Below are positions 1 through 3,346 of a DNA stretch of 3,346 nucleotides, piece by piece. The notes beneath the pieces are model-generated. The model searched no databases. It saw only the letters and a list, made by a program, of their open reading frames with translations, and was not told where the DNA came from. Each line of letters begins with the position of its first letter. Positions within the stretch are counted from its first letter, which is position 1. The position numbers were made by a program, and so were the translations under genes. The stretch comes from a virus. Taxonomy: Duplodnaviria > Heunggongvirae > Uroviricota > Caudoviricetes. The DNA lies in the IMG/VR virus record IMGVR_UViG_2529292726_000026. One strand, 5' to 3'.

Positions 1-612
1 ATGGCAGCAGTAAAAATCTCAGGTGTGCTGAAAGATGGTGCGGGAAAACCAATACAGAACTGCACTATTCAACTGAAGGCAAAGCGTAACAGCACCACGG
101 TACTGGTGAACACGGTGGCCTCTGAAAATCCGGATGAAGCCGGGCGTTACAGCATGGATGTTGAGCATGGCCAGTACAGCGTCACCCTGCTGGTTGAAGG
201 TTTTCCGCCTTCACATGCCGGAACCATTACCGTCTATGAAGGTTCCAGACCAGGTACGCTGAATGATTTTCTCGGTGCCATGACGGAAGATGATGTCATG
301 CCGGAGGCATTGCGTCGTTTTGAGGCAATGGTGGAAGAAGCGGCACGCAACGCCGAAGCCGCCTCTCAGAGCGCAGCGGCGGCAAAGAAATCCGAAACTG
401 CAGCGGCATCATCGAAGAACGCGGCGAAAACCTCAGAAACGAATGCAGCTAACAGCGCACAGGCGGCAGCGTCCTCGCAGACTGCATCGGCAAACTCCGC
501 GACAGCAGCCAAAAAATCAGAAACCAACGCGAAAAACAGCGAGACAGCCGCAAAGACGAGCGAAACCAACGCAAAGTCCAGCCAGACGGCAGCGAAGACC
601 AGCGAAACGTAA
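1..612 (+). CDS. stf: Side tail fibre protein, N-terminal fragment (lambda Stf-like proximal domain followed by Ala/Ser/Thr-rich fibre repeats); ends at TAA 610-612
   Basis: Seen: ATG at 1, open in frame 1 to TAA 610-612. The first ~110 aa (MAAVKISGVLKDGAGKPIQNCTIQLKAKRNSTTVLVNTVASENPDEAGRYSMDVEHGQYSVTLLVEGFPPSHAGTITVYEGSRPGTLNDFL...) closely match the N-terminus of lambda Stf as recalled from memory. From about aa 120 onward the product is low-complexity KTSETNAK / AAKSSQ-type repeats typical of the Stf family. The length (203 aa) is far too short for a fibre, so this is a fragment. Confidence 0.8.
   Translation: MAAVKISGVLKDGAGKPIQNCTIQLKAKRNSTTVLVNTVASENPDEAGRYSMDVEHGQYSVTLLVEGFPPSHAGTITVYEGSRPGTLNDFLGAMTEDDVMPEALRRFEAMVEEAARNAEAASQSAAAAKKSETAAASSKNAAKTSETNAANSAQAAASSQTASANSATAAKKSETNAKNSETAAKTSETNAKSSQTAAKTSET
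553..608 (+). repeat. 56-bp direct repeat, copy 1 (55/56 identical to 747-802)
   Basis: Seen: aagacgagcgaaaccaacgcaaagtccagccagacggcagcgaagaccagcgaaac. The single mismatch is c567 versus t761. Read in frame 1 it encodes KTSETNAKSSQTAAKTSET. Confidence 0.9.
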
Positions 613-614
613 GC

Positions 615-2354
615 GTGCAGCAAGAACCAGTATTGACGGCGAAAAATAGCCAGAATGCAGCAGCCGAAAGCGAGAGCGCGTCAGCCGGTTCTGCGACTGC
701 AGCAGCTGGATCAGCAACTGCTGCGGCTAACAGCCAGAAAGCAGCGAAGACGAGCGAAACTAACGCAAAGTCCAGCCAGACGGCAGCGAAGACCAGCGAA
801 ACAAATGCCAAAGCCAGCGAAACTGCGGCGAAAAGCAGTCAGGATGCAGCAGCCGAAAGCGAGAGTGCTGCAGCTGGTTCTGCAAGTGCGGCGGCTGCTT
901 CTGCCACTGCATCAGCAAACAGTCAAAAAGCTGCAAAAACCAGTGAAACCAATGCAAAGACAAGCGAGACTGCAGCGGCGAACTCGGCGCAAGCATCGGC
1001 AGCAAGCCAGACAGCAGCTAAAGCAAGTGAGGATGCAGCCAGAGAGTATGCAAGCCAGGCAGCAGAGCCGTATAAATATGTCTTACAGCCACTGCCTGAT
1101 GTGTGGATACCGTTTAACGATTCACTGGATATGCTTGCTGGCTTTTCGCCTGGTTATAAGCAAATAACTGTAGGTGATGATGTTATTAAAATGCCATCCG
1201 ATAAGGTTGTTAGCTTCAAACGCGCATCAGGTGCAACATACATTAATAAATCAGGTGTATTAACCGTTGCTGAAGTTGACGAACCGCGATTTGAACGAGA
1301 AGGTTTGCTGATTGAAGGACAGAGAACAAACTATTTCAGAAATTCAAATACACCAGAAGCATGGAATAACACGGGTAGTGTGTCTGTTGAGTCGTTCGAC
1401 AGTGATAAGGGGTTTAACTATGGAAGGATAACTGTTATTAATGAAAATCCGACAGCACAAGGATATCAGGCAATTGCTGTAAACACGAATGATGCTTACA
1501 CCTGCCCGGCAGGTTCTTATACGACGATATCGTGTCTGACGAAAAGTGATAATTCCCGGTGTCGTGCAAGGTTCGGAAAAATGTCTGATAATGGTGCGTT
1601 TGTTTTTCATTCAGATGCAGCTCTGGATCCTGTTACGGGAAATGTTGTTCATGGAAATAATGTGACGGTGACGGCAGAAAGAGTCGGTGAATGGTGGTTG
1701 TTTACCGCCACTCTTTTTGCAGATGCGGAAATGATAATCAGCTCAAGATTTGAAATCCTGGCGATGCCTGGAATCAGTATTATCCCCAATGGCTCTACGT
1801 TAGATATTGCGATGCCTCAGGCGGAGATTGGGTCGTACAGGACGTCATTTATCATTACTGAAGGGGCTCCTGGCACTCGCTCCAGCGACATGGTGACAAT
1901 ACCTGTAAGAAACAATATTCACCGATTACCATTCAGTGCTCTTGTTGAAGTTAATAAAAACTGGGATATCCCTCCCAGCAAATCACCATTAATCTTTAAT
2001 GTTAAAGATTATCAGGAAAATGGTCTGTTCACGCATGGATTCCGTGGTAATAATTTCTCTGATGCCGGTTCTCCTTTTATTTCTATGGGAGGGTGTAATA
2101 AATATGTGGCAACAACCCAGAGGAAAATCATTTCAGGCTTCCGTTGTGGCGCTGATGGAGATGTTCAGGCCGTATGTAATGGTGAATTATCTGTTGCGGC
2201 AAAAACAACATGGACTTCAATTGTTCCACGGGCAGTATTGCGAATTGGAGGGCAGGGCACTAATGGGGAGTATCATCTTTTTGGTCATATCCGTAATCTG
2301 CGTATCTGGCATAAAGAATTAACTGATGCGCAAATGGGGGAGAGTATTAAATGA
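615..2354 (+). CDS. Side tail fibre protein, C-terminal fragment (fibre repeats, then distal receptor-binding region with LamG/ConA-like C-terminus); start codon uncertain
   Basis: Seen: frame 3 is open from upstream of 615 to TGA 2352-2354. Translation from about 640 continues the same repeat family as the first fragment (AKNSQNAAAESES...NSQKAAKTSETNAK). No ATG or convincing Shine-Dalgarno precedes it; GTG 615 is simply the first possible start, 2 nt after the upstream stop. The C-terminal residues (...GEYHLFGHIRNLRIWHKELTDAQMGESIK) resemble the terminal strand motif of LamG/concanavalin-A-like lectin domains (recalled motif, not searched). Confidence 0.7.
   Translation: MQQEPVLTAKNSQNAAAESESASAGSATAAAGSATAAANSQKAAKTSETNAKSSQTAAKTSETNAKASETAAKSSQDAAAESESAAAGSASAAAASATASANSQKAAKTSETNAKTSETAAANSAQASAASQTAAKASEDAAREYASQAAEPYKYVLQPLPDVWIPFNDSLDMLAGFSPGYKQITVGDDVIKMPSDKVVSFKRASGATYINKSGVLTVAEVDEPRFEREGLLIEGQRTNYFRNSNTPEAWNNTGSVSVESFDSDKGFNYGRITVINENPTAQGYQAIAVNTNDAYTCPAGSYTTISCLTKSDNSRCRARFGKMSDNGAFVFHSDAALDPVTGNVVHGNNVTVTAERVGEWWLFTATLFADAEMIISSRFEILAMPGISIIPNGSTLDIAMPQAEIGSYRTSFIITEGAPGTRSSDMVTIPVRNNIHRLPFSALVEVNKNWDIPPSKSPLIFNVKDYQENGLFTHGFRGNNFSDAGSPFISMGGCNKYVATTQRKIISGFRCGADGDVQAVCNGELSVAAKTTWTSIVPRAVLRIGGQGTNGEYHLFGHIRNLRIWHKELTDAQMGESIK
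747..802 (+). repeat. 56-bp direct repeat, copy 2 (55/56 identical to 553-608)
   Basis: Seen: aagacgagcgaaactaacgcaaagtccagccagacggcagcgaagaccagcgaaac. Read in frame 3 it encodes the same peptide as copy 1. Confidence 0.9.
2336..2344 (+). promoter_or_regulatory. Shine-Dalgarno (GGGGGAGAG) for ORF 2351-2632, inside the 3' end of the fibre gene
   Basis: Seen: purine-rich GGAG core at 2339-2342, 8 nt before ATG 2351; the stop and start overlap (ATGA). Confidence 0.6.
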
Positions 2355-2632
2355 AAGATTTAACACTCAAATTTGCAGACAGGGCCGACTTTTCGGCCTT
2401 TATGGAGAGTATTGGCTATTATGATGACGAGTCGATGCAGGATGATATTCTTATTGACGTGATAGGTAACGTGTACAAAGAAACCGGAGAACTGACTGAA
2501 GATGGCGAACCGGTATGTGTTAAGGAAGACGGATATTTTGTAAACGTGCGCATCATTAATGATGCAAAAAAATCGTCAATATTCGATAAATACGCGGTTG
2601 TTGTTGAGCATCAACTTCGTGGCTGGATGTGA
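2351..2632 (+). CDS. Hypothetical small acidic protein (93 aa), translationally coupled to the tail fibre gene
   Basis: Seen: ATG 2351-2353 overlaps the fibre stop TGA 2352-2354 (ATGA). A GGGGGAGAG Shine-Dalgarno lies at 2336-2344, about 8 nt upstream. Open to TGA 2630-2632. The product is Asp/Glu-rich with no family I recognise. Position between two fibre-related genes suggests a structural or assembly role (inference). Confidence 0.65.
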   Translation: MKDLTLKFADRADFSAFMESIGYYDDESMQDDILIDVIGNVYKETGELTEDGEPVCVKEDGYFVNVRIINDAKKSSIFDKYAVVVEHQLRGWM

Positions 2633-2638
2633 GGGAGA
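2631..2638 (+). promoter_or_regulatory. Shine-Dalgarno (GAGGGAGA) for ORF 2642-3346
   Basis: Seen: GGAG core at 2634-2637, 4 nt before ATG 2642; overlaps the TGA stop (2630-2632) of the upstream ORF. Confidence 0.6.
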
Positions 2639-2641
2639 CAA

Positions 2642-3346
2642 ATGGCTACATCGACAGTAATTCCAGGAGATATCACCACGCTAAAGGGAGATGTCAGTAA
2701 AACTAAGGAAGATATTTCCTCAATTAACGGAAAAGTATCAACGCTTCAGACTGATATGACCAGTGCAAAGCAGGATATCAGCACCAGATACACAAAAACT
2801 GAAGTTGATAATAAGCTGAAAAACAAACTGGAAGTGAATGCTCTGGAAAGCGGTAATTATGGTGGAGATTTTTACCCGCTGACTGGCCGTGAAGCATTTT
2901 ATTTATGGAATTTGGGCACGACTACAGCGGCGGCAAACCTTTATCTTAATCCTGACCCTGCAATTTCGTCTGTACTGCGGTCAACATCGTCTATTCGCTA
3001 TAAACATTCAGTAGAGACGATAGATTCAGAGCACGCCGATCTCATTTTCAGGATGCGCCCTGTGTGGTACAGGTCGCAATGCGAAAATGACAGGCGTGAC
3101 TGGGGATTCTATGGATTGATTGCCGAGGAAGTAGGAGAAATTGCCCCTCAGTTTGTTCACTGGCGACCAGCTAACGAAGATGATGCACCGGAAACCATTT
3201 CCAGCAATGGCCTTGTTGCCGAAGGTGTAATGTACGAACGTCTGGTTGTTCCACTGATTCACCATATCCAGAAACTGACTGAAAGAGTTGATGAACTTGA
3301 GTCAGAATTAAAGTTGTTATTAACTTCCCGAAGCGATATTAGATAA
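2642..3346 (+). CDS. Tail fibre domain-containing protein with C-terminal peptidase S74 intramolecular chaperone domain (234 aa)
   Basis: Seen: ATG 2642 preceded by GAGGGAGA (2631-2638), which overlaps the upstream stop; open to TAA 3344-3346. The N-terminal ~65 aa are heptad-like and polar (GDITTLKGDVSKTKEDISSINGKVSTLQTDMTSAKQDIS...). The C-terminal ~110 aa (SSIRYKHSVETIDSEHADLIFRMRPVWYRS...GFYGLIAEEVGEIAPQFVH...NGLVAEGVMYERLVVPLIHHIQKLTERVDELESEL) follow the recalled S74 / endosialidase-chaperone pattern, including a Ser-x4-Lys dyad at S116 and K121. Confidence 0.85.
   Translation: MATSTVIPGDITTLKGDVSKTKEDISSINGKVSTLQTDMTSAKQDISTRYTKTEVDNKLKNKLEVNALESGNYGGDFYPLTGREAFYLWNLGTTTAAANLYLNPDPAISSVLRSTSSIRYKHSVETIDSEHADLIFRMRPVWYRSQCENDRRDWGFYGLIAEEVGEIAPQFVHWRPANEDDAPETISSNGLVAEGVMYERLVVPLIHHIQKLTERVDELESELKLLLTSRSDIR
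2987..3316 (+). other. Peptidase S74 (intramolecular chaperone, auto-cleaving) domain within CDS 2642-3346; putative catalytic Ser codon 2987-2989, Lys codon 3002-3004
   Basis: Motif-level comparison to endosialidase C-terminal chaperone domains (catalytic Ser-Lys dyad in an SDRRLK-like context; here SSIRYK), followed by a GLIAQEV-like segment (here GLIAEEVGEIAPQFV) and a C-terminal helix. Domain boundaries are approximate. Confidence 0.7.

Follow-up and report, generated by a model that had tools for sequence, protein, structure and literature searches.

The side tail fiber gene (stf) of phage lambda lies downstream of J and lom, and its product has an N-terminal PF08400 domain and a shaft of Ala/Ser/Thr-rich repeats of the KTSETNA type. 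In laboratory lambda (lambda PaPa), a frame lesion in the shaft splits the gene into two open reading frames (ORFs), while the gene of Ur-lambda is intact. The lesion is a single-base deletion, as Hendrix and Duda reportedly described in 1992. Fiber variation by DNA rearrangement is also known from Gin/Cin/Pin invertible segments and from slipped-strand contingency loci, with frame-shifting tracts of 1-8 nt. In laboratory lambda, stf carries a frameshift mutation, and the side fibers are dispensable for plaque formation (PMC12617516).

The locus analyzed here is a window of 3,346 nucleotides that carries the side tail fiber gene of a lambdoid prophage; its source is a draft assembly of E. coli 2875150 (GCA_000356245.1, contig accession APXK01000151.1). 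It shares with lambda the N-terminal domain, the shaft repeats, and the position in the tail region. PF08400 (Prophage tail fibre N-terminal) was found by Pfam at residues 3-132 of the intact allele (E=1.9e-66); the window is identical to that allele over these residues, and PF08400 is also listed for its 203-aa product. The contig begins 108 nt 5' of stf, and the position relative to J and lom is known from homologous loci: the order gpJ - lom - (IS200C) - stf - 93-aa gene - 234-aa tail-fiber-domain protein was found in four of them (L005, L006, L008, and L009). The C-terminal receptor-binding domain, in contrast, differs from that of lambda, and DNA similarity to lambda-type phages stops near position 1365. 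An intact stf would be a single unbroken ORF that joins the N-terminal anchor, the shaft, and the C-terminal receptor-binding part. The window copy is not, because of a TAA at 610-612 and a +5 frameshift. The following genes and gene parts are present:

1-612, plus strand: 5' part of stf, truncated, 203 aa, ending at the stop of an IS remnant (ORF list).
615-2354, plus strand: 3' part of stf, a 579-aa ORF from GTG in frame 3 (ORF list).
2351-2632, plus strand: 93-aa gene that starts in an overlap with the stf stop (ATGA), part of the conserved fiber cassette and outside the lesion.
2642-3346, plus strand: 234-aa tail-fiber-domain protein with a Peptidase_S74 chaperone domain (PF13884, E=4.9e-6).

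The split gene is a pseudogene, consisting of a 203-aa N-terminal fragment (exact product ENB13935.1, E. coli 2875150) and an unanchored 579-aa ORF (product ENB13936.1) that contains the remaining shaft repeats and then the C-terminal receptor-binding region; in this it parallels the frameshifted and dispensable gene of laboratory lambda. A Pfam search with the 93-aa gene gave no match, and homologues of the last gene are annotated as tail fiber domain-containing protein. Minus-strand ORFs over the repeats (366-623, 449-811, and 760-1005) probably arise only from the GCN codons of the Ala-rich repeats, and nothing marks them as genes.

To describe the lesion, the window was aligned to the intact alleles L001 (782 aa) and L002 (781 aa). 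Within the shaft, these differ from the window only at 610-636 (+5 nt) and by SNPs at 597 and 681; outside it, position 1169 differs, and L002 adds a few allele-specific changes. Over 615-2354 with the patch excluded, L001 and the window differ at two bases (681 and 1169). In all, 31 nt at 609-639 replace 26 nt of stf, for a net gain of 5 nt. The features of the junction are as follows:

601-608, plus strand: surviving copy of an 8-bp target site, AGCGAAAC, the same octamer found at both ends of the IS in strain 510016 (locus L005).
609-639, plus strand: solo-end remnant of an ISEc22-like (IS66-family) element, GTAAGCGTGCAGCAAGAACCAGTATTGACGG, matching the IS end at 30/31 nt.
610-612, plus strand: in-frame TAA stop, read directly in the sequence and supplied by the conserved IS terminus GTAA.

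As a possible refutation of its own proposal, the sequence-only reading had named a gene simply broken by a point indel. The gene is indeed broken, but a point indel is ruled out, since the alignment gives a clustered 28-nt replacement and no single-base change. In this respect the window also departs from lambda, where the lesion is described as a frameshift mutation rather than a 31-nt IS66-family remnant in place of 26 nt. The patch begins with the IS terminus GTAAGCG, has the IS66-type terminal inverted repeat, and can be written as the IS end plus one extra base, GTAAGCGTGCAGCAAGAACC(A)GTATTGACGG, where A629 is the base that the other IS copies examined lack. Its last three nucleotides (CGG, 637-639) are a microhomology common to the IS end and stf, and the right junction of the scar reads GTATTGACGG directly followed by CGAAAAATAG. 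The window has no IS coding sequence (tnpA, tnpB, or tnpC); all that it has is 31 nt from one end, which makes the patch a remnant or scar and not an element. The extra A at 629 is one of two private changes close to the junction, the other being a G>T at 681; both fall within 75 nt of it and could reflect error-prone repair or poor sequence quality. According to Han et al. (2001), GTAA termini are said to be typical of the IS66 family; a full-text literature search for GTAAGCG with IS66 returned nothing directly usable.

A full-length element at the same place identifies the source of the patch. When a 53-nt query over the patch was used, one stf gene matched, that of strain 510016 (95.6%, E=6e-10), and the match falls exactly on the junction of stf with an annotated ISEc22 element. 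In this strain (NZ_CP025851.1, L005), a full 2454-bp ISEc22 begins at the very nucleotide where the patch of the window starts: the sequence runs through AGCGAAAC into the element, from GTAAGCGTGCAGCAAGAACCGTATTGACGGGGATG to CGCTTAC, and then into AGCGAAAC again, an 8-bp duplication around the IS. The full copies in L005 and L010 both have the ends GTAAGCG...CGCTTAC and carry tnpA, tnpB, and tnpC. Across 5426 complete E. coli genomes, the IS end matches the patch at 30/31 nt in 5207 places (2346 genomes); among the best junction matches, it adjoins annotated ISEc22/IS66 transposase (ISEc22 tnpC), and in gpU of strain E2865 the same end borders an ISEc22 copy that is independent of this one.

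These matches also bear on a different origin, by gene conversion, in which the divergent 28 nt would have been copied from another stf paralogue or shaft unit with an imprecise join. E. coli genomes do hold several stf paralogues (a median of 2 matching places per genome and up to 14), the allele in the window is mosaic, and part of the patch (GCAGCAAG.CCAG) loosely resembles 997-1009. However, apart from the junction in 510016, the patch occurs in no stf gene among the best matches in the 5426 genomes, while ISEc22 ends match it at 30/31 nt in thousands of places, and it starts with GTAAGCG at the exact nucleotide of the full IS in 510016. These results effectively refute a copy of another stf repeat or paralogue, and we give gene conversion almost no credence.

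We consider it very probable that stf was inactivated by insertion of an IS66-family element and that a deletion of about 2.46 kb then left the scar. An ISEc22-like element would have entered the Ala/Ser/Thr-rich shaft repeats after position 608, with AGCGAAAC duplicated as its target. At the 3-nt CGG microhomology, about 2458 bp would later have been lost by illegitimate deletion: IS nucleotides 31-2454, the right-hand copy of the target, and 26 nt of stf adjoining it. Where those 26 nt had been, the gene would keep the 31-nt IS end, made up of 30 nt and an extra A. Its frame is thereby shifted by a net +5, and an in-frame TAA is read from the IS terminus GTAA. The 8-bp target duplication is seen for the full copy in 510016; the window has the left copy only, because the right one would lie inside the deleted segment. 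The sequences show directly what the patch is, where the element inserted, and that intact alleles exist with two in-frame copies or with one unit; we infer that the insertion preceded the deletion and that the deletion was a biological event, not an assembly error.

The insertion in strain 510016 thus shares with the window the gene, nucleotide, orientation, target octamer, and IS end (30/31), but it retains the entire element and both target copies, whereas the window has one end and has lost 26 nt of stf. The 108 nt 5' of stf are identical in the source contig and in 510016, and the two prophages are therefore linked. Outside the patch, however, the window stf differs from the IS-bearing allele by about 40 SNPs, and the IS-free L001 is closer. 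A shared ancestral insertion would consequently require a subsequent recombination event, the alternative being two separate insertions at one site.

The scar allele was seen once, with both truncated products on one contig only. In the 5426 complete E. coli genomes, the scar sequence or its right junction did not occur, and exact-pattern scans for the patch or scar junction found none in GTDB species representatives, metagenome contigs, or viral contigs. As the source is a draft assembly, an assembly or sequencing artifact at the IS has to be weighed, in which stf of the strain would be either intact or occupied by a full IS and the patch would be a product of the draft assembly. Short-read assemblies classically run into trouble at IS copies, an IS200 boundary 108 nt upstream of stf is where this contig ends, and the extra A and a private SNP sit near the junction. 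On the other hand, the overlap at the right junction is 3 nt (CGG), far below what a graph-based mis-join needs, and a further 34 nt that are unique, the target copy and the 26 nt of stf, would also have to vanish. The contig has no Ns across both flanks, and with a full IS here one would normally expect a broken contig, not a collapse to 31 nt. We regard an artifact as unlikely.

The interruption lies between two near-identical stretches of the shaft, and from these the sequence-only reading had proposed a recombination-prone site acting as a reversible ON/OFF or length switch, in which a 194-bp deletion would turn the fiber gene ON. The stretches belong to the following units:

553-608, plus strand: repeat copy 1, start of shaft unit A, its right edge cut by the IS insertion point.
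747-802, plus strand: repeat copy 2, start of shaft unit B, 55/56 identical to copy 1.
747-935, plus strand: shaft unit B, 189 nt (63 codons), a tandem duplicate of unit A (offset 189 in intact L001).

Much of what had been read from the repeats was borne out. The copies agree at 55/56 positions at an offset of 194, with a sole C/T mismatch at 567/761; each encodes KTSETNAKSSQTAAKTSET, the first in frame 1 and the second in frame 3, with the TAA between them. Joining 1-608 to 803-2354 gives 2160 nt, or 719 codons plus a stop, with zero internal stops, so that a deletion between the copies would restore the ORF. The repeat is far from chance expectation: the longest direct repeat (with at most one mismatch) within 340-1079 is 56 nt, compared to a mean of 13.5 and a maximum of 18 nt in 100 dinucleotide-preserving shuffles.

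The intact alleles place these copies in a different light. Both L001 and L002 keep the two copies 189 bp apart and in frame, together with an in-frame version of 609-746, which is what the sequence-only reading had expected of a gene that is simply broken. Nor does high identity mark out a special site, as the copies are just as similar in the intact alleles (54/56). The 56 bp are no natural unit either; in the intact alleles, the near-identical tract extends to about 640 and sits within a 189-bp tandem duplication, whose units A and B are 162/189 identical in L001. In the window, unit A spans 553-746 and is 194 nt long owing to the +5 scar, and a repeat search returned spacings of 194 and 189 for the family that holds the two copies. 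The tandem periods of the shaft are 21, 42, and 189 nt. Every one is a multiple of 3, and the 194-bp offset therefore exists only through the scar, being the normal in-frame 189 bp plus 5 nt. The two 56-bp repeats are the best-conserved beginnings of ordinary 63-codon shaft units arranged in tandem, and the break falls between them only because unit A is where the IS inserted.

For a switch, it can be said that the frame arithmetic is correct, that unit loss and gain occur over evolutionary time, and that the rescued protein would probably fold. But the interruption is an IS remnant, and repeat dynamics alone cannot shift the frame when each period is a multiple of 3. Loss of the segment from one copy to the other would also remove the scar permanently, making a return to OFF impossible, and the OFF state was found in one assembly only. 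Neither a dedicated recombinase ORF nor relevant or flanking inverted repeats were found in the window by ORF list and repeat search. The likeness to Gin/Cin/Pin segments and contingency loci is accordingly one of general idea only: the window has no invertase, flanking inverted crossover sites, or alternative C-terminal exons, and its units of 21, 42, and 189 nt contrast with the short tracts of contingency loci. A switch is thus highly improbable. A pinQ recombinase lies near a homologous cassette in L007.

Variation in the number of shaft units is in frame. Among complete E. coli genomes, 113 have a match over at least 80% of the gene; the matches listed (40 of 113) are 99.0-99.3% identical, and the closest intact alleles among them are about 99.9% identical to the window outside the patch. 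In addition to the two-unit alleles L001 and L002, natural one-unit alleles, with exactly the shaft that the deletion would leave, are intact in L006 (735 aa) and L007 (738 aa), as unequal recombination or slippage between copies would be expected to produce. Like the proposed deletion, this polymorphism changes the number of units; unlike a switch, it is evolutionary and alters shaft length, not expression. RefSeq feature tables gave the impression of a frequent split of stf among related strains (CFT073 and AR_0067), but there the DNA is an uninterrupted 799-codon ORF, and the split is an annotation quirk.

In E. coli, direct repeats of ~50 bp that are ~200 bp apart undergo deletion at low frequency through slippage that does not depend on RecA. 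The near-identical 63-codon units might form a built-in rescue route, in which a lesion inside one unit, here the IS scar, is excised precisely by slippage or recombination with a neighboring unit and a small subpopulation of this strain carries a repaired 719-aa stf; we view this as unlikely. If true, it would give a shorter functional fiber like that of the one-unit alleles, by one-way reversion and without a switch.

The significance of the locus lies mainly in correct annotation: the split stf is a pseudogene and not a phase-variable fiber. The IS terminus itself provides the stop codon here, a past IS66-family insertion can be recognized from a short orphan GTAAGCG... sequence, and a repeat offset that is not a multiple of 3 within an in-frame array is a quick sign of a foreign insert. 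The one-unit and two-unit alleles found side by side are an ordinary length polymorphism of prophage side fibers.

The interrupted gene in the window belongs to the Stf family, the side tail fibres of lambdoid prophages, and this copy is a pseudogene. Its 5' ORF carries the Pfam domain PF08400 'Prophage tail fibre N-terminal' (E=1.9e-66, scored on an intact allele), the region resembles stf genes of lambda-like phages and prophages, and the gene region has a match in 4845 of the 5426 complete E. coli genomes searched. Homologous loci are ordered gpJ, lom, stf, and then genes for 93-aa and 234-aa proteins, and the same two genes occupy the remainder of the window 3' of stf:

2351-2354: ATGA, overlap of the stf stop and the start of the next gene, within the cassette at 2351-3346
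within 2351-3346: 93-aa product, no Pfam match
within 2351-3346: 234-aa product with a Peptidase_S74 (endosialidase chaperone) domain

By exact-protein look-up, the window was traced to contig APXK01000151.1 (assembly GCA_000356245.1, E. coli 2875150), whose positions 109-3454 it matches without a difference; the deposited entries for its two ORFs are ENB13935.1 and ENB13936.1. The cassette of stf followed by genes for 93, 234, and 97 aa recurs in several chromosomal settings: beside appY/ompT, dacD, and pinQ/ydfK elsewhere, and beside an ABC-3/ZnuA transporter operon in the source contig.

The repeats reported by the sequence-only reading, and its frame arithmetic, are correct. The segments 553-608 and 747-802 share 55 of their 56 bases and are offset by 194 nt; each encodes KTSETNAKSSQTAAKTSET, the former in frame 1 and the latter in frame 3. 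The ORF from ATG 1 (frame 1) ends at TAA 610-612, and frame 3 has no stop between 615 and TGA 2354; fusing 1-608 to 803-2354 yields 2160 nt, or 719 codons plus a stop, free of internal stops. The repeat is far above chance expectation: within 340-1079, the longest direct repeat allowing a single mismatch measures 56 nt, whereas 100 dinucleotide-preserving shuffles gave at most 18. Minus-strand ORFs at 366-623, 449-811, and 760-1005 (81-120 aa) lie antisense to the shaft repeats, and we regard them as a side effect of the Ala-rich GCN codon repeats and not as genes.

In 113 complete genomes, a match takes in 80% or more of the gene. The best 40 of the matching records are 99.0-99.3% identical to the window gene, and almost all of these matches are 2349 nt long (2343 nt for those beginning at query base 7), 5 nt fewer than the 2354 of the window. 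In strains ECCWS199 and E. coli C, stf is a single ORF of 782 and 781 aa, respectively. When aligned outside the patch at 609-639, the window differs from the ECCWS199 allele only at 597, 681, and 1169, and from E. coli C at a few more positions, one of them a 3-nt indel at codon 2; beyond these, it differs from both only in 610-636. Both intact alleles retain the two repeat copies, in frame and 189 nt (63 codons) apart, the arrangement that the sequence-only reading had set as refuting its switch idea in favour of a gene simply broken by a point indel. A point indel is nevertheless rejected as the cause, as the 31 nt of 609-639, GTAAGCGTGCAGCAAGAACCAGTATTGACGG, stand in place of 26 nt, GAATGCCAAAGCCAGTGAAACTGCGG, of the intact alleles. 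In AR_0067 and CFT073 (3109-5508 of loci L008 and L009, respectively), RefSeq divides stf into a partial pseudogene and separate 'head spike fiber' or hypothetical proteins; since the DNA reads through as a single 799-codon ORF, the split comes from the annotation and is not a lesion.

A sensitive search with 598-650 returned one stf match, in strain 510016 (95.6% identity, E=6e-10), which stops exactly where an annotated IS66-family ISEc22 (tnpA, tnpB, tnpC) interrupts the gene. The element is 2454 bp long, with ends GTAAGCG/CGCTTAC and an 8-bp target duplication, AGCGAAAC; its junctions read ...ACCAGCGAAAC / GTAAGCGTGCAGCAAGAACCGTATTGACGGGGATG and GACGACGCTTAC / AGCGAAACGAATGC... The patch consists of the first 30 nt of this IS end with one extra A at 629, and begins at the identical stf nucleotide. 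Among complete E. coli genomes, 2346 contain the 30-mer, at 5207 places in all; in the best junction matches it adjoins an annotated ISEc22/IS66 transposase gene, and it also borders an independent ISEc22 copy within the gpU gene of strain E2865. Taken together, the 30-nt match, the shared start, and the transposase-adjacent copies identify the patch as the solo end of an ISEc22-like element, a remnant of an IS66 element and not an element itself. Gene conversion from another stf as the source of the patch is rejected, since among the best matches in 5426 complete E. coli genomes the only stf gene with this sequence is that of 510016, at its ISEc22 junction. The stop codon arises because the gene's AC and the IS terminus GTAA read ACG TAA.

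We infer that insertion followed by deletion is the most likely history. An ISEc22-like element would have inserted after 608, and a later deletion of ~2458 bp would have taken out IS nucleotides 31-2454 together with the second target copy and the adjoining 26 nt of stf. Its breakpoints would lie in a CGG microhomology of 3 nt (IS ...TTGACGG / GGATG, stf ...ACTGCGG / CGAAAA), and the net outcome is +5 nt. The scar allele occurs once, in a draft assembly, and two private changes (the extra A at 629 and G>T at 681) lie no more than 75 nt from it, as an assembly artefact might produce. However, such an artefact would have had to lose 34 nt of unique sequence at a junction sharing only 3 nt, and we consider it unlikely.

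The source contig opens with 108 nt (1-108) ahead of stf, and their identity to the counterpart in 510016 links the two prophages. An IS200C transposase gene lies just upstream of that stretch in 510016, as it does in AR_0067 and CFT073, whose matches also begin at query base 1. Its position in 510016 would explain why the draft contig starts there; the contig probably broke at an IS200 copy. Outside the patch, the window stf has 3 differences from the IS-free ECCWS199 allele and ~40 from the 510016 allele, with the SNPs at 597 and 1169 common to the latter. The gene is a mosaic, its body nearly identical to the ECCWS199 allele (appY/ompT site), and 597, 1169, and the upstream flank matching 510016. 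This pattern of differences weighs against simple shared ancestry of the insertion, and either stf paralogues recombined after insertion or the IS struck this position on two occasions. Two independent ISEc22 copies were examined, and in each ...AAAC adjoins the same GTAAGCG end (4004-4018 of the 510016 locus, in stf, and 3004-3018 of the E2865 locus, in gpU), which hints at a target preference; if true, repeat insertion at the stf site would be less surprising.

The truncated products ENB13935.1 and ENB13936.1 occur in one contig only among ~15 billion proteins, and searches for the scar sequence or its right junction found no copy in the 5426 complete E. coli genomes, GTDB species representatives, metagenome contigs, or viral contigs. 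A full IS at the scar site was found in one complete genome; this ISEc22 in stf of 510016 is the closest relative of the window lesion, which keeps only the remnant. Other one-off lesions of the gene exist: in strain PKF8 (NZ_CP156813.1), for example, the same stf allele has taken an independent hit from a 768-bp IS1 in the C-terminal domain (5091-5858 of its locus) with a 9-bp flank overlap (target duplication) at window 2087-2095. The closest precedent is laboratory lambda, which has a frameshifted stf and can do without its side fibres (PMC12617516).

The two shaft units of the intact allele form a 189-bp tandem duplication (162/189 identical), with a near-identical tract from ~553 to ~640 (roughly 20/21 per 21-nt window). 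The 56-bp length was therefore fixed by the IS insertion point and is not due to a special recombination module. Tandem periods in the shaft are 21, 42, and 189 nt, each a multiple of 3, so unit gain or loss can make the shaft longer or shorter but cannot shift the frame; the offset of 194 changes frame because the scar adds 5 nt to the 189. Recombination between the copies would, as proposed, restore a continuous frame, and its product would be a plausible fibre, but the scar would be erased irreversibly. With both copies in frame in intact alleles and the interruption an IS remnant on a single contig, a programmed reversible ON/OFF switch is not supported and appears highly improbable. There is no new kind of system here, but a correct observation with an over-interpreted mechanism. 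Intact one-unit alleles exist naturally (L006, 735 aa, and L007, 738 aa), and aligning their shafts to the hypothetical recombinant shows precisely the 63-aa unit to be missing. Unit gain and loss is, therefore, a real evolutionary polymorphism of the stf family.

Follow-up and report, generated by a model that had tools for sequence, protein, structure and literature searches.

A described counterpart of the locus analysed here is the side tail fibre gene (stf) of laboratory lambda; in lambda PaPa, this gene carries a frameshift mutation (PMC12617516, citing Hendrix and Duda 1992). Comparable events are also known from insertion sequences (IS). For ISApl1, IS30 and IS629, deletions of approximately IS length between 2-4-bp microhomologies were reported, some of which reach into the IS (bioRxiv 10.1101/2023.06.07.543989). 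The element that is relevant here, ISEc22, is 2454 bp long and belongs to the IS66 family (PMC5001619), which generates 8-bp target duplications (PMC6778807); the start GTAAGCG also occurs in the IS66-family element ISPsk01 (PMC12888890). In this study, we analysed a stretch of 3,346 nt from a Caudoviricetes virus record (IMGVR_UViG_2529292726_000026; hereafter, the window), in which stf of a lambdoid E. coli prophage is split into two reading frames. Based on sequence comparison, we consider it likely (probability of roughly 0.8) that the gene was inactivated by an insertion of ISEc22 that was later almost wholly deleted, and that the scar it left makes stf an ordinary IS-scarred pseudogene.

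Structure of the split stf gene

In the window, stf consists of two open reading frames (ORFs) on the plus strand, 1..612 (frame 1, 203 aa) and 615..2354 (frame 3, 579 aa). The first, ENB13935.1, is the truncated 5' part of the gene and contains the prophage tail fibre N-terminal domain, with PF08400 (phage_tail_N) covering residues 3-132 (E=1e-67). This domain, together with a location behind J and lom in a tail module of the lambdoid type, identifies the product as a member of the lambda Stf family; the order J - lom - stf was found in the relatives and in phage IdasGreatGrand. The 3' part, which is read in frame 3 at 640..2354 (+), is collinear with the intact 782-aa relatives from residue 212 to residue 782. 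It appears in the draft annotation as ENB13936.1, a 579-aa protein with a start at GTG 615, the first eight codons of which are IS-derived. Two further plus-strand features lie outside the lesion, i.e., a 93-aa ORF of the fibre module at 2351..2632, the start of which overlaps the stf stop (ATGA), and a 234-aa tail fibre domain protein with a Peptidase_S74 chaperone domain at 2642..3346.

At the place of stf, a single intact CDS of 2349 nt (782 aa) is found in the complete genomes that are closest to the window (99.0% identity, e.g., NZ_CP019029). A comparison with close homologues, which had been proposed as a check when the window was first interpreted from its letters and ORFs (the sequence-only reading), revealed a single uninterrupted 782-aa ORF in every close relative. 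The difference between the window and these relatives is limited to 610-637, where 28 nt stand in place of 23 nt between identical flanks; over nt 1-608 there is one SNP. The genuine fibre coding of the 5' part ends at 608/609, and the stop codon comes from the IS remnant described below. Much of the sequence-only reading held up in this comparison. The ORF calls confirmed that frame 1 closes at TAA 610-612 and that fibre coding is back in frame 3 from about 640. The odd segment in between was described as about 5 nt longer than the equivalent segment after copy 2; relative to the closest complete genomes, the excess of the window is exactly 5 nt, which means that the reported "-1" frame change equals a net gain of 5 nt from frame 1 to frame 3. 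The segment also falls outside the repeat pattern as had been claimed, the 21/42-nt periodicity of the Ala/Ser/Thr-rich region being real.

An ISEc22 end inside stf

Positions 609..639 (+) of the window consist of GTAAGCGTGCAGCAAGAACC, an inserted A at 629 and GTATTGACGG. Thirty of these 31 positions match the end of ISEc22, namely IS nt 1-30 of the terminal inverted repeat at the tnpC-proximal end, and such a match to a known IS terminus places the segment far beyond chance. The terminus starts with 5'-GTAAGCG, as in the IS66 family, and is identical to the ISEc22 end save for A629. The sequence-only reading had thus correctly singled out the segment as anomalous but missed that it originates from an IS. 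This origin is unambiguous only for 610-636, because G609 and the CGG at 637-639 are common to stf. The left junction of the scar reads GACCAGCGAAACGTAAGCGTGCAGCAAG and the right joint GTATTGACGGCGAAAAATAGCC. Directly in front of the remnant, the 8-bp ISEc22 target AGCGAAAC occupies 601..608 (+); it is present in a single copy, the second copy of the duplication being missing from the window. Since the window also contains no tnpA, tnpB or tnpC and no second inverted repeat, the feature is the remnant of an element rather than an element. The same ISEc22 end was found at about 5200 places in 2346 of the 5426 complete E. coli genomes and at about 2600 plasmid places, in both cases beside unrelated genes.

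Thousands of IS copies were compared, from E. coli genomes, plasmids and GTDB species representatives, and in none of the full-length matches was A629 present; an extra event or a sequencing error is needed to account for this base. A multi-switch reading of the extra A, based on the CCAGT that is common to stf and the remnant, was found to be less parsimonious than a 1-nt insertion because the GTATTGACGG that follows the A is IS-specific. Two other explanations of the whole segment were dismissed. An error burst or a repeat-collapse consensus, which had been prompted by many small "indels" in the alignment, does not agree with a contiguous IS-end match, and a templated origin nearby (quasipalindrome or template switch) was discarded as there was no second copy of the 28-mer in the window at up to three mismatches.

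The nature of the segment also bears on whether stf was broken by a simple lesion of the lambda PaPa type, i.e., a small indel or point mutations in the gene with no mobile element involved. Such a lesion would be compatible with the small net length change (+5 nt) and with two consecutive ORFs in different frames, which is the arrangement in laboratory lambda (PMC12617516). However, instead of a small indel in native sequence, 28 consecutive IS-derived nt unlike those of all of the relatives replace 23 nt, the match to the IS terminus covers 30 of 31 positions when the shared flanking bases are counted, and a full IS is located at the same position in another strain, E. coli 510016. The probability that remains for a simple lesion is negligible.

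Two frames and their possible expression

The scar carries TAA 610-612, which comes from the family-typical GTAAGCG terminus, as well as GTG 615-617 and TGA 634-636; both frame-1 stops (610 and 634) and the GTG are of IS origin. It had been suggested, as a less likely option, that stf could be expressed despite the break. Programmed recoding (-1/+2 past the TAA) would yield a full-length fibre, and termination-reinitiation at GTG 615 would yield two functional polypeptides. The geometry would permit this: frame 3 is open from 453, which gives a 160-nt overlap with frame 1, and GTG 615 sits 2 nt past the stop, close enough for translational coupling. The signals, however, do not accompany the geometry. 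An X_XXY_YYZ heptamer is absent from 453-612, and GTG 615 is preceded by AGCGAAGACCAGCGAAACGTAAGC, in which, as already stated in the sequence-only reading, there is no Shine-Dalgarno. No promoter-like site was detected around the scar, so that the idea of the TTGACG of the remnant acting as an outward promoter was rejected, and the window contains no Rfam elements. Moreover, the two-frame arrangement is not conserved; with neither a slippery site in the frame overlap nor conservation among the homologues, the locus does not resemble a case of programmed frameshifting. A fused product would have about nine foreign residues in its shaft, while a separate C-terminal piece would be devoid of the PF08400 attachment domain. 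As the relatives all have one ORF whose sequence differs at this point, and the stops and the GTG are accidental products of the IS end, we give recoding and reinitiation very little credence.

A complete ISEc22 at the same position in E. coli 510016

In E. coli 510016 (NZ_CP025851.1, 4674655-4677108), a complete 2454-nt ISEc22 with tnpA-tnpB-tnpC is located in stf and is flanked on both sides by AGCGAAAC, which forms a perfect 8-bp duplication. This copy and the remnant in the window share the gene, the nucleotide position, the orientation and the octamer. In both strains, the N-terminal frame stops after 203 codons, and in 510016 this frame is annotated as a pseudogene. Whereas 510016 has the whole element and both target copies, in the window there are 30 nt of one end (plus one A), and 26 nt of stf are gone. 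The targets of ISEc22 in an unbiased sample of 21 were diverse with a weak A-rich/C bias, which AGCGAAAC fits; the shared site and orientation in two strains therefore indicate a true insertion and not a coincidence of sequence. Judging from these shared features, the insertion in the window and that in 510016 probably represent one event. The stf flanks of the two strains diverge by 1-3%, with differences at 19 of 608 positions in the 5' parts, and their prophages occupy different chromosomal sites, so descent from one insertion event would need later recombination. A shared IS200C insertion, which was considered as proof of common descent with 510016, lost weight because the IS200C landmark occurs in 151 genomes and the prophage loci are different.

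The distance between the alleles (flanks about 3% apart, prophages at different loci) could also be attributed to a one-step origin, in which abortive or one-ended transposition, or break repair, directly brought in a short end fragment of ISEc22 and a full-length copy was never present, or to a variant of this, in which a second independent insertion at the 510016 site was followed by a deletion. The fit of AGCGAAAC to the target bias is in accordance with such a repeated use of the site, but the target preference of ISEc22 is weak. Furthermore, the first base of the remnant is the very tip of the IS and immediately follows the 8-bp target that was used in 510016, in the same orientation, and an insertion followed by a deletion accounts for all of the bases but one. 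A one-step or independent origin is, in our estimation, highly unlikely.

Probable insertion followed by deletion

The insertion of ISEc22 and its subsequent loss may be reconstructed in three steps. In the first, the product of which is seen in 510016, ISEc22 would have been inserted into stf after nt 608 with the tnpC-proximal end toward the 5' part of the gene, thereby duplicating AGCGAAAC. In the second, a single 2458-bp deletion would have joined IS nt 30 to stf nt 635 over CGG, a 3-bp microhomology at 637..639 (+) that corresponds to both IS nt 28-30 and stf nt 632-634 (intact-gene numbering). Such a deletion, which is nearly the exact length of the IS and shifted about 30 bp rightward, would have eliminated 26 nt of stf along with IS nt 31-2454 and the second copy of the target. 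In the third, the 1-nt insertion A629 may have arisen in the remnant, or it may already have been present in the parental IS copy. The outcome would be 31 foreign nt for 26 native nt (net +5). With its terminus GTAAGCG, the IS would provide an in-frame TAA that ends translation after 203 codons, and the remainder of stf would be left in another frame with no ribosome-binding site. When the intact gene, the IS and one 2458-nt deletion were combined, the reconstruction reproduced the window base for base except for A629; its joint falls between TTGACGG and GGATG in the IS and between ACTGCGG and CGAAAA in stf. The most likely route of the deletion would be host- or transposition-associated illegitimate recombination between microhomologies, as was documented for other IS losses. 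Of the two causes that the sequence-only reading had offered for a pseudogene, imprecise recombination comes closest to the evidence, while a simple indel does not explain a 31-nt IS remnant in place of 26 nt of the gene.

Occurrence of the scar and reliability of the assembly

A single contig of a 2013 draft, that of E. coli 2875150 (APXK01000151.1; assembly GCA_000356245.1), carries the scar. The scar was present in none of the 5426 complete E. coli genomes, one of which has the stf::IS junction, and no independent copy of the scar or the junction was found in metagenome or viral contigs. The 190-250-aa members of the 90% protein cluster, which were considered as other truncated alleles, turned out to be contig-end partials with the canonical sequence. 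A search of the literature for the sequencing method used for strain 2875150 yielded nothing relevant.

With one draft and no replicate, an assembly error, which was already among the alternatives in the sequence-only reading, has to be weighed. In that case, a complete ISEc22 would still be present in stf of 2875150, as it is in 510016, and its first 30 or so nt would have been wrongly abutted to the downstream stf contig by the assembler or during gap closing; stf would be disrupted by the IS all the same, but there would in reality be no scar, no 2458-bp deletion and no A629. The 30 retained IS nt are what a de Bruijn unitig with k=31 keeps at a repeat boundary, an error at the contig end could account for A629, and many drafts break in the repeat-rich stf. 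However, the joint shares only 3 nt, which is too few for an overlap- or k-mer-based join, and the right-hand contig would need to lose the opposite end of the IS together with the second copy of the target and 26 nt of stf, all of which form unique junction sequence. The contig itself begins inside IS200C, an expected break at an IS repeat, and keeps 97 nt of it, so the repeat overhang is not about 30 nt. Additionally, drafts normally just break at ISEc22, and in another short-read draft the contigs end 59-62 nt into the same ISEc22 end. The contig is otherwise accurate over the adjacent 10 kb, where 11 mismatches and a 1-nt gap separate the draft from a finished genome. An assembly error is thus conceivable for a single draft but unlikely, given that the joint has only 3 nt and that 26 nt of fibre sequence, which is unique, are absent.

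Comparison with described systems

Lambda PaPa and the window are alike in that a homologous stf with the PF08400 N-terminal domain is divided into two ORFs in different frames, and to this extent the analogy with lambda drawn in the sequence-only reading stands. The lesion is of another kind: a frameshift mutation inside the gene in lambda PaPa, and in the window a 31-nt IS remnant for 26 nt, with a stop codon inside the remnant. The two genes are also broken at different points and differ in the C-terminal (receptor-binding) part of the protein. The expected outcome is the same, i.e., the loss of side fibres, with which lambda still forms plaques. If the window follows lambda PaPa in this, no side tail fibres would be expected to assemble from the locus: the N-terminal fragment would be devoid of the receptor-binding part, and the C-terminal part, should it be made at all, would be devoid of the tail-attachment domain.

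The proposed deletion also resembles the losses of ISApl1 (Tn6330), IS30 and IS629 with IEE. As in those cases, the deletion is close to the IS length (2458 vs 2454 bp in the window), and one endpoint lies in the IS and the other in the flanking DNA; the CGG joint is within the range of 2-4-bp microhomologies. A deletion of about the IS length with a 30-bp offset and a 3-bp joint is the signature that was attributed to strand switching in the copy-out step of IS30/IS3-type elements. In contrast, ISApl1, IS30 and IS629 belong to the IS30 and IS3 families, which use copy-out-paste-in, and their losses depend on the transposase and/or IEE and form a series, whereas ISEc22 belongs to the IS66 family and the window is a single case. 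It is doubtful, though worth some consideration, that the scar is a natural record of the imprecise excision of an IS66-family element.

Conclusions

The result is mainly of value for annotation. The 203-aa ENB13935.1 and the 579-aa ENB13936.1 are best seen as the two halves of one probable pseudogene, in which the stop of the former is the TAA of an IS66-family terminus and the start codon of the latter is IS DNA. An odd short stretch in a repetitive gene can be traced by a search against many genomes, where matches in many unrelated contexts reveal the end of a mobile element. The locus opens no new question; it would be one further case of prophage tail fibre decay through IS activity and one possible example of an imprecise IS66-family loss. 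If ISEc22 scars were found to be recurrent, this would suggest that the IS66 family uses a copy-out-paste-in pathway and is subject to the same abortive-transposition or IEE-like removal.

Results and Discussion

The side tail fibre gene (stf) of the window is split into an ORF of 203 aa in frame 1 (1..612), which is ended by the TAA at 610-612, and an ORF of 579 aa in frame 3 (615..2354) that has GTG as its start codon. PF08400, the N-terminal domain of prophage tail fibres, was detected in the 203-aa product (E=1e-67). Among complete E. coli genomes, the closest ones share 99.0% identity over the full window length and have one 2349-nt CDS (782 aa) at this place, located in a lambdoid tail module downstream of J and lom. 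The same arrangement was found in the phage IdasGreatGrand, and all of the relatives encode a single ORF. A global alignment showed that the window is longer than the relatives by exactly 5 nt and that the entire difference is confined to 610-637, where the window reads TAAGCGTGCAGCAAGAACCAGTATTGAC (28 nt) and the relatives AATGCCAAAGCCAGTGAAACTGC (23 nt), with identical flanks. The sequence-only reading, which had reported a stop, a frame change and a non-repeat segment that was about 5 nt longer, was therefore accurate in every point; the 21/42-nt periodic repeat pattern that surrounds the segment is also real.

The odd segment within stf was absent from the 5426 complete E. coli genomes that were searched, the best match over 81 nt (82%) being the canonical stf sequence. 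Searching with 40 nt centred on the segment nevertheless gave 92-95% matches in thousands of records, adjoining unrelated genes (inaA, tape-measure genes and a fimbrial usher) and on plasmids, as a mobile-element end would. The three match places that were inspected held the same 2454-2455-bp element, which encodes tnpA, tnpB and an 'IS66-like element ISEc22 family transposase', has the ends GTAAGCGTGCAGCAAGAACCGTATTGACGGGG... and ...GACGACGCTTAC, and is flanked in every copy by an 8-bp direct repeat whose octamer differs from copy to copy. ISEc22 has been catalogued as a 2454-bp member of the IS66 family (PMC5001619), IS66 duplicates 8 bp of its target (PMC6778807), and the inverted repeats of another IS66-family element also begin with GTAAGCG (PMC12888890). 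Window 609-639 corresponds to the first 30 nt of the tnpC-proximal ISEc22 end plus an extra A at 629. Occurrences of this end number about 5200 in E. coli genomes (2346 of the 5426) and about 2600 on plasmids; none of the full-length matches in the E. coli genomes, plasmids and other records searched had the extra A. An exact 35-nt ISEc22 end was also present in a 1112-nt contig of a Streptococcus sanguinis assembly (NZ_JAHZOW010000016.1), most likely as enterobacterial contamination.

Of the three inspected places, one lies in E. coli 510016 (NZ_CP025851.1) and is the same stf gene; this strain has the only complete E. coli genome among the 5426 with the stf::ISEc22 junction. Here, a full ISEc22 follows the nucleotide equivalent to window 608, in the orientation of the window remnant and with the target duplication AGCGAAAC (window 601-608). 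The N-terminal reading frame, annotated as a pseudogene, likewise has 203 codons and stops at the TAA of GTAAGCG. When we restored the window's gene to its intact form (782 aa), added the 510016 ISEc22 copy with an 8-bp duplication and removed 2458 nt from IS nt 31 through stf nt 634, the reconstructed sequence equalled the window at every base but A629. The joint lies within a 3-bp microhomology (...TTGACGG|GGATG in the IS, ...ACTGCGG|CGAAAA in stf), and the deletion differs from the IS (2454 nt) by 4 nt, so that it would in effect be an 'excision' shifted about 30 bp to one side. The split of stf is real and traces to a 31-nt scar left by an IS66-family insertion sequence, neither to a simple frameshift nor to a recoding site; a full ISEc22 would have inserted into stf and then been lost imprecisely. 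Documented examples of this pattern are ISApl1 lost from Tn6330, IS30 and IS629 with IEE (bioRxiv 10.1101/2023.06.07.543989), where the deletions approximate the IS in length, run between 2-4-bp microhomologies and may have endpoints inside the IS; the window scar resembles them in deletion length and short joint, although its element belongs to the IS66 family.

The window spans nt 109-3454 of contig APXK01000151.1 in the draft assembly GCA_000356245.1 of E. coli 2875150. Contig positions 1-108 comprise 97 nt of the IS200C right end and an 11-nt native spacer, followed by the stf ATG. The scar is without an independent replicate because this contig is the only recorded source of the 203-aa and 579-aa products and both junctions were absent from the metagenome, viral and species-representative contigs searched. 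An assembly artefact, in which case stf would still be disrupted by a full ISEc22 copy, is nevertheless unlikely. The 3 nt shared at the joint are too few for any overlap- or k-mer-based assembler, and a mis-join would also have had to lose 26 nt of stf together with the opposite IS end and the duplicate target copy, all of them forming unique junction sequence. Moreover, the adjacent 10 kb of this contig align to a finished genome with 11 mismatches and a single 1-nt gap. The contig starts inside IS200C with 97 nt kept, so this assembler breaks at IS repeats with an overhang longer than 30 nt, and in another short-read draft the contigs just stop 59-62 nt into the same ISEc22 end.

Annotation of this region was uneven. 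Identical DNA (3001-5349 of both loci) was annotated by the same pipeline as one 782-aa CDS in Ecol_881 but as a pseudogene fragment, an antisense 'hypothetical protein', another hypothetical protein and a 'phage tail protein' in AH50; apparently, the Ala/Ser/Thr-rich repeats make gene prediction unstable. Many 'partial' tail fibre N-terminal proteins of 190-250 aa from public drafts (P0002-P0015, clustering with window 1-609) were rejected as true truncated alleles; they are contig-end truncations in the repeat region with canonical sequence. Additionally, the window differs from the otherwise near-identical Ecol_881 by substitution clusters at 2839-2911 (11) and 3112-3196 (6), both inside a 234-aa ORF with a Peptidase_S74 chaperone domain, which look like short recombination patches.

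Whether the window strain and 510016 share one insertion was also considered. In an unbiased sample of 21 ISEc22 insertions the target sites were diverse, A being only weakly preferred at -4 to -2 and C at -1; in the species-representative genomes, the 8-bp targets had A at -4 in 16/24, C at -1 in 13/24 and A/T at -3 and -2. The Escherichia sp. draft MOD1-EC7003 alone holds about 19 copies, its contigs stopping 59-62 nt into the IS. Because the targets are diverse, yet the two strains match in site and orientation, a single ancestral insertion is favoured. This reading is weakened by the different prophage loci (ompW/trp in 510016, sitABCD/uspF/ompN in the window), by the 19 differences among 608 positions of the 5' part (window 1-608), clustered at 132-185, 249-255, 315-326 and 464-537, and by the shared IS200C between lom and stf, which 151 of the 5426 genomes carry, including CFT073 and ST131 strains. 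The 220 nt tested of the IS200C region were 100% identical in 510016 only. As window nt 1001-2400 differ from 510016 at 1 position, the clustered 5' differences indicate mosaic exchange within the fibre gene; such a mosaic picture is usual in tail fibre modules. The main conclusion on the scar is the same for one insertion event or two.

The frame-1 stops at 610 and 634 and the GTG at 615 all lie within the IS-derived 31 nt, and native coding restarts at 639/640. Frame 3 is open from 453, but its overlap with frame 1 (453-612) contains no X_XXY_YYZ heptamer. No Shine-Dalgarno-like sequence was found upstream of GTG 615, no promoter-like site around the scar and no Rfam family match in the window. 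Recoding or designed reinitiation is unsupported because these searches were negative and every relative encodes one ORF. The 203-aa fragment is inferred to keep the attachment domain but to lack the distal fibre, and any C-terminal product would lack the attachment domain, so side fibres should be absent in this prophage. This expectation resembles lambda PaPa, in which a frameshift in stf blocks side-fibre synthesis and the phage is still viable (PMC12617516, citing Hendrix and Duda 1992). The stf stop overlaps the start of a 93-aa ORF (ATGA, 2351-2354), which suggests translational coupling within the fibre module, and early termination at 610 could therefore also lower the expression of downstream genes.

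The type of lesion is well known: an IS turns a prophage gene into a pseudogene and is then lost imprecisely. From one case in one draft assembly, the only mildly new angle is a scar geometry like that of microhomology-mediated IS excision, here for a family with a poorly characterised transposition pathway.

Follow-up and report, generated by a model that had tools for sequence, protein, structure and literature searches.

A GC step inside an E. coli lambdoid side-tail-fibre gene probably marks the boundary between a lambda Stf-type stem and a portable distal cassette

The window analyzed here, a stretch of 3,346 nt whose first letter is position 1, constitutes the side-tail-fibre locus of a lambdoid prophage in E. 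coli and corresponds to positions 109-3454 of contig APXK01000151.1 (GCA_000356245.1). As this contig starts only 108 nt upstream of the window, the prophage's own J/lom context is missing; in the related locus L001 the homologous stf is a single unbroken gene of 782 aa situated after J and lom, and the tail-module order L-K-I-J-lom-stf is found in L001, PhiR49_1 and 2G7b. The list of open reading frames divides stf in the window into two plus-strand ORFs, namely a 5' fragment (1-612), which runs through the N-terminal attachment domain (aa 3-132) into the first shaft repeats before a premature TAA (610-612) closes it, and a 3' ORF (615-2354), which is collinear with aa 205-782 of the intact homologue and encodes the remaining shaft, a junction box and a distal module. 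These are followed on the same strand by ORF3 (2351-2632; 93 aa; phrog_1361), the ATG of which overlaps the fibre stop as ATGA, and by ORF4 (2642-3346; 234 aa), a short second fibre recognized through Pfam (PF13884) and PHROG tail-fibre matches.

The division of stf goes back to two adjoining changes: an A-to-T substitution at base 610 that creates the TAA stop, and an aberrant 28-nt patch (612-639, plus strand) which, on alignment to L001, stands in for 23 nt of all relatives with a net gain of 5 nt; together they shift the frame and split the gene. The patch is present in the source draft contig, and no match to it was obtained in BLAST searches of 5,426 complete E. coli genomes or in exact-match scans of IMG/VR and JGI metagenomes. 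The fibre gene is intact in all relatives examined. Since it is broken in this window, the locus may not be functional here. Lambda PaPa likewise carries a frameshift in its stf.

The resemblance of the proximal part to lambda Stf that was put forward in the original prediction holds: the N-terminal domain of the intact homologue is phage_tail_N (PF08400, E 1.9e-66), and the proximal DNA is 93-96% identical to the stf of lambdoid phages. An Ala/Ser/Thr-rich repeated shaft (340-1067, plus strand), delineated by repeat search, TRF and codon-position GC, is built of 21- and 42-nt units (7- and 14-aa SETNAK-type repeats) with three ~190-nt super-repeats (443-594, 637-788 and 826-977), and has a GC of 0.56-0.58 with a second-position GC (GC2) of 0.66-0.70. 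Within the 3' ORF, total GC then steps down at a compositional junction (1040-1100, no strand). A likelihood scan places the best single change point after base 1070 (2-log-likelihood support 1017-1154). GC drops across it from 0.552 to 0.427, and the log-likelihood ratio (LLR) is 22.9, whereas 200 shuffles averaged 2.5 and did not exceed 7.2. The profile is thus far from uniform, uniformity being the outcome that the original prediction had named as contrary to its proposal of a swapped distal module; the hand-counted samples behind that proposal are reproduced by computation (0.583 at 361-420, 0.383 at 1141-1200 and 0.317 at 1981-2040), and the break coincides, as claimed, with the end of the Ala/Ser/Thr repeats, where ASQAAE is followed by PYKYVLQPLPDVWIPFND.

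Coinciding with this junction we identified a junction box, PLPDVWIPFNDSLDM (1089-1133, plus strand), whose extent is based on DNA and protein alignments, blastn limits and MaxChi, and which is nearly invariant in 31 aligned proteins; a search of the published literature found no paper containing the motif. The box is preceded by at least six N-terminal attachment types in lambdoid, T5-like, Drexlerviridae and Dhillonvirus phages, and by blastn limits DNA homology begins at it (at 1095 for a T5-like phage and at 1088 for a Jouyvirus phage), while near-identity to close lambdoid phages stops just past it (1134-1151). GC after the box is 0.40-0.44 in every lineage, whereas before the box it spans 0.40-0.56 and tracks the phage genome. 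Among 116 loci with the exact box, a sample biased to sequences with an identical box and to E. coli prophages, the left cluster of the window (cluster 0) is paired with nine different right clusters, and right cluster 3 with two left clusters.

A comparable mosaic emerges from the identity profile against 2G7b, PhiR49_1 and PhiR46_1, which is 95-100% to ~1137 and 66-83% to 1380, becomes unalignable to 2272, returns to 90-100% over 2281-2700 and is allele-dependent beyond; identity to lambdoid alleles is thus back at ~2273 and gone again near 2690. The mismatches to close lambdoid phages are significantly non-uniform: MaxChi gives chi-square values of 92-197, where the null reached at most ~23, and puts breakpoints at 953, 1134 and 1151, none of which falls exactly inside 1040-1100. 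The window is 86% identical at the DNA level to a T5-like phage over 1095-1367, and over 1201-1320 it is 91% identical to that type of phage versus 73-83% to lambdoid phages. These breakpoints, together with the pairing of one proximal type with nine distal types, bear out the recombination within the fibre that had been predicted. P0006, in which part of J is joined to the distal core, was a candidate for one more proximal context but was discarded because it resembles a decayed-prophage deletion or an assembly artefact on a 3.1-kb contig.

The allele-specific distal fibre core (1134-2272, plus strand), defined by the identity profile, NCBIfam and an AF2 model, is moderately conserved over 1134-1380 and unalignable at the DNA level with other alleles over 1381-2272; its homologues drop in identity from 91-100% directly to at most 52%. 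Past it lies the conserved 3' end of the fibre gene (2273-2354, plus strand; ...HLFGHIRNLRIWHKELTDAQMGESIK), at which DNA identity to other lambdoid alleles resumes, and the fibre carries the conserved C-terminal motif RIGGQ..GE.HLFGHIRN.RIWHKELTD. No Pfam family was recovered on the distal half at E<0.01, and the assignment of domains hence rests on NCBIfam (GTA_spike_fiber, aa 435-626), on PHROGs (phrog_1419, which spans the whole proximal and distal architecture) and on the structure model; PF13385 is found in two homologues. The model, a monomer of a presumably trimeric fibre with a mean pLDDT of 73 and 85 disordered N-terminal residues, displays beta-sandwich domains resembling lectin/LamG folds, and Foldseek matches it in the PDB to the tail fibre of phage Pa193/E217, pentraxin, CBM40/22, LamG and BoNT Hc. 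We propose that the core is probably the receptor-binding part of the fibre and that it may bind glycans.

ORF3 lies directly 3' of the fibre of this type in every phage group examined and is 40-51% identical to its T5-like and 2E9 counterparts, and we posit that it is a putative assembly factor, chaperone or adaptor; its AF2 model (pLDDT 44) proved unusable for fold because the available homologues are 84-98% identical. ORF4 begins with the N-terminal motif MATSTVIPGDITTLK, continues through a heptad-like region to a small tip, and carries a Peptidase_S74 intramolecular chaperone in its C-terminal part (PF13884, 27.2 bits versus a cutoff of 22; aa 116-172, ~nt 2987-3157). The N-terminal motif, M.T.TVIP.DIT.LK, is common to the fibre B proteins of Tequintavirus, Drexlerviridae and lambdoid phages, and the remainder is allelic, with 94-95% amino acid identity to PhiR49_1/PhiR55_1 and no relationship past aa ~32 in 2G7b/PhiR46_1; ORF4 may dock on the fibre. 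The order of fibre, ~92-aa ORF and second S74 fibre recurs across Tequintavirus (YJin-2024a, EC104, IrisVonRoten), Drexlerviridae (SLUR29) and lambdoid phages, in agreement with the predicted cassette of the distal part and the two downstream genes, which behave as a single portable unit.

With lambda Stf the window shares the PF08400 attachment domain, the Ala-rich repeated shaft and, in homologous prophages, the place after J/lom. In contrast, its distal half bears no relation to the tip of lambda Stf, and in place of a tfa after the fibre there are the 93-aa ORF and the short S74 second fibre, the relatives having only tfa remnants further downstream. Rather than a lambda/T4 gp37-like tip with Tfa, the distal half matches phrog_1419 and GTA_spike_fiber. 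In engineered chimeras, foreign distal parts placed on the lambda Stf stem alter targeting (PMC11338833). The T5-like loci of IrisVonRoten, EC104 and YJin-2024a have the same junction box, C-terminal motif and ~92-aa ORF as the window, and their second fibre likewise starts with M(A/V)T.TVIP.DIT.LK and ends with an S74-type chaperone; their distal parts are 45-50% identical to that of the window in amino acids. They differ in having a T5-type rather than lambda-type N-terminal attachment domain, a second fibre that, at 574-576 aa, is longer than ORF4 (234 aa) and bears larger receptor-binding domains, and genomes of 38-40% GC without a GC step. The second protein of the T5-like locus has been described as a receptor-binding protein mounted on the long proximal fibre (BASEL 2025), and IrisVonRoten Gp24 as attached to such a fibre; in the literature, the lateral fibres of these siphoviruses are regarded as binding O-antigen and as combining conserved N-termini with distal parts that vary (PMC8594841, PMC11990801). 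LtfA/LtfB of DT57C and DT571/2 similarly constitute a two-protein lateral fibre with the second protein held via the first, and these phages switch host range by recombining divergent segments between conserved flanks (PMC4728585, PMC10713586). However, LtfA has its own C-terminal S74 domain and is related to phiEco32 gp14, whereas the window's fibre lacks an S74 domain and terminates in a LamG-like motif, and branching here is putative. We accordingly rejected DT57C LtfA/LtfB as a direct counterpart, on account of that S74 domain and the phiEco32-like regions of LtfA, in favor of the IrisVonRoten/EC104 type as the true counterpart.

We next consider how far the GC step could be a matter of protein composition. 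When codon-position GC is computed on the intact homologue, GC2 changes after codon 353 (~window 1064), right at the junction, which is an amino-acid effect, while third-position GC (GC3) changes after codon 279 (~window 842, support ~782-893), about 220 nt upstream of the box and not coincident with it. Taking the amino-acid composition with the codon usage of the prophage's own tail genes, the shaft is expected on amino acids alone to have a GC of 0.613 and the distal part one of 0.533. The predicted step is 8.0 points, whereas the observed one, from 0.568 to 0.427, is 14.1 points. Amino-acid composition hence supplies about 8 of the 14 points, more than half, the remainder being a shift in codon usage, and the sharpness of the step arises mainly because the Ala-rich shaft gives way to globular domains. 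The step behind the abrupt junction of the original prediction is therefore real and non-random; that it looks so abrupt at 1040-1100 is due mostly to protein composition, superimposed on a broader shift in codon usage. It could be argued from the exact placement of the GC2 change and from the share predicted by amino acids that the step is entirely a consequence of protein composition and that the two parts do not differ in evolutionary origin; yet we regard this as improbable, for GC3 also drops from 0.53 to 0.35 (LLR 12.4 against a null maximum of 7.1), observed minus expected GC falls from -0.045 in the shaft to -0.106 in the distal part, and GC is constant between lineages after the box and variable before it. 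Furthermore, the mosaic identity and the MaxChi breakpoints are independent of composition, and GC3 together with the breakpoints largely refutes such a reading. The upstream module resembles the rest of the prophage in composition. The GC3 values of 0.53 and 0.35 compare with 0.66 in J, 0.62 in lom and 0.57 in the gene after the cassette.

We instead consider it likely that 1040-1100 is the boundary of two fibre modules, a lineage-specific lambda Stf-type stem and a portable lower-GC distal cassette shared by several unrelated groups of E. coli phages. The sharp change in composition and the proximity of the close-phage breakpoints, which lie ~50-120 nt from the junction, might be taken to indicate a recent recombination specific to the prophage of this strain. 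Population data contradict this, and it is very improbable: at ~99% identity, this junction with this distal allele is carried by 111-115 complete E. coli genomes whose hosts are varied, the same step is present at the box in 85 distinct related ORFs, and phrog_1419 already models the full architecture. With the allele in ~115 of 5,426 complete E. coli genomes and the step in those 85 ORFs, the boundary is old and family-wide rather than the product of a recent event. Homologues collinear over the entire region, which the original prediction had listed as evidence against a swap, do exist in 111 E. coli genomes at 99% identity; however, they carry the same allele, and so are uninformative on an older swap and refute nothing. 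As to the origin of the cassette, a lower-GC source, as originally suggested, is plausible given the post-box GC of 0.40-0.44 everywhere, with the direction of transfer read from composition only. The cassette could conversely have originated in lambdoid or other temperate phages and spread from them to T5-like phages and further virulent ones, in which case selection or mutation bias on receptor-binding genes, rather than a low-GC source, would account for its low GC. This would accord with the 2,610 homologues of the cassette family, which are very abundant in E. coli prophages and mostly have PF08400 N-termini; nevertheless, we deem it unlikely, as the GC of the cassette fits T5-like/Drexlerviridae genomes (0.38-0.44) and departs from the lambdoid flanks (0.49-0.53), and the phage proteins closest to the distal core of this allele, at 47-50% identity, belong to T5-like phages.

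Under the two-module interpretation, the cassette circulates among lambdoid, T5-like, Drexlerviridae and Dhillonvirus phages with its GC remaining at ~0.40-0.44 throughout, and its residence in a lower-GC gene pool would explain the additional codon-usage shift. Homologous recombination might then exchange the allele-specific cores, comprising 1134-2272 and the ORF4 tip, by means of patches of homology in the box, the repeated shaft, the fibre 3' end plus ORF3, and the start of ORF4 (~15 codons), and a swapped core would alter the surface structure recognized by the fibre. More tentatively, and with somewhat less than even confidence, we suggest that the box on one side and the fibre 3' end, ORF3 and ORF4 N-terminus on the other act as universal sockets of a three-gene cassette that temperate lambdoid prophages trade with virulent phages of the T5-like, Drexlerviridae and Dhillonvirus groups, with ORF3 as an assembly factor or adaptor and ORF4 as a docked branch. 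If this were true, the prophages of E. coli would store receptor-binding alleles on which virulent phages could draw, and vice versa, and the box would offer engineers of Stf chimeras a natural fusion point of general use. The window bears out that the boundary of a tail-fibre module can be located by a simple compositional signal; here it is pinned to a short invariant peptide box common to fibres from four or more groups of E. coli phages; the box is a candidate fusion point for host-range engineering, and the boundary helps to annotate the part of the fibre that determines specificity.

The window is an ordinary case of tail-fibre mosaicism, the principle of which is already well known, exchangeable distal fibre modules having been textbook knowledge since the 1990s. 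In the classical systems (P2 H, Mu S, P1 S and T4 gp37-38) a conserved stem likewise bears a swappable distal receptor-binding part, with recombination at conserved linkers. Those systems, however, have Tfa/gp38-type chaperones and sometimes invertible segments, whereas the window holds only three weak inverted repeats (16-21 nt), with no minus-strand fibre-like ORFs and no invertase; an invertible host-range segment of the Mu G, P1 C or e14 Pin type was accordingly ruled out. The lateral-fibre variability of the phage groups involved has likewise been described (BASEL collection papers), and tail-fibre components are often transferred horizontally (BASEL 2025). A diversity-generating retroelement was ruled out as well, since the direct repeats in the window are those of the shaft, with no template/variable repeat pair and no reverse transcriptase (RT). 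An RT+SLATT gene in the related locus L008 is separate cargo and lies downstream.

The three GC samples counted by hand in the original prediction were reproduced (0.583, 0.383 and 0.317), and a change-point scan of the window placed the break after base 1070 (support interval 1017-1154; GC 0.552 to the left and 0.427 to the right; LLR 22.9 against a shuffle maximum of 7.2), which is where the Ala/Ser/Thr repeats stop, as had been proposed. Computing GC by codon position on an intact homologue of the fibre gene, we observed that GC2 changes after codon 353 (~1064 in the window), the point where the protein passes from Ala-rich shaft to globular sequence, while GC3 falls earlier, after codon 279 (~842), from 0.53 to 0.35 (LLR 12.4, null maximum 7.1). 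Expectations built from amino-acid content and the codon usage of the prophage's own tail genes show that amino-acid content alone predicts 8.0 of the 14.1 GC points observed; protein composition therefore accounts for most of the abruptness at 1040-1100, so that the predicted step holds but its sharpness is mainly an amino-acid effect. The codon-usage shift beneath it is real: it runs through the distal fibre (GC3 0.35) and the two genes after it, ORF3 (0.42) and ORF4 (0.40), and ends past the window. GC3 in neighbouring native genes is 0.66 for J, 0.62 for lom and 0.57 for the ORF immediately beyond the window.

The GC-rich proximal part is indeed lambda Stf-like, combining the Stf attachment domain (PF08400), followed by a shaft of 21-, 42- and ~190-nt repeats, with 95-100% identity to the lambdoid phages 2G7b, PhiR49_1 and PhiR46_1 from base 1 to ~1137. 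In a sliding identity profile against six relatives, identity to these three phages falls to 66-83% at 1141-1380, the stretch 1381-2272 is effectively unalignable, 2281-2700 (the fibre 3' end, ORF3 and the first ~15 codons of ORF4) returns to 90-100%, and the rest of ORF4 is common only to PhiR49_1 and PhiR55_1. Maximum chi-square breakpoints lie at 1134 (PhiR49_1), 1151 (2G7b) and 953 (PhiR46_1), with values of 92-197 versus a null maximum of ~23, and further junctions occur at ~2273 and ~2690. DNA homology to YJin-2024a, a virulent T5-like phage of 39% GC, starts at 1095 (86% overall) and reaches 91% at 1201-1320, above every lambdoid phage compared there; with the Jouyvirus Lambda_2E9, homology picks up again at 1088. 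The breakpoints against close relatives (953, 1088-1095 and 1134-1151) flank the 1040-1100 given in the original prediction, with none inside. The shaft (440-1067) is a nest of direct repeats, with three ~190-nt super-repeats (443-594, 637-788 and 826-977; 67-78% identity) composed of the 21- and 42-nt units. Its length varies among relatives, whose proteins measure 677-812 aa, a pattern suggestive of unequal crossing-over; both the GC3 drop and the breakpoint at 953 fall within it.

Relatives that differ upstream converge at a conserved box, PLPDVWIPFNDSLDM, at 1089-1133. It is nearly invariant in 31 aligned proteins, although the N-terminal parts that precede it are of at least six unrelated types: two with PF08400 (lambda Stf-like), the T5-type, the Drexlerviridae and Dhillonvirus types, and a prophage type, "MIYTTGTIA". 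A scan of IMG/VR recovered the exact box in more than 120 loci; clustering the flanks of 116 loci with complete flanks, drawn from these matches and the loci already collected, gave five upstream and twelve downstream clusters, the window's upstream cluster being joined to nine different downstream ones. Averaged over 85 distinct ORFs, GC steps at the box from 0.52-0.61 to 0.38-0.47. Pre-box GC (0.40-0.56) follows each phage's own genome, and post-box GC (0.40-0.44) is alike in Tequintavirus, Drexlerviridae and lambdoid phages. Among the 2,610 homologues of the distal protein, identities drop from 91-100% straight to 52% or less, so the distal alleles are discrete. The box thus marks a boundary between modules in several phage groups.

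The window offers a clear and well-supported case of module exchange in tail fibres. That part of the original prediction stands, with the correction that the boundary is old and family-wide and not a swap made recently in the source strain. Collinear homologues at similar identity, named beforehand as evidence against an exchange, were found only among genomes with the same allele, and their collinearity is therefore uninformative. T5-like or Drexlerviridae phages are compatible with the proposed lower-GC source and may have been the donors: their composition matches, and the best phage protein matches for the distal part are T5-like (47-50%). Module exchange of this kind is already known, as are the architecture and variability of the locus; our literature search found no discussion of the box or the allele in the searchable literature.

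The distal module has no Pfam match, is matched over its whole length by phrog_1419, and matches NCBIfam GTA_spike_fiber at aa 435-626. An AF2 monomer model (pLDDT 73), confident at residues 90-260 and 330-390, shows beta-sandwich domains; in the PDB it comes closest to the Pa193 and E217 phage tail fibres, pentraxin, CBM40, CBM22, laminin G and clostridial neurotoxin Hc; two homologues of the distal protein carry PF13385 (Laminin_G_3). The first beta-sandwich is the most variable, module residues 84-250 being almost without invariant columns in the protein alignment. Published work regards the lateral fibres of these siphoviruses as binders of O-antigens or glycans whose N-termini are conserved and whose distal parts vary greatly (PMC8594841, PMC11990801), and engineered fusions built on the lambda Stf stem redirect particles to other targets (PMC11338833). 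The window's distal allele may bind glycans. Two homologues on short contigs look rearranged or decayed: in P0006 a gpJ fragment (PF13550) runs straight into the distal core at ...ISCLTKSDNSRCR, and P0007 has the post-box segment twice in tandem, as different alleles.

The fibre gene (1-2354) is followed by ORF3 (2351-2632) and ORF4 (2642-3346), and the order fibre, ~92-aa ORF, second fibre is kept in EC104, YJin-2024a and IrisVonRoten (Tequintavirus), SLUR29 (Drexlerviridae) and lambdoid phages. The fibre stop overlaps the ORF3 start as ATGA (2351-2354), implying translational coupling; T5-like and Drexlerviridae counterparts are annotated with the same geometry. This overlap and the invariable position suggest that ORF3 may act as an assembly factor or adaptor. 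ORF4 carries a Peptidase_S74 intramolecular chaperone domain. Its first ~15 residues, MATSTVIPGDITTLK (2642-2690), are kept in Tequintavirus, Drexlerviridae and lambdoid second fibres (loci L132, L133, L005, L003 and L134), which always start M(A/V)T.TVIP.DIT.LK and beyond this are unrelated (227 to 576 aa). These residues are probably a docking peptide, and ORF4 may dock on the fibre; its IrisVonRoten counterpart is described as an RBP mounted on a long proximal fibre (PMC8594841, PMC11990801). A 16-nt inverted repeat (1947-1962 and 3312-3327; 94% complementary, 1.3 kb between the arms), with no associated invertase or alternative exon, is probably due to chance.

The window matches exactly bases 109-3454 of contig APXK01000151.1 of the draft E. 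coli assembly GCA_000356245.1, and full-length relatives at ~99% identity occur in 111 of 5,426 complete E. coli genomes. In a complete homologue the locus lies within a lambdoid tail module made up of L, K, I, J, lom, the 782-aa fibre gene, a 93-aa ORF, a 234-aa "tail fiber domain" protein and a 95-aa ORF. Past the window, the source contig (3465-7559) has a 97-aa ORF of normal GC (0.53), with sitDCBA-like ABC transporter genes following on the other strand, and Lambda_2E9 holds the same cargo at the identical position. In E. coli strain 510016, whose prophage shares the distal allele (100% identity over 1140-2272) and whose fibre gene is annotated as a pseudogene, this position (5613-7133 of the locus) holds a reverse-transcriptase-domain gene adjoining a SLATT-domain pseudogene, probably a defence system. 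A DLP12-like remnant in E. coli O6:H16 M9682-C1 (3983-6353 of the locus) retains only the distal two-thirds of the fibre allele, from ~1428 of the window, fused behind nohD and followed by ORF3, ORF4, ORF5 and a tfa fragment; appY and ompT adjoin.

The window's own fibre gene is split. A 28-nt patch at 612-639, AGCGTGCAGCAAGAACCAGTATTGACGG, replaces 23 nt seen in every relative; with an A-to-T change at base 610 just before it, the patch introduces a TAA stop at 610-612 and shifts the reading frame. Among everything searched the patch is unique to the draft assembly, with no occurrence in the 5,426 complete E. coli genomes, IMG/VR or JGI metagenomes. It sits between two ~190-nt shaft repeat copies, ~700 nt from the draft contig end, and could be either an artefact of assembling the repeated shaft or a real, strain-specific lesion that inactivates the gene, comparable to the stf frameshift of lambda PaPa.

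Follow-up and report, generated by a model that had tools for sequence, protein, structure and literature searches.

The distal module of a variant lambdoid side tail fibre: a predicted two-domain, lectin-like tip linked to a small ORF and a second fibre gene

The window analysed here, a stretch of 3346 nt, corresponds to nt 109–3454 of contig APXK01000151.1 in the draft E. coli assembly GCA_000356245.1. Matches covering 80% or more of it were found in 111 complete E. coli genomes, the best being full-length at 99.0% identity, and in these genomes it is part of a lambdoid prophage, directly 3' of gpJ and lom, which is the slot of the side tail fibre gene stf. The free phages IdasGreatGrand, PhiR49_1 and PhiR55_1 have an arrangement identical to that of the prophage locus. 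Four ORFs lie on the plus strand, at positions 1–612 (203 aa), 615–2354 (579 aa), 2351–2632 (93 aa) and 2642–3346 (234 aa), and a 97-aa membrane ORF is also found at the locus, besides the 93-aa ORF and the 234-aa fibre. The 579-aa ORF is the one in which an earlier note on this DNA had placed a distal fibre region, and its existence on the plus strand was confirmed.

The first ORF (1–612, plus strand) is a 5' fragment of stf. It carries the virion anchor PF08400 (phage_tail_N; 226.7 bits in Pfam, aa 3–132, nt 7–396), followed by the start of an Ala/Ser/Thr-rich heptad shaft, and ends at the TAA at 610–612; when PDB sequences were searched, the A2 family profile matched the N-terminus of lambda Stf (9e7m_Ta, E = 1.5e-10). 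The remaining shaft (615–1070, plus strand) consists of 21-nt and 42-nt (7-aa) repeats of the KTSETNA type, seen both by TRF and in the translation; the TRF arrays, of period 21/42, lie between 520 and 904, and families of direct repeats were found as well. In the relatives, a single uninterrupted fibre ORF of 782 aa runs across the split site (alignment to NZ_CP019029). In the window, a patch at 606–640 (plus strand), 5 nt longer than its counterpart in the relatives, brings in the stop codon together with a frame change of +2 relative to the 111 near-identical genomes, thereby leaving the anchor (1–612) and the tip on separate ORFs.

Because stf is split upstream in this genome, its virions may lack the module altogether. 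At just short of an even chance, we consider that the feature is a dead remnant here, its tip uncoupled from the anchor by the stop and frameshift at 606–640 and no functional side fibre being made, as in lambda PaPa, which is viable despite a frameshifted stf (PMC11990801; PMC9659904). The patch and the split genes are indeed present in the public draft record APXK01000151.1. None of the 12-mers of the patch was found in the 91 fetched loci, however, and none of 5426 complete E. coli genomes has the patch as a contiguous stretch. Because it is unique in this way and sits within the 21/42-nt heptad-repeat array, in a draft assembly and with a contig end about 700 nt away, an assembly or sequencing error is possible. 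It also speaks against a dead remnant that everything downstream is intact, the ORF differing from those of its relatives by 14 substitutions in 1740 nt, nearly all of them within the patch. The patch may be either a pseudogenising change or an assembly error.

The distal module itself is encoded in the frame of the 615–2354 ORF and begins at nt 1071, one base after the start given in the earlier note for an otherwise real region (1070–2354). It comprises 427 aa, divided on the plus strand into a conserved neck (1071–1340, module aa 1–90, running from LPDVWIPFNDSLD to ATYINKSGVLTVAEVDEPRFEREGLLIEGQRTNY), an all-beta hypervariable domain predicted at 1341–1835 (D1, module aa 91–255) and a predicted jelly roll resembling LamG and pentraxin domains at 1836–2354 (D2, module aa 256–427). 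The C-terminal stretch that had been quoted as a lectin motif, EYHLFGHIRNLRIWHKELTDAQMGE, is located at nt 2268–2342 and is followed by SIK and the TGA stop at 2352–2354. As had been proposed, the tip is unlike that of canonical Stf, its distal 427 aa being unrelated to the gp37-like tip.

The module belongs to a large family. Homologues with E values reaching 1e-290 were found, amounting to 2480 clusters (90% identity) at E ≤ 0.001, with 2226 representatives at 50% identity, and in almost all of them the module ends within a few residues of the C-terminus. It occurs in 218 phage records, which represent seven lineages or more. The fold is of a known kind and the family is already catalogued, as phrog_1419 and NF048003, with the annotation tail fibre. 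The AlphaFold2 model of the 427-aa module (pLDDT 78) was all-beta, with the first ~70 residues poorly predicted, and Foldseek recovered this arrangement of two domains in many proteins of uncultured phages that bear the label 'concanavalin A-like'. When the PDB was searched directly with the sequence of the 427-aa module, nothing significant was found (best E value, 0.13), and in the literature searched we found no solved structure, ligand or paper on it, only general statements on lateral fibres. A match of the A1 alignment profile to lambda protein J was traced to a single chimeric row (P0006, a Logan contig with a J domain) and, as it disappeared once that row was removed, was rejected as an artefact. 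An origin of D1 and D2 by tandem duplication was also rejected, as hhalign detected no relationship between them (probability 0.3%).

By sequence, D1 is homologous to the head spike fibre of RcGTA, the gene transfer agent (GTA) of Rhodobacter capsulatus. The NCBIfam profile NF048003 (GTA_spike_fiber, 'phage head spike fiber domain') matched aa 232–423 of the 579-aa ORF with 66.4 bits against a cut-off of 36 (E = 4.4e-18), that is, nt 1308–1883 on positions 1–181 of a 182-position profile. Independently, the family profile matched the Rcc01080 sequence among those of the PDB (E = 5e-14), the homology extending from RAS-ATY...PRF...LLIE..TN through to the TRA-D motif. The second half of the neck also aligns to the RcGTA protein, from residue 46; as a monomer, the neck was predicted with low pLDDT, while D1 was modelled at pLDDT 86–96 as an all-beta domain. 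The residues QxE and TRxxD are invariant from the coliphages through to the GTA protein and might indicate a site conserved for structure or catalysis instead of a variable binding site. The NF048003 match includes the Cys-containing stretch to which the earlier note had drawn attention, YTCPAGSYTTISCLTKSDNSRCRARFG, which is present at nt 1497–1577. Its three cysteines do not form a conserved motif: among 74 homologues, Cys145 is not one of the four commonest residues of its column, whereas Cys155 and Cys164 are Cys in 53 and 36 of the 74, respectively, and otherwise V, L, I, A or F. A metal-binding or disulfide motif was therefore rejected; since the cysteines are unconserved as such, with hydrophobic replacements in many homologues, and are placed in predicted beta strands, the stretch is ordinary core sequence.

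For D2, the proposed LamG motif held in part. The predicted structure is the two-sheet jelly-roll beta-sandwich common to LamG, pentraxin and CBM domains, of the LamG/pentraxin/CBM40 type, and the Pfam profile Laminin_G_3 (PF13385) matched module aa 365–421 on profile positions 93–149 of 151, the last third of the model and the very motif named in the earlier note. The score of this match was 16.1 bits (E = 0.013), under the gathering cut-off of 27.6, and D2 is therefore not a member of Laminin_G_3 by score. Across the family, 37 of 76 members matched the profile at E ≤ 0.01, the best two with 27.0 and 26.3 bits, just under the cut-off, and the match of member P0083 covered profile positions 40–149. 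In the Laminin_G_3 clan, the binding of carbohydrates, or Ca2+-dependent binding of ligands, is to our knowledge not marked by any universal sequence motif.

A jelly roll may also be the scaffold of an enzyme that acts on O-antigen or capsule by degradation or modification (a glycoside hydrolase, polysaccharide lyase or esterase), and similarity to a depolymerase had been named beforehand as a result that would tell against a lectin. We consider this very improbable for the module. The top matches in the fold search were all non-catalytic binding domains, with GH16, GH131 and lyases ranking lower, and neither an enzyme family nor a catalytic domain was recognised in Pfam, NCBIfam or PHROGs. 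In the search of PDB sequences, the depolymerase and esterase matches fell on shaft columns only, and neither D1 nor D2 had an enzyme domain aligned to it.

Conservation along the module is very uneven. The identity to the window, averaged over 74 homologues, was 79% in the neck (aa 1–90), 32% in D1 (91–255), 45% in D2 (256–427) and 81% in the last strand (401–420). A similar picture was obtained from 80 IMG/VR loci fetched with the 93-aa ORF as the query: in the 67 loci with diverged modules, the median identity was 82% for the neck (n = 64 where detected), 45% for D2 and 92% for the 93-aa ORF. Of the 79 loci with sufficient sequence upstream, tblastn detected D1 in no more than 17, 13 of these being near-identical, and the loci in which it mostly escapes tblastn have flanks that are 82–92% identical. 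Megablast similarity to other lambdoids ends at nt 1333–1367. On sequence grounds, nt ~1340–2270 thus show the mosaic pattern of an exchangeable specificity block between conserved recombination flanks, with D1 as its most variable part.

The 93-aa ORF (2351–2632, plus strand), a candidate assembly factor or adaptor, begins within the stop of the fibre ORF (ATGA) and has a Shine-Dalgarno-like GGGGGAG just before it. Its product is acidic, with a pI of 4.3. It had no match in Pfam or NCBIfam, and its PHROG, phrog_1361, is of unknown function; its homologues form 228 clusters, all 'hypothetical'. An identity as Tfa, gp38 or another known chaperone was rejected, no such match being found in Pfam, NCBIfam or PHROGs. 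The earlier observation that no tfa-like gene follows the fibre was borne out, since neither downstream ORF matched Caudo_TAP or any other tail-fibre-assembly family in Pfam at E ≤ 1.

The module adjoins the 93-aa ORF (≤5 nt from its start) in 79 of the 80 IMG/VR loci, and homologues of the ORF follow the module in all ten other sampled genomes. The module and the small ORF are found together in lambdoids (IdasGreatGrand, PhiR49_1, an E. coli prophage and Lambda_2E9), in the T5-like phages phA11 and AKFV33, in the Drexlerviridae phage MatMar, the Dhillonvirus KarlBarth and the Nonagvirus JenP1, and in the rV5-like phage CarlMeissner; in the Seuratvirus VogelGryff, a 91-aa ORF is placed by gene order and length only. 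When one genome per species was scanned, the small ORF was found only in Escherichia spp. and in one mis-binned MAG contig. Judging from its position and linkage, the 93-aa protein probably takes the role of Tfa, as an assembly factor or adaptor.

These patterns bear on the simplest reading of the C-terminus, namely that the LamG domain itself is the terminal carbohydrate-binding tip, folds without a helper and has nothing to do with the genes downstream. D2 has the predicted fold for it, the module is almost always the C-terminal end of the protein, and LamG-type lectin domains are generally autonomous in folding. Nevertheless, we regard this reading as unlikely. D2 is more conserved than D1 (45% against 32%), and its last strand keeps 81% identity across different D1 alleles, so that D2 better fits a constant structural role than a specificity site. 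Independence from the downstream genes is also at odds with the 93-aa ORF being translationally coupled and adjoining the module in every lineage sampled, and with a second fibre gene being next in all of the 78 loci with enough sequence.

This second, short fibre gene (2642–3346, plus strand) begins 5–20 nt after the small ORF in those 78 loci, 50 of which have the 234-aa type and 28 second fibres with other distal parts. The 234-aa protein starts with the N-terminal peptide MATSTVIPGDITTLK (nt 2642–2686), continues as a coiled coil and ends in a self-cleaving chaperone from SSIRYK at aa 116 (nt 2987 onward), recognised as Peptidase_S74 in Pfam (27.2 bits against a cut-off of 22) and assigned to phrog_3299/454 in PHROGs. 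Its matches in the PDB were DT57C LtfA (8hqz_d) and a P22-type needle coiled coil. The peptide, M(A/V)TxTxIPxDITxLK (~15 residues), is kept in 8 of 10 sampled relatives, the remainder of the protein being completely different, and it is common to lambdoid, T5-like, T1-like, Dhillonvirus and Nonagvirus phages. The first fibres, in contrast, are attached to the virion by lineage-specific N-termini, PF08400 in the lambdoids and the T5 pb1 type in T5-like phages. Because the N-terminus of the second fibre is constant while those of the first are lineage-specific, its docking site is most simply placed inside the cassette, and the second fibre is probably held, via its N-terminal peptide, by the conserved neck, the conserved end of D2 or the 93-aa protein. 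Lambda_2E9 and the rV5-like phage have the module and the small ORF without such a second fibre, which counts against docking; as both keep the first two genes, the tightest linkage is that between module and small ORF.

The module could instead be a purely structural connector or hub, such as a fibre knee or a baseplate adaptor, that holds the second fibre, with only the latter recognising a receptor. This we judge to be quite improbable. A simple connector would have no need of D1 alleles that are discrete and extremely divergent between conserved flanks; the homology of D1 to a capsule-binding protein also speaks against it, and in Lambda_2E9 and the rV5-like phages there is no such second fibre to be held.

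We lean slightly, at a little better than even, towards the reading that nt 1071–2351 are the distal module of a variant lambdoid side tail fibre, a lectin-like adhesin with its specificity in D1, a 93-aa substitute for Tfa and docking for a second fibre. The fold class, the homology, the conservation pattern and the gene linkage on which it builds are established. The module would replace the gp37-like, Tfa-dependent tip of Ur-lambda Stf and, on a trimeric fibre, would act as a non-enzymatic, lectin-like adhesin that binds a surface polysaccharide (O-antigen or capsule) reversibly, thus speeding up primary adsorption before protein J engages the outer-membrane receptor. Reversible primary adsorption of this kind, to O-antigen or capsule, has been proposed for the lateral fibres of these phage groups (PMC8594841; PMC11990801). 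Specificity would lie mainly in D1 and partly in D2, and recombination in the flanks, with the conserved neck on one side and the conserved 3' end plus the downstream genes on the other, would swap it as one unit. The translationally coupled 93-aa protein would probably fill the role of Tfa, and the second fibre would be held on the module or on the 93-aa protein, giving a two-adhesin fibre. Counting against this reading are the sub-threshold Laminin_G_3 score and the interruption of stf in the window, and its adhesin part is further weakened by the many carriers of the module that were obtained on rough E. coli K-12, a host on which an adhesin for O-antigen can be dispensed with.

A bolder extension, possible but held with clearly less confidence, is that the module, the 93-aa protein and the peptide MxTxTxIPxDITxLK make up a portable fibre-on-fibre adaptor, one cassette serving as a universal two-adhesin host-range unit, with the 93-aa protein as a new kind of assembly factor or adaptor unrelated to Tfa, gp38 and gp57A. 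If so, any fibre ending in the module could carry a second, freely exchangeable receptor-binding fibre, and the cassette would be common to lambdoid, T5-like, T1-like, Dhillonvirus, Nonagvirus and Seuratvirus phages. No description of the three-gene cassette (module, 93-aa ORF and second fibre) was found within the literature searched.

Which types of O-antigen or capsule a siphovirus can pass is decided by its side and lateral tail fibres, and in E. coli prophages and coliphages the module ranks among the commonest ends of such a fibre. Tail fibres are also swapped for retargeting phages and phage-derived delivery particles, a use in which lambda Stf chimeras are already found. For such work, the boundaries defined by recombination, at ~nt 1340 and ~2270, suggest cut points, and chimeras would probably need the 93-aa gene instead of tfa. 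If the docking of the second fibre is real, it would offer a ready-made route to two specificities on one fibre.

Of the known systems, Ur-lambda Stf shares with the window the slot after J and lom, the PF08400 anchor, which in the window is on an ORF separate from the tip, and the repeat-rich shaft. The two differ in what follows: Ur-lambda Stf has a gp37-like tip with Tfa, whereas the window has the D1 and LamG-like tip, the 93-aa ORF, the 234-aa Peptidase_S74 fibre and the 97-aa membrane ORF. No match to a gp37-like tip or to Tfa/gp38 (Caudo_TAP) was found for the ORFs at 615–2354, 2351–2632 and 2642–3346 in Pfam, NCBIfam or PHROGs.

The relative of D1 is Rcc01080 (GhsB), the head spike fibre of RcGTA, and both are predicted to be all-beta and lectin-like. 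Tagged Rcc01080 bound cells better with the capsule present, and its AlphaFold model has been described as lectin-like (PMC10218006). The GTA protein, however, is a single-domain fibre of 325 aa whose N-terminal 10 residues are plugged into the capsid vertex, while the D1 of the window would stand distally on a trimeric tail fibre, has an additional LamG-like domain after it, and is linked to the 93-aa ORF and the second fibre. LamG, pentraxin and CBM40 domains, to which D2 is likened by its predicted fold, differ in that the sequence similarity is sub-threshold and D2 is set in the tip of a phage fibre. Pseudomonas phage Pa193 gp46 (PDB 9b45_v) is a baseplate wedge protein of a myovirus and not a fibre tip, and it has no match to the module at the sequence level.

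The closest parallel in gene arrangement is that of LtfA and LtfB, the branched L-shaped tail fibres of the T5-like phages DT57C and DT571/2 (PMC4728585), where the fibre genes are likewise adjacent and the second is without a virion anchor of its own. The second fibre downstream of the module likewise has Peptidase_S74 and neither PF08400 nor a T5 pb1-type anchor. DT57C LtfA differs in having neither the LamG/D1 module nor the 93-aa ORF. Its proposed docking region for LtfB (223–471, phiEco32 gp14-like) had no counterpart in the intact relative of the window or in fibre 1 of AKFV33, blastp finding the anchor and shaft repeats only, and a LtfB/gp15-type N-terminus is absent, the N-terminal peptide of the window being unrelated to that of LtfB. 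AKFV33 was already listed as a phage with two ltf genes by Golomidova et al. (PMC4728585), and the distal half of DT57C LtfA sets O-antigen specificity (PMC4728585). The second fibres of AKFV33 and phA11 are 44–45% identical to LtfA residues 508–1073 and 43–58% identical to LtfB; since they resemble the distal half of LtfA, what is a separate 'second fibre' in these phages would be fused in frame to the first fibre in DT57C.

Immediately downstream of the fibre gene that carries the module (the neck, D1 and LamG/pentraxin-like D2 distal part of Stf), the plus strand encodes an acidic 93-aa protein (window 2351–2632) that belongs to phrog_1361 and to no known family. Its translation is coupled to that of the fibre gene, and the ORF comes after the module in all lineages sampled, the two being adjacent in 79 of the 80 IMG/VR loci. 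Its product is a candidate for a new fibre assembly factor or adaptor.

The next gene on the same strand (window 2642–3346) codes for a second fibre of 234 aa. Its N-terminal peptide, MATSTVIPGDITTLK, is conserved between phage lineages; the other parts are a coiled coil resembling a needle and a chaperone of the Peptidase_S74 type. Cleavage is predicted at SSIRYK (aa 116) and would leave a product of only ∼115 aa, unusually short for a fibre. The fibre cluster is closed by a conserved ORF for a predicted membrane protein of 95–97 aa, MDI(T/S)P.LHALCAVAAQ.... After this ORF, both in the window's own contig (3465–3758 and 4110–6720) and in phage Lambda_2E9 (5054–8263), comes an operon for an Mn/Fe ABC transporter of the sitABCD type, which is encoded on the other strand and looks like prophage cargo.

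The Stf shaft (window 330–1060, plus strand) is built of 7-aa (21-nt) repeats of the KTSETNA type, with a higher-order unit of ∼152 nt present in three copies (443–594, 637–788, and 826–977). Shaft length varies among the relatives, whose fibres have 673–812 aa, presumably through gain and loss of repeats. Within this region of the plus strand lies a unique patch (606–640), 5 nt longer than the corresponding sequence of the relatives, which introduces both a TAA codon at 610–612 and a change of frame into stf. The patch was found in none of 5426 complete E. coli genomes and in none of the 91 loci fetched, and its surroundings are a 21/42-nt repeat array in a draft assembly. The interruption may represent a pseudogene or else an assembly error.

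In P0006, a protein of 576 aa from a Logan contig, a Phage-tail_3 domain of the lambda J type is combined with the module's last 290 aa (96% identity). This protein is probably a chimeric assembly; it was the source of the match between the module family and lambda J in the profile search, which was rejected as spurious. Fibre genes of rV5-like or T5-like coliphage type, bearing the module or the N-terminus of the second fibre, occur in MG065655 (Campylobacter phage C2), MG065663, and OR847733 (Listeria phage LM 4-11-1). The Campylobacter and Listeria host labels of these records look doubtful, perhaps reflecting contaminating coliphage.

Among T5-like phages, AKFV33 and phA11 encode the second fibre as a separate protein. 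The distal half (aa 508–1073) of LtfA, one of the branched L-shaped tail fibre proteins of phage DT57C (locus L091, 4480–7710), is homologous to it over the full length of that half (44%–45% identity). Only the first ∼20 residues of the separate fibre have no counterpart in LtfA, which suggests that fibre genes were fused or split at this junction.

Follow-up and report, generated by a model that had tools for sequence, protein, structure and literature searches.

A small acidic gene directly behind LamG-type tail fibre tips in diverse phages encodes a candidate tip partner

The fibre locus and its small open reading frame

The window analysed here (the whole 3,346-nt stretch of phage DNA) carries a lambda-Stf-type side tail fibre gene in two parts, a small acidic ORF and a short second fibre gene (Table 1). 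The preliminary description had the small ORF wedged between two fibre genes; the gene order is as it stated, but the first of these genes is disrupted in the window. The scrambled stretch responsible falls inside the 21/42-nt tandem repeats of the shaft and produces both a frame change and a TAA at 610-612, which closes the N-terminal fragment. In near-identical E. coli prophages the gene is intact, as in NZ_CP019029.

The remaining frame contains an NF048003 GTA_spike_fiber domain (aa 232-423 of the ORF) and ends in the tip module, at whose boundary the GC content drops from 0.55 to 0.43. The first ~90 aa of the tip (PLPDVWIPFNDSLDM...FEREGLLIEGQRTN) and its last ~40 aa (RIGGQ..HLFGHIRNLRIWHKELTDAQ) are conserved, and the middle is hypervariable. 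Weak matches to PF13385 Laminin_G_3 were obtained on the homologous tips of two other loci (L096 and L110), and a PDB sequence search returned no match for the tip. The second fibre opens with a conserved N-terminal peptide, continues through a coiled coil and a small distal part, and closes with an S74 intramolecular chaperone domain. It matches the C-terminus of the L-shaped fibre of DT57C (8hqz, E 2e-7), and its N-terminal peptide is common to otherwise unrelated distal fibres.

Table 1. Features of the window, with the evidence for each
Positions	Strand	Feature	Evidence
1-612	+	Lambda-Stf-type side tail fibre, N-terminal fragment with tail-attachment domain	PF08400 phage_tail_N, E 1e-67
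597-636	+	Scrambled stretch, net +5 nt, breaking the stf frame	Alignment with intact E. coli prophage copy
615-2354	+	Remaining stf frame: Ala/Ser/Thr-rich shaft repeats, then receptor-binding tip	phrog_1419 tail protein, E 1e-241
1089-2354	+	Portable tip module, ~421 aa, C-terminal domain LamG-type	Identity profile
2336-2344	+	Shine-Dalgarno GGGGGAGAG for the small ORF, within the fibre 3' end, 8 nt 5' of the ATG	Sequence reading
2351-2632	+	Small ORF, 93 aa, acidic, 10.7 kDa, PHROG 1361 member	
2631-2637	+	Shine-Dalgarno GAGGGAG for the downstream fibre gene, 4 nt 5' of its ATG at 2642	Sequence reading
2642-3346	+	Short second fibre, 234 aa	PF13884 at aa 116-172, E 5e-6
2642-2719	+	N-terminal peptide of the second fibre, ~20-26 aa (MATSTVIPGDITTLKGDVSK...), presumed docking module	

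The small ORF and its ATGA overlap with the fibre stop are confirmed by the sequence, the ATG at 2351-2353 being shared with the TGA at 2352-2354. Shine-Dalgarno sites do lie within the neighbouring coding sequence, as had been proposed, and the one that serves the second fibre gene overlaps the small ORF's own TGA (2630-2632). The strongly acidic character ascribed to the product is likewise evident from its composition (20 D+E against 10 K+R, pI 4.31, net charge about -10), and a pI of 4.0-4.4 was found in every relative examined. The small ORF has neither a + strand promoter nor a terminator of its own, and in a reading of the protein sequence signal peptide and membrane segment were absent.

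An AF2 model of the protein is a compact alpha/beta domain with a pLDDT of 83, falling to a mean of ~71 over residues 81-90 and below 50 in the last three residues. L89, R90 and W92 are nearly invariant despite their position in this low-pLDDT tail; to judge from the model, a tail that is conserved yet poorly modelled follows a pattern typical of partner-binding tails. Co-variation between the small protein and segments of the tip was weak and confounded by physical linkage, and located no interface.

Family of the small protein and linkage to one tip type

The preliminary description recognised no family for the small protein. This stands for characterised families: among Pfam and NCBIfam models, none matched at E<=1, lambda Tfa included, in agreement with the earlier remark that Tfa features are lacking. 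It does not stand for PHROG clusters, since PHROG 1361, a family of unknown function, takes in the protein over its full length: residues 1-93 align with positions 1-92 of the 92-position profile at E 1e-46. PHROG 18574 comprises remote relatives, and the remote branch matches both PHROG models; the two branches align in hhalign at 99.8%. In alignments the protein fits the superfamily in length (85-125 aa) and in the shared motifs M-x-D-L-x-L-K-F, D-x-I-G, G-Y/W-H/F-V-N-x-R and a C-terminal P-x-R-x-W. The family profile matched 99 cluster representatives at E<=1e-3. In record annotations, proteins of these two clusters also carry the labels VOG7707 and FIG00639828. A PDB sequence search left the small protein unmatched, and no convincing fold relative was found for it.

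The full-length PHROG 1361 match, tblastn matches in 186 phage records and a dN/dS of ~0.28 (723 prophage allele pairs) establish that the small ORF is a genuine conserved phage gene, beyond a chance reading frame, and that it is under purifying selection. For PHROG 1361 and 18574 we came across no functional description, structure or publication, and the function of the protein goes unmentioned in papers on DT57C, BASEL (2021 and 2025), BF23, Hf4s, Sf11, Bil/SECphi27 and AKFV33.

Across ~110 loci only 0-4 nt lie between the stop codon of a fibre gene and the start of the small gene, or are shared by the two, and these junctions fit the co-translation with the fibre that was suggested at the outset. 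At 95 loci, the window among them, it lies directly behind a large fibre ORF, with an overlap of 1 or 4 nt and a single flush junction (L060). The fibres with intact ends at these loci carry an IWHK.LTD.Q motif, and every readable end is the same LamG-type tip except for the truncated copy at L060, whose fibre ORF ends short of the motif. The linked loci come from lambdoid phages (phage 21 and Lambda_ev203 included), T1-like, T5-like and rV5-like phages, Dhillonvirus, Seuratvirus, Hanrivervirus, Aeromonas phages (14AhydR10PP), Synechococcus phages (S-WAM2), and environmental contigs and remote metagenomic relatives. In AKFV33 the linkage is the same, with the fibre stop and a GTG start adjacent.

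The tip and the small gene are common to fibres with N-termini of the lambda Stf, T5 Ltf, rV5 and Drexler/Dhillon types. The rV5 gp41 allele comes with neither, and the CarlMeissner/FFH2 allele with both. Their record counts and genus breakdowns are nearly equal (218 records for the tip against 186 for the small protein; five each in Aeromonas), and in the loci and records compared the small gene travels with the tip and never alone. By these sequence comparisons, the tip and small gene move between backbones as a single cassette.

What lies 3' of the small gene varies: genes for an S74 fibre, for a membrane protein and for a holin-like protein all occur, as does no gene at all, and the homologues adjoin S74 proteins only sometimes. 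The small ORF therefore belongs to the tip and not to the second fibre, and specificity for the latter was rejected, given the many loci that have no such fibre. In lambdoid genomes the small gene occupies the slot of lambda's tfa; neither tfa nor an S74 domain accompanies the LamG-tipped fibre there, and the second fibre has its own S74 chaperone. No other chaperone gene was found in these tip cassettes. Tfa is also unmentioned in the Ur-lambda paper.

Possible roles of the small protein

The preliminary description had left open whether the protein is a fibre assembly factor, an adaptor or unrelated cargo; the comparative data narrow this considerably and argue strongly against cargo. A gene that always stands directly behind one fibre tip type, in very different phages, probably encodes a helper or partner of that tip. 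The explanation that we consider best, with about even confidence, is that the small ORF encodes a translationally coupled assembly chaperone or a retained partner of the LamG-type tip. That tip combines a conserved base of ~90 aa with hypervariable jelly-roll (GTA-head-spike-fibre-like) domains and, at the C-terminus, a LamG-type domain that ends in ...LFGH-x-RN-x-RIWH-x-x-LTD-x-Q.... Translation of the small ORF is presumably coupled at the fibre stop codon (ATGA here), so that synthesis of the ~10-kDa acidic alpha/beta protein would keep pace with that of each fibre chain. The protein would most likely bind the tip at its conserved platform, perhaps via the C-terminal P-x-R-x-W tail of the protein, and aid the folding or trimerisation of the tip; in function it would then correspond to lambda Tfa or to the S74 intramolecular chaperone of other fibres. 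Once the tip has matured, the protein may also stay attached to it. Physical contact with the tip, chaperone activity and presence in the virion are all features that we infer. The only proteomic set found, that of AKFV33, consists of four large bands and is blind to a 10-kDa protein (PMC3326045).

An alternative that we regard as possible but rather doubtful makes the protein a virion component that joins a distal or branch fibre, through the 20-26-aa N-terminal peptide of the latter, to the LamG-tipped proximal fibre, much as the small connector proteins do in the hinge of the T4 long tail fibre. The order of fibre, small ORF and fibre, with gaps of 9-12 nt, recurs in lambdoid phages, Drexlerviridae, Dhillonvirus, Seuratvirus, T5-like phages and one remote prophage, and the N-terminal peptide was found only in phages that also have the small protein. 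What follows the peptide in Iris Gp24 (residues 27-69) lies inside the single-chain LtfA of DT57C, a phage whose branched fibres are established (PMC4728585), and the BASEL authors assumed that Gp24 hangs on a proximal fibre (PMC11990801). However, many phages without a second fibre keep the small protein and the full set of its motifs, among them phage 21, mEp460, rV5-like phages, the Aeromonas phage, S-WAM2 and environmental contigs; it is likewise present without one at L095 and L096, and the second fibre is also absent from Lambda_ev203 and L098. Moreover, at the remote three-gene locus L107 the N-terminus of the S74 fibre has no peptide motif, and the fibre of DT57C branches without any such small protein. 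A connector role could nonetheless be secondary, added to the primary one.

A bolder form of the tip-partner reading, which we put forward only tentatively and consider rather doubtful, combines both functions. The small protein would represent a new and ancient class of tip partner, with no relation to Tfa, to the fibre chaperones of T4 or to IMC domains, that is required by LamG-type tips from coliphages to cyanophages and stays on the mature tip. In enteric siphophages it would serve there as a socket for interchangeable distal fibres, which plug in by their ~20-aa N-terminal peptide. If true, the three parts together would form a plug-and-play host-range cassette.

That the protein is a degenerate accessory domain of the PKD/Ig-like type, encoded on its own, which decorates the fibre tip and adds weak glycan binding, seems very unlikely. 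The family profile does match giant PKD_4-repeat proteins, with E down to 1e-20 over eight repeats (PKD_4 confirmed by Pfam), and hhalign against the repeat units gave a probability of 86% and E 4.7e-6 over 71 columns; but the protein has no Pfam PKD match, its AF2 model is alpha/beta and not a beta-sandwich, and the similarity was judged to be probably spurious.

Exclusion genes often adjoin receptor-binding genes, as llp does the T5 pb5 gene and as cor and lom do in lambdoids. This habit, and the small size and high acidity of the product, reminiscent of Ocr/ArdA-type mimics, are what would speak for unrelated cargo (a moron with a superinfection-exclusion, receptor-blocking or anti-defence function, for example an acidic DNA mimic) lying in the fibre operon by chance, a reading to which we attach hardly any credence. 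The gene keeps strictly to the tip and never travels alone, it lacks a promoter and terminator of its own, and it is present in strictly virulent phages (T1-, T5- and rV5-like) and in cyanophages; together these points argue strongly against a cargo, exclusion or anti-defence role, which is unlikely. With no signal peptide or membrane segment, the protein cannot act at the envelope, and the late-operon position and translational coupling are ill-suited to an early anti-defence function. A defence or anti-defence role was rejected, as PADLOC gave no match to the protein and signals of its own are lacking.

Lateral fibres with a LamG-type tip determine the O-antigen or glycan hosts within reach of many model and therapeutic coliphages, for example Bas06, Bas17, Bas25, Bas32 and Bas48 (BASEL), SECphi27, AKFV33, phage 21 and many E. 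coli prophages. If tip assembly or distal-fibre attachment depends on the small protein, tip swaps in host-range engineering must include its gene, structural models of these fibres miss one subunit, and a new family joins the short list of fibre chaperones.

Comparison with known fibre modules

The small protein belongs over its full length to PHROG 1361, and both this cluster and PHROG 18574 are unannotated ("unknown function"). Tandem fibre genes, with presumed docking of a distal on a proximal fibre, are shared with LtfA/LtfB of DT57C (PMC4728585, PMC10713586) and with the T4 hinge, and the second fibre here has the same S74 C-terminus as the DT57C fibre. However, the ltfA and ltfB genes of DT57C have no small ORF between them, its LtfA ends in S74 and not LamG, and the small protein also occurs without any second fibre.

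The position of the small gene, directly 3' of a side-tail-fibre gene and in the same operon, is that of lambda Tfa and of the Mu-P2 assembly proteins (Caudo_TAP), and as with Tfa, a small gene is co-inherited with the C-terminal tip of the fibre when tips are exchanged. The two proteins differ in that there is no sequence match, in length (93 aa against ~190 aa), in predicted fold, the small protein being alpha/beta, and in the client, which is a LamG-type tip here and not of the lambda/T4 gp37 type.

Modules that pair a fibre with its cognate chaperone are common to distant phage families (PMC10579305). In comparison with S74 domains and the IMC-like chaperones of the Alteromonas phages V22 and A5, the small protein, when tested, had neither Peptidase_S74 sequence nor an IMC-like fold. 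The Alteromonas chaperones, at ~176 aa, resemble IMC domains, whereas no IMC-like sequence or fold is seen in the small protein, and the S74 domain of this locus is part of the next gene. The Alteromonas chaperones are likewise encoded directly 3' of the fibre (PMC10579305), and the likeness extends to the arrangement as a whole, a portable host-recognition module made up of a fibre and its cognate chaperone.

The small gene within the distal tail operon

Judged by its genes and domains (see table), the window covers the distal end of a lambdoid tail operon. The upstream fibre gene is broken in this copy: about 25 nt at 597-636 are scrambled, with a net gain of 5 nt, which gives a TAA at 610-612 and a change of frame. 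The stretch sits in the 21/42-nt tandem repeats of the fibre shaft, and 99% identical prophages, e.g. NZ_CP019029, carry an intact fibre gene of 782 aa; the break either marks a prophage in decay or is an artefact of sequencing or assembly within the repeat. GC content drops from 0.54-0.55 (1-1088) to 0.41-0.44 exactly at the PLPDVWIPF motif (1089), where the LamG-type tip begins, and stays low across the small ORF and on through the second fibre gene. This step is consistent with an imported cassette, and suggests that the three elements were acquired together.

The small gene is real. Direct reading bears out its ATGA overlap with the fibre stop (ATG at 2351, TGA at 2352-2354) and the Shine-Dalgarno sites in the flanking coding sequences, both noted in the preliminary description, and the protein is strongly acidic, as stated there (20 D+E versus 10 K+R, pI 4.31). 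The gene is kept down to about 27% identity, with a dN/dS of about 0.28 among 40 distinct prophage alleles.

Features of the window and of compared loci (L numbers denote loci; L002, IrisVonRoten; L104, AKFV33)
Feature	Position	Evidence or remark
N-terminal attachment domain, lambda-Stf-type side tail fibre	1-612	PF08400, E 1e-67
Same fibre, other frame: Ala/Ser/Thr-rich shaft repeats and ~420-aa tip	615-2354	phrog_1419, E 1e-241
NF048003 'GTA head spike fibre' domain	aa 232-423 of fibre ORF 615-2354	
Shine-Dalgarno site of small ORF, GGGGGAGAG	2336-2344	within fibre gene
Small ORF, 93 aa	2351-2632	
GAGGGAG	2631-2637	overlaps stop codon of small ORF; next start at 2642
Second fibre, 234 aa, C-terminal Peptidase_S74 intramolecular chaperone domain	2642-3346	E 5e-6
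Shared N-terminal peptide of second fibres	window 2642-2719; L001 6292-, L002 6289-, L005 5292-, L006 ~5270-	
Conserved membrane protein, 95-99 aa	L004 5292-5579; L001 7369-7668; L103 7352-7639; L105 3292-3585	
AKFV33 tip-bearing fibre, ORF137	L104 869-3223	
AKFV33 small protein, ORF136	L104 3224-3490	10.1 kDa

Family and predicted fold

The earlier view that the protein belongs to no recognisable family is true only as regards characterised families. Pfam, NCBIfam and PADLOC gave no match at E<=1 and a PDB sequence search gave none, but the protein matches the unannotated PHROG 1361 ('unknown function') over its full length (E 1e-46). E. coli prophages abound in relatives of at least 84% identity, and many cultured phages carry more distant ones of 27-53%. 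When 1.84 billion cluster representatives were scanned, the small-protein profile matched 99 at E<=1e-3, including an environmental branch, PHROG 18574, with the consensus M-x-D-L-Y-L-K-F ... D-x-I-G ... G-Y-H-V-N-x-R-V ... P-x-T-P-x-R-V-W-A; hhalign relates the two branches at 99.8%.

The AlphaFold2 model, built with a 57-sequence alignment, predicts a compact alpha/beta domain (pLDDT 83, pTM 0.70). Confidence is lower at the C-terminus, where pLDDT averages about 71 over residues 81-90 and is below 50 at the final three positions; despite this, L89, R90 and W92 are nearly invariant. The profile also matches giant planctomycete-type PKD_4-repeat proteins (P0188, P0194, P0203 and others), with an hhalign probability of 86% (E 4.7e-6) between the family and the repeat units. 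This likeness is probably motif-level or compositional convergence, since the helices predicted at residues 11-32 do not suit a PKD sandwich, Pfam PKD models match no family member, and fold searches with the small protein returned no Ig or PKD structures.

The LamG-type tip as constant neighbour

We compared 95 loci, comprising 80 IMG/VR prophage contigs, six phage records, five further viral contigs, three GTDB genomes and the window. A large fibre ORF lies directly upstream of the small gene in all 95, overlapping it by 1 or 4 nt except in L060, where the two are flush. Intact fibre ends carry the motif ...IWHK-x-LTD-x-Q..., of which the L060 fibre ORF stops short. The same order occurs in Hanrivervirus KarlJaspers, Seuratvirus VogelGryff, T5-like IrisVonRoten and AKFV33, rV5-like CarlMeissner, Warwickvirus tinuso, Dhillonvirus rolling, the classical lambdoid phage 21 and Lambda_ev203, Aeromonas myophage 14AhydR10PP, cyanomyophage S-WAM2 and metagenomic contigs with remote relatives. 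The N-terminal attachment domains of these fibres vary with the phage backbone, while the tip of about 420 aa and the small gene are common to all; the tip itself is conserved over its first ~90 and last ~40 residues, with a hypervariable middle part. Phage rV5 has a different allele of the same fibre, with neither tip nor small gene. Among phage records the tip was found in 218 and the small protein in 186, with nearly matching genera (five Aeromonas records each). Records labelled 'Campylobacter phage' (MG0656xx) and 'Listeria phage' (OR84xxxx) carry rV5- or T5-like E. coli-phage-type fibre cassettes, up to 100% identical, and these labels probably reflect contamination or mis-assignment.

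The gene on the 3' side is not constant. Lambdoid, Drexlerviridae, Seuratvirus and T5-like phages and one remote prophage have S74-bearing fibres of 224-586 aa there. Phage 21, mEp460 and Lambda_ev203 have a 95-aa membrane protein, and rV5-like phages a terminator; in environmental contigs the place is taken by holin-like proteins, a repressor, a Gly-rich fibre or a further LamG-type fibre. Given this variation, the invariant partner of the small gene is the upstream tip and not the second fibre, which answers the earlier question of whether homologues keep company with LamG-tipped fibres or S74 proteins. In two environmental contigs (L097 448-1197, L109 336-1448) the following gene is a second LamG-type fibre, a hint that such tips may form tandem arrays.

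Putative function and known systems

Trimeric phage fibres mostly depend on a chaperone, which may be an intramolecular one (S74) or a separate protein (Tfa and its like; cf. PMC10579305, PMC9608196). In these cassettes the S74 domain is on the second fibre, and the LamG-tipped fibre comes without S74 or a tfa gene. The small ORF is the only other gene that constantly travels with it, and in lambdoid genomes occupies exactly the tfa slot. From this we consider the protein very probably tied in function to the upstream fibre. The best-supported specific reading, about as likely as not, is a putative dedicated assembly or partner protein for the tip. This also fits the translationally coupled start, the lack of any + strand promoter found in the window or terminator-like site at the small ORF, the presence of the gene in strictly virulent phages, and the conserved, poorly ordered C-terminal tail.

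The main rival reading is that the protein might serve primarily to seat or connect the distal fibre on the LamG-tipped fibre. Second fibres, otherwise unrelated, share their first 20-26 residues (M-A/V-T-x-T-V/N-I-P-x-D-I-x-x-L-K), whether 234, 346 or 574 aa long, the last being the T-shaped Gp24 of IrisVonRoten. This peptide is found only in phages with the small protein, and so looks like a putative docking module and recombination junction; the part of Gp24 adjoining the peptide is internal to the single-chain LtfA of DT57C. The second fibre does seem to depend on the small protein's presence. Against a primary connector, which we regard as rather unlikely, many small-gene loci have no second fibre, and in DT57C the fibre is branched although no protein of this kind is present. 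A tip partner retained after assembly could also help to seat the distal fibre. In other S74 proteins the S74 domain is cleaved off; if this happens in the window's second fibre (aa 116 onward, around SSIRYK), the mature product would have only about 115 residues.

A cargo, exclusion or anti-defence role is highly improbable for a protein without signal or membrane segment, whose gene lacks separate expression signals and is never found away from the tip. A better moron or exclusion candidate is the conserved membrane protein that closes the cassette in lambdoid phages, just outside the window, with two predicted transmembrane segments in the phage 21 annotation.

Our literature search found no paper addressing the small protein, which the records examined call 'hypothetical protein', or 'tail fiber protein' in the IrisVonRoten RefSeq; GenBank names for the second fibres include 'chaperone of endosialidase' and 'putative lateral tail fiber chaperone'. 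The 2025 BASEL paper takes 'Gp23' of IrisVonRoten for the long proximal fibre joined by Gp24 (PMC11990801); locus tag bas32_0023 (L002 6001-6279), however, belongs to the small protein, here of 92 aa, and bas32_0022 to the long fibre. AKFV33 ORF137 was reported at 95.8 kDa on SDS-PAGE (PMC3326045), versus a predicted 83.1 kDa. The gap, which happens to equal one small protein, is probably gel error.

The small gene, widespread and conserved from coliphages to cyanophages, is relevant to host-range engineering and directly testable in existing model phages. We infer a putative fibre accessory protein of a new family. In its working it would most resemble Tfa-type or free-standing IMC-like fibre chaperones, whereas none of the sequence or fold features that define those families was found in it, in agreement with the first impression that it is not Tfa-like.

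Follow-up and report, generated by a model that had tools for sequence, protein, structure and literature searches.

The stretch of DNA analyzed here (the window) is 3,346 nt long and was taken from the tailed phage record IMGVR_UViG_2529292726_000026 of IMG/VR. It contains four ORFs, all on the plus strand, which form the last part of a lambdoid late operon (Table 1). The first two ORFs together make up a lambda-type side tail fiber gene (stf) that is broken. ORF 1–612 (203 aa) is the anchor of stf and matches the Pfam family phage_tail_N (E 1e-67). ORF 615–2354 (579 aa), in another frame, is the remainder of the gene and comprises the shaft and a GTA_spike_fiber/LamG-like C-terminal region; its product matches positions 210–793 of the 793 positions of phrog_1419, and the NCBIfam family GTA_spike_fiber at aa 232–423. 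The third ORF encodes a protein of 93 aa (p93), with its ATG overlapping the stf stop codon as ATGA. The fourth starts 9 nt past the stop codon of the 93-aa gene and encodes the 234-aa protein with which this analysis is concerned.

Table 1. Features of the window and of the 234-aa protein gene, with positions counted from the first nucleotide of the window.
Feature	Position	Strand	Basis or remark
Lambda-type side tail fiber gene (stf), broken	1–2354	+	1–612 plus 615–2354
93-aa protein gene (p93), phrog_1361	2351–2632	+	No Pfam match
GGGAG, Shine-Dalgarno-like	2633–2637	+	4 nt 5′ of ATG; direct reading
234-aa protein gene	2642–3346	+	Stop codon 3344–3346; ORF list, Pfam S74; pre-protein 26.3 kDa
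N-terminal motif MATSTVIPGDITTLK, codons 1–15	2642–2686	+	Start of third-gene products of 221–574 aa in several lineages
Heptad-like helical region, codons ~10–63	2669–2830	+	AlphaFold helices 12–47 and 52–60
Gly/Tyr-containing beta-rich tip, codons 66–115	2837–2986	+	Directly before cleavage site; common to lambdoid and T1-like homologs
Predicted scissile bond T115|S116	2984–2989	+	S116 aligns with position 1 of the Pfam S74 profile
Peptidase_S74/ICA intramolecular chaperone, aa 116–234	2987–3343	+	Long C-terminal helix 198–233 at its end
K121, general-base lysine of Ser/Lys dyad (S+5)	3002–3004	+	Invariant in homolog alignment

Comparison of stf with intact orthologs, such as the 781-aa protein of MINF_1A, located a divergent patch, longer by 5 nt, at approximately 609–638 that introduces a TAA codon and a frameshift. 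The gene is intact in 133 of approximately 150 related loci. As the lesion splits the anchor from the shaft, side fiber assembly in the strain and prophage from which the window derives is probably defective, if the lesion is real. With Pfam, no S74 match was found in either of the stf products, which bears out the proposal of an earlier reading made from the sequence alone (the sequence-only reading) that the upstream fiber lacks its own chaperone domain. There is also no Tfa-type gene after stf within the window, and in related prophages tfa is represented downstream by remnants only. Neither the 234-aa nor the 93-aa protein belongs to a known Tfa family of the lambda Tfa, Mu U or T4 gp38 type of assembly protein, with no such family among their Pfam, NCBIfam and PHROG matches. 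The 93-aa protein gave no informative match with its predicted fold. It has homologs in 186 phage records and was present beside the LamG-ended fiber type in all 13 of the cassettes inspected.

An Rfam scan of the window gave no RNA family matches. Promoters and terminators were searched for in positions 2300–4200 of locus L008, corresponding to window positions 2192–3346 and 750 nt downstream. This returned a single weak promoter-like match, on the minus strand, against 3.0 expected from shuffled sequences, and no terminator, so there is no sign of a separate transcription unit for the S74 gene. Sequence identical to the window in the Escherichia coli draft assembly GCA_000356245.1 (contig APXK01000151.1) continues past it with a 97-aa ORF, followed by a sitABCD-like transporter, a Usp-family gene, a porin gene and a pyruvate:ferredoxin oxidoreductase-type gene. 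This gene order resembles uspF-ompN-ydbK beside the Rac prophage site of K-12.

The 234-aa protein was found to match the Pfam profile PF13884 (Peptidase_S74) over aa 116–172, covering positions 1–57 of its 58, with a score of 27.2 bits (E 4.9e-6) against a curated cut-off of 22 bits. In an alignment of 35 homologous sequences with identities of 30–97%, both S116 (nt 2987–2989) and K121 (nt 3002–3004) were invariant. The AlphaFold monomer model based on this alignment had a pLDDT of approximately 80–90 over aa 125–233, and the best PDB matches in a fold search (Foldseek) were the ICA of MyRF (7dc3, E 4e-6), GA-1 (3gud, probability 0.90) and endoNF (3gw6), whose folds are solved intramolecular chaperone (IMC) domains. 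By sequence, the best PDB match was LtfA of phage DT57C (8hqz_d, E 2e-7), which was the only one of the known systems found using either the single sequence or a profile; T5 pb1 and endoNF were missed by these searches and reached by the fold search instead. These results confirmed that the 234-aa protein, which has a gene of its own and a passenger of just 115 aa, carries a stand-alone S74/IMC domain with an intact Ser/Lys dyad, as the sequence-only reading had proposed. The protein would be expected to trimerize and to cleave itself, with predicted masses of 12.4 kDa for the mature product and 13.9 kDa for the released IMC.

This domain resembles the IMCs of T5 pb1 and K1F endosialidase in its dyad at S and S+5, its C-terminal trimeric helix and its expected release after folding. 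The T|S junction at T115|S116 is also that of T5 pb1, in which the scissile bond is T1263|S1264 and the dyad S1264/K1269 (Garcia-Doval et al., 2015; PMC4690869). The sensor Arg that T5 has at S-14 is not at that position in the window protein, in which R113 (S-3) is nearly invariant. In T5 pb1 and K1F the IMC ends a chain of approximately 1000–1400 aa with a large passenger, whereas here it is encoded by a separate gene with its 115-aa passenger. The passenger of the T5 pb1 IMC, the bullet domain, is approximately 290 aa in length (PMC4690869), and the 50-residue tip of the window protein is far smaller than this or any other characterized IMC passenger. Within the window passenger, aa 12–60 were modeled as helical and aa 64–115 form a low-confidence stretch (pLDDT <50). 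The region of codons ~10–63 is probably a trimeric coiled-coil shaft; it has weak matches to the needle coiled coil of P22 gp26 and to repeats of DT57C LtfA, and the number of its 7-residue units varies between alleles, with a 7-aa indel at aa 17–23.

The region 2300–3346, which holds the cassette, was covered over at least 80% of its length in 719 of 5426 complete E. coli genomes (about 13%). It was always annotated as separate genes in these, and derivatives of E. coli B are among the carriers. The gene also occurs in the viable lambdoid phages IdasGreatGrand, PhiR49_1 and PhiR55_1. Among approximately 150 independent IMG/VR loci, the gene that follows the 93-aa gene encodes either 227–234 or 345–346 aa, and one locus only has a truncated copy. 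Across 49 distinct alleles of the stand-alone gene a dN/dS of 0.16 was obtained (passenger 0.20, tip 0.13, IMC 0.12), a value indicating that the gene is under purifying selection.

A protein of this kind might be the 3′ end of a larger fiber gene left behind by rearrangement and without a function of its own. HMMER, run over all 1.84 billion representatives, identified 3607 relatives, the nearest of which included short stand-alone proteins and long fibers ending in the same sequence. In P0065 (735 aa) and P0068 (958 aa), phage_tail_N and S74 are found in one polypeptide, with the anchor 74–82% identical to window positions 1–609 and the tip and IMC 57–59% identical to aa 50–233. The window protein sequence is likewise C-terminal in P0071 (1243 aa), P0072 (1025 aa) and P0073 (1009 aa), and identity to it in these five long fibers is 50–64%. 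A remnant would also agree with the best PHROG match of the 234-aa protein, which is to the C-terminal part of phrog_3299 (E 1e-139, positions 1147–1383 of the 1385-column profile), and with the broken state of stf in the window. The sequence-only reading had named homologs of more than 600 aa with this sequence as their C-terminus as a sign of truncation. Such homologs do literally exist (P0065 and P0068), but they do not indicate truncation here, since a conserved N-terminal motif of its own is present in the stand-alone form, which is under purifying selection. Homology of P0065 and P0068 begins at approximately residue 37–50, so the first 36–49 residues are specific to the stand-alone form, and the N-terminal motif, which is kept in five phage lineages, is missing from the fused forms. 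The gene has its own Shine-Dalgarno sequence and ATG, is truncated in just one of the approximately 150 loci and intact in the others, and is carried by viable phages. A functionless remnant is thus highly improbable, and an origin by truncation was ruled out by ORF conservation, the N-terminal motif and dN/dS. The single-chain lambda-type Stf proteins with an IMC (P0065 and P0068) share the phage_tail_N anchor and the tip and IMC with the window genes but possess neither the LamG-ended domain nor the N-terminal docking motif; together, the fused and split forms show module shuffling and not truncation.

The order of fiber gene, gene of approximately 92 aa and third gene was found in lambdoid, T1-like, Seuratvirus, Dhillonvirus and T5-like phages. 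In the T1-like KarlJaspers (Drexlerviridae) the three products are 41% (fiber), 54% (small protein) and 60% (third protein) identical to those of the window. The third protein is 510 aa in the Seuratvirus KurtStettler, and 333 and 574 aa in the T5-like phages HMD-P4 and IrisVonRoten, respectively; in the Dhillonvirus "rolling" the cassette is present and the third gene runs past the end of the record. The fiber is anchored by phage_tail_N in the lambdoid phages and KurtStettler, and in the T1-like and T5-like phages by unrelated N-termini. Cassette fibers have two conserved regions, a mid-protein block (aa 151–240 of the window Stf product) and the C-terminal end, HLFGH[IV]RN.R[IV]WHK.LTD, with a variable region between them. 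The third-gene products all start with approximately 15 residues of the form M[AV]T.T.IP.DI..LK, after which their passengers are wholly different and their lengths 221, 227–234, 333, 346, 510 or 574 aa; S74/IMC homology was confirmed for the 225-, 234-, 346- and 574-aa forms.

Exchange of these modules was also evident among close relatives. Approximately 300 E. coli genomes share the genes upstream and roughly codons 1–15 of the third gene and continue from there into a 346-aa allele, which also ends in S74 (E 5e-14), and identical Stf and p93 precede either the 234- or the 346-aa allele. In locus L007 the S74 protein is 94% identical to that of the window, with the fiber at 46% and the small protein at 31%. 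The 93-aa protein, as judged from such comparisons, tracks the 3′ end of the fiber gene when modules recombine. Within the lambdoid set there is a perfect association of the N-terminal 5-mer of the third-gene product with the Stf and p93 end types, although this co-variation is treated as suggestive only, being confounded by physical linkage. A conserved N-terminus followed by a variable passenger and an IMC is a combination typical of an exchangeable receptor-binding subunit.

A described counterpart of this cassette exists in phage IrisVonRoten (Bas32, Tequintavirus), in which gp22, gp23 and gp24 are encoded in the same order and are all homologous to the window proteins. Gp22 is 40% identical to the window Stf over approximately 570–676 aa, including the LamG/galectin-like C-terminal region, and gp23 is 38% identical to the 93-aa protein over 92 aa. 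The N-terminal motif of gp24 is MVTKTVIPTDITKLK, compared with MATSTVIPGDITTLK in the window, and the IMC regions are 27% identical; between motif and IMC there is no homology. Gp24 was described as a T-shaped fiber with two receptor-binding domains and an IMC, in the second BASEL paper, and was predicted with AlphaFold-Multimer to attach to the proximal fiber gp22, at the end of which there is a galectin-like domain (Humolli et al., 2025; PMC11990801). The 574 aa of gp24 include a Gp12-like RBD1 and a T5-like RBD2, whereas the window protein has its 115-aa passenger and no RBD1, and is therefore not a T-shaped fiber. The N-terminal anchor of the proximal fiber differs as well, being of lambda Stf type in the window and of T5 type in IrisVonRoten. 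On these similarities the window protein is the minimal member of an already known kind of lateral fiber module. The arrangement had been thought unusual in the sequence-only reading, a view overturned by its occurrence in five lineages of siphoviruses and in ~13% of the complete E. coli genomes, and by its homology to the published module of IrisVonRoten; it is by this comparison ordinary for E. coli siphoviruses.

The branched L-shaped fibers of phages DT57C and DT571/2 are another case of a siphovirus lateral fiber made of two proteins (Golomidova et al., 2016, PMC4728585; Ayala et al., 2023, PMC10713586). The second subunit, LtfB, bears the IMC (pfam13884) and is attached via LtfA by its conserved N-terminus, and LtfA seemed unstable without LtfB (PMC4728585). 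The LtfB N-terminus is related to gp15 of phiEco32. LtfB is a genetic precedent for the window protein, which likewise bears pfam13884 and would use its conserved N-terminus for attachment to the proximal fiber. The two systems differ in that DT57C has an IMC on both subunits and no reported 93-aa gene, whereas in the window the IMC is on the distal subunit only. The RBPseg atlas includes a fiber class, TC7, that combines a coiled coil at the N-terminus with an S74 domain at the C-terminus; as the atlas limited UniProt fibers to 300–3000 aa, the 234-aa forms fall outside its comparison (PMC12143355). The Eligo paper on lambda Stf engineering contains nothing about the cassette of fiber, 93-aa and S74 genes.

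The sequence-only reading had left two functions for the protein, a minimal secondary fiber or adaptor, and a chaperone acting in trans on the neighboring fiber. As a trans-acting chaperone it would be a non-virion protein that aids, as a whole or through its IMC, the folding or trimerization of Stf, a fiber that lacks both an IMC and a Tfa. Such a role would account for an Stf without S74 that has only tfa remnants downstream in related prophages, the instability of LtfA without LtfB offers a precedent for stabilization in trans, and short homologs in the BASEL phages KarlJaspers, PeterMerian and KurtStettler are annotated as "putative lateral tail fiber chaperone". However, the viable lambdoid phages mEp460_4F5 and Lambda_ev203 have Stf together with the 92-aa and 97-aa genes and do without an S74 gene, a point against an obligatory chaperone, and the rV5-like CarlMeissner has a LamG-ended fiber and a p93 homolog, again with no S74 gene. 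The invariant companion of the fiber is the 93-aa protein, and this constancy makes it the better candidate for a chaperone or assembly factor. The size of the third-gene products, up to 510–574 aa, the two receptor-binding domains described for gp24, the exchange of 234- and 346-aa alleles behind identical Stf and p93, and the purifying selection on the passenger also speak against a chaperone, and characterized IMCs act on their own chain and are then cleaved off (PMC4690869). No paper stating that S74 IMCs are unable to act in trans was found in the literature searched. Schwarzer and colleagues, in 2007, reportedly saw that the IMC fails to work in trans. An obligatory role in trans is thus unlikely, and a trans-acting chaperone in general has a small share of the probability only; the distal subunit may nevertheless stabilize the proximal fiber, as hinted for DT57C. 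Of the two options, the minimal secondary fiber or adaptor is the one favored.

A secondary fiber need not sit on Stf. The mature trimer could be present in the virion as a separate whisker attached elsewhere, at the tail tip, at the collar or through the 93-aa protein alone. The 93-aa protein could itself serve as the adaptor for this, and Stf-less contexts with intact downstream genes exist, the window being one of these. Set against such an independent mini-fiber is the position of the motif-bearing third gene, which in all five lineages lies directly after a LamG-ended fiber gene and p93. As this order is preserved despite different N-terminal anchor regions, the common partner must be within the cassette, and as the proximal fibers differ in those anchors, the only common partners are the fiber C-terminal region and the 93-aa protein. 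We consider an attachment away from Stf to be doubtful.

We therefore favor the interpretation, with a probability of roughly 0.62, that the 234-aa protein serves, in its minimal form, as the distal or branch subunit of a side (lateral) tail fiber built from several components. The gene would be co-transcribed with stf and the 93-aa gene and translated after them. Three chains would assemble via the C-terminal IMC (aa 116–234), which would template the folding of the beta-rich tip (~66–115) and of the coiled-coil shaft (~10–63). After correct folding of the trimer, the S116/K121 dyad would cut between T115 and S116 and the 13.9-kDa IMC would leave, so that a trimer of 12.4-kDa chains would be left over. 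Codons 1–15 are a putative docking or anchor peptide, and this conserved N-terminal peptide (~15–30 aa) would attach to the conserved C-terminal part of Stf by non-covalent contacts, for which the 93-aa protein may serve as an assembly factor or adaptor. The stub would then act as a secondary tip, most plausibly as a binder of a surface glycan. The analysis shows the ORF, the IMC and its dyad, their conservation, the modular architecture and the homology to gp22, gp23 and gp24, whereas trimerization, cleavage, docking on Stf and receptor binding are inferred. Nothing usable on the virion proteomics of the window protein or its homologs was found in the literature.

The tip is conserved and not hypervariable, both among 234-aa alleles and between lambdoid and T1-like phages. 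Such conservation is atypical for a receptor-binding tip, and from the alleles compared a purely structural role would also fit. The 12-kDa coiled-coil stub might in that case bind no receptor and be a self-processing strut or cap, docked at the LamG/galectin-like Stf terminus, that would either stabilize Stf or occupy the docking site of larger distal subunits. Both the unusual conservation of the tip and the instability of LtfA when LtfB is missing, as in DT57C, make this conceivable, although we regard it as improbable. If true, it would give an S74 protein an assembly role in trans, or a part in regulating the fiber rather than extending it.

The 234-aa protein opens no new category. Its passenger is the smallest among the homologs examined, which would make it a convenient model for IMC-templated trimer folding. 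If the docking model of the distal or branch subunit is true, it would correct the widespread annotations "chaperone of endosialidase" and "putative lateral tail fiber chaperone" for a protein found in approximately one-eighth of complete E. coli genomes, and it would be useful for re-targeting lambda-type particles, for which Stf chimeras have already been engineered. The first 15–30 residues would then represent a portable adaptor for different IMC-bearing tips, by which passengers of approximately 110 to 450 aa would be hung on one type of side fiber across five siphovirus lineages.

The stf gene is followed by a gene for a 93-aa protein, p93, that is translationally coupled to it through the ATGA overlap. 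Homologues of p93 were identified in 186 phage records, covering lambdoid, T1-like, Dhillonvirus, Queuovirinae, T5-like and rV5-like phages. The protein was found to be without any family annotation and a fold search gave no informative match. p93 is a widespread, uncharacterised companion of fibres ending in a LamG-like region, and it is the likelier candidate for an assembly factor of these fibres.

A fourth cassette gene follows the stand-alone S74 gene in all loci extending far enough (135 of 135), and in phages which do not carry the S74 gene it lies directly after p93. Its product has hydrophobic stretches at its start (MDISPLLHALCAVAAQVLIGLFTGNWAYGAIAGCTFFIA...) and had no match in Pfam or NCBIfam; it is possibly a membrane protein. 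In the Dhillonvirus "rolling" (MN850575), an unannotated ORF after the p93 homologue overruns the end of the linear record; the point at which this genome was opened is the reason that the third gene is missed there.

Coordinates of features in the window and in related loci
Feature	Location	Strand	Remarks
93-aa protein gene (p93)	window 2351-2632	+	ATGA overlap with stf
Fourth cassette gene, 95-99 aa	L008 (window's own prophage) 3465-3758; L001 (related locus) 9058-9351		in L008, just past window end
sitABCD-type manganese/iron ABC transporter	L008 4110-7559; L171 (Lambda_ev203) 3677-6273		
tfa (tail fibre assembly) 3' remnants, short	L001 9371-9490; L005 5738-5848; L166 6296-6594 (related loci)		
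Unannotated ORF, starts MVTKTNIPADITALQN...	L169 ("rolling", MN850575) 3770-4602		after p93 homologue

Downstream of the cassette, several prophages and phages retain 3' remnants of tfa, which suggests an ancestral stf-tfa pair whose distal part was exchanged for the cassette by recombination. The window's prophage and the phage record Lambda_ev203 each have a sitABCD-type transporter directly downstream of the cassette, and for this reason the transporter appears to be phage-borne cargo.

The stf gene of the window (1-2354) is interrupted within positions 600-640, where a divergent patch of ~26-31 nt, 5 nt longer than in the intact orthologues of MINF_1A and IdasGreatGrand, introduces a TAA at 610-612 together with a frameshift. 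The lesion falls within a 21/42-nt repeat region rich in Ala, Ser and Thr codons, and an identical lesion is carried by the source assembly (GCA_000356245.1). When a 141-nt query across the lesion (window 560-700) was compared with complete E. coli genomes, none exceeded ~90% among the matches listed. The lesion could represent real pseudogenisation, in which case it would be comparable to the stf frameshift of lambda PaPa, or it could be an assembly error in the repeat.

A search of E. coli genomes identified the cassette, at ~95% identity, in the laboratory E. coli B derivatives T7Express (H135) and C2566 (H143). The fibre of these strains may be truncated, given that it is annotated only as "phage head spike fiber domain-containing protein". 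With the cassette present in E. coli B derivatives, common expression hosts may already encode the S74 protein.
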